Origin: Parcubacteria group bacterium Athens0714_16
GTDB taxonomy: Bacteria; Patescibacteriota; Minisyncoccia; Phycocordibacterales; 21-14-all-36-13
Direction: 5' to 3'
NCBI GenBank assembly: GCA_007376805.1
Contig: VMGX01000001.1
Span: 70,461-134,460, forward strand
Length of the DNA stretch: 64,000 nt
The translations under genes were made by a program, and so were the position numbers. Under the pieces are notes generated by a model. The model searched no databases and had not been told where the DNA came from. It saw only the letters and a list, made by a program, of their open reading frames with translations. Below, piece by piece: positions 1 through 64,000 of this stretch. Within the stretch, counting starts at the first letter, position 1; the number at the start of each line of letters is the position of its first letter.

Positions 1-104
1 AAGATCGTTAACCCTTGGAAATAAGTTTGAAGAAAGTTCTGTTATTAATAAACTTACCATAGCTTATATAATATAATAAAAAAAAACTTTATGGTAGGTG
101 AAAA

Positions 105-126
105 AGCCCGTTCAGGGCTTTTTCAC
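105..126. terminator. GC hairpin agcccgttcagggct followed by T-run
   Basis: Stem-loop plus TTTTT read directly in the sequence. Confidence 0.4.
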
Positions 127-182
127 CAATTTTTTAAATCTTTGGTAATGAAATTTAAAAACTATGTTAATTAATATAAAAA

Positions 183-207
183 GCCCCCAATTCGTGGGGG
201 CTTTTTA
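183..207. terminator. Bidirectional rho-independent terminator (gcccccaattcgtgggggc flanked by A-run and T-run)
   Basis: Perfect 7-bp GC stem with A/T runs on both sides. Sits just 3' of the stop of the minus-strand ORF 214..1245. Confidence 0.55.
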
Positions 208-213
208 AAAAAA

Positions 214-1245
214 TTATATGAGAGTATATTTTCCGTCTTTTGTTTTCTTAAAACATTTTGGATCTTGTAAATTAACAATGATTGTATTTTCCTTTACATA
301 TCTCTCTTTCAAAACATTTTCTATAATTTCATCCTTTGTCATTGGACCATTTTGTTTCAACATTTGGTTTATAACATCTTTTACAACACCAACCATATAG
401 CCCCATTCTTTTAGTGCATACAATCCTCTACCAACCAAAACAAATCTTGGATCTTTTATTAATTCATTGTGACAAGTAGCAACGTGCGCTTTTTTATTAA
501 ACATTTCACCTATTTTTCTTGTTACTTCAGCAAAGTGCATTGGTGAACCATGTTGTCTTATTATCAAATAAGCATAATCTCTCATTCCTTTTGCATTTAT
601 GTTTGAAGATGAAGACAGCCCCCATTCTCCTAATTGGTTTTTACCTACATTTTTTGAAATTAACAACCATCTCTTTAATGTCTCACTGTCTGAAACGTAT
701 TTTTTAGGAACATCACTTACAAGTTTTGAAAATAACTTCAATATTTCTTCTTCAGAGATTAAATCATTTTCTGCAATTTCACCATTGAGTTTTATCAAAG
801 CACTATGAACCTTGTCAGCTAAGTTTTTATCAATATACCATCTTGGATTAAAATTTTCAGTTTCTTTTTCTTTTGTGAATTCATCTCCCAAAACTAACAA
901 AAGATGTATGTGGTTTTTTTCATCTTCTTTTGCTGAAAGATTTTCAAAAAGATGGTCTTCATGTACTACACCACCAAGCGAATCAATCGCAGACAAAAGT
1001 TCATCAAAGATTTTTCTCTCTTTTGAAATCAGACCTGATTGCTTAATTTTACCCAAAGCATAGTTTTCTATTTGTCTTACTCTTTCTCTTGTTATTCCAT
1101 AATTTTGTCCTATGGCTTCTAGGGTCATTCTTTTTGAGTCTGCACCTAATCCATAACGACTAATCACAACAGTACAAGCGCGTTCTGGTAACGTCTCTAT
1201 TAATTTCTTCGTTATTTGCTTTGGTTTTGTTTGTAATACACTCAT
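214..1245 (-). CDS. DNA-binding protein with N-terminal sigma-70 region-4-like HTH and C-terminal HARE-HTH-like domain
   Basis: N-terminus LPERACTVVISRYGLG...TLEAIGQNYGITRERVRQIENYALGKIK matches the sigma-70 region 4 pattern. C-terminus MRDYAYLIIRQHGSPMHFAEVTRKI...DPRFVLVGRGLYALKEWGY resembles the HARE-HTH of the RNAP delta subunit. Confidence 0.5.
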   Translation of the reverse strand: MSVLQTKPKQITKKLIETLPERACTVVISRYGLGADSKRMTLEAIGQNYGITRERVRQIENYALGKIKQSGLISKERKIFDELLSAIDSLGGVVHEDHLFENLSAKEDEKNHIHLLLVLGDEFTKEKETENFNPRWYIDKNLADKVHSALIKLNGEIAENDLISEEEILKLFSKLVSDVPKKYVSDSETLKRWLLISKNVGKNQLGEWGLSSSSNINAKGMRDYAYLIIRQHGSPMHFAEVTRKIGEMFNKKAHVATCHNELIKDPRFVLVGRGLYALKEWGYMVGVVKDVINQMLKQNGPMTKDEIIENVLKERYVKENTIIVNLQDPKCFKKTKDGKYTLI

Positions 1246-1446
1246 ATTTTTATAATTTATATACTTATAATATTATTGCGTTTTTTAAAGATATCACAAA
1301 AATGACCCCCTGTCAAACTTTTAAAATGATGCCCCTTTCTGCGTCTTTTTATGCAATTTGTCTATACAGAATACATATAAGTAAATACCATGTCAACTCT
1401 TTTGAATTTTATCGAGGGCGGTGCGCTAAAATAGAATTGAGCTAGA

Positions 1447-4083
1447 TTAGATAGTAACAATATTTACAAGTTTCCCTTTGATATATATAGTTTTTTTGAT
1501 TTTTTTGTCCCCCACCCATTTTAGAACCACTTCCGATGAAAGAGCTTTTTCTTTTATTTCATCTTCACCAAGACCGTTATCCACAGTAAACTTATCTCTA
1601 ATTTTGCCATCCACTTGAACAACAACAATAAAGTTTTCGTTTTCTTTTATTTCGTCATATTTAGGCCATTCACTTTTTTGGATAGATTCTTTTTCCCCCA
1701 TCTCTGCCCACAATTCTTCTGTCACGTGTGGTGCAAATGGAGAAAAAATTTTCAAAAACTTTTTATAATTTTCTTTACTAATTCCATTCTTATCATAAAC
1801 GAAGTTTACAAACATCATCATGGAACTTACAGCAGTATTAAATTTTATGTTTTCAATGTCTTCTCCAACTTTTTTTATTGTTTTATTTAAATAATTATTT
1901 ACACCCTCGTTTTCATTATCAACTATTTTTTCCGAAAGCCCACAAACTCTTTCAATAAATCTAACCATTCCAACAACTCCATTTGTGCTCCAACTTGTTT
2001 CCTGGTCGTAGGGGCCAACAAACATTTCATAAAGTCGAAATGCATCTACTCCAAATTTTTTAACAACATCTTCTGGATTAATAACATTACCTCTGGACTT
2101 TGACATTTTTTCTCCACCTTCACCAAGAATCATTCCATGGGAGGTTCTTCTCACGTATGGCTCGTCAGTCGGAACCAAGCCGATATCAAACAAAAATTTA
2201 TGCCAAAAACGAGAGTACAAAAGGTGCAACGTTGTATGTTCCATTCCCCCGTTATACCAATCTACAGGAGTCCAATATTTTAATTTATCCATGCTTGCAA
2301 ACTCTTTGTCATTTTTGTTATCTGCATATCTCAAATAATACCAAGATGAACCAGCCCAGTTTGGCATTGTATCTGTTTCTCTTTTTGCAGGACCTCCGCA
2401 TTTTGGACATTTTACATTTACCCATTCTTTTATATCAGCCAATGGTGATTCTCCGTTATCATTCGGCTCATATTTTTTTACATCAGGAAGTTCAAGTGGA
2501 AGTTTTTCATCAACAACCCATCCTGGATTTAAAATTTCACCTTCATTAAATTTTTGATTTTGGATTTCTGATTTTGAATTTGGAACTTCTTTGGAATTTG
2601 GTGCTTGTAATTTGGAATTTTCCATTGATTTTTTGCACAATTCACAAAAAATCAATGGTATTGGTTCTCCCCAATACCTTTGTCTTGAAAAAATCCAATC
2701 GCGTAATTTATAAGTTGTTTTGAGTTCCCCACCAACAAATTTTGTAATTTCTTTAATCGCTTCTTCACTTTTCATTCCATCAAATTTTCCTGAATTCCTT
2801 AATACACCAAACTCTGTCCATATCTCATTACCAGCAAGAATCTTTTTAGTTTTTTCATCAATCGCAGTTGTAGTATCAAAATTATGAAATCCTGTCGGGA
2901 AAATTCCTCCAACCACAGGACTATTTGGATATGGATTGATTACGTTTATTATTTCAATTTTATCTGCGTTTATCTGCGATTTTTTATCTGCGTTCATCTG
3001 CGATGCGAATGCAAAGTCGCGTTCGTCATGTGCCGGAACCGCCATTATTGCTCCGGTCCCATAACCAGCTAAAACATAATCAGCTATAAAAACTGGAATT
3101 TCTTTTTTGTTTGCAGGATTTATTGCTTTAATCCCTTTTAATTCAATACCTGTTTTTTGTTTGCCTTCAGCCGTTCTGTCTATATCTTTCTTTTTTGCTG
3201 TTTCAGAAATATATTTTTCAACTTCTTTAAAATTTGAGATTTGAGATTTGAGTTTTGAGATTATTTCATGTTCTGGCGCCAAAACTAAATATGTAGCGCC
3301 AAACAAAGTGTCTGGTCGAGTTGTAAATACATTTACTTCATTTTTATTTTCAGATTTGAGATTTGAGATTTTAGATTTTATTTCAAAAGCAATCTCTGCT
3401 CCCTCACTTTTCCCTATCCAATTTCTCTGTTGAATTTTTATTTTTTCCAAAAATTCTGTTTTGTCCAAATCATCATATAATCTTTCAGCATATTTTGTTA
3501 TGGCTAACATCCATTGTTCCTTTTCTCTTTTTTCAACTGGCCCACCACATCTTTCACAAACACCATTAACAACTTCTTCATTAGCTAAACCAATTTTACA
3601 ACTCAAACACCAATTTATTGGCATCTTTTTTTTATAAGCGAGACCGTGTTTAAAAAATTGTAAAAATATCCACTGAGTCCATTTGTAATATTCAGGACTT
3701 GAAGTATTAATTTCACGAGACCAATCAAATGAAAACCCCAGCGATTTTAATTGTTTTCTAAAATTGTCTGTATTTTTTTTAGTTATTATTTTTGGATTTA
3801 CACCTGTTTTAATCGCATAGTTTTCCGTCGGTAAACCAAAAGCGTCCCATCCAATTGGATAAAGCACATTAAATCCTTCGGCTCTTTTTTTTCTGGCAAC
3901 AACGTCCATGGCCGTATAACCTCGTGCATGACCAACATGAAGTCCCTCTCCAGATGCATATGGAAATTCTATTAAACAATAATATTTGGGTTTTTTCTTA
4001 TCTTCCGTTGTTTTGTTTATTTCATCTTTCTCCCAAATCTTTTGCCATTTGCTTTCTATTTTTGAATGATTGTATTTCCCCAT
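1447..4083 (-). CDS. leuS: Leucine--tRNA ligase
   Basis: 878-aa ORF. HVGHARGYTAMDVVARKKRAEGFNVLYPIGWDAFGLP (HIGH region) and KMSKSRGN motifs. Contains low-complexity and NADK-repeat insertions. Confidence 0.95.
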   Translation of the reverse strand: MGKYNHSKIESKWQKIWEKDEINKTTEDKKKPKYYCLIEFPYASGEGLHVGHARGYTAMDVVARKKRAEGFNVLYPIGWDAFGLPTENYAIKTGVNPKIITKKNTDNFRKQLKSLGFSFDWSREINTSSPEYYKWTQWIFLQFFKHGLAYKKKMPINWCLSCKIGLANEEVVNGVCERCGGPVEKREKEQWMLAITKYAERLYDDLDKTEFLEKIKIQQRNWIGKSEGAEIAFEIKSKISNLKSENKNEVNVFTTRPDTLFGATYLVLAPEHEIISKLKSQISNFKEVEKYISETAKKKDIDRTAEGKQKTGIELKGIKAINPANKKEIPVFIADYVLAGYGTGAIMAVPAHDERDFAFASQMNADKKSQINADKIEIINVINPYPNSPVVGGIFPTGFHNFDTTTAIDEKTKKILAGNEIWTEFGVLRNSGKFDGMKSEEAIKEITKFVGGELKTTYKLRDWIFSRQRYWGEPIPLIFCELCKKSMENSKLQAPNSKEVPNSKSEIQNQKFNEGEILNPGWVVDEKLPLELPDVKKYEPNDNGESPLADIKEWVNVKCPKCGGPAKRETDTMPNWAGSSWYYLRYADNKNDKEFASMDKLKYWTPVDWYNGGMEHTTLHLLYSRFWHKFLFDIGLVPTDEPYVRRTSHGMILGEGGEKMSKSRGNVINPEDVVKKFGVDAFRLYEMFVGPYDQETSWSTNGVVGMVRFIERVCGLSEKIVDNENEGVNNYLNKTIKKVGEDIENIKFNTAVSSMMMFVNFVYDKNGISKENYKKFLKIFSPFAPHVTEELWAEMGEKESIQKSEWPKYDEIKENENFIVVVQVDGKIRDKFTVDNGLGEDEIKEKALSSEVVLKWVGDKKIKKTIYIKGKLVNIVTI
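2951..3000. repeat. Tandem ATCTGCG iteron array (4 units, ~11-nt period) inside leuS coding sequence, translated in-frame as SQMNADKKSQINADK
   Basis: ttatctgcgtttatctgcgattttttatctgcgttcatctgcg read directly. The same iteron occurs at 6762-6866, 28384-28478, 44917-44958 and 58606-58612. Confidence 0.7.
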
Positions 4084-4090
4084 TTTATTT

Positions 4091-4145
4091 ACCCTATTAA
4101 ATAATTCGCCCGAAAGTGAATTCCTGTAAACAGGATTTAACGGGG
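4091..4145. repeat. Degenerate MITE/REP-like element with inverted termini ACCCTATTAAAT / ATTTAACGGGGT
   Basis: Inverted termini related to the ACCCTGTTAAAT TIR family. Inner palindrome cctgtaaacagg. Immediately upstream of the leuS start. Confidence 0.45.
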
Positions 4146-4343
4146 TTAATTATACAATAAATTTCTTGTTTAAAAAATGACTAAAAATTAATTGTTGTAA
4201 AAAAAATATTTTTTGATACTATGTGGATTCGGTTTTATGGTTTTTGGATTTAAAACCGAAAGAACGTTAAAAAAGGACATGGTGATGAACAAAAGGGCTA
4301 GTACAAGGAACTAGTATCCTGGCAATCGCCAACATTTTTTGTA

Positions 4344-4366
4344 AGGGGCAATCAAAAATTGCCCCT
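4344..4366. terminator. Hairpin aggggcaat...attgcccct
   Basis: 8-bp GC-rich stem with flanking T/A runs in the leuS upstream intergenic region. Confidence 0.35.
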
Positions 4367-4490
4367 CTTTATTTGGTTTGCAAAATAAAAATATTATGAT
4401 AAATTACAGACGCGACCCTTCTTGGATTATGTGGAAAACGTCCAGGGGTACGGCTCAAATCTCCGAGCTAGAGGAGAGATAAAAACGGCG

Positions 4491-4530
4491 AAAAGGGGTG
4501 TTTGCGAATAGATGCAAACACCCCACTTTT
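4491..4530. terminator. Rho-independent terminator (aaaaggggtgtttgc...gcaaacaccccactttt) downstream of minus-strand gene 4570..5685
   Basis: Long perfect stem with T-run on both strands. Confidence 0.55.
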
Positions 4531-4569
4531 ATTTTCCAATGGTTTCGTCACTAGAAAATACTACTGAGC

Positions 4570-5685
4570 TTAATTCAAAAGTGGTTTTGGATATGGTGGA
4601 TATAAATCTTTATCTATTGTTCTTTCAAAACAAGTTTTTCCTTCTTTATGATCCCATGATTCATTTACTCCACCTGCAGGATAAGGACGAGACGCTACAG
4701 ATACATCCTTTCCATAATAATAATCCATCATCGGCATAACTCCTCCACCATTAGAATATTCTACCCAGCCCTTAGGAATTGGTAACGAAAATGTCGCACA
4801 AAGTTCAAATTTAAGTTTATCTTTTACAAAATATTCGTAAGTATTTCCTTTTTCAAACTCAGGATCAACTGGTAATGAATATCCCGATATTGGATTAGCA
4901 AGATCAGAAAGTTTTTCGGGTAATTTTTCTTTTGATTGCCAATAATATATAACTTGATACTGAATACTTTGAAGATCACCTATTCGTCTATCGTCCATTC
5001 TAAGTTTTCTTTGATTTGAGGGGCTTCCCATAATCATAAAACTGAAAATAACCGCTCCGATAACAAGAACTGCCCCAACTATTGCAAAAATTAAACTCGT
5101 TTTAGAAGAAGAATTTTTTTCTCTAAGTAAGAAGATGTAATATGCTCCAACTAAACCGGCAACTACAAGTGCAATTATTACTTTCAAAATAAATCGCGTA
5201 GTTATTTCACCAGAAATAAAATATCTTATGAGAGTAACCAAATCCACCATGATAACTACCGTGGAAAGAAATAAAATAATATACGTCACCCATTTTTTTA
5301 TAACTTCATCTGTGTGACCTATAATTCCTTTTGCATATTTTCTCCAAAAATAAGAGACAACAATAAAAACTGGGAAAAATATAATAAGTGTTGCGAGTGC
5401 TATACGAATGCTTTCATATTCATATAGAGAATATCCGTACTGATAACTTGCATTTAAAACATCCGGAAAATTTTTGTTGAGTGTTTCAAAAACTAGATTA
5501 AGAAATGATGTAACAGAAGTTATTAATGTTATTAATAATCCTAAGCACAAAAAGAAAAAACCTACATTTAATTTTGGTTTGTTTGATTCCATAATAGGTA
5601 TATTGTAGCATTTTTCTAAAAATCTAAAAAAACAATAAAACAAAGCAAAATAAGGATTTTTACAAATAGAAATAAAGAAGTTCAA
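4570..5685 (-). CDS. Polytopic membrane protein with C-terminal extracytoplasmic domain (hypothetical)
   Basis: Multiple hydrophobic helices followed by a ~160-aa soluble C-terminal region. The true start may be the internal Met (MESNKPK) at ~5592. Confidence 0.5.
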   Translation of the reverse strand: MNFFISICKNPYFALFYCFFRFLEKCYNIPIMESNKPKLNVGFFFLCLGLLITLITSVTSFLNLVFETLNKNFPDVLNASYQYGYSLYEYESIRIALATLIIFFPVFIVVSYFWRKYAKGIIGHTDEVIKKWVTYIILFLSTVVIMVDLVTLIRYFISGEITTRFILKVIIALVVAGLVGAYYIFLLREKNSSSKTSLIFAIVGAVLVIGAVIFSFMIMGSPSNQRKLRMDDRRIGDLQSIQYQVIYYWQSKEKLPEKLSDLANPISGYSLPVDPEFEKGNTYEYFVKDKLKFELCATFSLPIPKGWVEYSNGGGVMPMMDYYYGKDVSVASRPYPAGGVNESWDHKEGKTCFERTIDKDLYPPYPKPLLN

Positions 5686-5720
5686 AATAATTTTTTTAAA
5701 CTATCTGGAGGTACCTTAAA

Positions 5721-6119
5721 ATGACAAAGACAAATAAGTCAGTTGTTTTTGGATTATTATTAACAGGGCTTTTAACTTTTTTAATACCTGTGCTAAACGG
5801 GTTAACAAAAAAAGCCCCCATAATAACCACACCAAACAATGTGGTAAAAACTCTGTTGAAAGGAACAATCGCAGAAAAGCCAGAGTTTTATATTGGTATT
5901 GGTGGCTATGTGAAAATTAGAGTTTCCTACAACAAGGTGTCTGCAACAGACGACACCAAAATTGATTGTTACATTTTCTCAAACAACCCCGACTATATGC
6001 AAATTGGAGATTCTGTAACTTTTCGAAAAATTGATATTGCTTATAGGTTCACTTTTGAAGAGCATCAAAGTTCATTTGGTTTAATAACAAAAATTAAAGA
6101 CACATCGTATTCCTATTAA
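5721..6119 (+). CDS. Small secreted/membrane-anchored hypothetical protein
   Basis: GGAGG Shine-Dalgarno 8 nt upstream of the ATG. N-terminal hydrophobic signal. Terminator immediately downstream. Confidence 0.5.
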   Translation: MTKTNKSVVFGLLLTGLLTFLIPVLNGLTKKAPIITTPNNVVKTLLKGTIAEKPEFYIGIGGYVKIRVSYNKVSATDDTKIDCYIFSNNPDYMQIGDSVTFRKIDIAYRFTFEEHQSSFGLITKIKDTSYSY

Positions 6120-6123
6120 GCCA

Positions 6124-6168
6124 AAACTCGCGTTGTTTTTTAACAACAACGCGAGTTTTTTATTTCCC
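6124..6168 (+). terminator. Rho-independent terminator (aaaactcgcgttgtt...caacaacgcgagtttttt)
   Basis: 15-bp stem plus T-run directly after the stop of 5721..6119. Confidence 0.65.
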
Positions 6169-6180
6169 AAAAAATAAGGC

Positions 6181-6260
6181 CTGTCCGCCTCTGGCGGAAG
6201 TGGAGCGACTATATTTTTTGAGGATCCAGCTCCACTTTTGTAACTTATTTTTATTAAATT
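6181..6260. repeat. Dispersed repeat copy A (ccgcctctggcgg hairpin plus AGTGGAGC...GCTCCACT hairpin)
   Basis: 35 nt (gcgactatattttttgaggatccagctccactttt) are identical to the reverse complement of 62853-62887. Confidence 0.6.
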
Positions 6261-6381
6261 ATTAAACTCAAAGAAAATTTCTTTATTTTAGAATTACACC
6301 TGAAAACGAAAACAAAAGTGGGGCTGTGGTAAAATAAAAAACCCTATCATTCGCTTTCGCTACTAGATAAGGTTTGACCAC

Positions 6382-6630
6382 TTAAATTATTTTAAAAATT
6401 ATTAACAAGATAAATATAACACCAGCAATCACAAACACATCTCTGATTACACAACTCCAATTCCCGACACGAAACCAAAACTTTTTCTTTTTTCGCAGGC
6501 CGGAATTTTCCGGCATATGGTCAAGAAATCTGTTTTGTTTATAGAGATTCCTTCGCTTTGATTCAGAAACTTGAATCAAAAAATGAGCTCCAAGCGCTAA
6601 AACAAATAATATTAAAACAAAAATTTTCAT
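6382..6630 (-). CDS. Small hypothetical membrane protein
   Basis: 82-aa ORF with two hydrophobic segments. No recognisable motif. Confidence 0.3.
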   Translation of the reverse strand: MKIFVLILFVLALGAHFLIQVSESKRRNLYKQNRFLDHMPENSGLRKKKKFWFRVGNWSCVIRDVFVIAGVIFILLIIFKII

Positions 6631-6761
6631 AAGAACTATCCTCCAAAAAGTTGTTTTTCTATTACAAGATTATCACAGTATTACAATATTGTCAACCTTT
6701 GGTTTTTTGTTTTTAACTATTCAACCATTTAGCTAAATTAGAAAATAGTTTTTTGTTTTAT

Positions 6762-6866
6762 TATCTGCGTTTACCCTGTTAAATAAATTTGCTCAAGCAA
6801 ATTTTCTACTTTGTAGAATTTAACAGGGTTAATCTGCGGTTTTGTTATCTGCATTCATCTGCGGAA
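6762..6866. mobile_element. Miniature inverted-repeat element (57 bp, TIR ACCCTGTTAAAT) flanked on both sides by ATCTGCG iterons
   Basis: ttatctgcgtttACCCTGTTAAATaaatttgctcaagcaaattttctactttgtagaATTTAACAGGGTtaatctgcggttttgttatctgcattcatctgcgg. The TIRs are identical to those bracketing the GIY-YIG ORF at 58628-58915. Confidence 0.6.
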
Positions 6867-6867
6867 T

Positions 6868-7965
6868 TCAAATCTTGAATTCAACGACATCCCCGTCTTT
6901 AACAACATATTCCTTCCCTTCCGTACGAACAAGCCCTTTTGCTTTTGCATTTGCATGTGAACCGGCGTCAACTAAATCTTTCCAATTTATAATTTCTGCA
7001 CGAATAAATTTATCTTTGAAATCAGTGTGAATTGCCATCCCCGCCTCTGGCGCACTTGAATTTCTTTTTATAGTCCACGCCCTCGTCTCATCCTCGCCTG
7101 TCGTCAAAAATGTTATCAAGTCCAAAGCCGAGTACCCTTTTTTAATCAACTCATTTGTTCCGTCATCAAAAACATTTAATTCCTTTCTAAATTCTTTTGC
7201 GTCCTCAACACTCAAGTCCTTCAACTCGTTTTCAATTCCGGCATCAACAATAACAAACTCTGAGCCAGAATCTTTAAAAAACTTCATTAACTTTTCATAT
7301 CTCTCATCTTTTATCTCACACACATCCTTACAACCACTTTTTTTATTTAAAACATAAATTATTTTTTTTGTAGTCAAAAGGTTTAATGTCTTCAAAACTT
7401 CCCTTTCTTCTTTTTCTAAATCAAGTGTTGACGCGAGTTTCCCCTCGTCTAAAACTGCATATACTTTTTTAAAAACCCCTTCTTCAAAAATTGCTTTCTT
7501 ATCTCCCTTCTTAATATCCTTCGCGAGAGTATTAATTCTTTTTGAAACGACTTGAAAATCAGACATTATTAATTCCAAATTTATTATTTCAATATCTTTG
7601 AGCGGGTCTATTTCATTATGAACATGTGTTATATTTTTATCTTCAAATATTCTCACAACCTCCGCAATTGCATCGGTTTCTCTTATGTTCGCCAAAAATT
7701 GATTTCCAAGCCCCTCGCCTTCCGACGCTCCTTTCACAAGCCCCGCAATATCAACAAATTCCACAACCGCTGGAATTTTCTTTTTTGAATTTGAAAATTT
7801 ATTTAATATCTCAACTCGTTCATCGGGCACAGGAACAATCCCCACGGATGGGTCAATTGTGCAGAAAGGATAATTCTCCGCCGGAACGGACTTTTTCGTC
7901 AGCGCATTAAATAGCGTGGACTTCCCCACGTTTGGTAGCCCTACGATTCCTATTGAAATATTCAT
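6868..7965 (-). CDS. ychF: Ribosome-binding ATPase YchF (Obg-family GTPase with TGS domain)
   Basis: N-terminal IGIVGLPNVGKSTLFNALT P-loop, NYPFCTIDP, C-terminal TGS (VRTEGKEYVVKDGDVVEFKI). Confidence 0.9.
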   Translation of the reverse strand: MNISIGIVGLPNVGKSTLFNALTKKSVPAENYPFCTIDPSVGIVPVPDERVEILNKFSNSKKKIPAVVEFVDIAGLVKGASEGEGLGNQFLANIRETDAIAEVVRIFEDKNITHVHNEIDPLKDIEIINLELIMSDFQVVSKRINTLAKDIKKGDKKAIFEEGVFKKVYAVLDEGKLASTLDLEKEEREVLKTLNLLTTKKIIYVLNKKSGCKDVCEIKDERYEKLMKFFKDSGSEFVIVDAGIENELKDLSVEDAKEFRKELNVFDDGTNELIKKGYSALDLITFLTTGEDETRAWTIKRNSSAPEAGMAIHTDFKDKFIRAEIINWKDLVDAGSHANAKAKGLVRTEGKEYVVKDGDVVEFKI

Positions 7966-7988
7966 ACAAACATTAAATCACGAAAACA

Positions 7989-8516
7989 CTAAATCGCGAA
8001 ATCAAAAACTTTTACAGGAATTCTTTTTTTATTAGCTTTCTCAATAGTATCTTCTGTGCCAGCACCTTTACTTTCTTTTGTCTTTATATGAAATGCTATC
8101 AACTCATCAGAAAAATCTACAATCTTAGAATTACGTTCATAATACATTGTCTTTTTTGTTTCTTCTGTAAAATTTGTGTCAAAATTTTCCACTAATGCTT
8201 CCGAATTAATTTTTTTTAATTGTGTTAATTGTTTTATAAGATTTTCAGCTTGTTCTTGTGTGATAGTTCCTAAACGAGCATGTTTTCTATAGTGTTCCGA
8301 ATATTTTTCAAGTGTGGTCGGAAGAAAAATTTTTATTTTGTTTGCCTTAGGATCAAATCTGAATGCTTCATCAAGAGCAATGTAATCAACACCTAGCGCT
8401 CCACCAGAAACAATTCCATCTCCACGCTGAATAATTTCTCGCACAACTTTGCGAACTTTGTTTTCAATTTCTTGATTAGTTTTACGCCAACCACCACTAA
8501 TTCCAACCCATTTCAT
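7989..8516 (-). CDS. Rossmann-like SLOG/DprA-like domain protein (hypothetical)
   Basis: GDGIVSGGALGVDYIALDEA resembles the SLOG/DprA nucleotide-binding motif. Weak. Confidence 0.3.
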   Translation of the reverse strand: MKWVGISGGWRKTNQEIENKVRKVVREIIQRGDGIVSGGALGVDYIALDEAFRFDPKANKIKIFLPTTLEKYSEHYRKHARLGTITQEQAENLIKQLTQLKKINSEALVENFDTNFTEETKKTMYYERNSKIVDFSDELIAFHIKTKESKGAGTEDTIEKANKKRIPVKVFDFAI

Positions 8517-8621
8517 TTCTAAAATATACCAAATTTTCTATGAATTTGATAATTATTTTTTATTTGATTTGTCGGTTATAATAATCACATATTAAAAACT
8601 TACCTTTCATACTCTTTCAAA

Positions 8622-9314
8622 ATGAACACGGAACAAAATAAATATTGGGAAAATGTTTGGTCTAAAAAAGATTTGTTTCTAATCTCTTTATTCATATTGC
8701 TTGTGTTCGCACCATTTGTTGTAATAGCACTTTTAATAAATACCGAACTGGTTTTTAGAATGATGATAATAAATCTTGGTTCATTTTTTGCTATAACATC
8801 TGTTATTTTTACTTATTCAAAAAGAAAAGGTGTAAATATTAAAGAATTTGTTTTTAAAACTCCTGGTTTCAAATGGATGTTTATTGCGGTTCTAATTGCT
8901 TTGGGAGTTGTAATAATTGGCGGGGGTTTATCAAGTGCTTTTTCTAAATTATTAAATTTAGAATCCAGCGATTCGGGTTTAATAAATACGGTTTCAAGCG
9001 GTAAGTTGTGGTTAGATTTAATAAATCTCAAACTTATAGTGGGAATATTAATTCCTTTTGCGGAAGAATTATTTTTTAGAGGATTAATTTTTAGATATTT
9101 AAGACAAAAAAATTCTTTTGTTATGTCAGCACTTTTGAGTTCATTAATTTTTACACTCGCCCACCTTGACCCAACATCAATCTTTTTTACATTTTTGTTA
9201 GGATTTTCAAGTGCTTGGGTATTAGAAAAAACGAAGTCATTAATTCCTTCATTTCTAATTCATATGGGAGCTAACACCTTAGCAATAAACCTCCTCCTTC
9301 TTTCTATTTTTTAG
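8622..9314 (+). CDS. CPBP family intramembrane metalloprotease (CAAX protease/Abi)
   Basis: EELFFRG, FTLAHL and HMGANT motifs in a polytopic membrane protein. Confidence 0.8.
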   Translation: MNTEQNKYWENVWSKKDLFLISLFILLVFAPFVVIALLINTELVFRMMIINLGSFFAITSVIFTYSKRKGVNIKEFVFKTPGFKWMFIAVLIALGVVIIGGGLSSAFSKLLNLESSDSGLINTVSSGKLWLDLINLKLIVGILIPFAEELFFRGLIFRYLRQKNSFVMSALLSSLIFTLAHLDPTSIFFTFLLGFSSAWVLEKTKSLIPSFLIHMGANTLAINLLLLSIF

Positions 9315-9340
9315 GAGTTCAAAAATTAAGTAAAAACAAT

Positions 9341-10519
9341 TTATTTTTGCCCAATTATTTGGCTCATTTGTTGTATCGCTTCAGAAAGTTCTTCTTGAGT
9401 ATAAAAATTTTTATTATTTTTAATAGCTTCGTCTATCTCACTTTTTCTTGTAATTCCACACCTAAGAGTATTTGGATTACCTCCCGAGTGGTGTATCTGA
9501 TGTCGAATATATGTCAGATCAGGAATATCTGTACGTTCTACGCCTTTTTCATTTACATAGATTCTACTTTTTATATTTCCAATTTTCACATCTTTTATAT
9601 GTTTTTTCTGTTTCTTTTCTAAACAACTGTATAAAAAAATAAAAAGTAACTCATCTTCAATTCCGTTTATCAGGCCTTCTTTTAATACTTCAGTCATCCC
9701 ATTATTTTTCTGAAAAGAAAAAATTTTTTTGTTTAATTGTTCATCTAAGGCGGGAAAAACAAAATATGGGTCATGGGTAGTAATAATAACTTGGTGGTTT
9801 GGAAAACTTGCTATTTTTTCCAAGGTCGAATTCAGAGTTCTTTTTAGTTTGGGATGTAAATAAATTTCTGGTTCTTCAAATAAAATAAGAATTTGTTCAC
9901 CAATCAATGAATTATTTTCTAATAAAACATCCATATACGCCTTTAGAACAGAAAGAATTATCAATCTTTGTGTTCCCTGCCCAATTTCATTCAAGTTTCT
10001 CTCTTGTCCTTCTTCATTAACGACAATTTTGTCTATAAAAGATTGTATGATTATTTTTGAGTCCAATTCATTATTAGTAGGGTTTATATTGATTTTGTGT
10101 GTATTACACCCAGTAAAACTTTCAAGATTGATATTTGTTTTGTCTTCTGTATTTTTTAATATTTTTTTAATATTTTTTGAAATGTTTTCATCCAATTTAA
10201 TTTTTAAATTAATGTTTGAAAATAGTTTTGATAAGCTTTCTACCAACCATGTCGTTTTGGCCGTATGCTTCAAGACATCTTCGGATGGTTTTATATTTTC
10301 AGCTTTTATATAAATAATTTGTTCGTCTTTTAGTTTTATTTCTTCATCAAGATCATTAACAAACTTTGTGTTTTTACCAATAATTTCGTTTATAAAATTT
10401 GTTTTTCCAGAATTATTTTCTCCAGTGATTACAGTAATTTGTCCTAGTTCTAAAATAAAATTTTCAGGAATAGTTTTATTTTGTTTTGTAATTTCTATTT
10501 TTTTTATCATGTTATTCAA
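9341..10519 (-). CDS. AAA_21/ABC-type ATPase (defence-associated ATPase family) with uncharacterised ~130-aa C-terminal domain
   Basis: Walker A GENNSGKT, Q-loop/signature-like GQGTQR, Walker B ILILFEEPE, H-loop ITTHDP. Last gene of the MTase-MTase-HNH-ATPase operon. Confidence 0.75.
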   Translation of the reverse strand: MNNMIKKIEITKQNKTIPENFILELGQITVITGENNSGKTNFINEIIGKNTKFVNDLDEEIKLKDEQIIYIKAENIKPSEDVLKHTAKTTWLVESLSKLFSNINLKIKLDENISKNIKKILKNTEDKTNINLESFTGCNTHKININPTNNELDSKIIIQSFIDKIVVNEEGQERNLNEIGQGTQRLIILSVLKAYMDVLLENNSLIGEQILILFEEPEIYLHPKLKRTLNSTLEKIASFPNHQVIITTHDPYFVFPALDEQLNKKIFSFQKNNGMTEVLKEGLINGIEDELLFIFLYSCLEKKQKKHIKDVKIGNIKSRIYVNEKGVERTDIPDLTYIRHQIHHSGGNPNTLRCGITRKSEIDEAIKNNKNFYTQEELSEAIQQMSQIIGQK

Positions 10520-10619
10520 AATGGTTTATAATATTTCTATAATACACCACAACAAACTTGACACAAGTGCAAAAACCCTTTAAAAAGTTGAAAGATTGTG
10601 AATACCTGTGGATAACTAT

Positions 10620-11867
10620 TTATTCTAATTTGATTTTATACCACTTAAATAATTTTTCTAAGTCAAAAATAATACCAACCTTTTCAAGATGTTTTTTTCG
10701 ATTCTCAAATAAATTTTTAATAAAATCCTTTCTTTCTGTATCAACCGCGAGATGAATTTTTCTATGACAATTTGGACAAAGACAAATAATATTTTCTGTA
10801 ATATCTATACTAACATCAAATCTTTTTCTTTCAGAAAATGGTATCAAATGGTGCGCTTCAACATAATTTTTATTATTTGATTTTGAATTAAATGTCATGT
10901 GAGCATTATTATATTCGCATAAATAATTACTATTCTTTTTTGAAAATTCTTTCATGTTTTGACTAGAAAACAATATTTCATCGTCTGTATCTAAATCAAA
11001 ATTTTCTTTTTTCCATTCTTCAATAATCTTTCTTTTTTCTTCAAAAGAAAACCCTTCTTTTTGTAATTTTATTGATAAATTGCTTATTTTTAAGTTTCTG
11101 TTACTTATATTTTTTTCTGATATTTCAATATTTTTGTATTGTTCATCTACGAAGAAAAAATTTGATCTTAGTTTCCCTTTATTATTTTCAATTTCAGATT
11201 TATAATAATCTATTTTAAATGGCGTAAATAAACCAAATTTACTAATATAATAAAAAAGTGGCAATCTAAATTGGTCATTTTTCCTAAAAGATTTTTTTTG
11301 GACTAATCTTGGATTGTAGTTAAACACAGCTCCTATAATATCATTGTATTTGGTTAATTTTCTTTTTATCAACATAGGAGTTTTTTCTATTATATCCATA
11401 GAAATAAATCTATGATTAAAATCAAGTGAACCCCGAGCATCAATGGCTCCTGTAAAAAACATTGTTTTATATGTATCGTCTATATCTATAAGCCATTTTT
11501 CTATAATCCCGTATATATAAACTGACAGATCAACTGTGTTTGGTATTAACAAATCATTTTCTATCACAATAGATACTCCGTTTTTTATTCTTTGACTTTT
11601 ATCTTGTAAACTTGACCTGCTTATATCTTTATTTAATATGACCTCATAGTCATCACCCAAAAAATTTTCTAATTTTTTCTTATGAAGATAATAATATTCA
11701 TTGATGTTTTTCTCTAGTTTATTTTTACTTCTTTTTCCTTTTATGTATGCACTGTATGCTAAAATTTTATTATCATTCAATATAATAAAATGAGCATATA
11801 TCATTCCAAGAACAAAAGATGTTTGTATATTAGTATTTTCTATTTTTAATAACTCACTGAATTTCAT
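10620..11867 (-). CDS. HNH nuclease-domain protein (415 aa, HNH at C-terminus; candidate restriction endonuclease or Septu PtuB-like effector)
   Basis: C-terminal AHHLIPFSERKRF...IICLCPNCHRKIH HNH motif. Large N-terminal domain without recognisable motifs. 15-bp gap to the upstream MTase. Confidence 0.7.
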   Translation of the reverse strand: MKFSELLKIENTNIQTSFVLGMIYAHFIILNDNKILAYSAYIKGKRSKNKLEKNINEYYYLHKKKLENFLGDDYEVILNKDISRSSLQDKSQRIKNGVSIVIENDLLIPNTVDLSVYIYGIIEKWLIDIDDTYKTMFFTGAIDARGSLDFNHRFISMDIIEKTPMLIKRKLTKYNDIIGAVFNYNPRLVQKKSFRKNDQFRLPLFYYISKFGLFTPFKIDYYKSEIENNKGKLRSNFFFVDEQYKNIEISEKNISNRNLKISNLSIKLQKEGFSFEEKRKIIEEWKKENFDLDTDDEILFSSQNMKEFSKKNSNYLCEYNNAHMTFNSKSNNKNYVEAHHLIPFSERKRFDVSIDITENIICLCPNCHRKIHLAVDTERKDFIKNLFENRKKHLEKVGIIFDLEKLFKWYKIKLE

Positions 11868-11882
11868 ATAATTTTTTAACTT

Positions 11883-12563
11883 TTAAAATAACTTTTCTTG
11901 AATGTCATAATCTTTGATTCTTTTTTCCGTCATCTGACAATATTTTTTATTTATATCACCAACTATAAAATTACGAGCCTTTTTCTTACTTGCTACAGCT
12001 GTTGTACCAGAACCAACACAAGGATCTAATACAATATCACCTTTATTTGAACTCACATCTATTAAATATTCAAAAAGTTTCAATGGTTTTTGAGTTAAAT
12101 GTATTTTACTGCTACCATTCGGCATTTTTATAACTGTATTTTTATATTTTTCATTAAATGTTGCTCCTCTTTTTTTAAAATATATAAAAGATTCTACACC
12201 ACTAAGCCAAACGTGTTTTGAATTCATAGGACTGGGATTGGTTTTTTCCCAAATCATGAGACGAACAGAATAATTTTTGGAATTAAAATAATCAAAAATT
12301 TCTGATATCTGTTCTTTACCACAAAAAATATAACCACTACCTCTTGTAACTCTGTCTATCTCTACCAAAAAATCTCTTAATTCAAAGGTTTTTTTATTTG
12401 CTTCTCCTTTATCTAAATTTCTTAATCCGTTTGATTTTTTATTAACTTTTTCATAAGGTATATCAGTTAATACCAGATCAATAAAATTATTATCAATCAT
12501 TCTTAATAACAAAATTGCATCTTTTTGGTAAATCTTATTTAACTGAATGGTTTCTTTTTTCAT
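11883..12563 (-). CDS. Beta-class DNA methyltransferase (N4-cytosine or N6-adenine)
   Basis: Motif IV DIPY (DPPY-like) precedes motif I DPCVGSGTT. Overlaps the upstream Dcm gene by 29 nt. Confidence 0.8.
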   Translation of the reverse strand: MKKETIQLNKIYQKDAILLLRMIDNNFIDLVLTDIPYEKVNKKSNGLRNLDKGEANKKTFELRDFLVEIDRVTRGSGYIFCGKEQISEIFDYFNSKNYSVRLMIWEKTNPSPMNSKHVWLSGVESFIYFKKRGATFNEKYKNTVIKMPNGSSKIHLTQKPLKLFEYLIDVSSNKGDIVLDPCVGSGTTAVASKKKARNFIVGDINKKYCQMTEKRIKDYDIQEKLF

Positions 12564-13593
12564 ATCTTAATATATGTTTTGCAATTGCTTCCCCAAGTAA
12601 CGGTGGCACAGCATTCCCTATTTGTTTTATAATTGAAGACTTATTCCCAAAAAATATAAAATCATCTGGAAATGATTGAATTCTTGCCGCCTCTCTGGGA
12701 GTTATTGCTCTATGTAAAAATGGGTGTGAATTTTTTCCATTAGAAGGGGTATCAAATCTTGTTACAATAGTTGGACTGGGTTTATTTTTTTCTAATCTAC
12801 CCCATGTTTGTCCAAAAGTTGATGATATTTTTTCACTTAGAAACTCCTTTCCTTTCTCTGGTGGAATTCTTTTTAATCTATCGATGGCAATTTCAGAGTG
12901 TTTTGTGGCAACATGATTAAATAACTTTTTTGAATTTTTCCTCATTTTCTTTTGATACTTGCTTCTAGATTCTATTTTATATTCTGACTCAAAATTACCA
13001 TCGCCAGAATTTAAATACGACAAATCTGAGATTGCTTCCCAAACAGTAATTTTTCTATTAGTATTTTTTTCTGGCAACAAAAGTTTATCTTTTAATGATC
13101 CTATAAATATTGCTCTTTTTCTGTTTTGTGGAACCCCAAAATCAGAAGCGTCCAAAATACCAAAAGATATTTTATATCCAACCTTTGTTAATTCATTTAA
13201 AATTTGTTTTTTAAAATATCCACCTTGTTCTGTTAAAATAGTAGGCACATTTTCCATAACAAAATAAGTTGGTTTAAAAAATTTAATATATTTTATATAT
13301 TCTTTGAATAAAAAATTTCTTTCATCGTTTAATCCAGCTCTTTTTCCTTTTAATGAAAAGCCCTGACACGGTGGTCCACCAATAATTACATCTACATTTT
13401 TTATTTTCGATTTGATTTTTTGAGGTTTTATATTTCTTATATCTCCAACAAATATTTCCGTATTTTTATGATTTCTTTTCATTGATTCAGCAATCATTTT
13501 GTCATATTCCAATGCACCGACAATACAAAAACCCGCCATTTCAAAACCACGGCTTAATCCACCAACACCAGAAAATAAATCCAAAACTTTCAT
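12535..13593 (-). CDS. DNA (cytosine-5)-methyltransferase
   Basis: Motif I LFSGVGG, motif IV GGPPCQGFS, ENV motif. Confidence 0.9.
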   Translation of the reverse strand: MKVLDLFSGVGGLSRGFEMAGFCIVGALEYDKMIAESMKRNHKNTEIFVGDIRNIKPQKIKSKIKNVDVIIGGPPCQGFSLKGKRAGLNDERNFLFKEYIKYIKFFKPTYFVMENVPTILTEQGGYFKKQILNELTKVGYKISFGILDASDFGVPQNRKRAIFIGSLKDKLLLPEKNTNRKITVWEAISDLSYLNSGDGNFESEYKIESRSKYQKKMRKNSKKLFNHVATKHSEIAIDRLKRIPPEKGKEFLSEKISSTFGQTWGRLEKNKPSPTIVTRFDTPSNGKNSHPFLHRAITPREAARIQSFPDDFIFFGNKSSIIKQIGNAVPPLLGEAIAKHILRYEKRNHSVK

Positions 13594-13809
13594 TTTTTAA
13601 TAATTGTATCAGAAAAAATTTATTACTACTTCATTTTACCATTTTAAAATAATTATAAAAACAAAAACAATCGTCTTACTGCGATTGTCTTTATAACCTC
13701 TAGATTAGCTCTGCGCTTAGACCGTACTCACTAAATCATAAAATTATCCAGCAATATACAAACGGTTTGGCTCTCAGGTGGTCTCTAGAATTTTTAAGTT
13801 AAATATGTC

Positions 13810-13978
13810 TTACACTAAAATAGCATATGGAGCATTTATCCTAGTCCACATTACAGATTTTTTAGCATTTTCTAAAGAAGAATAACCTTCGCTCCAACAA
13901 ACAATTTCTCCATTAACAGCCTTTAGATGCCAGTGGTATAGTTTATCTTTACCAATATAAATTTCAAATTTAATCATG
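13810..13978 (-). pseudogene. Frameshifted DUF1508 (YegP-like) small protein
   Basis: MIKFEIYIGKDKLYHWHLKGC* then, in +1 frame, AVNGEIVCWSEGYSSLENAKKSVMWTRINAPYAILV*. An extra G in the GGG run at ~13919-13922 splits a 55-aa DUF1508-like domain. Confidence 0.45.
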
Positions 13979-14023
13979 TTAAATTTTAATTTAATTCTTA
14001 TAATTTTACGGCCCGCTCACAAA

Positions 14024-14057
14024 AACAAAAAACGAGACCATTCGGCCTCGTTTTTTG
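14024..14057. terminator. Hairpin aacgagaccattcggcctcgtt with flanking A/T runs
   Basis: Stem-loop plus TTTTTT read in the sequence. Confidence 0.5.
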
Positions 14058-14252
14058 TAAGATAATTTTTAAAAAAATTCAAAACATGGTCGAAGGTAGC
14101 TAATTTTTTGGTTCAAATCAATTTTTTTGTTGTTGAACCTTCGATAACTAAGTCTCTTTTTTAATTTTTAATGAATCGTATAGGGCATTATACCATACTC
14201 AAGCAAAAAATGCAAGTAAATTTATTCACAAAAATAGAAAAGTATTTACGCT

Positions 14253-14672
14253 CTACCCCCTTGAAATTGAGTTAATGATTTTATAAACACAAAACAAAGA
14301 AAGCAGTATTGGAATTAAAACAGATATTCCAAAGGCAACCGCAAAAAGAATATGTTGGAAACTTCCTATAACTACCACTCCGTTTGGTTGGAGTGTAATA
14401 GTAAATATCAAAAAAATATAGGGGATAAACGAACCTAAAATTATACGATTTATATAAATAAGATTTTTTTCTGATAAATTATTTTTAGAGAGTTCAAAGA
14501 AAAAATAAGAAGTTACATATAATGCTATTGGAAGAAAAAATTCAACAAATGTTTCAAATTGTCTCCCCGGAGAATAGGACATAATAGTTGGAAACAAAAG
14601 AACAACAACAAGAAGCGTTTTGAATCTATTTTGGATGTCATTTAATATTTCTTTTTGTTTTTCATTTAACAT
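14253..14672 (-). CDS. Hypothetical membrane protein (4 TM)
   Basis: Hydrophobic 139-aa ORF preceded by the conserved promoter-like module (TGGTAGAAT). Confidence 0.4.
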   Translation of the reverse strand: MLNEKQKEILNDIQNRFKTLLVVVLLFPTIMSYSPGRQFETFVEFFLPIALYVTSYFFFELSKNNLSEKNLIYINRIILGSFIPYIFLIFTITLQPNGVVVIGSFQHILFAVAFGISVLIPILLSLFCVYKIINSISRG

Positions 14673-14826
14673 ATTATTCAGTGCACCAATATCTATATTC
14701 TACCACTTTGAAAAAAATTGAATAACATCATCTCCACGTCCCACAAAACCTTTAAAAACTCCCAAAATCTCTATACAACCATTTAATTAAATGATTGAAT
14801 ACAAAAAAACTATTCAATTATTTAAT

Positions 14827-14868
14827 CCTGCCCCGTAGCCCAGCCCCGGGCTGGTGGTACTGGGGTGG
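14827..14868. repeat. GC-rich hairpin element (CCCCGTAGCC-CAGCCCCGGGCTGG-TGGTACTGGGG) inserted in the centre of the 26-nt palindromic repeat
   Basis: Member of a 4-copy family (16237-16272, 18911-18943, 61329-61359) with conserved outer arms CCCGTAGC / GYTACTGGG and covarying inner stems. Confidence 0.55.
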
Positions 14869-15216
14869 ATTAGAGAAAGTATCCGTATCCTCTAAAAACC
14901 CCATGCAACCATTCAATTGAATTAGAGAAAGTATTTCTCAACATTATTTTTGTCTGTTTTTGTATACAACCATTCAATTGAATTAGAGAAAGCATCCGTA
15001 TTCCCCCAAAACTTCTATACAACCATTCAATTGAATTAGAGAAAGCATTTCTCAACATTATTTTTGTCTGTTTTTGTATACAACCATTCAATTGAATTAG
15101 AGAAAGTACCCGTATCCTCTAAAAACCTCCATACAACCATTCAATTGAATTAGAGAAAGCATTTCTCAACATTATTTTTGTCTGTTTTTGTATACAACCA
15201 TTCAATTGAATCTTTA
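14868..15216. repeat. Higher-order tandem repeat: 26-nt unit CAACCATTCAATTGAATTAGAGAAAG alternating with two spacer types (A ~27 nt, B 35 nt), ~3 copies of a ~115-bp super-unit
   Basis: Direct reading. Spacer B (catttctcaacattatttttgtctgtttttgtata) is identical three times. Spacer A variants are near-identical. Overlaps the 3' end of the Fic ORF. Confidence 0.8.
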
Positions 15217-16136
15217 TCTCTTGAATTACTATCTGCAACAAACAAGGTCAAAGCTGTAAGAGTTGGCGGTGTTAATTTAGATAAATTTAAAATACCGGCT
15301 TTTTTCAAAAACCATATAAAAGCATACGCTCCCGTTCTTTTGTTTCCATCAACAAGCGGATGATTTTTTACTATAAAATATAAAATGTGTGCAGCTTTTT
15401 CTTCTACTGTAGGGTATAAATCTTTTTTATCAAACGATTGAAAAATTGAACCAACAATTCCTTCTATACTTCCATCAACACGTTCTTGTCCAAACAAATC
15501 ACCCGCTAAATTCTTTTTAGTAAGTTCTTTTTTAAAATCAGAAAAAGCATTAAACAATTCTTGAGCTACAAAAACTATTCGTTTTTTAGTCGCACCTTTT
15601 TGTGGTAAATAAGATTTGTCGTAGGCGTCAAGCGACAACCATGTGTTTGCAAAAGCAGAAATCAATTCAATCATACTGGCATGATCAACGCTTGAACTCG
15701 CGGGAAGTGAGTGCTTAATATTTTCAACCGCTTTTTGAAATTGCGTATAGTTTTTTGCAATTTGTTTTTTGTTTATTACATAGCCATCAACAATATATTG
15801 ACGAAGTGTTTTGGTTGCCCATTTACGAAATTCAATCGCTACTCTCGAATTTGTTCTATAACCAATTCCTAAAATAACATCGAGTGAATAAAGTGTGATT
15901 GGTTTATCAGAATTTGCATTATGCATTTTTTGCATATTGCTTTTTTCTTCAATTTCACCATCTCTAAATATATTCTTTATGTGACGAGATACCACAGATT
16001 GATCAACACCAAAAAGATCCACAATTTGCGCTTGCGTTGCCCAAATAGTTTCGTGTGTAAAATCACCTTTTAATTCTATGGAACCACTTTTGGTTTGATA
16101 TACAACAATATCTTTAGTTTTTTTAACTTTTTTCAT
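15150..16136 (-). CDS. Fic/Doc family protein with RhuM-like N-terminal domain
   Basis: Fic motif HPLVDGNKRTGAYAF. N-terminal region matches the RhuM-type pattern (TKSGSIELKGDFTHETIWATQAQIVDLFGVDQSVVSRHIKNIF). C-terminal ~25 codons run into the tandem repeat. Confidence 0.75.
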   Translation of the reverse strand: MKKVKKTKDIVVYQTKSGSIELKGDFTHETIWATQAQIVDLFGVDQSVVSRHIKNIFRDGEIEEKSNMQKMHNANSDKPITLYSLDVILGIGYRTNSRVAIEFRKWATKTLRQYIVDGYVINKKQIAKNYTQFQKAVENIKHSLPASSSVDHASMIELISAFANTWLSLDAYDKSYLPQKGATKKRIVFVAQELFNAFSDFKKELTKKNLAGDLFGQERVDGSIEGIVGSIFQSFDKKDLYPTVEEKAAHILYFIVKNHPLVDGNKRTGAYAFIWFLKKAGILNLSKLTPPTLTALTLFVADSNSRDKDSIEWLYTKTDKNNVEKCFL

Positions 16137-16149
16137 TTTTTTATATAAA

Positions 16150-16400
16150 AGTATTTATATTCTACCACTTTGAAAATTTTTTAAAAAATTTGAATAACCC
16201 TCCAAATTTTCTAAAAACCTCCATACAACCATTCAATCCTGCCCTGTAGCCAACTTGTTGTGGTACTGGGGTGAATTAGAGAAAGTATCCGTATCCTCTA
16301 AAAACCTCCATGCAACCATTCAATTGAATTAGAGAATACATCCGTTAAGTTTTTGTATATAACCATTCAATTGAATTAGAGAATAGAGAGAACGGAAAGG
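16150..16400. repeat. Promoter-like conserved module plus copies of the 26-nt palindromic repeat and a GC hairpin element (16237-16272)
   Basis: tattctaccactttgaaaattttttaaaaaatttgaataaccctccaaatt is shared with 14690-14740 and 17900-17950. caaccattcaattgaattagagaa occurs twice. Confidence 0.6.
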
Positions 16401-16444
16401 AAACAAAAAATAAATCGATGCAATAACAAACTACAACCCAAAAA

Positions 16445-16723
16445 TTATAAACCTGAGATTATGTTTGAAATAAAATTTGGCAACGATTTTGATATTGAAT
16501 AATAAACGAGTAAGCTTCTCTGATCAGGTGAGAGTATTTCAACGGCTTCCAAAAGTTTTATATGTTTTGAGGTGGCTTGAATAGAAATCTTTAATTCCTC
16601 GGCTATGTCACCCACCGATGCTTCGCCTTCTTTTTTAATAAATGAAATAATTGCTAGCCGACGATAATTCGCCAACGCCTTGATTGATCTCTCTAATTTT
16701 TTAAATTGTTTTGCTTCAATCAT
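16445..16723 (-). CDS. ArsR/SmtB-family winged-HTH transcriptional regulator
   Basis: LANYRRLAIISFIKKEGEASVGDIAEELKISIQATSKHIKLLEAVEIL matches the ArsR HTH pattern. Confidence 0.55.
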   Translation of the reverse strand: MIEAKQFKKLERSIKALANYRRLAIISFIKKEGEASVGDIAEELKISIQATSKHIKLLEAVEILSPDQRSLLVYYSISKSLPNFISNIISGL

Positions 16724-16825
16724 TTTTTATATTTTTAACTTTTAATATTCCAAAAATATTTTTTGTTTTTGTAATTAATTCTAAAATATTTTTACTGAAT
16801 ATATTATATCTCTCAAAAATCCACC

Positions 16826-16910
16826 ATACAACCATTCAATTGAATTAGAGAATACATCCGTTAAGTTTTTGTATACAACCATTCAATTGAATTAGAGAAA
16901 GCATTTATAA
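16826..16910. repeat. Two further copies of the 26-nt palindromic repeat CAACCATTCAATTGAATTAGAGAA upstream of the ArsR-like gene
   Basis: Direct reading. Spacer catccgttaagtttttgtata is shared with 16340-16362. Confidence 0.6.
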
Positions 16911-17043
16911 AAACGCCTGCTCGCCTTTGGAGAGAACGGGTAATTAAATTAGAAAATAGAAAGAAAATAAATCTATCCCCCTATTCGCTACAATTAGGGG
17001 ATAGATAATGCAAAAAATAAACGGGTCTATTTTTAAAAATTTT

Positions 17044-17886
17044 CTATAAAAAATACATATCTTGTCCATAACCACCAACACCAATATATTCTGCCTCGCC
17101 TTTCAAAATAGATTCGTATGGCTTACAAGCAAAACATCCTTTTTCTCCGCGAGGACAATTGAAAATTTCTTTTTCTCTGGCCTCTTTAACTTTTAAAGCA
17201 ATCGCAAGCACTTTTTCTTTGGCTTCATCAATATTTGGCAATTTCATTTCTATTGGTTCGTCATCTTTATCAAGATACCAATATGATGCTCCTGAAATTT
17301 TTCTTTTTTGTAATGCATTTAAAAGCAAGAGGTAGATTGGAAGCTGAAGTGAATCTTCGGCTTCGTCATTTTTACCAGTTTTAAAATCAATGATACGAAC
17401 ACTGTCATTTTTTTCAACATATTCCAACCAATCAATAAGCCCACAAAGTATTATATTTTCATCTTCGGAAAGATAAAAATTTGGTGGCATATTATTATGT
17501 CCATCTTTTATTTTTACAGTTTTTCTTGCAATAGGTCCCGGATTTTTTATAACCCGTTCTATCATTTCAACTCCTCTTTTTTTAAATTCATTTTCTTCGT
17601 CATCATTTTTAAATCCGCCTTTTTTACCAGATACTTGCGACCAAGCATTTTCAAAATCGGCTAAAAAATCTCGCTTCATTCTTTCTTCAACTGGAATATT
17701 TTTTGATGATTCAAGTGTGGTATGCACTGCCTGACCAAGAGAAAGATACGGATTAACTATATTTATTTTTCTCCCAGTTTTTGGGTCTTTATAAATATTG
17801 TGCAAATAATAAGCCCGTGGACATTTCAAAAAATCCCCCATTGAAGAATGCGATACCCATATTGACTTGTATTTATCTGGCGTCAT
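17044..17886 (-). CDS. PD-(D/E)XK nuclease, Cas4/RecB-C-terminal-like with 4-Cys cluster
   Basis: N-terminal Cys (LKCPRAY), IDFKTGK (D/E-x-K), C-terminal CPRGEKGCFAC (Cx6Cx2C) typical of Cas4-type Fe-S nucleases. Confidence 0.6.
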   Translation of the reverse strand: MTPDKYKSIWVSHSSMGDFLKCPRAYYLHNIYKDPKTGRKINIVNPYLSLGQAVHTTLESSKNIPVEERMKRDFLADFENAWSQVSGKKGGFKNDDEENEFKKRGVEMIERVIKNPGPIARKTVKIKDGHNNMPPNFYLSEDENIILCGLIDWLEYVEKNDSVRIIDFKTGKNDEAEDSLQLPIYLLLLNALQKRKISGASYWYLDKDDEPIEMKLPNIDEAKEKVLAIALKVKEAREKEIFNCPRGEKGCFACKPYESILKGEAEYIGVGGYGQDMYFL

Positions 17887-17899
17887 TGTTTTAAATAAT

Positions 17900-18080
17900 T
17901 ATTTATATTTTACCACTTTAAAAATTTTTTAAAAAATTTGAATAACCCTCCAAATTCCACAAAATTCTTTAATTCTTTAATTTCTCTATTCAACCATTTA
18001 ATTAAATGATTGAATACAAAAAAACTATTCAATTATTTCCTACAAAAACGGACGAGTAATTAAATTAGAAAATAGTTTCT
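17900..18080. repeat. Promoter-like conserved module plus stem-loop module (ttaaatgattgaatac aaaaaaa ctattcaattattt)
   Basis: Near-identical to 14690-14826. Contains TGGTAAAAT/TGGTAGAAT extended -10-like sequence on the minus strand ~22 nt upstream of the ATG. Confidence 0.6.
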
Positions 18081-18099
18081 GGTATTAAATATAATAAAA

Positions 18100-18121
18100 A
18101 CCCGCTTCTCTCGGAAGCGGG
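18100..18121. terminator. Hairpin cccgcttctctcggaagcggg with A-run on plus and T-run on minus
   Basis: Would terminate a minus-strand transcript covering 18122-18470. Confidence 0.5.
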
Positions 18122-18505
18122 CATGGCCACAAAGGCCTAGGGTCAAACCATGTAGTGTGGAATTTGTTCGTTTCTGCTCGTCCTCAAATCCAGGACCCAA
18201 TCTGGTTATCTGATTTTCGAGACAGTACAACCCTTAAACAATTCCGAATGATCGAGTGTTTCACTATAATTTTAAATATTTCATTTCGGGTTTGCACTCC
18301 ATATTTAAAATTTCTAGCTATCCCTGTCTAGCGGGAACCCATAGGAACCTAAGTAAAGATTTTCATTCTCTCCCCGTCCCATGAGAGAGAACATCGATGA
18401 ATTTGGGACAAAAGTCCATATCACTATTCTTATTTGTCCCATCTAAGAATAATGAACCGTAGATACATTATAGCAGATACAAAAAATGTGTCAATACGCA
18501 AAAAT

Positions 18506-18796
18506 TTAATCACTCAAATATTTGTGCATAGTAGTATCTTCCGGTATTGTCCATGCTCCTTCACGCAAAGGAATGATGAGTGTCTTTATATAAAAAACTC
18601 TCATGTTTTTATACCGTCTTGATTTTTCTATAACAACGGTACAAACATCTTTTTCATCGGCAGAAACTAATTCTGCAAGTTTTTTTGCATTGGAGTTCAA
18701 CATATCAACGATTTCCTTCACATAAGGAGAATTGTCAGTATATCCGACAACCCAAAATAATATTTTTTCAGAAAGTGAATAAAAAAGATTTTTCAT
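18506..18796 (-). CDS. Hypothetical protein
   Basis: 96-aa ORF, no recognisable motif. Confidence 0.35.
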   Translation of the reverse strand: MKNLFYSLSEKILFWVVGYTDNSPYVKEIVDMLNSNAKKLAELVSADEKDVCTVVIEKSRRYKNMRVFYIKTLIIPLREGAWTIPEDTTMHKYLSD

Positions 18797-19004
18797 TTCA
18801 ACACCTACTTTTGTTTATATTTTATTGAACTTTTCGCTGTATATAATACATGAATATATTATTTTGTCAATATTTAGTAATAGGTTTTCTCATTCTCTAA
18901 TCCAATTTATCCCGTAGCCAACTTGTTGTGGTACTGGGACAGGATTAGAGAATGGAAAAAACAAAAAAATTATGAATTAAAAATCTCATTAAGAGCTTTT
19001 TAAT

Positions 19005-20282
19005 TTAAACATTCATCCCTGCAACATAGCCCGTGGTCCAACAAAGTTGTAAAGAGAAACCCCCCGACGGACGATTGATGTTGAGTAAATCGCCTGTGAT
19101 ATAAAGATTTGGATGAATACGAGAACGCATTGTTCTCATATCAATTTCAGTTAGTAATACTCCACCGTCCGAAACAACTGCCCTATCAAAACCCATCAGA
19201 CCAGTGACCGTGAGTGGCATTGCTTTTAGTAAATCAACAATTTTTTTACGTTCATCTTTTTCTACACTATGAACTTTTTTTTCAAGATCTAAACCTAATT
19301 TAGGAAGTAATAACTCAAGCGCTGGAGATAATCCATGTGGTGCAATTTCTGGTAAAACATTTTTGAGAGTTTTATTTTTATTTTTATTAAAAGTTCTAAC
19401 AATTTCTTTTTCAAGTGCCCCAAGGTCAGTGTGAGGATATGTATCAATTTTTGCAGTAACAACTCCAGCTCTCAATAATTCCTTAACCTGTCGTGCGCTG
19501 TTTAAAATAAGTGGCCCTGACAAACCAAAGTGAGTAAAAAGAATTTTTCCCATTTTACTAAATTTTTTCACACCATCAAGAAAAAAAGTAATTTTCATAA
19601 ATGATAAAGTCACGCCCGACAAATCTTTAACCCATTTTTCACGTACTGCAAAAGGCACAATATCCGGTGATGCTTCTTTAACCTTATGCCCGAGCAATTT
19701 AAGCCAAGCAAAACCATCCCCTGTCGCACCCAACTCTGGATGTGAAAAACCACCTGTCGCTAAAATTAAAGAATTACAAAAATATTTTTCCTTACCAACA
19801 ACAACTCCAGATATTCTGTCATTGTCTTTTTGAATTTTATTAACTCCATGTCCAAGTCTGACAACAACACCATTATCACGCATAAATTTTTCTAACACGC
19901 GGAAAACATCTTCAGCTTTTTGAGTTGAAGGAAAAACACGCTTTCTTGCTTCAGTCACAAGTGGCAAACCACGTTTTTCAAAAAAAGAAAATGTCTCTTT
20001 TACACCAAATCGCGCAAATGCTGAATATAGAAAATCTTTAGCAGTGCCATAATGTCTAATGAAAACTTCATGATCTTCTTCTGCGTTTGTAATATTACAG
20101 CGACCACCACCGGTTGCTTTGAGTTTGTCGCCCAAATGATTATTTTTTTCTATAAGCAAAACACGAAGTCCGCGTTCGCCAGCAAAACCTGAAGCCATCA
20201 TTCCTGATGGCCCTCCTCCTACAACAATAACATCAAATGTATTGTTAGAATTTTTTGAATTTGGACTAGAATTTTTAAACAT
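19005..20282 (-). CDS. HI0933-family NAD(P)/FAD-dependent oxidoreductase (BaiN/aminoacetone oxidase-like)
   Basis: N-terminal dinucleotide-binding VIVVGGGPSGMMASGFAGERGLRVLLIEKN plus GGGRCNITN. Confidence 0.8.
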   Translation of the reverse strand: MFKNSSPNSKNSNNTFDVIVVGGGPSGMMASGFAGERGLRVLLIEKNNHLGDKLKATGGGRCNITNAEEDHEVFIRHYGTAKDFLYSAFARFGVKETFSFFEKRGLPLVTEARKRVFPSTQKAEDVFRVLEKFMRDNGVVVRLGHGVNKIQKDNDRISGVVVGKEKYFCNSLILATGGFSHPELGATGDGFAWLKLLGHKVKEASPDIVPFAVREKWVKDLSGVTLSFMKITFFLDGVKKFSKMGKILFTHFGLSGPLILNSARQVKELLRAGVVTAKIDTYPHTDLGALEKEIVRTFNKNKNKTLKNVLPEIAPHGLSPALELLLPKLGLDLEKKVHSVEKDERKKIVDLLKAMPLTVTGLMGFDRAVVSDGGVLLTEIDMRTMRSRIHPNLYITGDLLNINRPSGGFSLQLCWTTGYVAGMNV

Positions 20283-20292
20283 AAAATAATTA

Positions 20293-20511
20293 TTATTTTA
20301 TGCCTTTTAACTCACTTTCATATTTTTTTGCAATTTCCATCGCAACAGTCATTTGGTCTCTTCCTTTCTTAACCTCTTCCTGAATTTCTTGAGCAATTTT
20401 CATTAAAAGTTCTGGGTTTTCATCAATCATTTTTTCCGCCTTCTCTCTTTGGTCTTCTGGCAACTTCTTCAATTGCATCTTCATTAAATTTTTCATTATA
20501 AAATTTTTCAT
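20293..20511 (-). CDS. Small hypothetical helical protein
   Basis: 72-aa charged ORF. Start overlaps the upstream stop by 4 nt. Confidence 0.35.
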   Translation of the reverse strand: MKNFIMKNLMKMQLKKLPEDQREKAEKMIDENPELLMKIAQEIQEEVKKGRDQMTVAMEIAKKYESELKGIK

Positions 20512-20942
20512 AATATTTCAATTTTTAAATTTTCCGTAAAAACATCTATCCTTAACTTTATCTTTTTAATTATCTCTGTTATCTCCTCTGGATTATGTTT
20601 TTTCGTATCTTTAATATTCCATTGGATAATCTGTTTATTTGGTTTTGTTTTCCCAAAAATCTTTTTAGGCACATCGTCTGCGACTATGACAATCAGATTT
20701 TGCCAAAGGAGAAGTTTACTGCTTAATCCTTGTGGTTTACCTTTCATCGGAACTCCAAGTTTTTTGGCTATTTTTATTGTCTCTAAATTTAATGAAGTCC
20801 CTTTTATTAAACCCGCGGATTTTACTTTTATTTTTTTGTTTTTATTTATTTTTTTAAAATAACCTTCAGCTATTTTGCTTCTGAATCTGTTATATTTACA
20901 TACAAATAACAAATTTATTTGTTTTGAATTTTTAGTATACAT
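20508..20942 (-). CDS. Low-molecular-weight phosphotyrosine phosphatase / ArsC-like protein
   Basis: N-terminal P-loop LLFVCKYNRFRS (CX5R-S). Size 144 aa typical of LMW-PTP. Confidence 0.5.
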   Translation of the reverse strand: MYTKNSKQINLLFVCKYNRFRSKIAEGYFKKINKNKKIKVKSAGLIKGTSLNLETIKIAKKLGVPMKGKPQGLSSKLLLWQNLIVIVADDVPKKIFGKTKPNKQIIQWNIKDTKKHNPEEITEIIKKIKLRIDVFTENLKIEIL

Positions 20943-20978
20943 GTTAAAAAATACTTTCCCTACAGTGAGTTTTTAAAG

Positions 20979-23099
<2,121 letters not shown>

Positions 23100-23299
23100 T
23101 TATGGTTAAAAATAAAAATATCGCCACTTTGCGATGGTGTTATTATAGCAAAAATTCCTTTATTTTGAAAGGAATTTTTGTCATTTCTGTGCATAAATTC
23201 AAAAGCCCTGGGAGGGCTTTTGAATCCATAATGTGGTCGTTTTTTAAGGTATTATTTTAGTTTAAAAAATTATATATTTAAAAACTGACACTCTTCTTG

Positions 23300-23324
23300 A
23301 AAACCTCATTTAGAGGTTTTCAAG
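23300..23324. terminator. Hairpin gaaaacctcatttagaggttttc immediately 3' of the stop of 23325..24866
   Basis: 9-bp perfect stem. A second hairpin is at 23197-23222 (aaagccctgggagggcttt). Confidence 0.5.
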
Positions 23325-24866
23325 TTAAATTACCTTATCTATATAGTAATCCACCGGAGCAAAATCATCAGTTAAAATTGGTACATCTATTTTAATTTCT
23401 TTTTTCCAAACACGTTGTAAATATTTATTCAATTCTGGGTCATTACTACTGAAAATTTGTTTTCCTGCCTGCGCAGGCAGGTCTTTTGTTTTTAATGCTA
23501 TCAAAATTATATTTTGGACTTCTTCTCCATTGTTATTTTCGCCGACTGGAAAAACATAAACGTGCGGGAAAATATTTTTATATGTTGCATATTCAGCTCT
23601 CAAAAATTTTCCACTCTCGCCTTCAATTGAAGAAATGAGATTTAAAACAACAACCCCATTTTCATTTAAAATATCATATTTTTTTTGAACCGCTTCTTTG
23701 GTAGTTAACTGATATGGAATAGAATATCGAGAACCGAAAGCGTCGCCAAAAATAACATCATACTTTTCTTTCCCTACTAAGCGGGCAAGCGTTTTATTTA
23801 AATAAACTCTCCCATCTTCATGATAAATGGTTAATCTTGGATTCTCTTTCAAATTAAAATATTTTTTTGCGAGTTCAGTAATTTTTGAATCAATTTCAAC
23901 AACATCAATCGTTGCATCGGGATATTTTAGTAAATAATCTTTTGGATATGAATACCCGGCCCCACCAAATACTAATGATTTTTTAAAATTGGGATTAAAA
24001 TATTTTGCCAAATGAAAATATTTTGAATATTCGTTTACTAATTCATCACTGTCTAAAAACATAGACGAGTGGTTTTCGTTGTTTATCCCCATTACACGAA
24101 CAATCCTGTCTGTCTTTATGTCTTTGTGTTCAGAAATTAAAATACGATTATAGGTAGTATCAACATCTATAAACCCATTTTTTTCAGATAAAGAATTGAA
24201 TTGGTTAAATGATATCCAGCTGGCCAAAACAAATATCAAGACAAATACTTTTCCTATCAAATTTCGTTTTGAATAAATTAATATGGAAACAATTATTAAA
24301 ACAAAAACTAAAATGAGCAACATCTTATTTGTTCCAAACTGTGGAATTAAATAAAAGCCGGCTAGAAATGTTCCAAATATACTTCCGGCAGTAGACAGTG
24401 CATAAAGCGTTCCTATAGTTGAACCAGATGTATCTAAACTATTTATTTTTAATTTTGCAGAATAAGGAGAAACCATCCCCAACAAAACACTTGTTGGTAA
24501 GAATAAAATTAGAGATGCTAAAACAGAGCCAGTTTTAATATTCAATGAACTGTTTTGTAAAATAAGAAGTAGCGGTTCTTTAATTAAGACAGTTAGACCA
24601 ATAAAAATTGCCGACAAAAAAACAATTAGAGACAAATTAGAAAAACTTGGATTTTTGTCTGCAATTTTTCCACCAAAATAATAGCCTAAACTTAAACTCC
24701 CCAAAATAATTCCAATTAAACTAGTCCAAACAAAAATTGATGTTCCAAAAAATGGCCCAAGCACTCTTGAACCAACAAGCTCAAACACCATAACAACGGC
24801 GCCACAAATAAACACGGATATTTCTAAAATGTATTTTTTCATTTTATTTATAAACAAAAATTGCAA
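23325..24866 (-). CDS. Membrane-anchored spermidine synthase-like (polyamine aminopropyltransferase) protein
   Basis: N-terminal ~220 aa with multiple TM helices. C-terminal methyltransferase-fold spermidine synthase motifs (VVEIDSKITELAKKYF, HEDGRVYL). Confidence 0.7.
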   Translation of the reverse strand: MQFLFINKMKKYILEISVFICGAVVMVFELVGSRVLGPFFGTSIFVWTSLIGIILGSLSLGYYFGGKIADKNPSFSNLSLIVFLSAIFIGLTVLIKEPLLLILQNSSLNIKTGSVLASLILFLPTSVLLGMVSPYSAKLKINSLDTSGSTIGTLYALSTAGSIFGTFLAGFYLIPQFGTNKMLLILVFVLIIVSILIYSKRNLIGKVFVLIFVLASWISFNQFNSLSEKNGFIDVDTTYNRILISEHKDIKTDRIVRVMGINNENHSSMFLDSDELVNEYSKYFHLAKYFNPNFKKSLVFGGAGYSYPKDYLLKYPDATIDVVEIDSKITELAKKYFNLKENPRLTIYHEDGRVYLNKTLARLVGKEKYDVIFGDAFGSRYSIPYQLTTKEAVQKKYDILNENGVVVLNLISSIEGESGKFLRAEYATYKNIFPHVYVFPVGENNNGEEVQNIILIALKTKDLPAQAGKQIFSSNDPELNKYLQRVWKKEIKIDVPILTDDFAPVDYYIDKVI

Positions 24867-25431
24867 ACTTTTTCCACATCTCTAAAAAAATATCTTTTGA
24901 TACAAAAATATTTTTACCTTGTTCTATTGATTCTGAATTTGGTTCATTATAAAAAAAACCTACAATATTTTTGTTTCTCTTTTCATATCCAGTTAAAACA
25001 ATCAAATGACCTCCTTTTTGTTCGTTTACATTTCTAAAAATTGAGACTATTACGGGATTGTTGTTTTTTATTTGTTCACATATTTTGTTTAGTGCATTTT
25101 CAGAAAATGTATTTTCGTGTTCATTTACAAACATATCTTCATTTTCATAATTCATTGAACGACTTCTAAATTCTTGATTATACGAACTGACTCCATAATT
25201 TCTTATCAAAGAAGTTAAAGATTTATGAACCCAATATCCATTTATAAAACCTTTTATAAAGATACCCTCATCAAATAATTTGCTTAGTTTTGGAGTTTCA
25301 AAATCAGTATCTTTATAAAAATAATCTATTATCATTTTTATAGAAACAATTCCACATCCTGATTTTTTCCAATAATCCTCTTCCACGTCTAATATTTGAG
25401 AATAATAAGGTACATCTAATATCTTTTTCAT
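24844..25431 (-). CDS. Peptidase C39-like domain protein
   Basis: VPYYSQ...SGCGIVS pattern typical of C39_2-like cysteine peptidase domains. Confidence 0.45.
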   Translation of the reverse strand: MKKILDVPYYSQILDVEEDYWKKSGCGIVSIKMIIDYFYKDTDFETPKLSKLFDEGIFIKGFINGYWVHKSLTSLIRNYGVSSYNQEFRSRSMNYENEDMFVNEHENTFSENALNKICEQIKNNNPVIVSIFRNVNEQKGGHLIVLTGYEKRNKNIVGFFYNEPNSESIEQGKNIFVSKDIFLEMWKKFAIFVYK

Positions 25432-25440
25432 GATAGAAAA

Positions 25441-27819
25441 TTATCTAACATTCCATCCATTTTTAAAATTTAATTTGGATGTAACGTTTTCCATTATATG
25501 ATTAACTTCTTCATCGGTGAGTGTTTTTTCCTGTGACTGAAAAACTAATCGAAACGCGTATGAAACCTTATCTTCTTTTTTATATTCATCAAATAATTTA
25601 TTTTGAACAAGTAAACTTCCGGCATTTTCTCTGACAATATTTAAAATTTCCTCACTTTTTATTTCGACTGGAACCCAAACGGCAATATCTCTCAAAACGA
25701 AAGGATATTGAGAAATGTTTTTATACTTTATTACTGTATCCTTGTAATTTTCAGAAAATTCTTTAAACAATTTTTCATATGAATTAACTTCTGGAAGTTT
25801 TTCAATTATTTCTTCCAAGTCAACTCTAAAAAAATAACTTTTTCCATCATCAAATTCTGGTGCAATAACTTTTGTTTGTAAAATTTCTAAAAGTTTATTT
25901 TTAATTTCTTCAATATAATCTTTTACATTTTTTATACCTTTTTTTCTTATACCAAAAGACAAAAAGAGTTTTTCTCCAGTTTTTTCATAAATTTTACCTA
26001 TTTCAAAAATTTTTATTTCATCAAGCGCAAGTAAATCAGAATACACTGAATTAAAATCCAAATTTTGATTGAATTGTTTTTTTGTAGTATCTCTCAGAAA
26101 TTTTTTATCAATAGCAAGTGGATTCAATAATTCAACTTCCCCACTATCAACAAATGCATAATTATAAACCTCTGAAAATCCTTCGTTTATAAAAAAGTTT
26201 TTAATTAAGTTTGAATAATAAAATATCTTGTCCTTTTTTGCATCAGAATCCTTTTTTTGTAAATCATAAGAAATATTTTCATAACCAAATATTCTTCCTA
26301 TTTCTTCTGCCAAATCTTCTTTTATTCTAATATCATTTCTATAATAAGGAATCGTTAAAACATATCTTTCTTCATTATCTGTAAATCTTCTATAACCAAC
26401 GATCGTTTTGAAAGAAAGATTATCTTCTATATTCTGAACATCAACTTTATTCCCGTTAAACCTTGAAGTATGTAAAACCTTTCCATCTCCTAAATATAAA
26501 CCACAATGATCAACGCCTTCCTGAACTTTCGTACCTTTTATAAAATCTACCGTTTCATAATGAATTTTTCCATTCCCCGTATTCGAAAAAACGATATCAC
26601 CAAATTGCGCTTCTTTTTCAGAAATTTCTTTTCCAAAAACATATTGGTCAACAGAAACTCTTGGAATTTGTATTCCTGCTTGTGCAAACAAATACGCTGT
26701 TAAAGACGAACAATCAAAATAATTTGGTGCATCAAAACTCACACTTGCGCCAAACTTATACGGCTTACCTTCAAGCGTAGGAATAATTTTTTTAATTTCA
26801 TCAAGTGGTTTTATTTTTTTGTATTCAAAACCAAGTTTATCTAAAATTTTTTCAAATTCCTTTTCTTTAATTTCAGTCCCTAAAATTTTATTAATTTCAT
26901 CAATTGAAATTCCTATTTTGTATGGATTTGATTTTCTTGGATATTCATCCAAAATATCTTCGCTCACTCTACCGCCAGATAATTCAGAAGCGAGTTGAGA
27001 CAATCTTTGCATTGCTATAAAAACCAACTCAGGACTTATGTCTGCTTCAAATCTTTTTGATGCTTCTGTTTGTAATCCTAATTTTTTAGATGTTTTTCTT
27101 ATACTCTTTGGATTAAAACTACACACAGATAAAACAATATTTTTTGTTTTTTCGTCTATACCCGTATCAATTCCTCCTTTTATTCCCGCAATATCAAGTG
27201 GCTTTTTGCCGTCGTGAATTACTAAAATTTCTTCATCCAAAATATAATTATTTTCATCTAAGGTAGTGATTTTTTCACCTTTGTCTGCAAATTTTATTGA
27301 AATATTTTTTTTGTTGTTTGTTCCGATGGCTAATTTATCAAAATCAAAAGCATGAACTGGCTGTCCTGTTTCCATCATTACAAAATTTGTTGTATCAACA
27401 ATATTATTTATTGATTTTTGTCCAAATTTTGATAATTTTTCTTTGAGCCAATCTGGTGACTCTTTTACTTGAACATCAACAACAAGTCGTTTTGTTGCTC
27501 GTCTGCATTCGTTTGGATTTTCAATTTTTAAAGTTAAAAAATCAGATGATTTTAAACTTTTGTCTGTTTGTAATTTATTTAAATCTGGAAATTTTGTTTT
27601 TAAGTCAAAAAGCATTTCTATTTCACGTGTAATCCCAAAATAAGAAAGCGAATCGTGAGCTCTGTTTGGTAATATGTCTATATCAAAAATAAAATCATCT
27701 TTGTCTTTTGAAATTTCAGAAATTTCATATGAATGCATCGTAAGAGTGTCCTTTATTTTTTCAGGACTAGGTAATTTTTCGTCAAAATATTCTTGAAGCC
27801 ACTTATAAGAAATTAACAT
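25441..27819 (-). CDS. pheT: Phenylalanine--tRNA ligase beta subunit carrying an inserted NlpC/P60 domain
   Basis: B1 (MLISYKWLQEYF), B3/4 (NIVDTTNFVMMETGQPVHAFDFDKL), B5 (ISIDEINKILG), B6 entry (LTIPYYRNDIRIKEDLAEEIGRIFGYENI). Residues ~355-470 between B5 and B6 are NlpC/P60-like (FDCSSLTAYLF...GDIVF...HCGLYLGDGKVLHTS). Confidence 0.9.
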   Translation of the reverse strand: MLISYKWLQEYFDEKLPSPEKIKDTLTMHSYEISEISKDKDDFIFDIDILPNRAHDSLSYFGITREIEMLFDLKTKFPDLNKLQTDKSLKSSDFLTLKIENPNECRRATKRLVVDVQVKESPDWLKEKLSKFGQKSINNIVDTTNFVMMETGQPVHAFDFDKLAIGTNNKKNISIKFADKGEKITTLDENNYILDEEILVIHDGKKPLDIAGIKGGIDTGIDEKTKNIVLSVCSFNPKSIRKTSKKLGLQTEASKRFEADISPELVFIAMQRLSQLASELSGGRVSEDILDEYPRKSNPYKIGISIDEINKILGTEIKEKEFEKILDKLGFEYKKIKPLDEIKKIIPTLEGKPYKFGASVSFDAPNYFDCSSLTAYLFAQAGIQIPRVSVDQYVFGKEISEKEAQFGDIVFSNTGNGKIHYETVDFIKGTKVQEGVDHCGLYLGDGKVLHTSRFNGNKVDVQNIEDNLSFKTIVGYRRFTDNEERYVLTIPYYRNDIRIKEDLAEEIGRIFGYENISYDLQKKDSDAKKDKIFYYSNLIKNFFINEGFSEVYNYAFVDSGEVELLNPLAIDKKFLRDTTKKQFNQNLDFNSVYSDLLALDEIKIFEIGKIYEKTGEKLFLSFGIRKKGIKNVKDYIEEIKNKLLEILQTKVIAPEFDDGKSYFFRVDLEEIIEKLPEVNSYEKLFKEFSENYKDTVIKYKNISQYPFVLRDIAVWVPVEIKSEEILNIVRENAGSLLVQNKLFDEYKKEDKVSYAFRLVFQSQEKTLTDEEVNHIMENVTSKLNFKNGWNVR

Positions 27820-27841
27820 AATTGATTTTTAATTTATCTTT

Positions 27842-28672
27842 CTAAAATTGATTTACCAATCTCAAATCTCCAGAATAAAGCATCCTTATATCTGGAATTT
27901 CGTATTTAAGCATAACCAATCTGTCTATACCAACCCCAAATGCGAAACCCTGCCACTCTTGTGGATTAATCCCACAATTTTCTAAAACCTTTGGATGAAC
28001 CATGCCCGCACCCATTATTTCTATCCACCCGGTTCCCTTACATATTGAACAACTTGAATTTATTTTTTTATCTTTTGCACATTTAAAACATGTCATATCA
28101 ACTTCAAGTCCCGGTTCAACGAATGGGAAATAACTTGGTCGAAAACGAATATCAATTTTTGCTTCAAAAAATTTTTCTAAAAATTCCTTCAAAACACCTC
28201 TAAGATTAGCGAGTGTAGTATTTGGAGTAATCATAAGTCCTTCCAATTGATAAAACTGTGCTTCATGTGTTGCATCCGTTGCTTCATATCTAAAACATTT
28301 TCCGGGAGCAATAATTTTTATAGGAGGTTTATTTTTCTCCATATATCTAATCTGAACAGGAGAAGTGTGTGTTCTTAACAACGCAGATTCTCGCAGATTT
28401 TCACGCAGATTTACGCCAATGTTTTTATCTGCATTCATCTGCGTTTTTTTATCTGCGTTTATCTGCGTCTTAATCCAAAAGGTATCCCACATATCTCGTG
28501 CTGGATGATTTGCAGGAATATTTAGTGCATCAAAATTATGATATTCATCTTCCATGTGTGGCCCATCCACTATTTCAAATCCCAAATCATCAAATATTTG
28601 AGCTATTTTCATCATTGCCAATGACAATGGATGATAATGTCCTTTTTCTTTGTTTTTGTCTTGTGGCTCCAT
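27842..28672 (-). CDS. pheS: Phenylalanine--tRNA ligase alpha subunit (short form lacking N-terminal coiled coil)
   Basis: HPARDMWDTFWI, FRPSYFPFVEPGLEVDM, GAGMVHPKVLENCGI motifs. Contains the NADK-repeat insertion. Confidence 0.85.
   Translation of the reverse strand: MEPQDKNKEKGHYHPLSLAMMKIAQIFDDLGFEIVDGPHMEDEYHNFDALNIPANHPARDMWDTFWIKTQINADKKTQMNADKNIGVNLRENLRESALLRTHTSPVQIRYMEKNKPPIKIIAPGKCFRYEATDATHEAQFYQLEGLMITPNTTLANLRGVLKEFLEKFFEAKIDIRFRPSYFPFVEPGLEVDMTCFKCAKDKKINSSCSICKGTGWIEIMGAGMVHPKVLENCGINPQEWQGFAFGVGIDRLVMLKYEIPDIRMLYSGDLRLVNQF
28384..28478. repeat. ATCTGCG iteron array in inverted arrangement (3x CGCAGAT then 4x ATCTGCG) inside pheS, translated in-frame (INADKKTQMNADKNIGVNLRENLRES)
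   Basis: Direct reading of cgcagattctcgcagattttcacgcagatttacgccaatgtttttatctgcattcatctgcgtttttttatctgcgtttatctgcg. Confidence 0.7.
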
Positions 28673-28740
28673 TACAATAACAATTCTATATCAAATTTAT
28701 TTATTTTCAAAATAAAAATATTTTCTTGATAAGTTGTAAT

Positions 28741-28778
28741 TTTGTCTCAATTTACGCTATAGCGTAAATTGAGACAAA
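28741..28778. promoter_or_regulatory. Perfect 38-bp palindrome tttgtctcaATTTACGCTATAGCGTAAATtgagacaaa
   Basis: Perfect dyad symmetry. Shares the 20-bp core ATTTACGCTATAGCGTAAAT with the palindrome at 29166-29199 on the other side of ORF 28782..29147. Confidence 0.6.
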
Positions 28779-28781
28779 AAA

Positions 28782-29147
28782 TTAATTATCTTCAATTGGT
28801 TTATTTAATTTAAATATTCTAAATTTATCTTTCAAGCCAATTTCTTGTAAATAATTAATGAAATATTTGGGTAGCGGTGATGGCCCAGCCCAAACACTTC
28901 TCTGTATCAAAATAAAACCAAGATTTATTAATTGGCGACGAAACCAATCTCTTTCCCTTTTTAAGGTATCCGGTATGTCATACACTAAAAGTAAATTTTT
29001 AGGACTATTTTCCTTCAAATCAGATGTAAATGAATTAAGATATTCTCTTTTAATATATTTTCTTTTTTTCTCACAATTGTTAGAAACAGGGATTCCTATT
29101 AAATTTACCGTTAATCCTTTATATTTAAATTTTTTTCTTTCAGCCAT
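28782..29147 (-). CDS. Small Cas2/VapD-fold-like hypothetical protein
   Basis: LLVYDIPDTLKRERDWFRRQLINLGFILIQRSVW resembles the Cas2/VapD core pattern (VYDI..RR..v.k.L..yG.r.Q.SV). No CRISPR array or cas1 nearby. Confidence 0.35.
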   Translation of the reverse strand: MAERKKFKYKGLTVNLIGIPVSNNCEKKRKYIKREYLNSFTSDLKENSPKNLLLVYDIPDTLKRERDWFRRQLINLGFILIQRSVWAGPSPLPKYFINYLQEIGLKDKFRIFKLNKPIEDN

Positions 29148-29165
29148 AATGAATCATTATATCAA

Positions 29166-29199
29166 AATCCCCATTTACGCTATAGCGTAAATGGGGATT
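29166..29199. promoter_or_regulatory. Perfect 34-bp palindrome aatccccATTTACGCTATAGCGTAAATggggatt
   Basis: Perfect dyad symmetry. Same 20-bp core as 28741-28778. Confidence 0.6.
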
Positions 29200-29267
29200 A
29201 AAAATAGTTTCAAAGAAATTTATATATTTTAAAAGTAATTGAAAATTTTGCTATCCACAAATATTAT

Positions 29268-29296
29268 TTGACCATACCCCCCTGGGGGTATATACT
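29268..29296 (+). promoter_or_regulatory. Sigma70-type promoter TTGACC-17-TATACT whose spacer is a CsoR-type operator palindrome ATACCCCCCTGGGGGTAT
   Basis: TTGACC 29268-29273, palindrome 29274-29291, TATACT 29291-29296, ATG of csoR at 29306 (near-leaderless). GC-rich ATACCC...GGGTAT dyad matches known CsoR operators. Confidence 0.7.
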
Positions 29297-29305
29297 TGTT
29301 TCCAT

Positions 29306-29572
29306 ATGAAAAACACAAATAAACAAAAAATTATTAAACGACTTAAAATTCTTGAAGGACAAATTCGTGGGCTTCAAGAAATGGTAATGAAAGATGTATA
29401 CTGTATAGATGTAATAACTCAAACATCAGCAGTAAAACAAGGTCTTTCAAATGTGGAGGATCTACTATTAGAAAATCATTTAGGAAGTTGTATTTTGAAT
29501 CAGTTAAAGTCGGGACAAACAAACAAGGCAAAGAATGAAATTCTAAAAGTTTATAAACTAAAAAGAAAATAA
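29306..29572 (+). CDS. csoR: Copper-sensing transcriptional repressor CsoR/RcnR family
   Basis: 88 aa. LKILEGQIRGLQEMVMKDVYCIDVITQTSAVKQGL with the conserved Cys and H-x-x-x-C region. Confidence 0.7.
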   Translation: MKNTNKQKIIKRLKILEGQIRGLQEMVMKDVYCIDVITQTSAVKQGLSNVEDLLLENHLGSCILNQLKSGQTNKAKNEILKVYKLKRK

Positions 29573-29573
29573 C

Positions 29574-31889
29574 ATGCATAACGAAACATATAATATAAAA
29601 GGGATGCACTGTGCCTCATGTGCTAGTACTATCGAAAAAACTTTCAAAAAAGTTGACGGTGTAAACTCCGTTGAAGTTAATTACGGAACAGAAAAGGCAA
29701 AAATATCCTTTGACCCACTAAAAACAAATCCCACTACCCTTTCCAAACATATCGAACCATTTGGATATTCATTGATTATACCAATGGCAAATACCTCGAC
29801 TTCATTTAGTGCCGGTGAAATGGGAATATCAGAAAATGAACATGCAAAACATTTGGGTCTAAATCAATCAAAAAACGAAAAACTTGCTGAATTGAAAGAT
29901 ATGAAAAATAAAGTTATATCTGTTATCCCTCTCACTATTTTTAGTAGCTTCGTATTAGCGTGGGAAACTCTTTCTCAATTTAATATTGTTCCTACTATCC
30001 CGTATTTTTGGGAAGAATTTTTTCATCATTTACTCCCAATAATGGCTACCTATACTTTGTTCGTTGTTGGAAAACCATATCTTTTAGGATTTTATCGTTT
30101 TCTTCGTTATGGCAAAGCCAATATGGATACTCTGATAGGAATCGGAACATCCGTTGCTTTTATTTTTAGTTTTATTGTTTCTGCTTTTGAAGAAAGTTTA
30201 AGATCCTTTATAAATGTAGAGCAGAGTTATTACGACGTGACAATTATTGTTATTGCCTTTATTACCCTCGGTAAATATCTTGAAGCTCGTTCAAAATTAA
30301 AAACAGGTGACGCCATAGAAAAATTATTAAATCTGCAAGCAAAAACTGCACTTGTTATTCGTGAAGGAAAAGAAGTTGAAATATCAATAGACCAAGTCCT
30401 ACACGGAGATTTGATAATTGTAAAACCAGGAAATTCAATACCTGTTGACGGTATTATTACAGATGGCACTTCCTTTATAGATGAAGCAATGATCACTGGT
30501 GAACCAATGCCCGTTTCAAAAAAAATTGGAGATGCTGTCGTGGCTGGAACAATAAACACAAATGGTTCGTTTACTTTTAGAACAACAAAAGTTGGTTCAG
30601 AAACTTTGCTTGCTAAAATAATAAAAATGGTTGAAGAAGCACAAGGAAGTAAGGCACCTATACAGGCATTAGCAGATAAAATTTCTGGCGTTTTTGTTCC
30701 AATTGTTTTAGTTTTGTCTTTTGTTTCTTTGGGACTTTGGCTTGTTGTTGGTTCAAGCTACCTCGGTTTTTCGCAAGCACTTTCTTTTGGCCTAGTTTCT
30801 TTCGTGGGCATTCTTGTTATAGCTTGCCCTTGTGCACTTGGTCTCGCAACACCAACGGCAATTATTGTTGGTGTAGGAAAGGGTGCGAGAGAAGGAATAC
30901 TTGTTAAAGACGCCGGAACACTTGAAAAACTTCACAAAGTAAATGTAATTGTTGTTGATAAAACTGGAACACTTACACGCGGGAAACCAGAACTTGTTTC
31001 AATAAAAAATCTTTCCGACAAAAGTGATGATGAACTAATATCAATTATTGCTTCTCTTGATAGTCAGTCATCTCATCCTGTCGCCCACGCAACTGTTTCC
31101 TATGCACGAGAAAAAAATATTCCATTTCAACCAGTAACTTCTTTTGAATCAATCAAAGGAAAAGGATCAAGAGGAATAATTAATGGCAATGAATATTATG
31201 TTGGCAGTCCAAAATTTTTGGCAGATTTTAATATTTCCTTTGACATTTCTTCTTTAGAAAAAGAAACATTAGAAGGTAAAACACCTGTAATTTTAATTAA
31301 AGAAAAAAATATTCTAGGCGTAGTAATGGTTGCAGATGCAATAAAACCAGAAGCTGTTGAATCAATAAAAAATCTTCATAAACTTGGTATAAAAATAATC
31401 ATGGTTACTGGAGATAATAAAAATACTGCTGATTATATTGCAAAGCAAATTGGTATTGATGAGGTTGTTGCAGAAGTAATGCCAGAAGATAAATTAAATA
31501 AAATAAAAGAATTACAGTCACAAGGAAAAATCGTTGCGATGGCTGGTGATGGAGTGAATGATGCCCCCGCCCTTGCTCAAGCTGATGTGGGTATAGCAAT
31601 GGCAACTGGGACTGACGTGGCAATAGAAACTGCTGGCATCACACTTTTGCATGGTGATATTTCAAAACTAGTAAAAGCTATTCGTTTATCCAAATTAACA
31701 ATGCGTGGGATTAAACAAAATCTTTTCTGGGCGTTTGTTTACAATATTGTAGGGATACCACTTGCAGGAGGTTTGTTTTATCCAATTTTTGGTTGGATGT
31801 TAAGTCCAGTTTTTGCCGGATTCGCAATGGCAATGTCCAGCGTATCGGTTGTCGGTAATTCACTTAGATTAAAAGTAAAAAAATTATAA
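29574..31889 (+). CDS. copA: Copper-translocating P1B-type ATPase
   Basis: N-terminal HMA MHCASCASTIE, CPC (ACPCALGLATP), DKTGTLT, TGEP, GDGVNDAPAL, MxxSS. Confidence 0.9.
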   Translation: MHNETYNIKGMHCASCASTIEKTFKKVDGVNSVEVNYGTEKAKISFDPLKTNPTTLSKHIEPFGYSLIIPMANTSTSFSAGEMGISENEHAKHLGLNQSKNEKLAELKDMKNKVISVIPLTIFSSFVLAWETLSQFNIVPTIPYFWEEFFHHLLPIMATYTLFVVGKPYLLGFYRFLRYGKANMDTLIGIGTSVAFIFSFIVSAFEESLRSFINVEQSYYDVTIIVIAFITLGKYLEARSKLKTGDAIEKLLNLQAKTALVIREGKEVEISIDQVLHGDLIIVKPGNSIPVDGIITDGTSFIDEAMITGEPMPVSKKIGDAVVAGTINTNGSFTFRTTKVGSETLLAKIIKMVEEAQGSKAPIQALADKISGVFVPIVLVLSFVSLGLWLVVGSSYLGFSQALSFGLVSFVGILVIACPCALGLATPTAIIVGVGKGAREGILVKDAGTLEKLHKVNVIVVDKTGTLTRGKPELVSIKNLSDKSDDELISIIASLDSQSSHPVAHATVSYAREKNIPFQPVTSFESIKGKGSRGIINGNEYYVGSPKFLADFNISFDISSLEKETLEGKTPVILIKEKNILGVVMVADAIKPEAVESIKNLHKLGIKIIMVTGDNKNTADYIAKQIGIDEVVAEVMPEDKLNKIKELQSQGKIVAMAGDGVNDAPALAQADVGIAMATGTDVAIETAGITLLHGDISKLVKAIRLSKLTMRGIKQNLFWAFVYNIVGIPLAGGLFYPIFGWMLSPVFAGFAMAMSSVSVVGNSLRLKVKKL

Positions 31890-31949
31890 GATTATTATTA
31901 ACTTTCAGCCATAGGCTGATCCGCCTCTGGCGGAAATTAAAAAATTAAT

Positions 31950-32186
31950 ATGACATATGGACTATATAATGGGTTGGGGTTCGGAAATATGATGGGTTTT
32001 TGGGGAGGTGGAATTATGATGATTATTTTTTGGGGAATAATTATTTATTTTATTGTTTGGCTTGTTCGTAGTAACAAAACAAGTGAAGTAGATAATAAAA
32101 AAGCCCTTGATATTCTTAAAGAAAGATATGCGCGAGGAGAAATAGAAAAAAAAGAATTTGAAGAAAAGAAAAAAGATTTAAATTAA
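31950..32186 (+). CDS. SHOCT-domain small membrane protein
   Basis: TM helix followed by ALDILKERYARGEIEKKEFEEKKKDL (SHOCT-like). Confidence 0.5.
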   Translation: MTYGLYNGLGFGNMMGFWGGGIMMIIFWGIIIYFIVWLVRSNKTSEVDNKKALDILKERYARGEIEKKEFEEKKKDLN

Positions 32187-32243
32187 AACATTAGAAATTT
32201 ATTTTCGATCGAAATGACAAAATAATAATAAAAATATATAATT

Positions 32244-32417
32244 ATGTTTAATATATTTAAAGAAAAATGCCCAGTTTGTAAGATGGAACTTGAAAAAGGT
32301 AAAGTTTATCCTGAAGACGCTGGTAAAAAGTTTTGTTCAGAAAATTGCAAACAAGAATATAAAAAACAATTAATACAAAGACAATTACATCATCCCGGTG
32401 GCGGATGTTGTCATTAA
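32244..32417 (+). CDS. TRASH/YHS-type metal-binding zinc-ribbon protein (57 aa, not in ORF track)
   Basis: MFNIFKEKCPVCKMELEKGKVYPEDAGKKFCSENCKQEYKK...HHPGGGCCH: CxxC...FCSxxC plus Cys/His tail. Located in the copper island. Confidence 0.5.
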   Translation: MFNIFKEKCPVCKMELEKGKVYPEDAGKKFCSENCKQEYKKQLIQRQLHHPGGGCCH

Positions 32418-32449
32418 AAAATCGAATAAGTTAAAACTAATTAAAAAAT

Positions 32450-32671
32450 ATGAAACTGTCAAAATTAATGCATGTAGCTAGCGTTATAATTGGTCTTGCT
32501 GGGGTAATTACATTTGCATCCGCGATTCTCAGCGGTGCTGATAATCTTGTATTTGGAATTACAAAATTGGATGCACTATTATGTTCTGCCATCCTTGTTC
32601 TTATTGCAATTTGGCTATCAATTGGAACGATTCATCACATAATACTTGAGAAACGAGGAGATATCATTTAA
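32450..32671 (+). CDS. Small membrane protein (2 TM), hypothetical
   Basis: Hydrophobic 73-aa ORF. Confidence 0.3.
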   Translation: MKLSKLMHVASVIIGLAGVITFASAILSGADNLVFGITKLDALLCSAILVLIAIWLSIGTIHHIILEKRGDII

Positions 32672-32727
32672 TAACTCAATCATTAAAAAAATATAAAATT
32701 ATAATAAAAGAGTTATAATAATTACTA

Positions 32728-33150
32728 TTGTTAATTTATATGTCATCTTTGTTAAAAAAAACCATTGCATCATTTGTTCTGTTATCATTTTTGATAATTG
32801 TGTTTTTTAGTTTTGTTGTAATGATGCACGAACCTAATGGGGGCATGTCTAAAAACTGTCTTTTTTCAACGGTTGATGTTTCTCTTTGTCCGCAGGATGC
32901 ATTGGTTATGGTTTTTCACCATATTTCTTCTTATCAATCATTCATTAACATACCAATAGATTTTGGTATTTCAATATTAGTTATTTTTTTACTTTTTGTT
33001 TTATATACAATTCTAACAACATTTATAAATTCGTCTCAATTTAAATTAGTTTCTATTGGTATTTCTTATAGCCCCCCGCAAGAAACTTCACACGAAAGAA
33101 AAATAGCGCGCTGGGTGGCTCTACACGAAAATAGTCCTACTATTTTTTAG
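32728..33150 (+). CDS. Hypothetical membrane protein
   Basis: 140 aa, two hydrophobic segments, Cys/His-containing loop (CLFSTVDVSLCPQDALVMVFHH). Confidence 0.3.
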   Translation: MLIYMSSLLKKTIASFVLLSFLIIVFFSFVVMMHEPNGGMSKNCLFSTVDVSLCPQDALVMVFHHISSYQSFINIPIDFGISILVIFLLFVLYTILTTFINSSQFKLVSIGISYSPPQETSHERKIARWVALHENSPTIF

Positions 33151-33286
33151 GGTGCTAATACAAAATCCTTTATTTTCTTTTGTATAAAACAAAAGAATAA
33201 CAAGTCGAACAAGTTTTGTATTACGCATCCATGATCCCTTAATTAAAGGGGTCTTTTATTTCTAATTTATTCTCTAATAATCAAAT

Positions 33287-33778
33287 ATGAAAAATACAAT
33301 AATAACAGGTGTGATTATAGTGCTCGGACTGATTGGTCTCATGATTTGGGGTAAAAGTAATCAAACAGCGGAAATTCCAAAAAATTCTGATGCAATAAGT
33401 TCTTTAACAACATCAGAAAAATTATATGATTTTGGAACAATCTCCATGAAAAATGGACTGGTTAATCATGTGTTCAAAGTTACAAATCCATCAAACAAAG
33501 ATATATTCGTAAAAAAAGTTAGTACTTCGTGTATGTGCACGCAGGCATATATTGGAAGCGCGGGTGGAGAAAAAGGACCTTTCGGTATGGAAGGTATGGG
33601 ATATGTTCCACCGGCAAATGAAATCATCAAAGCGGGAGAATCTAAAGATATAAAGGTCGTATACGATCCAAATGCTCACGGACCGGCGGGCGTAGGAGTA
33701 ATTGATAGATTTATTTATCTCGTAGAAACAAATGGTGAAACTACACAGCTTGAAATAAAAGCAATAGTAACTCCATAA
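33287..33778 (+). CDS. DUF1573-like secreted protein
   Basis: YDFGTISMKNGLVNHVFKVTNPSNKDIFVKKVSTSCMCTQ matches the DUF1573 signature (FG.i..g...h.F...N.G...l.i..v..SCgCT). Confidence 0.55.
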   Translation: MKNTIITGVIIVLGLIGLMIWGKSNQTAEIPKNSDAISSLTTSEKLYDFGTISMKNGLVNHVFKVTNPSNKDIFVKKVSTSCMCTQAYIGSAGGEKGPFGMEGMGYVPPANEIIKAGESKDIKVVYDPNAHGPAGVGVIDRFIYLVETNGETTQLEIKAIVTP

Positions 33779-33783
33779 AACTT

Positions 33784-34563
33784 ATGAAAAGAACACTAAT
33801 ATTTCTTTCTGTTTTAATCGTAGTCATTATCGGGCTTGTAATACTCAAAAACAGCACAGCTACTTCTTCTTTAATTTGGAACTTGAGCAATAACGGCGTG
33901 TGGCTTTTGCCACTTATTTTAGTGTCGGCTATTCTTGACAGTGTTCATCCTTGTTCATTTTCTATTCTTCTAATTACTATCGCATTTCTTTTTGGGATGC
34001 AAATGACTAGAAAAAAAATTCTACAAATCGGTGGAACATACATAGCTGGAATCTTTACAGCATACCTTTTGATAGGCCTTGGTATTCTTAAAATATTACA
34101 TCTATTCAACACACCACACTTCATGGGCAAACTCGGAGCTACACTTTTGATTGTCTTTGGAATTATAAATCTTGTAAATTATCTTTTCCCAAAATTTCCA
34201 CTCAAACTCAAAATTCCAAGTGTCTCGCATACTGCAATGGGACGACTAATGGAAAAAGCATCTTTCCCAGCTGCATTTGGATTGGGACTTTTGGTTGGCA
34301 TATGTCAATTTCCATGCATGGGTGGTCCATACCTAATGGTTATTGGTTTACTTCGTGATCAAGTCACATATTTCAGTGGTTTTGGTTATCTCGTACTCTA
34401 TAATTTAATTCTCATATTACCTCTCATAGCCGTGCTTTGGATTACGGCAGACAAAACAATCGTAGATAAAATACAAGAATGGAAAAAAACAAATATGAAA
34501 GGAGTAAAATTTTGGGCGGGTCTTGCCATGATTATTATAGGCATCTTAATCTTCTTCATTTAA
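33784..34563 (+). CDS. CcdA/DsbD-like transmembrane thiol-disulfide electron transporter
   Basis: Two conserved membrane-embedded Cys (HPCSF, FPCMGGP) in a 6-TM protein. Confidence 0.6.
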   Translation: MKRTLIFLSVLIVVIIGLVILKNSTATSSLIWNLSNNGVWLLPLILVSAILDSVHPCSFSILLITIAFLFGMQMTRKKILQIGGTYIAGIFTAYLLIGLGILKILHLFNTPHFMGKLGATLLIVFGIINLVNYLFPKFPLKLKIPSVSHTAMGRLMEKASFPAAFGLGLLVGICQFPCMGGPYLMVIGLLRDQVTYFSGFGYLVLYNLILILPLIAVLWITADKTIVDKIQEWKKTNMKGVKFWAGLAMIIIGILIFFI

Positions 34564-34567
34564 ATTT

Positions 34568-35104
34568 ATGAAAACTTTTAACGAGGCGGAAACAAAACCG
34601 CCAACAATTGATGAATTTCTCATTAAAATAGAATCATTAAAAGAAAAAGCTGGAGTTGATTTATCAACGGCAGAAGATTTGAGTTTGGCCGTTATGAATT
34701 TAATTAGTTTGGAAGAACATTTTTTCTTTACTGGCATAAAAACAAAGCAAAACGAATATTTTGACACCTCACTGGAAATTCGAAATATCCGAAAAGAATT
34801 GTTGGCAGATCTCATGCCAAACCATGAAGGAGAAACGTGGTGTATATCTAAACATTTGCTTTCAACAACAATGCGACTTATTGAGGTAGGTAATAAACTT
34901 CAATCCGAAAATAAAAAAGATGAAGCAAGAAAAATGTTTGAAAGAGCCTATAAAATATATTCGATTTTTTGGGCCTTAAAATTAAAATTAATCACTGGGG
35001 GAAAAATACAAAAAACAGCCAAAGATAGTTCCGCAACACTCAATACAAATAGTTCACAACTCGAGGATTTGGTAACTAAACTTGCTGATTGTTGTAATGA
35101 ATAA
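34568..35104 (+). CDS. Hypothetical soluble helical protein
   Basis: 178 aa, no recognisable motif. Translationally coupled to neighbours. Confidence 0.4.
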   Translation: MKTFNEAETKPPTIDEFLIKIESLKEKAGVDLSTAEDLSLAVMNLISLEEHFFFTGIKTKQNEYFDTSLEIRNIRKELLADLMPNHEGETWCISKHLLSTTMRLIEVGNKLQSENKKDEARKMFERAYKIYSIFWALKLKLITGGKIQKTAKDSSATLNTNSSQLEDLVTKLADCCNE

Positions 35105-35144
35105 ATATTAAAATATTTTTAAAAATATTCACTTAAATAAAATT

Positions 35145-36140
35145 ATGAAAAATGAAAATTTAGAAGATAAAATATCAAAAAAAATTACTTCGTTTATAAC
35201 ACCAATGCCCATAGCAATTATTATCGCCGCGGCCTTAATTTCTATGGCGTGGGTATATAACACTAGTTTAAAAAATTCTGACAATACACAGAAAACGAAT
35301 GGCGCATCAGAAAAAGTTCAAATATCCGAATTAGAGGAAAGTGTGTTGCCGGCCGATGGAGTTATATTGCCAGTAAGTTGGGGGGATTTGGGACCTAAAC
35401 TTATAAATGTTGGGGCAATTGATGCTAATAAATTTCAAGCAATATATGAACAAAAAAATGCTTTTACAGATGAATACAAAAATTTGCTTATCGGAAAAAA
35501 TGACGGCAAACTCAAAATAACAAGTGAAAATGCCGGATATATTTTGAACTTATTTTGGGCACTTGGTCTAGCAAGCAAAAACACTATTTTAGAATCAGGT
35601 GAAATGTCAGATCCAAAATATGGTGGAGCTGGAAACTTTGCGTCTACTGGCGGTTGGACGATAGCTAAAGGAAACCCAATGGACCATTATAGTAAACATA
35701 AATTCTTTGATCTGACTCCAGAACAACAAGCCCTAGTAGATAAAGTATCACGAGGTATATACAGACCATGCTGTGGCAATTCAACCCATTTCCCTGATTG
35801 TAATCATGGGATGGCAATGCTTGGACTCTTAGAACTTATGGCGTCACAAGGTGTAAATGAACAAGATATGTGGAAAACAGCATTGATAGTAAATTCATAC
35901 TGGTTCCCTGATACATACATTACAATCGCAACATACATGAAAAATAAAGGGATTGATTGGAAAGATGTAAGCCCACAAGAAATATTAGGATTTGATTATT
36001 CTAGTGCTCAAGGATATGCAAAAATTGCGTCTCAGGTTGTTCAACCAGAACAACGTAGCGGAGGAAGTGGATGTGGTGTTGATACAGGTGAATCAACTCC
36101 TGTTCAACAAAGACAACAAAGTGGATGTGGTGTGCAGTAA
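35145..36140 (+). CDS. Hypothetical membrane-anchored extracytoplasmic protein with Cys motifs
   Basis: N-terminal TM, RPCCGNSTHFPDCNHG motif, C-terminal repeated SGCGV. Confidence 0.4.
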   Translation: MKNENLEDKISKKITSFITPMPIAIIIAAALISMAWVYNTSLKNSDNTQKTNGASEKVQISELEESVLPADGVILPVSWGDLGPKLINVGAIDANKFQAIYEQKNAFTDEYKNLLIGKNDGKLKITSENAGYILNLFWALGLASKNTILESGEMSDPKYGGAGNFASTGGWTIAKGNPMDHYSKHKFFDLTPEQQALVDKVSRGIYRPCCGNSTHFPDCNHGMAMLGLLELMASQGVNEQDMWKTALIVNSYWFPDTYITIATYMKNKGIDWKDVSPQEILGFDYSSAQGYAKIASQVVQPEQRSGGSGCGVDTGESTPVQQRQQSGCGVQ

Positions 36141-36218
36141 TCTAAAACCGACAAAAAACACCATTAAATTAAAAACCCCGTTCTGGGGTTTTTAATTTAA
36201 TGGTATAATTGTTTTCTT

Positions 36219-37247
36219 ATGCCACAACAAAAAACTTATATATTCCACGTTAATGGTATGCACTGCAAAGCATGTGTATTATTAACAGAAAGTGAGCTTG
36301 GTGAAATACCAGAAATATCCCACGTAAAAGCATCCCTAAAAAATCTCGAAGTTAAGGTGACGGGTGAATTTGGAAACAAAGAGCCTGAATTTATTGCAGA
36401 AGATTTGAGTAAAATATTGAAACCACATGGTTATACACTTTCTCTCGAAAAACAAAAACATTTTGTTAAATGGTCAGATTTTCGTATCGCTATTCCGATT
36501 GCGTTGGTATTTATTGTATTGTTTATAATCTTACAAAAATTAGGCATCGTTAACTTAATAACAACATCAGATGTTAGTTACGGCACAGCGTTTGTGGTTG
36601 GTCTTATTGCATCTGTTTCCACGTGTATGGCAGTGGTTGGGGGAATAGTTCTTTCTATGTCAACAAACTTTGCAAAAGAAGGCGACCATATACGCCCACA
36701 AATTTTATTTCATGTTGGACGACTTGTATCATTTTTTATTCTTGGAGGTTTGGTTGGTGCACTTGGTTCAGCATTTCAACTTGGAACAATCGGAACATTT
36801 ATTCTTAGTTTTATTGTTGCAATAGTTCTTCTCATTCTTGGTATTAATCTTCTCGATGTATTTCCCTGGGCTAAAAAGCTTCAGCCAACAATGCCAAGTT
36901 TTGTAGGAAAACATATTCATGGGCTTAAAAACTTTAATCACACTCTCACACCACTTCTAGTCGGTGTAGCAACATTCTTTTTGCCCTGTGGTTTTACTCA
37001 ATCAATGCAAATTTATACATTAAGCACGGGAAGTTTTTTAACTGGATCGTTAATTATGTTTGCGTTCTCACTTGGAACACTCCCGGTGCTTTCACTTTTG
37101 GGTTTTAGTTCACTTGGTATTCATAAAAAAACTCAATCTGGTGTATTCTTTAAAACAGCCGGCCTTATTGTAATATTCTTTGGTATTTTCAATTTAATAA
37201 ATGCACTAGCCGCTTCTGGTATTATTTCACCAATCTTTAATTTTTAA
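36219..37247 (+). CDS. HMA (heavy-metal-associated) domain fused to DsbD_2/CcdA-like membrane domain
   Basis: N-terminal MHCKACV HMA motif. Membrane domain with STCMAVVGG and LPCGFTQSM conserved Cys. Confidence 0.6.
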   Translation: MPQQKTYIFHVNGMHCKACVLLTESELGEIPEISHVKASLKNLEVKVTGEFGNKEPEFIAEDLSKILKPHGYTLSLEKQKHFVKWSDFRIAIPIALVFIVLFIILQKLGIVNLITTSDVSYGTAFVVGLIASVSTCMAVVGGIVLSMSTNFAKEGDHIRPQILFHVGRLVSFFILGGLVGALGSAFQLGTIGTFILSFIVAIVLLILGINLLDVFPWAKKLQPTMPSFVGKHIHGLKNFNHTLTPLLVGVATFFLPCGFTQSMQIYTLSTGSFLTGSLIMFAFSLGTLPVLSLLGFSSLGIHKKTQSGVFFKTAGLIVIFFGIFNLINALAASGIISPIFNF

Positions 37248-37254
37248 TCAAATT

Positions 37255-37662
37255 ATGAAAACAATCACAACATCTGTAGTTTTAGCAATAATTATAATTG
37301 GAGGAGCAATTCTTCTTGGTGGTGGAAATAACAAAAATTCAAATGACCAAAATACAAACCCCTCACAAATTGTTAACAACGTAAGCGTGATTGATGGCAA
37401 ACAAATTATTGAAATTCGTGCAAAGGGTGGATATTCTCCCAGAACAACAACTGCTAAGGCAGATATACCAACTGTTATAAAAATTGAGACGCAGGGAACG
37501 TTTGATTGTTCGTCGGCATTGGTTATTCCAAGCTTGGGTTATCGAGAAAACCTCCCACCCTCAGGAGAAACTCTCATTGATTTACCCCCACAAAAAGCTG
37601 GTTCAAAATTGCAGGGCTTGTGTACAATGGGAATGTATAATTTCATAATAAATTTTGAATAA
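37255..37662 (+). CDS. Small secreted hypothetical protein
   Basis: N-terminal TM/signal, Cys residues (FDCSS, LCTMGMY). Confidence 0.4.
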   Translation: MKTITTSVVLAIIIIGGAILLGGGNNKNSNDQNTNPSQIVNNVSVIDGKQIIEIRAKGGYSPRTTTAKADIPTVIKIETQGTFDCSSALVIPSLGYRENLPPSGETLIDLPPQKAGSKLQGLCTMGMYNFIINFE

Positions 37663-37664
37663 AC

Positions 37665-37703
37665 AAAAATAAAAGCCGTTAAGAAATTCTTAACGGTTTT
37701 TAT
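37665..37703 (+). terminator. Rho-independent terminator (aaagccgttaagaaattcttaacggttttt)
   Basis: 11-bp stem plus T-run after the last gene of the copper island. Confidence 0.6.
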
Positions 37704-37725
37704 TGTTTGGAGCCGCCTCCTTGAA

Positions 37726-38148
37726 CTATTGGTTTTTAATATATTTTTTATTTCTCCATTGCCTACCTTTACTTGCGTGGTTTAAATTTTTAAAATTTGG
37801 AGTTAATGAATGGCAGTTTGGACATAACAATCTTAAATTACTTTCTAAATTATTTTCAGAATTTCCATCAATATGGTCAATTTCTATAGGGACTTTCTTG
37901 GATTTTGGATGTTTTTTGTTCCACCCACACTGCGAACAGTGTTCTCCATATTTTTCCGATAGATATCTTTTCAAATGTTTTGATACATTTCTAGTATGTA
38001 TTCCTACGTTTCCATTTTTATTTCCAAGTTTCCATTCTTTTATATATTTTTTATATTGAGCAACAAATTGACATTTATTTGAACAATATTTTAATTGCCA
38101 ACGATTTATCAGATTTACACCACAATTGCTACATATCCCTTTTTTCAT
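37726..38148 (-). CDS. Free-standing HNH endonuclease
   Basis: N-terminal Cys-rich (CSNCG...C..KC) and EIDHIDGNSENN...LRLLCPNCH HNH motif. Confidence 0.7.
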   Translation of the reverse strand: MKKGICSNCGVNLINRWQLKYCSNKCQFVAQYKKYIKEWKLGNKNGNVGIHTRNVSKHLKRYLSEKYGEHCSQCGWNKKHPKSKKVPIEIDHIDGNSENNLESNLRLLCPNCHSLTPNFKNLNHASKGRQWRNKKYIKNQ

Positions 38149-38214
38149 ACATTAAGTATACCATCTCTTATATGAAAAATGGTATACAGCGATAAATGAT
38201 AATTACTACTCTTG

Positions 38215-38287
38215 AGCCGAAAGAGGGATTCGAACCCACGACATCCACTTTACAAAAGTGGCGCTCTACCAACTGAGCTATTTCGGC
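38215..38287 (-). tRNA. tRNA-Thr (anticodon UGU)
   Basis: GCCGAAA-TA-GCTC-AGTTGGTA-GAGC-G-CCACT-TTTGTAA-AGTGG-ATGTC-GTGGG-TTCGAAT-CCCTC-TTTCGGC-T. 7-bp acceptor stem perfect. T-stem has one T:T mismatch. No encoded CCA. Confidence 0.7.
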
Positions 38288-38292
38288 ACACA

Positions 38293-38709
38293 CTAAACTA
38301 TTGTATTATCAATATCAGGTCTATTCTCATTACTTTCTCTTTTAAAATCAGCAATGTCATTAAGAAATGAAGAAACCTCCCCGTCTCGTCTTAAAACTTT
38401 CTTACCCATAATTATATTAACTATTTTTGAATCACTATTTTTCACCTTTTTTACTGCAATATGAAAAATTCTAACAACAAAAGTTTTTATTTCTTCGTAA
38501 ATAAAAAAAACAAATCTAATTGCATTTCTTCTATTAAAGTATGATGCGTAAAAATTTAATATAGACAAATGTTTCTTTGTTTTTCTTTCAAGATGATTTT
38601 TAATGTTCTCTGATATAACAACTCTGTCTTTTTGAAACTCAAAAATTTTAAAACAAAAAAGCATCGTAAGCCCAAGCAAAGATATTATAAATAAAATATA
38701 AACAAACAT
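38293..38709 (-). CDS. Hypothetical membrane protein
   Basis: 138-aa ORF with N-terminal TM helix. Confidence 0.35.
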   Translation of the reverse strand: MFVYILFIISLLGLTMLFCFKIFEFQKDRVVISENIKNHLERKTKKHLSILNFYASYFNRRNAIRFVFFIYEEIKTFVVRIFHIAVKKVKNSDSKIVNIIMGKKVLRRDGEVSSFLNDIADFKRESNENRPDIDNTIV

Positions 38710-38713
38710 ATTT

Positions 38714-39301
38714 TTATCTTCCCATTACAGAAAAACGAGTAAATCTTGTTATTTCTATTTTTTCACCAAATTTTTGTGTTGCTGATTCTACCAAATTTCT
38801 TATAGTGCTATCAGGATTTTTTATAAAACTTTGTTCCAAAAGAACTTTGTCTTTAAAATATGAGTGCAACTTTCCCTCTAAAATTTTTTCTCGTAATTCT
38901 GCTGGTTTATTTTTAACTTCCTCTTCAAAAACCTCAGATGCTGTTTTTTTGTCTGCCTCTGTTATTTCTCCCATTGTTAAAAACGTAGGATTCATAGCAA
39001 CAACTTGCATTGCCACATTATACGCAAAATCTTTAAATTCTTGATTTCTTGCAACAAAATCTGTCTCGCACACGACTTCAACCATCGCCGCAACTGTTCC
39101 GTCTGTGTGAACATATGTTGAAATTAAACCAGCACCAATTTTTCTATCAGATTTTTTTGATGTAACTTCACTCCCCTTTTTCTGTAATACAACCAATGCT
39201 TTCGCCATATCACCACCAACACTCTCAAGTGCTTTTTTACATTGCATTATCGAAACACCGGTTTTATCACGAAGTTCTTTTATGAGTTCTGTTGTAATCA
39301 T
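38714..39301 (-). CDS. tsf: Elongation factor Ts (short form)
   Basis: MITTELIKELRDKTGVSIMQCKKALESVGGDMAKALVVLQKKG UBA-like N-terminus, dimerisation domain. Confidence 0.9.
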   Translation of the reverse strand: MITTELIKELRDKTGVSIMQCKKALESVGGDMAKALVVLQKKGSEVTSKKSDRKIGAGLISTYVHTDGTVAAMVEVVCETDFVARNQEFKDFAYNVAMQVVAMNPTFLTMGEITEADKKTASEVFEEEVKNKPAELREKILEGKLHSYFKDKVLLEQSFIKNPDSTIRNLVESATQKFGEKIEITRFTRFSVMGR

Positions 39302-39335
39302 ATTTTAAAAAATTAGAGTAGACCAAATAAAAAAA

Positions 39336-40058
39336 TTATACTTTAGATTTTGTAGCGTTTTGTGCAGACTTGCAAGCTTCTACTATTTGATTAACAAAAA
39401 AAGTTACACTGGCTAAGGAAGAATCGTTTGCTGGAATTGGATAATCTATATCAGTAAAATCACAATCCGAACTGCAAAGAGCCACTATTGGTATCTTTTT
39501 TATTATTGCTTCTGCAACAGCATTTTTTTCTTTTCTGGAATCAATTACAAATAAAGCGGAGGGTAAATTAGGCATTGAGACAATACCACCAAAACTTTCT
39601 TCGAGTTTTTTAATTTCCCTATCCATAAGCAATCTCTCTTTTTTTGTATGTTTTGAAAATTCACCCTTTTCTTTTTTTTCTTTCATATCAACCAATCTTT
39701 TAACTCTTTTTTTTATTTCAGAAAAATTTGTTAATGTCCCACCAATCCATCTACCTGCAACATATGGTTGAAGAGCACCTTCTGCACCATATTGAATAAC
39801 ATTTTTAAATTCATTTTTACCAGAAACAAAAACGATTTGTTTGCCATTTTCAACAATAGATTTTACAAATTCTTTCGCTTCTTCAAGTGCTTTTTCTGTT
39901 TTTTCTAAATCAAAAATTTCTACTCTATTTTTTGCACCAAATATATATTTCTTTGCTGATGGGTGTCTTCTTGATTTTGAATAACCATAATGAGCTCCAG
40001 ATTTAAACATCTGTTCAATAGTAGCGTTGTTTTCTGTTTTTTCCATTTTCTTTTCCAT
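39336..40058 (-). CDS. rpsB: 30S ribosomal protein S2
   Basis: MFKSGAHYGYSKSRRHPSAKKYIFGAKNRVEIFDLEKT... Confidence 0.9.
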   Translation of the reverse strand: MEKKMEKTENNATIEQMFKSGAHYGYSKSRRHPSAKKYIFGAKNRVEIFDLEKTEKALEEAKEFVKSIVENGKQIVFVSGKNEFKNVIQYGAEGALQPYVAGRWIGGTLTNFSEIKKRVKRLVDMKEKKEKGEFSKHTKKERLLMDREIKKLEESFGGIVSMPNLPSALFVIDSRKEKNAVAEAIIKKIPIVALCSSDCDFTDIDYPIPANDSSLASVTFFVNQIVEACKSAQNATKSKV

Positions 40059-40153
40059 TTATAAATTAATACACCGCAAAAGTTTACCAGAAGAAGCGTT
40101 ATTTTGCAACAGTTCTTTGTTGGTTTACTTTTATGCTATTTAACCATCAGATT

Positions 40154-41110
40154 TCAATTTTGTTCCTCAACTGGGTTCTGGAGTTTATCAATAATATCTT
40201 CCATATGACCAGCCATTATATTTTCAATATTATGCCAAGATTCTTTAATACGATGGTCTGTAATTCTATCTTGTAAATAATTATAAGTCCTTATTTTTTC
40301 AGATCTATCACCAGAACCAATTTGTGATTTTCTTTCTGCTGATAATTTTTTTGCCTCTTCTTCTTGATGTGCTACTTCAAGTCTTGCTTGCAAAATACTC
40401 ATAGCTTTTTCACGATTTTTTAACTGACTTCTTTCTTCTGTACATCTCACAGCAATTCCGGTTGGTTTGTGTATGAGGCGAACAGCAGTTTCAACCTTGT
40501 TTACATTTTGCCCACCAGCACCTCCAGAACGAGAAAATTCCATTTCAATATCCGAAGGATTTATTTCTACACTACTTTTCTTTCTAATTGGTAAAACCGC
40601 AACGGATGCAGTTGAGGTATGTATTCTTCCGGATTTTTCTGTCGCTGGAATTCTTTGAACACGGTGCACTCCCGTTTCATAACGCATTTTTTTATAAACA
40701 TCCTTCCCTCTTATTTCAAAAATTACTTCTTTATAACCACCAAGTGAGTTTCTCGATTCATCTATTTTTTTAAAACTCCACCCATTAAATTCGGCAAATT
40801 TTTCATACATCAAAGATAAATCTTCTGCAAAAATAGACGCCTCGTCTCCACCCGCACCCGCACGAACTTCTATAATTATTTCATTCGGAAATTCCTCTTC
40901 TTCTTTTTCAGATAAAATAATGTCTTGAATTTGTTTTTCTATGGCTTCTTTTTGAATCACAACCGAAGACAGTTCGTTTTCAGCGAGCTCTTTCATATCA
41001 ACATCTTTCATCATTTTTCTTATTTCTTCTTCTTCTTTGAAAAGTCGTTCGTATTCCTTTGTTAGAAAAGATGTTTTTGGATTCTTTTTTAATTCTTCTA
41101 TGTTTTCCAT
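40154..41110 (-). CDS. prfA: Peptide chain release factor 1
   Basis: PAT (PxT) codon-recognition motif in [16 protein letters not shown] and GGQ in [21 protein letters not shown]. Confidence 0.85.
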
Positions 41111-41176
41111 AATTTATATTATACAACAGAAAAAGCGTTCCGTTTTAAAACAGATACGCTTTTTGCTTTTTCTTAG

Positions 41177-41425
41177 TTATTTTTTAGTCTTTGGAGTTTT
41201 TTTAACCTCTTTTTTTGTTGTTTCCGCTTTTGCCATTCTTGTTTTAAATTTCTCAACTCTTCCTGCTGTATCAACTATCTTTTCATTTCCTGTATAAAAT
41301 GGATGACAAGCACCACAAATTTCCACATCTATCTTTTCTAATGTAGATCCTACTTCAAATTTGTTTCCACAAGCACAAGTTACCTTCGCTTTTGGGTAAT
41401 ATTTTGGATGAATGTCTTTTTTCAT
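41177..41425 (-). CDS. rpmE: 50S ribosomal protein L31 (with Lys-rich C-terminal tail)
   Basis: [28 protein letters not shown]...[10 protein letters not shown]. Start moved to the internal Met (codon 20 of the tracked ORF). Confidence 0.85.
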
Positions 41426-41506
41426 AACTAAATTAGAATAGCATAAAAAAATAAAAAAACAACTATAAAAAAGAGGTGTCAAATAAATTCAACACCTCAA
41501 AACAAA

Positions 41507-42493
41507 CTACAATACCGCCACCGAACGAACAGACCCATCACCCCAGTGACTGTCAGAATTGCCACAACTAACGTGAGAAAGTCCACCATTAGTGGAATTA
41601 CCACCAAACAAACAAATCGTCAAATGGCCAAAAAATTCATCATACCGGCACCAAGTGTTTGTGTTGCCATCATTTTTACGAGGCATGTGTTGGTACATTT
41701 GTGGAATCACATTGGCTTCAATTGTTTTTTCAAAACGGATTTGTTTAATTTTTAAATCTAACAAATCAGCTACGTGTGGTTTGAGCTGTGTTTCAAACTC
41801 ATCTGCAGAAATATTGAATCTAGATTCCCACGGAATGTTAGAATCATATTTAATTTTTTCTTCCTTTCTTAGTTTGAGTATGACCGAACTGAGAAAGTTA
41901 TCATTTTCATACATCTGCGAACCACTTGTATATTGTGGTTTACAACGTGTATCAATGAGTAGAGTTACACCGTCTGTTTCAACAATTTTTAGTGTAATTA
42001 AATTACCGTTGATATTATGAAGAATTTTACCAGCAGTAACATTTTCGTAAAACCAATCATTAGGTTTTATTTTCCAGCCGGGATAATTATTCTTTGGCAT
42101 AAATGCCATTTTTGGAATAAAATGTGGTTCAAGCATTAAACTTTTCCAATATTGAATTTTCTTCTTTCCATATTTTTGCAAATTCTCTGCAAATTGGGTT
42201 AAATCAAATTCCTTACCGAAGAAAGCTAAATGTGCTTTCTTCTCTGACTCAAGTATTGCATTGAGCCAGGAGGGATATTTAATTTCAGATTTCATCATTG
42301 ATTTAAACAAAGAAAAAATTTCTTCTGCTAAAATTTCTCCGTTTTGACTTAAAATTTTATTTAAATCATTTATGGAAAAATTCTCATAACACTGAAGTAA
42401 TTTAATCGCTCTAGATGTTGCCGGAATAATTGCACGAAGTGTTTCGGCAAATTTTCCGATTTCATTTGGGGTTGTTCCATTCTTTTCAGACAT
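41507..42493 (-). CDS. Hypothetical protein
   Basis: 328-aa ORF, no recognisable motif. Confidence 0.45.
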   Translation of the reverse strand: MSEKNGTTPNEIGKFAETLRAIIPATSRAIKLLQCYENFSINDLNKILSQNGEILAEEIFSLFKSMMKSEIKYPSWLNAILESEKKAHLAFFGKEFDLTQFAENLQKYGKKKIQYWKSLMLEPHFIPKMAFMPKNNYPGWKIKPNDWFYENVTAGKILHNINGNLITLKIVETDGVTLLIDTRCKPQYTSGSQMYENDNFLSSVILKLRKEEKIKYDSNIPWESRFNISADEFETQLKPHVADLLDLKIKQIRFEKTIEANVIPQMYQHMPRKNDGNTNTWCRYDEFFGHLTICLFGGNSTNGGLSHVSCGNSDSHWGDGSVRSVAVL

Positions 42494-42717
42494 GGCTGTT
42501 CCTCCTTATTTTTGTTATTAAAATATTTAAAAGAACTTGAATTTATATCAAATTCTCTGTTTTAAATGATATAACAAATCATCAAAAAAGTCAAATTTTT
42601 TCCAAAAGACTCCCCCTCGAAGAAAAAACTTATTTAAAATATGTGCACAACTACGGAGGCAAAAAACAAAGGAGGCGTTGAATAAATTCAACGCCTCAAA
42701 CAAAATTAATTACTTGT

Positions 42718-42783
42718 CCCGTTAAATGCGGAGCATATTTAACTGGGATGGATGAAAAAGCTCATTCAGAGCTTTTCATTCAT
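42718..42783. repeat. Mini palindromic element CCCGTTAAAT-9nt-ATTTAACTGGG plus terminator module GAAAAGCTCATTCAGAGCTTTTC overlapping the stop of 42780..44138
   Basis: Near-identical copy at 47166-47225. Related terminator hairpin at 44199-44220. Confidence 0.55.
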
Positions 42784-44138
42784 TGATTAAGTATATCAAT
42801 CTGTTTCTGATACATATCAGCAAGATCCATAACTTCATCTCCATAGAATGAATATGCTGGTTTTGATGCATTTGTCCATCCCGCAAAATATCTCAACGCC
42901 GCGAGATTTTCAGAGCTTCTGGTTCCCTTCTTTGCTCCATTATCAGCCAACAACATTGCAGAAGCGGTAAATGCGTCAAAAGGATCCCATGGATTTGGAA
43001 CACTATGCCCAGTTAAACTTGCAATCCTTTTTTCATACATAACCCAAGTAGAAGGAATAAATTGTGCTGGTCCCATTGCTCCTCCCCACCCATACCATGG
43101 TTTTTTAGAAACGGGCATCATGTCGGGATCAAAACCCAATCTTTCGGTTATTTGTTGGAACACAGGTCTGTCTCTGGTTGGATGCATGTCGGTTTTCCAA
43201 TTTCCCGTTCCAACGTTTTGTCCAAGATTTGATTCCTCAGCTATAACACCTAAAATAAACGCGGGTCTAACCCCTGTTTTTTTACCAACGAGTGTTGCAT
43301 ATTCAAGTGCCTTTTCAAAAGATATGGCAGTAGAACCTCTAAGTGTGAACAGCTCTGAACGGATTTCTGCTGCGGATTTTTGTTTGGCTTTTAATATTTT
43401 TTGGTATATTGCCTCTTCTCCCTTACTTACATTCAAAATTTGTTTTTTTTCTGCTTTTTGTTGTTCTATTTTCTTTTTTTCTCTATCTTGAATGTTTTTT
43501 AATTCTATTTCTGCCGTTCTCTTGTCAACTAAAGATTCTTTTTGCACATTTGTTACTGTTTTTGTTTCTTCTATCTGTGAAAATGAATCTGAAAGAGCGG
43601 TTTCAATTGATGAAAACATATCAACATCCTCAAAAAAATCAGATAAATTTTTATTACTCAAAATAACTTCAACTAATGAAAAAGAATCTATTTCATTTCT
43701 TTTTTTAAGTAGCTGAGCCAAAGATTTTTTTTCTTTTATTATTTTTTCATTCAAAGAAACAATTGTTGTTTCCTTTCCTCTAATATCAACGGAAAGTTTT
43801 GATATGGTTATCTCTCTCGCACGAATGCTTAATTCTGATTTTTTTATTTCAGCATCTATAATTGCAATATCTCTTTCTAATGATTGTGATTGTGCTTTTT
43901 TACTATCTAGAATTGCCTGTTGATGTGCTATCTCTTGTTCAAGTACTGTTAATTCACTTTCAAGCTGATTTCTACGAGAACTTACTTGTTCTTGTGCCGT
44001 TTGTGCAAAAACTACATTACCAAAAGATAATGTCATCAAAAATATAACCGCTGAAAGAATAAGCGGATGATTGTGTTTCCACATATTGCTTAATATTATA
44101 CTAAACTTATTGAATAAAACGAAAACTTTTTTACACAA
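42780..44138 (-). CDS. Secreted coiled-coil protein with C-terminal MltB-like lytic transglycosylase domain
   Basis: Signal/TM, long coiled coil, then GVIAEESNLGQN...GGAMGPAQFIPSTW (AQF.PsTW motif of MltB-type lytic transglycosylases). Confidence 0.65.
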   Translation of the reverse strand: MCKKVFVLFNKFSIILSNMWKHNHPLILSAVIFLMTLSFGNVVFAQTAQEQVSSRRNQLESELTVLEQEIAHQQAILDSKKAQSQSLERDIAIIDAEIKKSELSIRAREITISKLSVDIRGKETTIVSLNEKIIKEKKSLAQLLKKRNEIDSFSLVEVILSNKNLSDFFEDVDMFSSIETALSDSFSQIEETKTVTNVQKESLVDKRTAEIELKNIQDREKKKIEQQKAEKKQILNVSKGEEAIYQKILKAKQKSAAEIRSELFTLRGSTAISFEKALEYATLVGKKTGVRPAFILGVIAEESNLGQNVGTGNWKTDMHPTRDRPVFQQITERLGFDPDMMPVSKKPWYGWGGAMGPAQFIPSTWVMYEKRIASLTGHSVPNPWDPFDAFTASAMLLADNGAKKGTRSSENLAALRYFAGWTNASKPAYSFYGDEVMDLADMYQKQIDILNQ

Positions 44139-44201
44139 AAAAGAGACATAACGTCTCTTTTTTAATTCAAAAAAATAAAAAATTATGGATTGAAAAGCTC
44201 A

Positions 44202-44846
44202 TTAAGAGCTTTTCAATTCTTCTCCCTCTTTTTCTTCCTTACCCTTCTTTTCAACTTCAATTGATGATAAGTCTGCTTCAACAACAGGAGCTTCTTCTTC
44301 CTCTTTTGGTTGTTCAACCAAAACAATAATTTCTTCTGGTTCTTCTGTGGTCCTTACACCTGCTGAGAATTTTAAATCTTTAATCGCAATATGGCCATCA
44401 ATCTCAGTAATACTTGATACATCAACAATAATTTCGTGAGGTAAATTACTTGGTTCTGCCTCAACTTCAATTTCGTGCAAAATTTTAACAAGCGCACCAC
44501 CAAGGTTTTTAACAGCTGGTGATTCACCAATAAATTCAATCGGTATCGAAACTGTAACTGTTTGTCCTTTTTCTACAACATAAAAATCAGCGTGTACGGG
44601 TTCATCTGAAACAGGATGTAACTGAACATCGTGTATAAGTGCTTGCATTTCTGTATTTCCATTTTTTATATTAAAAACTCCTGATTCACCAACTTCTTTC
44701 CACATTTTTTTAAATTGAATCATAGAAACAAGCACGGGTGTAGATTCCGTTTTTTTACCATAATAAACAGCTGGCATATTGCCCTCATTTCTTATTTCTT
44801 CTGGTGTTTTTATATTATCTCTCTTTTTTACTTCAAGTGTTTTCAT
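44202..44846 (-). CDS. rplY: 50S ribosomal protein L25 / general stress protein Ctc
   Basis: LEVKKRDNIKTPEEIRNEGNMPAVYYGKKTESTPVLV... Start moved to the internal Met (codon 16 of the tracked ORF). Confidence 0.8.
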   Translation of the reverse strand: MKTLEVKKRDNIKTPEEIRNEGNMPAVYYGKKTESTPVLVSMIQFKKMWKEVGESGVFNIKNGNTEMQALIHDVQLHPVSDEPVHADFYVVEKGQTVTVSIPIEFIGESPAVKNLGGALVKILHEIEVEAEPSNLPHEIIVDVSSITEIDGHIAIKDLKFSAGVRTTEEPEEIIVLVEQPKEEEEAPVVEADLSSIEVEKKGKEEKEGEELKSS

Positions 44847-44916
44847 AATAATTAACAGGTGTAAGTATACCGAAAATAACCAAGAAAGCAAGAAAACAAA
44901 GAAGCAAAAAACATCT

Positions 44917-44958
44917 GCGTCTATCTGCGATTTTTTATCTGCCTGAATCTGCGTTCAA
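44917..44958. repeat. ATCTGCG iteron array (4 units) forming the 3' end of fba and the fba-rplY spacer
   Basis: catctgcgtctatctgcgattttttatctgcctgaatctgcg. The last 7 codons of fba (FLNADSGR) are encoded by the iterons. Confidence 0.65.
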
Positions 44959-45819
44959 AAAATTAAACAATTTCATTCTTTCTTCCACCACCTTTTCCAT
45001 CGCCAATACGACACTTTTCATTATTTTATACGGTGCTATTTCGTCAGGATTTTCTTGAAGAAATAATTGAATTGCTTTTTTGTATGCCAATCTTATTTCT
45101 GTGTTTATATGTATGATGGAAATTCCAGCTTTTATAGCTTTTTTAAAATCTTCATCGGTTGTCCCTGAACCACCGTGTAGAACTAACGGTACACCTGCTT
45201 CTTTTCTTATTTCTTTTATAAGTTCTATATTTAGAGACGGATCTTTCCCAACCCCCAACATACCATGAATATTGCCAACGGCTGGTGCAAACAAATCAAT
45301 CCCGGTTTTTTTAACAAAATATTTTGCGTCTGTTGGTTTTGTTAATGAGTTTTCATCTAAATTTACATCTTCTGGTATTTCATCCAAAATTTTTGACGAA
45401 GAGCCTATAAATCCAAGTTCTGCTTCAACTAAAATTTTTGGATTAGTTTTTTTAACATATTCAACACACTGTTTTGTTATTTTTATATTTTCTTCAGTAC
45501 TCAACTTTGCTCCATCAAAAATTACAGAATCAAAACCAGCATCTACAACTTCTTTAACCCTTTCAAAAGAATATGTATGGTCAGCATTTAAAAAAATTGG
45601 ATAGTTGTGTTCTTCGCGTAAACTTTTAACCAACGCTACAACTTGTTTAATTCCGATAAAATCTCTTTCTCCTTCTGATACACCAATTATCACTGGTAAA
45701 TTAAGTTTTTTCGCTACATTAAAAACAGCATGCAATCCTTCAATATTTGAAATATTAAAATGTCCAACGGCAACACCTGTCTTTTCAGCATTTTCTATTG
45801 TTTTCTTTAATGTTTCCAT
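44935..45819 (-). CDS. fba: Class II fructose-bisphosphate aldolase family protein
   Basis: GHFNISNIEGLHAV, LNADHTYS, PAVGNIHGM, LVLHGGSGTTDEDF motifs. Confidence 0.8.
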   Translation of the reverse strand: METLKKTIENAEKTGVAVGHFNISNIEGLHAVFNVAKKLNLPVIIGVSEGERDFIGIKQVVALVKSLREEHNYPIFLNADHTYSFERVKEVVDAGFDSVIFDGAKLSTEENIKITKQCVEYVKKTNPKILVEAELGFIGSSSKILDEIPEDVNLDENSLTKPTDAKYFVKKTGIDLFAPAVGNIHGMLGVGKDPSLNIELIKEIRKEAGVPLVLHGGSGTTDEDFKKAIKAGISIIHINTEIRLAYKKAIQLFLQENPDEIAPYKIMKSVVLAMEKVVEERMKLFNFLNADSGR

Positions 45820-45890
45820 GGTTAATATTGTACCACATGATTTCCACTAATTTTTTAATTAATGTGCAAAATTCATGCTAATATTTATGT

Positions 45891-46898
45891 ATGGGATTAT
45901 TTACTAAAAAACAATTTGATTTTATCGGGATCGGAGATATAACAAACGATGCATTTATTCGCGTTAAAGAAGCAAATATTTCGTGCGACGAACAAAATAA
46001 AAAATGCCAAATTTGTTTAAACTTTGCAGACAAAATTGCCTACGATCATGTGACTGTAGTAAAAGGTGTTGGGAACGCTTCAAACGCATCCGTATGCGCA
46101 CATAGATTGGGTTTGAGTTCTTCGATTGTTGCAAATGTTGGTGATGATGAAAATGGACTGGCATGTGTAGAAACATTAAAAAACGAAGGTGTTGGCACTG
46201 AATTTATAAAAATCCAAAAAGGAAGAGAAACAAATTATAATTATTTAATTTTATACGAAGAAGAAAGAACAATACTTTCAAAACATAGGGAGTATGATTA
46301 TAAACTTCCAAATATCGGCTCACCAAAATTTGTTTATTTTAGTTCTCTTGGAGAAGATACGATTGATTACCACAACGAAATTGCAAATTATATTGAAAAA
46401 CATCCAGAAATAAATTTTGTATTCCAGCCCGGAACATTTCAAATAAAACTCGGCTACGAACCATTAAAAAAAATATATCAGTTGAGTAAATTATTTTTCT
46501 GCAACAAAATGGAAGCAAAAAGAATTTTAGAAACAGAAGAAGACAATATAACCGAATTACTTAAAATGATGTACAACAGAGGACCTAAAATTGTTGTTAT
46601 AACAGATGCAATAAATGGTGCATATTCATATGATGGAAATGAGGTGTGGAAAATCCCAATGTATCCTGATCCAAAACCACCAATCGACAGAACGGGTGCT
46701 GGTGATGCATTTTCAGCAACATTTACTTCAGCAATCGCACTTGGAAAAACAATCAAAGAAGCTCTTATGTGGGGACCAATCAATTCCATGTCTGTTGTTC
46801 AATATGTTGGAGCACGAAGAGGACTTTTAACTCGTGAAGCATTAGAAAAATACCTTGCTGAAGCACCTTTATTCTATAAACCCGAAAGATTTCTATAA
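45891..46898 (+). CDS. PfkB-family carbohydrate/sugar-phosphate kinase
   Basis: GGNASNASVCAHRLGL, DRTGAGDAFSATF (PfkB signature 2). Confidence 0.7.
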   Translation: MGLFTKKQFDFIGIGDITNDAFIRVKEANISCDEQNKKCQICLNFADKIAYDHVTVVKGVGNASNASVCAHRLGLSSSIVANVGDDENGLACVETLKNEGVGTEFIKIQKGRETNYNYLILYEEERTILSKHREYDYKLPNIGSPKFVYFSSLGEDTIDYHNEIANYIEKHPEINFVFQPGTFQIKLGYEPLKKIYQLSKLFFCNKMEAKRILETEEDNITELLKMMYNRGPKIVVITDAINGAYSYDGNEVWKIPMYPDPKPPIDRTGAGDAFSATFTSAIALGKTIKEALMWGPINSMSVVQYVGARRGLLTREALEKYLAEAPLFYKPERFL

Positions 46899-46906
46899 CC
46901 ACAAAA

Positions 46907-46935
46907 AACACGGCTCAATAAAGCCGTGTTTTTTA
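46907..46935 (+). terminator. Rho-independent terminator (acacggctcaataaagccgtgttttttaat)
   Basis: 8-bp stem plus T-run after the pfkB-like stop. Confidence 0.6.
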
Positions 46936-47211
46936 ATATTAAAAAGAAAGTTTAAAAACACTTGACTTTCTTTTTAATATATGATATTATTATACCAGAT
47001 ACTTAGATTACAGCACCAGCCAACTTGCGGAGTGAGAAATACTCACACCCACCAAAAAAACGGCTGTGATCTAAAAAAACAAATTCCCACATAAAAGCCT
47101 CGTTGCAAACTTCCAATCATCTGCAACGAGGCTATCTTTTTTTAAACAAAAAAAATATTACTTGTCCCGTTAAATACAAAGTATATTTAATTGGGATGGA
47201 TCAAAAATCTC

Positions 47212-48213
47212 TTAATAAGATTCTTGATTTCTTTTAATAACTTTCACAATCGCTTTTTTAATTGATTCGACATCAAGTCCATAATGTTTAATTAATTCAG
47301 CCGAAGAACCTGATTGTCCAAATTTATTATTTATTCCAACAAATTCAATTGGTACTGGATATGTTTTTGCCAAAAATTCTGCAACCGCAGAACCCATACC
47401 TCCTGCAATTTGATGATCTTCAACTGTAACAATCGCCCCCGTTCTTTTTGCAACACCTAAAATTAATTCTTCATCCATTGGTTTAACGGTGTGATTATTT
47501 ACAACCAAAACTTGTATTCCCTCTTTCTCTAATTCTTTTGCACAAAGCAACGCATTATAAACAAGATATCCAATCGCAATAATTGTAACTACCGGATTAC
47601 TAGAATCCCACAAAATATCTGCCTTTCCAATTTTAAAAGGAGAATCCTCTGTGGTTATAACCGGCACCTTGCTTCTGTCGAAACGCATATAAACAGGTTT
47701 ATTATGTTCAATCATTTCACCAACAGCTTTTTTTGCTTCTTCATAATCGCATGGAACAATTACAGTTACATTTGGTAAAATTCGCATGAGTGCAATATCT
47801 TCAAGTGATTGATGTGTCGCACCATCTTCACCAACGGCAATACCAGCATGTGAACCAATCATTTTTACAGGAACATTGTTTAGTGCAATTGTGGTTCTTA
47901 TCTGTTCCCAATTCCTCCCGGGACTAAAAGCAGCAAACGAAGTCATAAAAGGAATTTTGCCATAACAAGCAAGACCAGAAGCAACTGTTGCCAAGTTTTG
48001 TTCAGCAACACCAACTTCAAAATATCTTTCAGGAAATCTTTCTTCAAACTGAGTTAATCTTATTGAATCAGATAAATCCGCAGATAAAGCAACAACTTTC
48101 CTATTTTTCTCCCCAGCAAAAAGAAGCCCTTGCCCAAAACCGTCACGAATGTATTTTTTTTCTACATCCGCATCAAAAAGTTTTGGGTTTAAATGTTTGG
48201 TTCTATTTAGCAT
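47212..48213 (-). CDS. Transketolase, C-terminal (pyrimidine-binding) subunit
   Basis: RDGFGQGLLFAGEKN..., FEVGVAEQNLATVASGLA, C-terminal TK_C domain. Split-transketolase arrangement. Confidence 0.85.
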   Translation of the reverse strand: MLNRTKHLNPKLFDADVEKKYIRDGFGQGLLFAGEKNRKVVALSADLSDSIRLTQFEERFPERYFEVGVAEQNLATVASGLACYGKIPFMTSFAAFSPGRNWEQIRTTIALNNVPVKMIGSHAGIAVGEDGATHQSLEDIALMRILPNVTVIVPCDYEEAKKAVGEMIEHNKPVYMRFDRSKVPVITTEDSPFKIGKADILWDSSNPVVTIIAIGYLVYNALLCAKELEKEGIQVLVVNNHTVKPMDEELILGVAKRTGAIVTVEDHQIAGGMGSAVAEFLAKTYPVPIEFVGINNKFGQSGSSAELIKHYGLDVESIKKAIVKVIKRNQESY

Positions 48214-48418
48214 ATTCGAAATGATTATACTTGTTTTTTGTTTATTAAATTTTTATTACGATTACAAAAATGAAAAATGTAAATCTCAAAATGTAAAATG
48301 ACAATCAAAAATGTCAAAATCATTTTATAACTTTGCATTGTCATTTTTCATTTTGATTTTTTAATTTTCAATTCTTATTATTATAAAATCCGATACTTAC
48401 AACAAAACATACAAAAAA

Positions 48419-49231
48419 CTAACCAGAACTCAGTTCCAACAAAAATCTCTCTCCCTGTTCCTTATTTGGTGCAATGCCATGCCACTTGTAATCATTTTCA
48501 ATTTCTTTTATTCCCTTCCCAGGAATTGTGTGGGCAATGATTACAGTTGGTTTGCCACGAGAAATTTTTGCCATTTCAACGGCATCAATAAATTTTACAA
48601 AATCATGCCCGTCAACCTCAATAACATTCCAATTGAACGCCTCATATTTATTTCTCAATGATTCTAATGGCATTACATTCTCTGTTCTGCCGGTGATTTG
48701 GATATTATTTCTATCTATAATTCCTATTAAATTATCTATTTTATATTTTCCGGCAAACATTACAGATTCCCAAAGATTTCCTTCCTGATGTTCCCCGTCG
48801 GACATTATGCAATATGTGTAAAAATCTTTTCCATCCATTTTTGCTCCAAGTGCAATACCACACGCCTGTCCTAAACCACAACCAAGCGGACCAGACGTAG
48901 TTTCCATTGATGGCAAAAATTTTCTGTCTGGGTGACCTTGAAAAATTGTTCCAAATTTTCGCAAACCATTTTCTAATTCATCTACAGAAAAATATCCAGC
49001 ATGAGCCATAGCAGAATATCTCGCAGGAACAATATGACCGTTTGATAAAATTAATCTATCTCTCTCGGGCCAGGCCGGCTCTTTTGGTTTATGTTTTAAT
49101 ATATGAAAATAAAAAGCAGTAAATATGTCCGCCATACCAAGAGACCCACCTGTGTGCCCTGATTCAGCAGAAACAAGAGATTTTATAATTGTTTTACAAA
49201 CTTCATTCGCAATTTTTTTTAATTCAATCAT
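48419..49231 (-). CDS. Transketolase, N-terminal (TPP-binding) subunit
   Basis: HTGGSLGMADIFTAFYF, SNGHIVPARY, GPLGCGLGQACGIALG, SDGEHQEGNLWE. Confidence 0.85.
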   Translation of the reverse strand: MIELKKIANEVCKTIIKSLVSAESGHTGGSLGMADIFTAFYFHILKHKPKEPAWPERDRLILSNGHIVPARYSAMAHAGYFSVDELENGLRKFGTIFQGHPDRKFLPSMETTSGPLGCGLGQACGIALGAKMDGKDFYTYCIMSDGEHQEGNLWESVMFAGKYKIDNLIGIIDRNNIQITGRTENVMPLESLRNKYEAFNWNVIEVDGHDFVKFIDAVEMAKISRGKPTVIIAHTIPGKGIKEIENDYKWHGIAPNKEQGERFLLELSSG

Positions 49232-49233
49232 CT

Positions 49234-49923
49234 TTATGTTTTAGGAATAGCTAAATTTTTTAATTCTTCAAATGCTTCTTCAATATTATCTGCGTCAAAA
49301 ATTGCAGAACCAGATATTAATTTATTTGCACCAGCATCAACAAGAAGTTGTATTGTTTCCCTATTAACACCTATATCAACAGAGATTGGTAGGTTTGGAT
49401 ACTTATTTCTTAAATCTTTTATTTTTTCATAAATCCTCTCGTCTAATTCAACCCCGTGATGCCCAATTTTATCATTACCCATAAATTGCACGAAATTTAT
49501 TTTTTCTATTAGTGGATATATTTTTTCATTTGGAGTACTCGGGTTCAGAGAAATTCCAACCGCAATATTAGAATTTTTTATTTTTTCTATTATTTTTTCA
49601 ATTTCATTTGTGCTTTCAATATGAATTATTAAATTTATAGCACCAATATTAATCCAATTATCAATCGTTTTCTCTGGATTTTGTATCATCAAATCCATTT
49701 CAAAATTAAAATCTTGCCAGAATGGCATTCCTTCTTCTTGTTCAATTATTTTTTTAAAATCTAAATCATTTTTGTTTATGTAAGGCCATGTTGTAACTGG
49801 AGCAAAAAAACCATCCACAATATCAATTTGAACCAGTGGAGCAATATCTCTAACCATAGATAATTGTTCACTGAGATGTTCAAAGCTTTCGGGTATAATA
49901 GCTGGTATTATTTCATTTTCCAT
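49234..49923 (-). CDS. rpe: Ribulose-phosphate 3-epimerase-like protein
   Basis: TIM-barrel pattern VQIDIVDGFFAP, ...HIES..., MGNDKIGHHG, SVDIGVN. Start codon is 3 nt after the transketolase N-subunit stop. Confidence 0.55.
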   Translation of the reverse strand: MENEIIPAIIPESFEHLSEQLSMVRDIAPLVQIDIVDGFFAPVTTWPYINKNDLDFKKIIEQEEGMPFWQDFNFEMDLMIQNPEKTIDNWINIGAINLIIHIESTNEIEKIIEKIKNSNIAVGISLNPSTPNEKIYPLIEKINFVQFMGNDKIGHHGVELDERIYEKIKDLRNKYPNLPISVDIGVNRETIQLLVDAGANKLISGSAIFDADNIEEAFEELKNLAIPKT

Positions 49924-50058
49924 CCCGTTAGAGGTAGGAAATCTTTAGATTTCCGTAGTTAATTTTAATAAATAATGACTTTTTGATATATAACATTCTA
50001 CCACTTCCCGTGGTTATATTAACTGTATAACTTCTAACGGGATTCCATAATTATGTTT

Positions 50059-51216
50059 TCACTTGGTGGCTCCGAAACTAAGTGACTCTATTTCTTTTAT
50101 TCTACGAACATGTCTTTCTTCTTTAGAAAACGGTGTGTCCAACCAAAGTTTCGCTACCGTTTTTGCTTCTTCTTCTGTAATAAATCTTGCGCCTAGAGAT
50201 AAAATATTTGCATCGTTGTGTTCACGAGATAATTTTACAACTTCAGTATCTCCACCATAATAAACCGCCGTCCTAACATTTTTAAACCTATCCGATATCA
50301 TAGCTTCCCCCTGTCCAGAACCACCCAAAATTATTCCTTTTGAATTGTCTGGATTATTTGAAATTTCTTTCGCAACGAAAGAAACAAAATCTGTGTAGTC
50401 ATCAGCTTCATCGTATTTATAGGCACCCTTATCAATAACATCATAGCCAAGATTTTTAAGAAATTTTACTAATTTACCCTTCAACTCAAACCCGGCATGG
50501 TCAGTTCCTATAAATATTTTTGTTTTTGTTGTTGTTTTTGATTTGGTTTTTATTCGAGTATCACTTTCTCCATTACCGATAAAATTTTTATACCAAGGCA
50601 TTACTTTTATGTGTTTATGAACATATCTACGATATAGCCAAAATAAAACAACGGCAGATATGATTATAAAAGCCAGAGTATCAAAAAAGTATCTAGAACT
50701 TTTTATCGCTCCGCCAAAATAATAACCAACAGCAATAATTGCACTAACCCACACTAACTGCCCAAAAAAGACACCGGTCATAGCTTTTTTATAACTTGCT
50801 CCGAGAGCCCCGCCTGCTATCAAAACAGCTTCAGGAATACCTGGAATCGGAATTAATTTTGTTACAAGAAGTGTTTTTACTATATGTTCCTTAAATAATG
50901 GTGTCCATTCATTTTCTCCCAACTCATCCTCTGTCTTTATCTTTTTAATAACCTTTCTATAGAAACGAAATTTTTCAAGAAAAGAAAACCCCGATTTGGC
51001 CAGAAAAAAAATTATTGAATCTGTTAAAAGTCTCATTGAAACACAGATAGCAAGAACAATGAAAGGATTAAATACCCCCAGTGACGAAAGTATCCCAGCA
51101 AAAAAAGCGATATATGTGGTATCAACAAGAGATACTATTATGAGAATTGGATAACCATAACTAATAAGCCATTCAAAAACATCTTTTCCTAAAATTACTT
51201 CTTGGCCTGTTATCAT
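50059..51216 (-). CDS. Fusion protein: N-terminal DedA/SNARE-associated membrane domain + C-terminal ribose-5-phosphate isomerase B (RpiB/LacAB)
   Basis: Membrane part LIPIPGIPEAVLIAGGALGASYKKAMTGVFFGQL (DedA-like). Soluble part KIFIGTDHAGFELKGKLVKFLKNLGYDVIDKG...ILGGSGQGEAMISDRF...ILSLGARF (RpiB). Confidence 0.7.
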   Translation of the reverse strand: MITGQEVILGKDVFEWLISYGYPILIIVSLVDTTYIAFFAGILSSLGVFNPFIVLAICVSMRLLTDSIIFFLAKSGFSFLEKFRFYRKVIKKIKTEDELGENEWTPLFKEHIVKTLLVTKLIPIPGIPEAVLIAGGALGASYKKAMTGVFFGQLVWVSAIIAVGYYFGGAIKSSRYFFDTLAFIIISAVVLFWLYRRYVHKHIKVMPWYKNFIGNGESDTRIKTKSKTTTKTKIFIGTDHAGFELKGKLVKFLKNLGYDVIDKGAYKYDEADDYTDFVSFVAKEISNNPDNSKGIILGGSGQGEAMISDRFKNVRTAVYYGGDTEVVKLSREHNDANILSLGARFITEEEAKTVAKLWLDTPFSKEERHVRRIKEIESLSFGATK

Positions 51217-51344
51217 TTACCCTGTTAAACAAAATTTGAACATTTTCAAATTTTAATTTTAAATTATTTTTTTAAAAACATAGACTTTTATCTTTCTAAT
51301 TTTTGTAGAGCATACACCACACATATTACAAACCCTATTTAAAA

Positions 51345-52100
51345 TTATTTCGCTTTATTTTCAGTTTCACCAAATTTTTCAAACGCCCTAAGTACTTCCA
51401 ATGGAACAGCAAATACGACCGTATTTGATTGATCGGAACTTATATCATTTATTGATTGTAATGTTCGTAAATGTAACGCACCCGTTGATCCAGAAAGTAT
51501 GTTCGCAGCTTTTGCCATATTTTTTGCCGACATAACTTCTCCCTCAGCCTTTATAATAACAGCACGCCTTTCTCTTTCTGCTTCTGCTTGTTTTCCTATT
51601 ATTCTTTCCATGTCCGGTGGCAAAACAACATCTTTCAATTCAACATCATCAACTCTTATGCCCCAAGCATCACTCGCCTTACTAACAATGCTTTTTATTT
51701 TTTCAGAAACTTTTTCTCTCTGACCCAGAAGTTCATCTAATTCTACTTCCCCAACAACATTTCGCATTGTTGTTTGTGCTAATTGAGATACTGCGTGATA
51801 AAAATTTTCAACTTCCAAAATCGCTTTTGATACATCTGAAACTTTATAATAAATAACAGCCGTGACTCCAACCGGGATATTATCTTTTGTTATTGCTTTT
51901 TGTTCCGGCACTTCAACGGCCTTAACTCGCACATCAACTATTTTTAATTTTTGAAATATAGGAACAACCAATCTCCACCCGGGCTGTTTAATGCCCGTAT
52001 ACTTGCCAAGCTTAAACATAACCCCTCTTTCATATTGGTTAACTTGTTTTATAAACAAAAACAGAAGCGCTATGATTATTAAAATAAAGAAATAAAACAT
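51345..52100 (-). CDS. SPFH/band-7 (stomatin/prohibitin-like) membrane protein
   Basis: N-terminal TM, YERGVMFKLGKYTGIKQPGWRLVVPIFQKLKIVDVRV, IPVGVTAVIYYKV. Confidence 0.8.
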   Translation of the reverse strand: MFYFFILIIIALLFLFIKQVNQYERGVMFKLGKYTGIKQPGWRLVVPIFQKLKIVDVRVKAVEVPEQKAITKDNIPVGVTAVIYYKVSDVSKAILEVENFYHAVSQLAQTTMRNVVGEVELDELLGQREKVSEKIKSIVSKASDAWGIRVDDVELKDVVLPPDMERIIGKQAEAERERRAVIIKAEGEVMSAKNMAKAANILSGSTGALHLRTLQSINDISSDQSNTVVFAVPLEVLRAFEKFGETENKAK

Positions 52101-52396
52101 AAATTAAAATTATATTATTTAATAACATAATTATAACACGAAAAAGCGTTTGTAAACCAAGAGTTTCAAAGACAAAAAAAGACCAAATTCTCATTAAAAA
52201 TAAGAATTTTATAGATATATTCCCTTATTTTCTTAAGAGTATATTAAATAAAGTTATGACAACACTAAAGCATCCTGATAAAAATGCAATTCTTGTGGGT
52301 CTATCTGTAATAAATTTTTTCATATTTTTGTTGCTATATTACTATTACATATATATTTTACACCAAACTCAAAATAAGAAATAGTGCAACTGTTAA

Positions 52397-53071
52397 TTAC
52401 TTTGCTCTCGGCCAAATTGTATTCGCCCTTGGATAAATCTTTGTTAGGGGATGTGTTTTGCAGTCGTGTTTTCTTGCTCCACAGATTTCTTGTCCATATC
52501 TTACAAGTTTGAAAGAAAAATCATTCCAATATTTTTTTGGCAAAATTTCCATTAAGTCTTTTTCTATTTTTTCTGGATTTTTGTTATCAGTTAAATCAAA
52601 TTTAATTGATAATCTCCTGACGTGTGTATCCACAACGATCCCTTCAACAACATTAAAAACATTATTCAATACCACATTTGCCGTCTTTCTCCCAACTCCC
52701 GGAATTTTGAGCAAATCTTCCATATTATTTGGAATATGACCACTAAAATCTATTTTTATCATTTTTGCTGCTGATAAAATATTTTTTGTTTTATTTTTAT
52801 AATATCCAGTTGATTTTATATCTTTTTCAAACTCCGTTTTTTTGGCACTAACATAATCATCTAATTTTTTATACTTTTTAAATAATTTTTTTGTAACCAT
52901 ATTAACTCTCTTGTCTGTACATTGGGCAGACAAAATAACAGAAACCAATAGTTCCCAATTATTTTTATAACCAAGAGATGTTCCTTGTTCGTCTATAAAT
53001 AGTCTATTCAAAACTTTGGCTATTTTTATAGCCCTATTCTTTCGTTCCTTGAATTTTTTCGATGCCATCAT
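52397..53071 (-). CDS. nth: Endonuclease III
   Basis: HhH-GPD LVSVILSAQCTDKRVN, IPGVGRKTANVV, C-terminal 4Fe-4S CGARKHDCKTHPL. Start set at the internal MMASKK. Confidence 0.8.
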   Translation of the reverse strand: MMASKKFKERKNRAIKIAKVLNRLFIDEQGTSLGYKNNWELLVSVILSAQCTDKRVNMVTKKLFKKYKKLDDYVSAKKTEFEKDIKSTGYYKNKTKNILSAAKMIKIDFSGHIPNNMEDLLKIPGVGRKTANVVLNNVFNVVEGIVVDTHVRRLSIKFDLTDNKNPEKIEKDLMEILPKKYWNDFSFKLVRYGQEICGARKHDCKTHPLTKIYPRANTIWPRAK

Positions 53072-53528
53072 TTCTTTTTCTAAAATTAACAAAAAATATA
53101 ATACCAAAAATTAATAAAGAAACAGAAAGAAAAGTAGACAACAAACAATATGTACAAAGTGCCTTAATAACAAAAATTTGTAAATAAACAAACCATATGG
53201 ACATTAAAAAACCAACGATAGAAAAAACTGATAAATATTTCAAAACAATTTCTTTTCTTTTGACAAAAGAAAACACGGCAAAGCAGAAAATAGAAAAATA
53301 ATACAGAAAACCCAAAATTGGAACCGGAATGCCTAAAATCACAGAATATTGACTGGTCAAAACAATGTCACATCCTTCAACCAAAAGACACAACGCAGGA
53401 TTACCTTTGAAATGTTCTACAGTAAGAAAAACAGAATCAATGATTCCCACAAAACTAAGAACCATAAATAAAATTATTATAAAAACAAAAAACTTATTCC
53501 ATATTTTGTCGTCGGTTTTGTTCATCAT
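53034..53528 (-). CDS. Vitamin K epoxide reductase (VKOR)-family membrane thiol oxidoreductase
   Basis: Loop Cys pair CLLVEGCD and TM CXXC (ALCTYCLLS). 4-5 TM helices. Confidence 0.6.
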   Translation of the reverse strand: MMNKTDDKIWNKFFVFIIILFMVLSFVGIIDSVFLTVEHFKGNPALCLLVEGCDIVLTSQYSVILGIPVPILGFLYYFSIFCFAVFSFVKRKEIVLKYLSVFSIVGFLMSIWFVYLQIFVIKALCTYCLLSTFLSVSLLIFGIIFFVNFRKRNDGIEKIQGTKE

Positions 53529-53536
53529 ATTTTTTA

Positions 53537-54712
53537 TTAGAGAGAAAGAATTGACTTTTGAAAAATTTCTTCTACTTCATCCGTTGTAATCACTCCAACT
53601 TTTACAGGTAAGGTGCCATCTTCAATAAAACCGTCAACGTCCAGTGTATTCTTATTTTTTTGCTTATCAATTTTTATTCCAAGATATTCCATTTCTGAAC
53701 ATATTTTTGAGCGGATTATATCAGATCCTTCACCTATGGCTCCTGAAAAAATTAGCATATCCAAACCATTCAACAGAGCAGAATAAGCACCTATAAATTC
53801 TTTCACATCACCAGAATATATATCTAAAGTAAGAATAGCATTTTTATCCCCACTTTCTGCTAAACTTACAATTTTTCTGGTATCTCCCTGCCCGCTAAGA
53901 CCAAGTAAACCACATTTTGTATTTAAATAATTTTCTAATTCCTCAAAATTTAAATTTTCTTTTTTGGCAAAATAAATCAAAGCCCCCGGATCTATATTCC
54001 CCACCCTTGTTCTCATTGTGAGACCTTCCAGTGGAGTAAATCCCATTGAAGTATTAAAACTTTTCCCATTTTTTACTGCTGTAACACTCGAACCACTCCC
54101 AAGGTGACAAATTATTATATTTTGGGGAACCTTTTTTTCTTTTTGTTCAATCTTTCTAATTATTGAGCTCGCCGATATTCCGTGGTATCCATATCTGCGA
54201 ATATCATATTTCTCTGTATCTGATTTTTTAATGCTGTAATATCTGAAACGCTCCAACATATCAACATGAAACTTACTATCAGAAACCCCAATCAATTTAC
54301 TTTTCCCAAACTCTTTCATCAAATATTCAATTTCTTTTATAACTGGTTCTATATGAAGAGGAGCGCTTTCTTTTACATTAATTAATTCTTTTAGATATTT
54401 ATCATCAATAATTTTGTCTTCTAAAAAATGTCTACCGGGAGCAACAATTCTTAACCCAATTGTGTTTATATCTTTTTTATTTTGCAAAATATTTTTTTCT
54501 TTTAAAAAATTAAAAAAATACTCCGTTGAGTTTAAAAAATCTTTTTCTACTATGGCAATTTTTTCTTTGGAACCCTTGTGTGTTATTGATAACGAAAAAT
54601 TATTATCACAACATCTCTCAAAATGTGTGTAAGCCACTTTTTCATCACCAATATAAAAACCATGTCTCTTTGAAACACTTCCTGCATTTATAATTAATGT
54701 TTTTTTATCCAT
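53537..54712 (-). CDS. ackA: Acetate kinase
   Basis: LIINAGSVS, RYGYHGISA, IICHLGSGSSVTAVKNGKSFNTSMGFTPLEGLTMRTRVGNIDPGAL. Start set at the internal MDKKTLII. Confidence 0.85.
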   Translation of the reverse strand: MDKKTLIINAGSVSKRHGFYIGDEKVAYTHFERCCDNNFSLSITHKGSKEKIAIVEKDFLNSTEYFFNFLKEKNILQNKKDINTIGLRIVAPGRHFLEDKIIDDKYLKELINVKESAPLHIEPVIKEIEYLMKEFGKSKLIGVSDSKFHVDMLERFRYYSIKKSDTEKYDIRRYGYHGISASSIIRKIEQKEKKVPQNIIICHLGSGSSVTAVKNGKSFNTSMGFTPLEGLTMRTRVGNIDPGALIYFAKKENLNFEELENYLNTKCGLLGLSGQGDTRKIVSLAESGDKNAILTLDIYSGDVKEFIGAYSALLNGLDMLIFSGAIGEGSDIIRSKICSEMEYLGIKIDKQKNKNTLDVDGFIEDGTLPVKVGVITTDEVEEIFQKSILSL

Positions 54713-54747
54713 ATTTTTGTTTTGTTGTTTTGTTGATTTAGTGATTT

Positions 54748-57105
54748 CTATGATTGCCCCCACTTCCAATTTTCTATTTCTTCCATATCAACTCCGTGTT
54801 TTTTTATATATTCTGTATGTTCTAATAACTTATTTTCATATTTTTTAACAAGCTCATCTGCTTTGTTTTTTTCTATATTTCCTTTTTGACTTAGTTTTCT
54901 AAATACATCCATTGCCAAATTAAATCTATCTGTTTTGTTTCTTACATGCATATCAAAAGGTGTTGTTGTTGAACCATTTTCTACATAACCACGGATTATA
55001 AATCTTTCTGAATCAACGCCATAATCAAATAAAATTTGTTTCATTGATTGTGGATATCCGTGAAAATTTATTATCACAGGTTTATCAGTTGTAAAATATT
55101 CATCAAATTCCTTTTTAGAAACTATTTTACCAGTTGGGCCCAAACCAGTTGGCGACATTGCCATTATATTTACAAATCTAATTTTGATTTGTGGTAATTC
55201 TTTTTTTATAACATCAACAGATGCAAGAGCTTCTGTGGTTAAGTAATCCCCAACCGAAGTTATAACAATGTTTGGATTTTCATCACTAGCAAAATCCCAA
55301 ATCATTATTCCATTTTCCAATTCTTTTTTGGCTAAATTTGGTGTGAGCCACCTAGGTTCTACTTTTTTACCAGCAACTAAAATATTTATTTCATTTTTTG
55401 ATGACAACATTTTTTCAAGAACAGCTAGCGTGCTATTTCCATCCGGTGGAAAATATACATTTACAAAATCTTCTTGTCTCTGCAACATATCATCTATAAA
55501 TCCAGGATTTTGGTGTGAAAAACCATTATGTTCCTGTCTCCAACCAGATGAAGTTAAAATGTAGTTAAACGAAGAAATATCTCCACGCCATTTTGTTTTT
55601 CTCGCTATTTTCAAAAACTTTGCATATTGATCAGCCATACTTGAAACAATCTGTATAAATGCTTCGTATGATGCAAAAATTCCATGTCTTTTTGTTAGAA
55701 CATATCCTTGCATTAAACCTTGTAAAGAGTGTTCACTTAACATTTCCATAACTCTGCCATCTTGTTTTAAATCTTTGTCCCAACTTTCTACTGGCCATAC
55801 AAAAGCTCTTGATGTGGTTTTGAAAACTTCATCAAGTTTATTTGAATATGTTTCATCGGGAGAAAATAAACGAAAATTTTTATTTTTTTCATTTAATTTA
55901 AAAACTTCATTTAAATACAAACCGGCTCTTCTCATCGAACTTGAACCAATTGTTCCTGGGATCGAGGAATCCTCACTAAATTTATCCACTTCCGGAAGTT
56001 TTAATGATTTGTATTCCGTCCTGTCCCCCATACAATATTTACTATCCCCCATTCTCAATTTTTTATCAGGAATTATTTCTTTTATTTCTTCACAAAAACC
56101 ATTTTTCTTATCAAATAATTCACCAAAATTATATGATTTTAACCAATTTTCAATTGCTTTGAGAGTTTCTGGATTTTCTTTTGCATCCGGACCAATAACT
56201 TGATGTGATAAACAATTTCCTTCTATTTTTTGTCCGTCCAATTCTTTTATTCCTGTCCATCCTTTTAGTGTTTTCAAAATTATCATCGGAAATCTTGGGG
56301 GAATAATTTCTTTTTCATTTCTTGCTTGATTTTGTATTTCCTTTATTTTTTTATAACAACCATTTAATGTTTCAAACATTTTTTCATAAACATTTTCTAC
56401 ATCATTCCATCCATCAACAATAAACGGTTCGTAACCATAACCACTAAAAAGATTTGTAAGCTCTTCGTTAGACATTCTCCCAAAAACAGTTGGCCCTGAA
56501 ATTTTATATCCATTTAAATGAAGAATAGGTAAAACTGCACCATTTGTTTTTGGATCAACAAATTTATTTAAATGCCATGCAGTTGCAGTTGGGCCAGTTT
56601 CAGCTTCCCCATCTCCTATAAGGGCACATGTTATTAGGTCTGGATTGTCTAAAACTGAGCCATAAGCAGTTGATAACGCATATCCAAGCTCTCCTCCTTC
56701 CAAAATGACTCCAGGGGTCTCTGGGTTGCTGTGACTTGGAAATCCATATGGCCAAGAAAAATTTTTAGAAATATACCCAACGCCTTTTTCGTCTCGTGTA
56801 GCTTCGGAATAATATTTTTCTAACGTTCCTTCAATAAATAAATTTGATTGAAGTGCCGGAAATCCGTGTCCGGGACCAAGAATAAATAAAACATCGTTTG
56901 AATATTTTTTTACAAGTGCATTCAAATTTGCGTAGACAAAATTTATTCCTGGACAAGAACCCCAATGACCAAGCAAACGAGGTTTTATATCTTCGAGCTT
57001 TAATTCTCTCTCTAAAAGAAAATTGTCTTGTAAATAAATTTGAACAGCAGACAGGTAATTCGCCACTCTTGTGTATTTTTTTATTGATTCAATTGTATTA
57101 TTCAT
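54748..57105 (-). CDS. xfp: Xylulose-5-phosphate/fructose-6-phosphate phosphoketolase
   Basis: 785 aa. GHWGSCPGINFVYANLNALV, GPGHGFPAL, TPP-binding GDGEAETGP. Confidence 0.9.
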   Translation of the reverse strand: MNNTIESIKKYTRVANYLSAVQIYLQDNFLLERELKLEDIKPRLLGHWGSCPGINFVYANLNALVKKYSNDVLFILGPGHGFPALQSNLFIEGTLEKYYSEATRDEKGVGYISKNFSWPYGFPSHSNPETPGVILEGGELGYALSTAYGSVLDNPDLITCALIGDGEAETGPTATAWHLNKFVDPKTNGAVLPILHLNGYKISGPTVFGRMSNEELTNLFSGYGYEPFIVDGWNDVENVYEKMFETLNGCYKKIKEIQNQARNEKEIIPPRFPMIILKTLKGWTGIKELDGQKIEGNCLSHQVIGPDAKENPETLKAIENWLKSYNFGELFDKKNGFCEEIKEIIPDKKLRMGDSKYCMGDRTEYKSLKLPEVDKFSEDSSIPGTIGSSSMRRAGLYLNEVFKLNEKNKNFRLFSPDETYSNKLDEVFKTTSRAFVWPVESWDKDLKQDGRVMEMLSEHSLQGLMQGYVLTKRHGIFASYEAFIQIVSSMADQYAKFLKIARKTKWRGDISSFNYILTSSGWRQEHNGFSHQNPGFIDDMLQRQEDFVNVYFPPDGNSTLAVLEKMLSSKNEINILVAGKKVEPRWLTPNLAKKELENGIMIWDFASDENPNIVITSVGDYLTTEALASVDVIKKELPQIKIRFVNIMAMSPTGLGPTGKIVSKKEFDEYFTTDKPVIINFHGYPQSMKQILFDYGVDSERFIIRGYVENGSTTTPFDMHVRNKTDRFNLAMDVFRKLSQKGNIEKNKADELVKKYENKLLEHTEYIKKHGVDMEEIENWKWGQS

Positions 57106-57198
57106 TAGTATAATAATAACATTTTTTTAATTTAACAAAAATAAATAAAAAAGGTGCGTTAGTAAAAACTAACGCACCAAGAGAAAAAGAAAAAAGGA

Positions 57199-57975
57199 TT
57201 AAGGTAAAGAAAGAAATAGCTGACGAGGACCATCGTACGGATGCGTACGGTCAACATTGTCAGAGTCAGCGCACAGCTCCGCATCACCATCAAACCAGCT
57301 GCCAATCACGAGATAGCCGTCGAACCATAAAGATGAAGTCCGTGTCCAACCATTTCTGTCCATAAAATAACCCTTCGTGAATCTGTGAAAACCTGTAGCA
57401 CGAAGGTACTCACGATATTTCATGAATTGTATTTTTTTCTCAATTGTCGTGTTATACGACATATTAAGCAAATCTGGTTCATCTCCGCCCTTGTGAGCAA
57501 AGACAACTAAACCAGATTGAAGTGTACGAACTTGTAGTTTTTCAGACTCACGGTCAATGTTTTTAGCAACCGGATTTTTGTATTTGTATAGATTTACAGG
57601 ACTGTCCGGTTTGTTAAAGAATTTCTGTATGCAATCCATGATTTGGTCTTCATATTGCGACAAATCGTCAACCATAATTACTGGAAAGTCTGGATTTTCT
57701 GGAAATGTTATTCCAGACAAATCCAGCGTGATTCCATATACTTCTTGGTAGTATTTTTCAAGAAGTGGGAGTTGGGTGAGGATTGATTCAGATTGAAATG
57801 GGATATTAAGTTTTTTACAAACATCAGTTAAAAGTTTCCTTGTTTGCGTTTTATTACTTAATATTTTTTTCGCAAGATCAAAAGGTATGTTTTGAAATAC
57901 TCTCCCAAATTCGTGCTGAAGATCCAACACCTGTTGGGTTGTTGCTTTTTTAGGGCTTGTTCCATGTCTTTCCAT
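57199..57975 (-). CDS. Hypothetical protein (compositionally GC-richer than surroundings)
   Basis: 258-aa ORF, no recognisable motif. Visibly higher G+C than flanking genes. Confidence 0.45.
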   Translation of the reverse strand: MERHGTSPKKATTQQVLDLQHEFGRVFQNIPFDLAKKILSNKTQTRKLLTDVCKKLNIPFQSESILTQLPLLEKYYQEVYGITLDLSGITFPENPDFPVIMVDDLSQYEDQIMDCIQKFFNKPDSPVNLYKYKNPVAKNIDRESEKLQVRTLQSGLVVFAHKGGDEPDLLNMSYNTTIEKKIQFMKYREYLRATGFHRFTKGYFMDRNGWTRTSSLWFDGYLVIGSWFDGDAELCADSDNVDRTHPYDGPRQLFLSLP

Positions 57976-58140
57976 GGTCTGTTCTCCTTTTTTTTATTTA
58001 AAAAATTATTTAAAAGAGCTTATTTGAAATATAAATATTCCAAAACTCTCTACAATAGATAATAGCACAACAAAATTAATTTGTCAAAAACTTTTGCAAA
58101 TCAAAAAAACCACGATTTTATTCGTGGCTTTTTGTTAAAG

Positions 58141-58566
58141 TTACTTTATTGTTACATCAAATACCTTTTGGTCTACTGGGGCAACATCTATCTCCCATTC
58201 ACGTAGATAATAGAAATTAATTTTTGTATCCCCTGTTTTCAAGGTCTTGAATTGAAATTTTTCTGTTCCACCCGCTCCTACGATTTGTTCATCTCCATTT
58301 TGTTCTTGTTGTACAAAATTTTTGTTTACAAATTCTATATAATTTTCATCAAAATCTGAAACCCACGAATAACCAGTCGTTGGATTTGATTCAAGAAGAA
58401 TTTCAAAATTTTCTCCAATTTTAACTTCTATATCATTTACAACATTTTCAATTGTATTATTGATTGTTTCTTCTTCTAAACCCTTTTTGTCAGAATAAAA
58501 AAACATCGAACCAAAAATAATTATCGCCAACGCAAAATATATATATATTGTTTTTTTGTTTTCCAT
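58141..58566 (-). CDS. Chagasin-family (I42) protease inhibitor, membrane-anchored
   Basis: N-terminal TM. LLESNPTTGYSWV ... VGAGGTEKFQFKTLKTGDTKINFYYLREWE matches the chagasin signature. Confidence 0.6.
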   Translation of the reverse strand: MENKKTIYIYFALAIIIFGSMFFYSDKKGLEEETINNTIENVVNDIEVKIGENFEILLESNPTTGYSWVSDFDENYIEFVNKNFVQQEQNGDEQIVGAGGTEKFQFKTLKTGDTKINFYYLREWEIDVAPVDQKVFDVTIK

Positions 58567-58626
58567 ATTGAAACGTAGATTACCGCAAATAAAAACGCAA
58601 ATCCACGCAGATTAAATAAAATTAAT

Positions 58627-58881
58627 TCACCCTGTTAAATAAGACTTGAGACGATTTTTAATAAACATTTTTCCCAAGTGTGTTTTCAAGTATTTTTCTC
58701 TATGTGTAGCATCGTCCCGACCTAGACATGCTTCATAGTATATCAATTTTATAGGTATTCTGTTCTTTGTTGATTCTACGAGTCCTTTTTTATGCTTCTC
58801 AAGTCTTAATTTTAAATCTTTTGTATACCCCGTATAAAACTTTTTATCTTTACTCGATTTTAATACATAAACATAATACAT
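58627..58881 (-). CDS. GIY-YIG nuclease family protein (YhbQ/UPF0213-like, 84 aa)
   Basis: YYVYVLKSSKDKKFYTGYTKDLKLRLEKHKKG...IKLIYYEACLGRDDATHREKYLK: GIY...YIG(YTG) beta-hairpin, conserved Arg, Glu. Confidence 0.7.
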   Translation of the reverse strand: MYYVYVLKSSKDKKFYTGYTKDLKLRLEKHKKGLVESTKNRIPIKLIYYEACLGRDDATHREKYLKTHLGKMFIKNRLKSYLTG

Positions 58882-58915
58882 ATCACCTTTGATTAAAAAT
58901 TATTTAACAGGGTAA
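58628..58915. mobile_element. 284-bp element: 12-14-bp terminal inverted repeats ACCCTGTTAAATAA bracketing a GIY-YIG nuclease ORF
   Basis: Left attcACCCTGTTAAATAAgac (58626-58645), right aattATTTAACAGGGTaaag (58899-58918). The ORF fills the interior. CGCAGAT iteron sits immediately outside the left end. Confidence 0.6.
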
Positions 58916-60071
58916 AGTAATAAAGACCCATCGCAATTAAAATAACACCTTCTACTAATGTCGCCCATTTTGTAAATTTAGGTGATGTTAACCATATATC
59001 CATTTTATATATTGCAATAAGAAATACGATTATTTCATCTATTAAATAAAATACAATAAATATACCTATATAAAACAACGTGCCAAAATTTGAGATTCCT
59101 CTTTCAGCTAAAATACCCGCAAAAGAAACAGGGACTGCTGCTGAACAAGGAAATTCAATTAAAGTAACCAAACCAGAAAATACAACCACACCGAGAAGTA
59201 TCTGCAAAACCTTGTTTGTCTCACCAAACATATTTTTAATTTTTGTTGCCGCTGATGAAATAATTTTTGAATCAGACGATTCACAAACCAAGCCCTGTTT
59301 TCTAATTCTTATAAATTCTTTTATAAAATAAATCCCGCCAGCCAATCCAACAAACCCAACCACCAATTCAATTGTTTGGATGTAAGAACTAACTAAAACA
59401 AAGAGACGGTGCCAGAGAATAATCAATAAACCATAAACAAGGGCCGTAACAACAAGATATGCTCCTCCATATAAAATTATTTTCTTTCTCGAACGAAGTT
59501 TGAGAACAAGCCCAAGTATTAAAATAAGTGCACCAAGCGAACACACGTTCACACCGTCAAGTGTCCCAAGAACGACCGAGAGTGCCACAAGAGAATAATT
59601 TTTTACATTAATTTTCCCTAAAATTGGTAAATTTACAGACGAATCCTTAGCTCCGTCTTCGGTTTTAATAACGCCCGTAGTTTTTAATTGATTTTGAATT
59701 GATGTCTCTATATCTTTTCCTATTTTATCTTCTGAATCAAAACCGGCAAAAAAATCTTTCCCTACAAATGTAAGTGGAACAACACCAAAATATTCCCCCT
59801 TTTTAATTTCTTCCAATTTTTTAAACATCGGACTTATATTTGCCTCAATATCAACTGCGTATCTGTTTATTATAAGTCCTTCATATTTCCCTTCTATTTT
59901 GTCTAAAAATGCATTTTCCGCAATACAGTGTGGACATGTTTCACTATAATAGAAATCCAAATTTAATTCTGATTTTATTTCTTGTGCATGAACACGACCA
60001 AAAGAAATAAAAAATAAACCCAGAATTAAGCTGAGGGCAAAAAAAACAAAAAATTTATCCTTGAATTTCAT
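58893..60071 (-). CDS. Thioredoxin-like domain fused to CcdA/DsbD-like transmembrane domain
   Basis: Signal peptide, SETCPHCIAENAF (CxxC thioredoxin motif), membrane domain with VCSLGAL and FPCSAAVP conserved Cys. Confidence 0.6.
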   Translation of the reverse strand: MKFKDKFFVFFALSLILGLFFISFGRVHAQEIKSELNLDFYYSETCPHCIAENAFLDKIEGKYEGLIINRYAVDIEANISPMFKKLEEIKKGEYFGVVPLTFVGKDFFAGFDSEDKIGKDIETSIQNQLKTTGVIKTEDGAKDSSVNLPILGKINVKNYSLVALSVVLGTLDGVNVCSLGALILILGLVLKLRSRKKIILYGGAYLVVTALVYGLLIILWHRLFVLVSSYIQTIELVVGFVGLAGGIYFIKEFIRIRKQGLVCESSDSKIISSAATKIKNMFGETNKVLQILLGVVVFSGLVTLIEFPCSAAVPVSFAGILAERGISNFGTLFYIGIFIVFYLIDEIIVFLIAIYKMDIWLTSPKFTKWATLVEGVILIAMGLYYFTLLNNF

Positions 60072-60081
60072 AGTATTAAGT

Positions 60082-60492
60082 TTATTTTAACATATTTATG
60101 TCGTCAACGCTTATCCAAGCAGACATCATACCAAAACCTTTTTTATTTATTTCAAAAGGTTTTATTTTCTTTGGTTTTTTAATAAAAACCAAAATACAAT
60201 ATTTTTTATCTTTAATTTTTTCAAAAAAATCATCCTTTTCTTTTTTCAATATACCTATTTCCTTGTGATATTTATTTAATATTTTGGTTATTTTTATGGG
60301 TGTTAAATCAGAAAATTGAATACAACTTGAAACCACGACCTGAACTGTAATTGGTTCTCCAGAATTTTTGAAATACACAACATCATCCGAAGTAATCACA
60401 CCCCATGGTACACGCCTTGTTTGATACCATCGAGATTCTATCGTTTTCTCTCCAGATAATATTTTTGGGACAAAGCCCCAAGACTTTTTCAT
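60082..60492 (-). CDS. ASCH (PUA-like) domain protein
   Basis: KILSGEKTIESRW... pattern. Start set at internal Met 14 of the tracked ORF. Confidence 0.45.
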   Translation of the reverse strand: MKKSWGFVPKILSGEKTIESRWYQTRRVPWGVITSDDVVYFKNSGEPITVQVVVSSCIQFSDLTPIKITKILNKYHKEIGILKKEKDDFFEKIKDKKYCILVFIKKPKKIKPFEINKKGFGMMSAWISVDDINMLK

Positions 60493-60591
60493 TATTGCTA
60501 TGTGGACCATCCTGTAGTAATGATATAACAATTCTTGGTTTATTCAACCATCAAAAAACATCCAATAAATTGGATGTTTTTTTGAGTAAAA

Positions 60592-60648
60592 TTTTTACAG
60601 TTAACTGTAAAAATAATTTTATCCAAAATTACAGTTAGCTGTAATTTT
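60592..60648. promoter_or_regulatory. Two related 16-20-bp palindromes TTTACAGTTAACTGTAAAA and ATTACAGTTAGCTGTAATTT, 36 bp apart
   Basis: Direct reading. Upstream of the minus-strand ASCH gene, downstream of the zinc-ribbon gene terminator (60555-60588). Confidence 0.45.
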
Positions 60649-60675
60649 TAGTACAGTTGTTATTTTCAAAAAATA

Positions 60676-61290
60676 TTATTTCTTCTTTGACACCTTTTTT
60701 ACTGTTTTCTTGATCTTTGGAGTTTCTACTTTTTTAATAGGTTTTTTCGTGTCAATAATTTCCTTCGATACCTCTGGTGATAAACTTTTTAAAATTTTAT
60801 CCAATTTAGTATTTAGTATTTCAAACTGTTTTTGAAATTGGTCTGTATTTTTATTCCCGCCATTATCATTTTTTTCAAAACAATTACTACAGTAAACTGG
60901 TTTGCCATTTGTTGGTTGAAATGGAACTTCACATCTATTTCCACATCCAGAACATACAGTTGAATACATTTTTTTCTCTCCAAAACTAGATTTGCCGGAA
61001 TCTCTTCCACCAAATCTTTTTGGACCTGATTTTAATTCTGAATTTCCTCCTTTATTTCTGAAACAATCACTACAATAAACTGGTTTATCGCCAGTCGGTT
61101 TGAAAGGAACTTCACACGCATTGCCACATTCAGAACATGTTGTTTTAAACATATCCATTTTTTCTTTTCTATTATCAAAACCTCCACCGCCTCTTTCATT
61201 TCTACCACCAAAACTTCTTTCGCCGGAATTTCTTCCACCAAATTTTTTACCACCCCCACTAGATCTATTATCTCTACCAAAATTTTTCAT
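60676..61290 (-). CDS. Gly/Arg-rich protein with two tandem CxxC-x17-CxxC zinc ribbons and Lys-rich tail
   Basis: FGGRNSGERSFGGRNERGGGG, then twice C(S/T)xCGNxCEVPF(K/Q)PTxGKPVYCSxCF. Confidence 0.5.
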   Translation of the reverse strand: MKNFGRDNRSSGGGKKFGGRNSGERSFGGRNERGGGGFDNRKEKMDMFKTTCSECGNACEVPFKPTGDKPVYCSDCFRNKGGNSELKSGPKRFGGRDSGKSSFGEKKMYSTVCSGCGNRCEVPFQPTNGKPVYCSNCFEKNDNGGNKNTDQFQKQFEILNTKLDKILKSLSPEVSKEIIDTKKPIKKVETPKIKKTVKKVSKKK

Positions 61291-61375
61291 AATTTAATTT
61301 ATTTTTTATTATTAATATTTTTTACTCGTCCCGTAGCGAGCTTTGCTCTGCTACTGGGATTGTTTTATTGTTTTA

Positions 61376-61606
61376 TTACTCTTCGTGATGAGAAGCAAGC
61401 CAGTCCATTAATTTTTTTCTGTGTTTATCAACCGTCCAATCACCTTTGTCTTTAAAAAGTGTTGGATATGCTTCTTTAAATTTTTGTAATATTTTTAACG
61501 TCGCATGAGGAAATCCATCCGGAATATTTTTATTGTATTCTTCAGCAAATTTAGAAAGTGGCACTTCAACGAAGTTTATAGCCGTGTCATCGATTTTATT
61601 TTTCAT
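61376..61606 (-). CDS. Small hypothetical protein
   Basis: 76-aa ORF, no motif. Confidence 0.35.
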   Translation of the reverse strand: MKNKIDDTAINFVEVPLSKFAEEYNKNIPDGFPHATLKILQKFKEAYPTLFKDKGDWTVDKHRKKLMDWLASHHEE

Positions 61607-61748
61607 TTAGTAATACTACCACAGATTTACTAAATTATCAAGATTTAGAAAAGTCGCACTTGGCGGTGAAACCGCCAAGTGCTATACATAGGACGGCTAC
61701 GGGCGAGGGACAACCCCACAAAAACTTTTATCAAATTTCATCACTGAG

Positions 61749-61819
61749 CTGGGGGATAGGGACTCGAACCCCAATAACATCCTCCAGAGGGATGTGTCCT
61801 ACCATTAGACGATCCCCCA
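61749..61819 (-). tRNA. tRNA-Gln (anticodon CUG)
   Basis: TGGGGGA-TC-GTCT-AATGGTA-GGAC-A-CATCC-CTCTGGA-GGATG-TTAT-TGGGG-TTCGAGT-CCCTA-TCCCCCA-G. U1:A72 pair. All stems pair (one G:U). Confidence 0.75.
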
Positions 61820-62164
61820 GTTCAGAGATTAAATTATTTTATTTTTAATTTTAATTCTTTTTTTTGTCTTTTGCAGTTTTATTAGTTTGCCCATAGGACG
61901 GCTACGGCCGAGGGACGAACCCGCAAAACAATTTAAGTTTACATTTATAAACGTATTTTTTCAATAAATAAAAAACGGTGCGAGTTGACAAACTCGCACC
62001 AAACAAAAAAAGGAGATTAAAAATGGATTTAAAAAAAGTGAGTGAAAAAAGAACTCTGCTTTGATTATCCGTTCAGGAAAGCATTACGACTATATTAACA
62101 CATCAAAAAAACAATGCAATAATATAGTCGCGATAGTGGATAACCTATATAGCTTTAAAATCTC

Positions 62165-62617
62165 ATGAGAAATCTACTCAAAATTGCGTTCGGAATTATT
62201 ATAATAATTATCTTGGGTTATCTTACATATATACAACTCTATTCTCATAGCAAACCATTGTCGCCAGAAGAATCAAATTCATTAATACAAGTTTATTATC
62301 CAAAATCAAATGACACCGTTTCTTCCCCATTTGTTATAACCGGCAAGGCGAAAGGCAATTGGTTTTTTGAAGCAACTGCACCGGTTGTGTTGGTTGATTG
62401 GGATGGGTTGATAATCGCAGAAGGATATATACAAGCTAAAGGCGACTGGATGACTGAAAATTTTGTTGAGTTTGAAGGAACATTAGAATTTAAAAAACCA
62501 GAAATGGCAGAAAAAACAGATTTTGGTAAAAATGGTGCACTAATATTAAAAAAAGATAATCCATCTGGATTACCTGAAAATGACGATTCTCTGGAGATAC
62601 CTGTAAGGTTTGAATAA
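62165..62617 (+). CDS. Gmad2-like immunoglobulin-fold secreted protein
   Basis: N-terminal TM/signal. SPFVITGKAKGNWFFEATAPVVLVDWDGLIIAEGYIQAKGDWMTENFVEF matches the Gmad2 pattern. Confidence 0.5.
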   Translation: MRNLLKIAFGIIIIIILGYLTYIQLYSHSKPLSPEESNSLIQVYYPKSNDTVSSPFVITGKAKGNWFFEATAPVVLVDWDGLIIAEGYIQAKGDWMTENFVEFEGTLEFKKPEMAEKTDFGKNGALILKKDNPSGLPENDDSLEIPVRFE

Positions 62618-62627
62618 ATGAAAATTA

Positions 62628-62745
62628 TCGTTTAACGATAATTTTCATCCCTGTTCTTTAAAATCTCCGGGGGAGGTTTTAAAGAATAATGATAAATTTT
62701 AATCCTTATTTTAAAAATTATCGCTTAATGATAATTTTCATCCAC
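62628..62745. repeat. Two copies of a ~28-bp palindromic repeat (gaaaattatcgtttaacgataattttc / aaaattatcgcttaatgataatttt), ~90 bp apart
   Basis: Direct reading. Both followed by catcc. The first overlaps the stop of 62165..62617. Confidence 0.5.
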
Positions 62746-62769
62746 AATATTTTGTTAATTTTTGGGCAC

Positions 62770-62900
62770 CACAGCTCCACTTTTTTATAACAAACCATAC
62801 TTATTTTTAAGTTTTGTAACTCTCTTGTAGTTTTGTGATACTTTGTCTTTTCTAGAAAAGTGGAGCTGGATCCTCAAAAAATATAGTCGCTTCGCTCCTT
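62770..62900. repeat. Dispersed repeat copy B (inverted orientation relative to 6181-6260), includes inverted repeat cagctccactttt...aaaagtggagctg and a GC hairpin at 62920-62943
   Basis: 35-nt identity to the reverse complement of 6206-6240. cagctccactttt shared with 6228-6240. Confidence 0.6.
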
Positions 62901-63026
62901 ATTTTTTGGGAAACACAAAATCCCGCGAAGCGGGATTCTATGCAGAACTTTTGTGTTAAAGCACGCATATTTACGCACTCACATTACACATAGTATATCA
63001 TAATGAAATTCAAAGTCAACAAATAA

Positions 63027-63944
63027 TTACTTATACAAACCACTTTTTATTTCTGTTATTACCTTTTCTCCTTGTTCTTTGTATGTGGGAATTGCTTCTA
63101 TTGCTCCCTCAACTTCTTTTATTGCTTCTGAAGATCTGCCCAATTTTAGATAAGAAGATATTAAATATAACCTGTTTTGTAAATTGGTTGGATTTTTTTG
63201 TATTTCCTCTCTCTCTATTGAAATAACCTTACCGAATTGATTTGTGTCAAAATATGCTTTTATAATCATGTCGTCTGGAACAAGAACTGTTTTAAATTCT
63301 GGAACTAATAATTCCTCTGTGAGCTTGTCTTCCCCATTATAAATCGCAGCAACTGCGTATACTTTTCTTGCATCTAAATAACTTTTATCTAATTCAAAAG
63401 CGTTCTTTAACAAAACAAGTGCTTTTTCTCTTTCGTTTTTGTTTAAATATGAGGCGCCCAATTCAAACATTGTTGATTGTTTGTTAGGAGATAATACAAG
63501 AGCCCTTTCAAGATGTGTTATCGCATTATCATAAACTCTATATCTGTTAAAGAAGACACCTAGAAATACTTCGTATCTCGTGTTCTCTGGATCTTCTTGA
63601 ATTTGTTTCGTCATTTCACCACTGGCCAAATCAAAAAACTTTTGTTTCAAATTCAAATCAATATTTGCAGTCGCATAACTTGCAGACGTCTGAATTAATT
63701 GTTCACGGATCTCTGGACGCCCGAGATAGCCATAGCCCAAAGCTTTTTCAAAATAACCAATGCTTATTGCTGGATTATTTGCATTTTGTAATGCGCCTAT
63801 CATATTTGTACCAACCATCATCCCTCTCACATTGAAAAAATAAATTGAAAACAAAGTTAAAATTAAAATAAATGAAGCGCCAACACCTTTCATCCAATCA
63901 TTATGGACATTGACCGGTTTATTATTTTCTTCTTTTTCGCGCAC
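63027..63944 (-). CDS. TPR-repeat protein with N-terminal membrane anchor
   Basis: Repeated A..Y..LG...EA...... 34-residue TPR-like pattern. TM helix near the N-terminus. Confidence 0.6.
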   Translation of the reverse strand: MREKEENNKPVNVHNDWMKGVGASFILILTLFSIYFFNVRGMMVGTNMIGALQNANNPAISIGYFEKALGYGYLGRPEIREQLIQTSASYATANIDLNLKQKFFDLASGEMTKQIQEDPENTRYEVFLGVFFNRYRVYDNAITHLERALVLSPNKQSTMFELGASYLNKNEREKALVLLKNAFELDKSYLDARKVYAVAAIYNGEDKLTEELLVPEFKTVLVPDDMIIKAYFDTNQFGKVISIEREEIQKNPTNLQNRLYLISSYLKLGRSSEAIKEVEGAIEAIPTYKEQGEKVITEIKSGLYK

Positions 63945-64000
63945 ATTAAATGTGTGAATATAGGCAAGTAAAGAAAAGAAAAGAATATAACTTACTATGT

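Follow-up and report, generated by a model that had tools for sequence, protein, structure and literature searches.

Near the 3' end of the window (the whole stretch of 64,000 nucleotides of DNA analysed here, from a bacterium of the candidate phyla radiation), a short GIY-YIG nuclease gene lies within inverted repeats whose sequence recurs elsewhere in gene-less form, which raises the question of whether the gene is a host nuclease beside its recognition sites or the coding member of a mobile family. The repeat-flanked ORF is confirmed as an observation, and its earlier interpretation as a member of a REP/MITE-like family is supported. We consider it most probable, at roughly 60%, that the locus is a very small mobile element, made of a GIY-YIG nuclease gene in inverted repeats of ~17 bases, that the nuclease starts its movement, and that the gene-less copies (solos) are its miniature copies. 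The element and its surroundings comprise the following parts.

58626..58916, minus strand: complete element of 291 bp, consisting of an arm, an 18-nt leader and an 84-codon GIY-YIG ORF that has the other arm as its 3' end
58900..58916, minus strand: upstream arm TTTACCCTGTTAAATAA, doubling as the codons (F)TLLNN(F*) with which the 392-aa host gene now ends
58882..58899, minus strand: leader TTTTTAATCAAAGGTGAT between the upstream arm and the ATG, from the alignment of relatives
58627-58881, minus strand: GIY-YIG nuclease ORF of 84 aa, matching Pfam PF01541
58626..58642, minus strand: downstream arm TTATTTAACAGGGTGAA, encoding Y-L-T-G-stop of the ORF, from the sequence and its relatives
58612..58626, minus strand: displaced original end of the host gene (ATT AAT TTT ATT TAA = I-N-F-I-stop), matching the empty site L088 6142-6158 and the P0123 C-terminus

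The 17-base arms, TTCACCCTGTTAAATAA (58626-58642) and TTATTTAACAGGGTAAA (58900-58916), enclose the GIY-YIG gene, share the core 14-mer ACCCTGTTAAATAA, exact at 58629-58642 (+) and 58900-58913 (-), and can be extended by repeat search to a pair of 22 nt with 91% complementarity (58621-58642 / 58900-58921). The preliminary description had recognised the inverted repeats and this exact 14-mer correctly, and had placed one arm rightly at 58900-58913 and the other one base off, at 58630-58643 instead of 58629-58642; both repeats are present as it stated, but the ORF does not lie exactly between them, as it overlaps the downstream arm, which coincides with the final five codons of the ORF and its stop (TAT TTA ACA GGG TGA). 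Between the upstream arm and the ATG lie 18 nt, and the arm overlaps the final codons of the neighbouring 392-aa gene, the original end of which is now stranded 3' of the element. In the alignment of relatives, the leader has the consensus TTTTAAAT followed by variable bases.

The 84-aa protein matched PF01541 with E=8.2e-15 over residues 1-71 and no other Pfam domain, and the sequence match includes the two Tyr motifs, the Arg and the metal-binding Glu of the GIY-YIG nuclease superfamily. Residues invariant in 20 relatives include Y5, Y16, G18, R26, H30, E50, E62 and N76, and relatives within the family are 84-87 aa long. Profile matches were obtained to the UPF0213 structures 1zg2 (E=3.5e-7) and 1ywl, while the TIGR01453 score was 19 bits against a cut-off of 56 bits; a structure predicted from only 20 near-identical sequences reached a mean pLDDT of 61.7 and was too poor for a fold search. 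Pairwise divergence by codon position (0.225 / 0.129 / 0.475) shows purifying selection on the protein, and a third-position divergence of 0.21 in the last six codons, compared with 0.50 in the rest of the ORF, shows that synonymous sites within the arm are constrained as well.

Purifying selection, together with a protein identity of 70-98% across phyla, would fit a domesticated Ssn-type host nuclease that cuts ssDNA at dispersed repeats, e.g., to limit or shape the recombination of transformed DNA, in which case the repeats would be recognition sites and the insertion a remnant of earlier mobility or of repeats having recombined. The Neisseria nuclease SsnA modulates transformation via its own repeats, and domestication has been proposed by the authors of that work (PMC11893778); moreover, orthologous positions are retained between some species (L043/L078; after rpoC in L053/L056). 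As a full account of the locus we nevertheless judge this unlikely, in view of near-identical copies at unrelated sites, a site without the element in relatives whose proteins are 72-91% identical, decayed copies (frameshifted in L064, a fragment in L041, a truncated ORF in L082) and in-frame solos in ligA, gatA and rluD that look parasitic rather than useful. The domestication and mobile-element readings are not mutually exclusive.

The comparison of filled and empty sites showed that the element is a discrete unit that moves: orthologous sites either contain or lack it. The empty sites to which the preliminary description had looked for evidence of movement were found in three close relatives (L085, L086 and L088), in which the two flanking genes are adjacent with no insert. 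The empty site in L088 reads GGTCTTTATTAT ATT ATTAATTTTATTTAA and the filled site in the window GGTCTTTATTAC [TTTACCCTG...CAGGGTGA] ATTAATTTTATTTAA, so that the native protein end ..GLYYIINFI becomes ..GLYYFTLLNNF in the alignment. Furthermore, ~298 bp of the element are 93.6% identical to a copy in L005 and 88% to one in L006, both in another genome and in unrelated contexts, the flanks being without homology by blastn. Near-identical copies at unrelated sites in closely related genomes, combined with empty sites in relatives, indicate recent movement, and in its defined ends, different genomic sites and empty orthologous sites the unit behaves like a transposable element with terminal inverted repeats. 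Its copy number is low, the 64-kb window having a single full element and each locus set one or two. From one filled/empty pair and two nested insertions (in L055 and L060), no target-site duplication was definable; the junctions permit a duplication of 0-3 nt (TTT in L060), and ~4 nt differ at the window junction. Phage or plasmid carriage was considered and rejected, as tblastn against 50,697 phage records and 72,556 plasmids returned no close relative of the protein (best identities ~40%); one 59% match was found in IMG/VR.

The empty sites also bear on whether the gene encodes a stand-alone homing endonuclease, which would cut palindromes already in place so that repair copies the gene into their loops, the solos then being empty targets and not derivatives. 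Homing endonucleases (I-TevI, Seg) share the catalytic fold and are likewise selfish, models of GIY-YIG homing endonucleases from group I introns and phages gave weak matches, the full element in L055 sits at the centre of an outer palindrome, and a 73-nt left flank common to a full copy and a solo in L056 resembles co-conversion. However, the empty site in L085, L086 and L088 holds neither a hairpin nor arm sequence and shares nothing with the arms as a target, indicating that the arms arrived with the gene; in addition, homing enzymes bind DNA through a separate domain and use homology to copy themselves into the cleaved allele, whereas the protein here is a bare catalytic domain with no second domain. 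We therefore regard homing as highly improbable.

Across genomes the gene and its arms travel together: 81 of 82 gene copies, from about 80 genomes in many phyla, carry the same inverted-repeat arms, which dispels the earlier reservation that homologous genes in relatives might lack them. The arms also covary through compensatory changes, with alignment columns 14/299 pairing as UA in 56, CG in 12 and GC in five cases, and with further double changes between the arms (ATCC/GGAT, AAGTAA/TTACTT); 92.2% of arm cells are paired, a value reached by none of 500 shuffles. In 1.6 Mb of fetched sequence, arm pairs enclosed a GIY-YIG gene 71 times, a solo of up to 120 nt 144 times and something else twice (131 and 147 nt). 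Other cargo between the arms was rejected as a candidate, since the GIY-YIG gene was the sole gene enclosed in this sequence.

This linkage has to be weighed against the view that another mover, i.e., a transposase encoded elsewhere or the replication and repair of palindromes by the host, moves the family, with the GIY-YIG gene as a passenger in one subfamily. Bacterial MITEs are mostly moved in trans, and solos and full element have only the arms in common. To our knowledge, GIY-YIG nucleases hydrolyse DNA and have no strand-joining activity. On the other hand, the GIY-YIG gene was the only one found between arms, one arm lies within its coding sequence and the arms covary with the gene across phyla, neither a conventional transposase with these ends nor an HUH gene beside any copy was seen, and in L005 a distant GIY-YIG gene is accompanied by a different inverted repeat of its own, at least 17 nt long. 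A passenger role is consequently quite improbable in our assessment. The arms of a related subfamily, represented in the window by the two short hairpins listed below, likewise enclose a GIY-YIG gene in L055.

The window also holds four gene-less solos and one half copy.

6770..6832, no strand assigned: solo with arms TTTACCCTGTTAAATAA / AATTTAACAGGGTTAA closing two inner hairpins, from motif search and DNA fold
4088..4149, no strand assigned: solo with degenerate arms and two inner hairpins, between the promoter-like TATTGTATAAT box of leuS and the leuS ATG (4083, minus strand)
42718..42747, no strand assigned: short hairpin CCCGTTAAAT-N9-ATTTAACTGGG of the related CCCGTTAAAT subfamily, from motif search and DNA fold
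47166..47196, no strand assigned: second short hairpin of the CCCGTTAAAT subfamily, with a weak fold (z -1.67)
51216..51232, minus strand: half copy with the downstream-arm-like sequence TTGTTTAACAGGGTAAA, the last A of which is the A of the ATG of the rpiB-fusion gene

All five had been noticed in the preliminary description, and each proved to be real: the 57-bp element at 6773-6829 and the site at 4091-4145 are complete miniature copies, the sites at 42718-42747 and 47166-47195 are the two short hairpins and share about 45 nt, and the half-site at 51219-51230 is a half copy (51219-51232) abutting the rpiB start codon. With up to two mismatches allowed, the 14-mer occurs six times in the window against 1.33 expected, and none of 100 shuffles reached six; the enrichment on which the family interpretation had been made to depend is thus present, and it extends to solos with exact arms on at least 120 metagenome contigs. 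Folded as single-stranded DNA, 6768-6834 forms a stem closing two hairpins (-17.7 kcal/mol, z = -7.75). Insertion polymorphism is seen here as well, as the 6770-6832 solo is absent downstream of ychF in the relative L210, and in L210 and L211 the TATTGTATAAT box is followed by the leuS ATG 11 nt later with no insert. An in-frame solo within the longer LeuRS of the window was considered and rejected, the extra segments of this LeuRS being of another kind.

In other genomes, solos measure 50-85 bp and consist of the arms of the element closing two variable hairpins. Among the matches listed, 19 of 122 solos lie in frame within long ORFs, where they are read as xHPVKS...FNRV(K/N), and the solo in ligA adds about 19 residues relative to E. 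coli LigA. Solos are therefore short, non-coding and multicopy, have the terminal repeats of a coding partner and show insertion polymorphism, as MITEs and RPEs do. No close family member was found in 775 kb around the at least 120 metagenome solos, a result that the genome sizes make uninformative. The GGGTAAATG junction of the half copy in the window recurs after many full elements.

Solos fold as single-stranded DNA into a three-way junction, and their inner hairpins are perfect palindromes with 3-nt loops, so that both strands fold alike. Position -1 is a conserved non-Watson-Crick pair in full elements and solos; it was found on the G-rich strand as C/T in 26 of 32 and as T/C in 21 of 23 cases, and an explanation of this mismatch by replication strand was rejected because both configurations are mostly on the G-rich strand. 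The pairing could in principle act in RNA, where leader and 3'-end would pair to control translation, stability or RNase III processing and the solos would be terminators or attenuators. In favour of this, mismatches in the 14-bp core stem (arm positions 1-14) are G-U-compatible in 32 sense versus 15 antisense cases, and family elements are co-oriented with neighbouring genes and frequently abut the next start codon. Against it, position -1 favours antisense-type mismatches (35 vs 23), the inner hairpins fold alike on both strands, the arm sequence is nearly invariant across phyla beyond mere pairing, and pairing does not account for the presence/absence polymorphism. Rfam families gave no match to the repeats either: at gathering score only two tRNAs were found in the window, and when the solos of the window and of L005 were scanned permissively, matches did not rise above chance level. 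Considering also that Ssn relatives do not bind RNA (PMC11893778), we give a role in RNA hardly any credence.

For the mobile element that we favour, we propose that in single-stranded DNA the two arms would form a stem by pairing, with one mismatched base at a fixed position close to the foot, and that the encoded nuclease would recognise this folded stem and nick beside it, as Ssn nucleases do in vitro at their own repeats. Nicking would start the movement or copying of the full element and, in trans, of the miniature copies, and the cut DNA would be joined at a new AT-rich site. A folded single-strand intermediate is plausible, and we infer from the linkage of gene and arms that the nuclease drives the movement of its element. 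As GIY-YIG enzymes hydrolyse and do not join DNA, the integration step has no known enzyme here. It is possible, though doubtful, that the 291-bp unit is fully autonomous and the smallest known transposon, with an 84-residue single-strand nuclease alone initiating the movement of hairpin-bounded DNA. If so, GIY-YIG would be a new prokaryotic transposase class beside the DDE, HUH, serine and tyrosine enzymes, and the unit would be the source of a large, previously unrecognised set of in-frame palindromic insertions in the candidate phyla radiation and other bacteria.

As a precedent, the Ssn family (Chenal et al. 2025, PMC11893778; CDD cd10448) comes closest: its members are ssDNA nucleases with a single GIY-YIG domain, and dispersed hairpin repeats flank their genes, although repeat and architecture differ from those seen here. 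Ssn relatives cut only ssDNA, next to their own hairpin repeat, and their authors noted the IS-like layout and drew the analogy to RAYT/REP (PMC11893778); the remark in the preliminary description that no role as mobile-element enzymes has been described for small GIY-YIG proteins is out of date in so far as repeats of this kind are now known beside their genes. Both families comprise single-domain proteins of about 85-95 residues (84 aa here, within the Ssn size limit of <150 aa), with matching catalytic spacing (Y5/Y16/E62 here and Y6/Y17/E64 in SsnA of Neisseria meningitidis, the latter taken from the published text only), and in both a repeat able to form a hairpin borders the gene on either side and recurs at other places in the genome. 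Furthermore, many solos have a first inner hairpin (CCCGCGAAGCGGG) similar to the core of NTS (TCCCGCGMAVGCGGGA). In contrast to two self-contained hairpins, however, the flanks here are two halves of one long-range stem, one of them coding, and the flank motif is TTYACCCNGTNAAATAA in inverted orientation and not SRM. The published SRM pattern (HGTCWY..YYVSBRH..WNVSBRG..RNCYNB) had no match in the window and eight in the 1.6 Mb of fetched sequence, none coinciding with the arms, and it was rejected as a description of them; no copy in this sequence had SRM on both sides. One match, in L052, starts some 20 nt beyond a family gene, and canonical matches in a few other loci had no Ssn-like gene alongside. 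Unlike the work on Ssn, the present analysis shows miniature copies in frame and polymorphism for presence or absence; nuclease activity has been measured for Ssn and is predicted for the present protein. In the literature on GIY-YIG proteins with MITEs, transposases, inverted repeats or CPR, the element was not found described, the Ssn paper being the nearest.

Other known systems resemble the element in part. As in REP/BIME-RAYT, a single gene is flanked by palindromic repeats dispersed genome-wide, with presumed action on folded single-stranded DNA; the enclosed protein, however, is a GIY-YIG hydrolase and not a Y1 HUH tyrosine transposase with a covalent intermediate (TnpA-REP), and RAYTs are usually single-copy and vertically inherited, whereas the unit here is inserted at different sites. 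IS200/IS605 elements are likewise very small, recognise hairpins, leave no terminal duplication and use mismatched or extrahelical hairpin bases as strand-specific features, yet they have subterminal hairpins instead of terminal inverted repeats, encode an HUH TnpA and no GIY-YIG protein, and measure at least 600-700 bp. The solos resemble RPEs and MITEs (Correia, ERIC, RUP) as short palindromic insertions that keep the frame open in essential genes and add a conserved peptide, here the RPE-like xHPVKS...FNRV, but at 50-85 bp they are shorter than RPEs (100-150 bp), and they have a coding partner with identical ends, whereas no enzyme gene is linked to RPEs and no transposase is known for Correia elements. 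Slx1 and the UPF0213 proteins (YhbQ; 1zg2, 1ywl) share the catalytic fold, the UPF0213 structures being the nearest solved ones, and we know of no UPF0213 protein that is repeat-flanked.

The locus physically ties a bare GIY-YIG nuclease gene to its own repeats, which bears on enzyme-less miniature repeats of bacteria and on the role of Ssn proteins outside Neisseria, and its filled and empty sites show that the gene-plus-repeat unit really moves. For Correia elements, RPEs and numerous REP-like families, we are aware of no mobilising enzyme. The gene-less copies reshape essential proteins (LigA, GatA and RluD) in ultra-small genomes thought to be transposon-poor. With 291 bp and one 84-residue protein, this is a compact system for how a hydrolytic nuclease can drive DNA mobility, and its natural paired enzyme/hairpin specificities are of possible use for ssDNA cutting.

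Two further features of the family were observed. Copies are co-oriented with the G-rich strand in 47 of 55 cases, and this, the high identity across phyla and the tight operon packing would also fit a gene kept for host benefit. In addition, the leader varies with host phylum, reading AATAGCTTGAGG in records from Desulfobacterales and AATTCAATAT in those from Bacteroidales.

The GIY-YIG gene of the window and its inverted-repeat arms form a discrete, mobile and conserved element that has abundant gene-less relatives. The preliminary description had placed the ORF exactly between two inverted repeats, and the 14-mer core of these arms is exact at both sites, although only the upstream arm lies outside the ORF:

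58629-58642, plus strand: arm core 14-mer, exact
58900-58913, minus strand: arm core 14-mer, exact
58627-58881, minus strand: GIY-YIG ORF of 84 aa with a clear GIY-YIG domain (PF01541, E=8e-15)
Gene orientation: TTTACCCTGTTAAATAA - 18 nt - ATG ... TCT TAT TTA ACA GGG TGA A

It follows from this layout that the downstream arm constitutes the ORF's final five codons plus stop, and the upstream arm also supplies the final codons (..FTLLNNF*) of the gene before it, which encodes a membrane thioredoxin-like protein of 392 aa. The inverted repeat reaches 22 nt with a complementarity of 91%, and with up to two mismatches the 14-mer occurs six times in the 64 kb versus 1.33 expected, a number that no shuffle attained, in line with the proposed dispersal of the motif.

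Filled and empty sites, a comparison that the preliminary description had called for, were both found. On three contigs, each encoding a homologue of the 392-aa protein (91%, 85% and 72% identical), a chagasin-like inhibitor gene, located in the window downstream of the element, directly follows the homologue, with no GIY-YIG gene between the two. The homologues end in ..GLYYIINIL, ..GLYYIISFL and ..GLYYIINFI, respectively, and the window protein in ..GLYYFTLLNNF.

Empty site (fetched locus L088): ..GGTCTTTATTAT ATT ATTAATTTTATTTAA TCTGCGT..
Filled site (window): ..GGTCTTTATTAC [TTTACCCTG...CAGGGTGA] ATTAATTTTATTTAA TCTGCGT..

The host gene's original I-N-F-I-stop codons persist as a relic immediately 3' of the window element. 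Since the empty site contains no arm-like sequence, the arms came together with the gene, which contradicts the alternative that the GIY-YIG gene homed into palindromes already present. Furthermore, two copies from another Paceibacterota genome (L005 and L006) are 93.6% and 88% identical to the window copy along 298 bp, with no detectable similarity in the flanks, the L005 element being located in front of gatC. The target sequences seen are AT-rich (TTATTATATT^ATTAAT, TTATTT^AAC). Several repeats of the motif ATCTGCG / CGCAGAT occur just 3' of the element and around a gene-less copy at 6770-6832 (window 6762-6864 and 58570-58612; L088 6150-6200); the empty orthologous site has the motif too, and the motif thus belongs to the intergenic DNA of the host and not to the element.

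A protein search with 90% clustering returned 5,812 relatives of the 84-aa protein, the best 120 of the 5,812 being 66-96% identical, and a species-level scan (one genome each) confirmed 586 loci, 80 of which were fetched. Their labels, some of which may mislead in the case of MAGs, comprise many classes of Patescibacteria, Bacteroidales, Flavobacteriales, Desulfobacterales (including the cultured Desulfosarcina cetonica and strain NaphS2), Cloacimonadota, Aminicenantes, Izemoplasmatales and a Nanoarchaeota bin. An arm of the form (A)TT[C/T/A]ACCC[N]GT[T/C/G]AAATAA lies 24-66 nt upstream of the start codon in 81 out of 82 full-length copies, and in the same 81 the end of the ORF is its reverse complement (median arm-to-arm length 286 nt), so that homologous genes in relatives are arm-flanked as well, as the preliminary description required. 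In a 75-sequence alignment, 92.2% of the cells of the 17-pair stem are paired (0 of 500 shuffles as high), with one covarying pair (UA 56, CG 12, GC 5) and further double changes of ACCC to ATCC with GGGT to GGAT and of AAATAA to AAGTAA with TTATTT to TTACTT. That such a stem acts at the RNA level only is contradicted by the invariance of its sequence, by its palindromic symmetry and by the presence/absence polymorphism.

Pairwise divergence at codon positions 1/2/3 (0.225/0.129/0.475) indicates purifying selection on the 84-aa protein, with extra constraint on third positions within the arm (0.21 vs 0.50), where substitutions are either silent or conservative (Leu TTA/TTG/CTA, Phe TTC, Gly GGG/GGA, Tyr TAT/TAC). 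The short leader is adapted to the host (TTTTAAAT in CPR, AATTCAATAT in Bacteroidales and the Shine-Dalgarno-like GCTTGAGG in Desulfobacterales). The upstream host gene terminates within the left arm at at least 24 of 82 loci, and the downstream host gene often starts 3-17 nt past codon 84, e.g., GGGTAAATG. In addition, a distant GIY-YIG gene with 38% identity, the second in L005 (11426-11729), has a perfect inverted repeat of a different sequence around it, at least 17 nt long (CCAGCACTTAATTTTGT / ACAAAATTAAGTGCTGG), so the gene-inside-a-stem design recurs with other arm sequences.

At position -1, just outside ACCC (window 58628 and 58914), the arms are almost never complementary, whereas the two positions outside it (TT/AA) are paired in nearly all copies.

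Pairs at position -1 in full elements
C·A: 35
T·G: 23
A·A: 9
T·A (Watson-Crick): 8
T·T: 4
C·G (Watson-Crick): 0

Of the 77 gene-less copies whose arms both have A at position 1, 43 combine C in one arm with T in the opposite one. Which arm bears C and which T flips between close relatives, and this choice does not follow GC skew. IS608 TnpA and integron integrases use mismatched or extrahelical bases, and by analogy we read the mismatch as a putative recognition feature of the folded strand.

The miniature elements noted earlier at 6773-6829 and 4091-4145 proved to be solos, in which the arms of the full element close two adjacent inner hairpins, and the mini versions at 42718 and 47166 to be hairpins of a subfamily:

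6770-6832 and 4088-4149: solos, an architecture shared by at least 13 copies near fetched GIY-YIG loci
42718 and 47166: two short hairpins, CCCGTTAAAT subfamily

Folded with DNA parameters, solos form three-way junctions (z down to -7.75). One metagenome scan found CCCTGTTAAAT-N20-50-ATTTAACAGGG on at least 120 contigs; among the matches listed, both inner hairpins are perfect in about 85% of 122 copies, mostly with 3-nt loops, and their sequences vary greatly. Of the same 122, 19 are inside long ORFs and, with few exceptions, are read in the frame xHPVKS...FNRV(K/N). Solos interrupt ligA (just upstream of the KxDG motif, a ~19-residue insertion relative to E. coli LigA) and gatA in L005, and a rluD-like gene in L016. 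Rickettsia palindromic elements (RPEs) are likewise known to insert in frame in genes, and the present data reveal that CPR genomes contain a population of in-frame insertions resembling RPEs. In relatives of the window organism, neither the 5' region of leuS nor the DNA downstream of ychF contains the solo. Nesting occurs too: at L060 a full element contains a solo in its right arm, and at L055 an outer palindrome has a CCCGTTAAAT-subfamily full element at its centre. At L056, 73 nt (rpoC 3' end, spacer and left arm; 5901-5973 and 7158-7230) are duplicated at 97% before a solo 1.3 kb downstream; the flank could have been copied along with the arm by recombination or co-conversion between copies.

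Together, the empty site, the 81 of 82 armed copies and the solos bear out the earlier interpretation as a GIY-YIG-gene-bearing member of a dispersed repeat family, and the underlying observation is real. Mechanistically, the arms would pair in single-stranded DNA, and the nuclease would recognise the mismatch-bearing stem and nick next to it, which would start movement or copying of full and miniature copies alike. A rival reading regards the GIY-YIG gene as a passenger of an element moved by another enzyme; the fetched DNA (1.6 Mb) has 71 matching arm pairs around a GIY-YIG gene, 144 around a short solo and 2 around a somewhat longer one, and none around any other gene.

The nearest solved structures, 1zg2 and 1ywl, are UPF0213 proteins, placed in the Slx1 cluster as a minimal stand-alone GIY-YIG domain in a study that also noted a recent insertion of a GIY-YIG domain in an HsdR gene (Dunin-Horkawicz et al. 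2006, PMC1564403). The concept of a GIY-YIG gene with repeats is not new, its key precedent being the Ssn nucleases: the 94-aa SsnA (Y6, Y17, E64) and its Neisseria and Wolbachia homologues are site-specific and cut only ssDNA, beside the NTS/SRM hairpin repeat, which lies on both sides of the gene in 42% of homologues, and repeat-rich genomes usually have the ssn gene (Chenal et al. 2025, PMC11893778). These authors noted that the layout is IS-like and parallels RAYT/REP, and suggested domestication (PMC11893778). For the present element, a domesticated, Ssn-like host function is a further rival reading, one that would be compatible with past mobility. Both systems share the gene-plus-repeat logic and a similar catalytic spacing (Y5/Y16/E62 here), and many solos have a first inner hairpin (CCCGCGAAGCGGG) similar to the NTS core. 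However, the published SRM pattern fails to match the arms, which are two halves of a single long-range stem, one of them coding, and the direct demonstration of mobility and the in-frame miniature copies, the latter unreported in PMC11893778, are additional. Apart from Ssn, our literature search found no description of the element, and GIY-YIG is absent from a 2024 review of prokaryotic MITEs; this is the first direct evidence we found for a bare GIY-YIG gene with repeats behaving as a transposable unit. Canonical Ssn-type SRM/NTS hairpins (e.g., TGTCATTCCCGCGAAGGCGGGAATC) occur in some CPR contigs (L026 3968, L191 972, L009 7247), with no Ssn-like gene within 900 nt.

The interval from ychF to the DUF5671 gene measures ~1.18 kb in the window (5686-6868) versus 53 nt in the relative L210, the extra DNA containing the 6770-6832 solo, small ORFs and several strong hairpins. 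LeuRS (leuS, 1447-4083) has 878 aa versus 804 aa in the nearest relative, with lineage-specific inserts that include one of ~36 residues (MENSKLQAPNSKEVPNSKSEIQNQKFNEGEILNPGW, also in the protein P0242) and a SQMNADKKSQINADK segment; being of another type, they were rejected as HPVKS-type solos. A different palindromic insert (CCCCAAAAGAAAC...GTTTCTTACGGGG) lies between an old leuS start (MRRYDHSKIESKW) and the current start at L212 (~2250-2380) and L213, and appears to be another miniature element family in these genomes. Elsewhere, GGGGCAATTTTTGATTGCCCC-like terminators lie at window 4270-4400, and a 27-nt unit (TTTTTGTATACAACCATTCAATTGAAT) is repeated at 14781-15211 with a spacing of 114 nt, with an inverted partner at 14781-14807, and again near 17981-18022.
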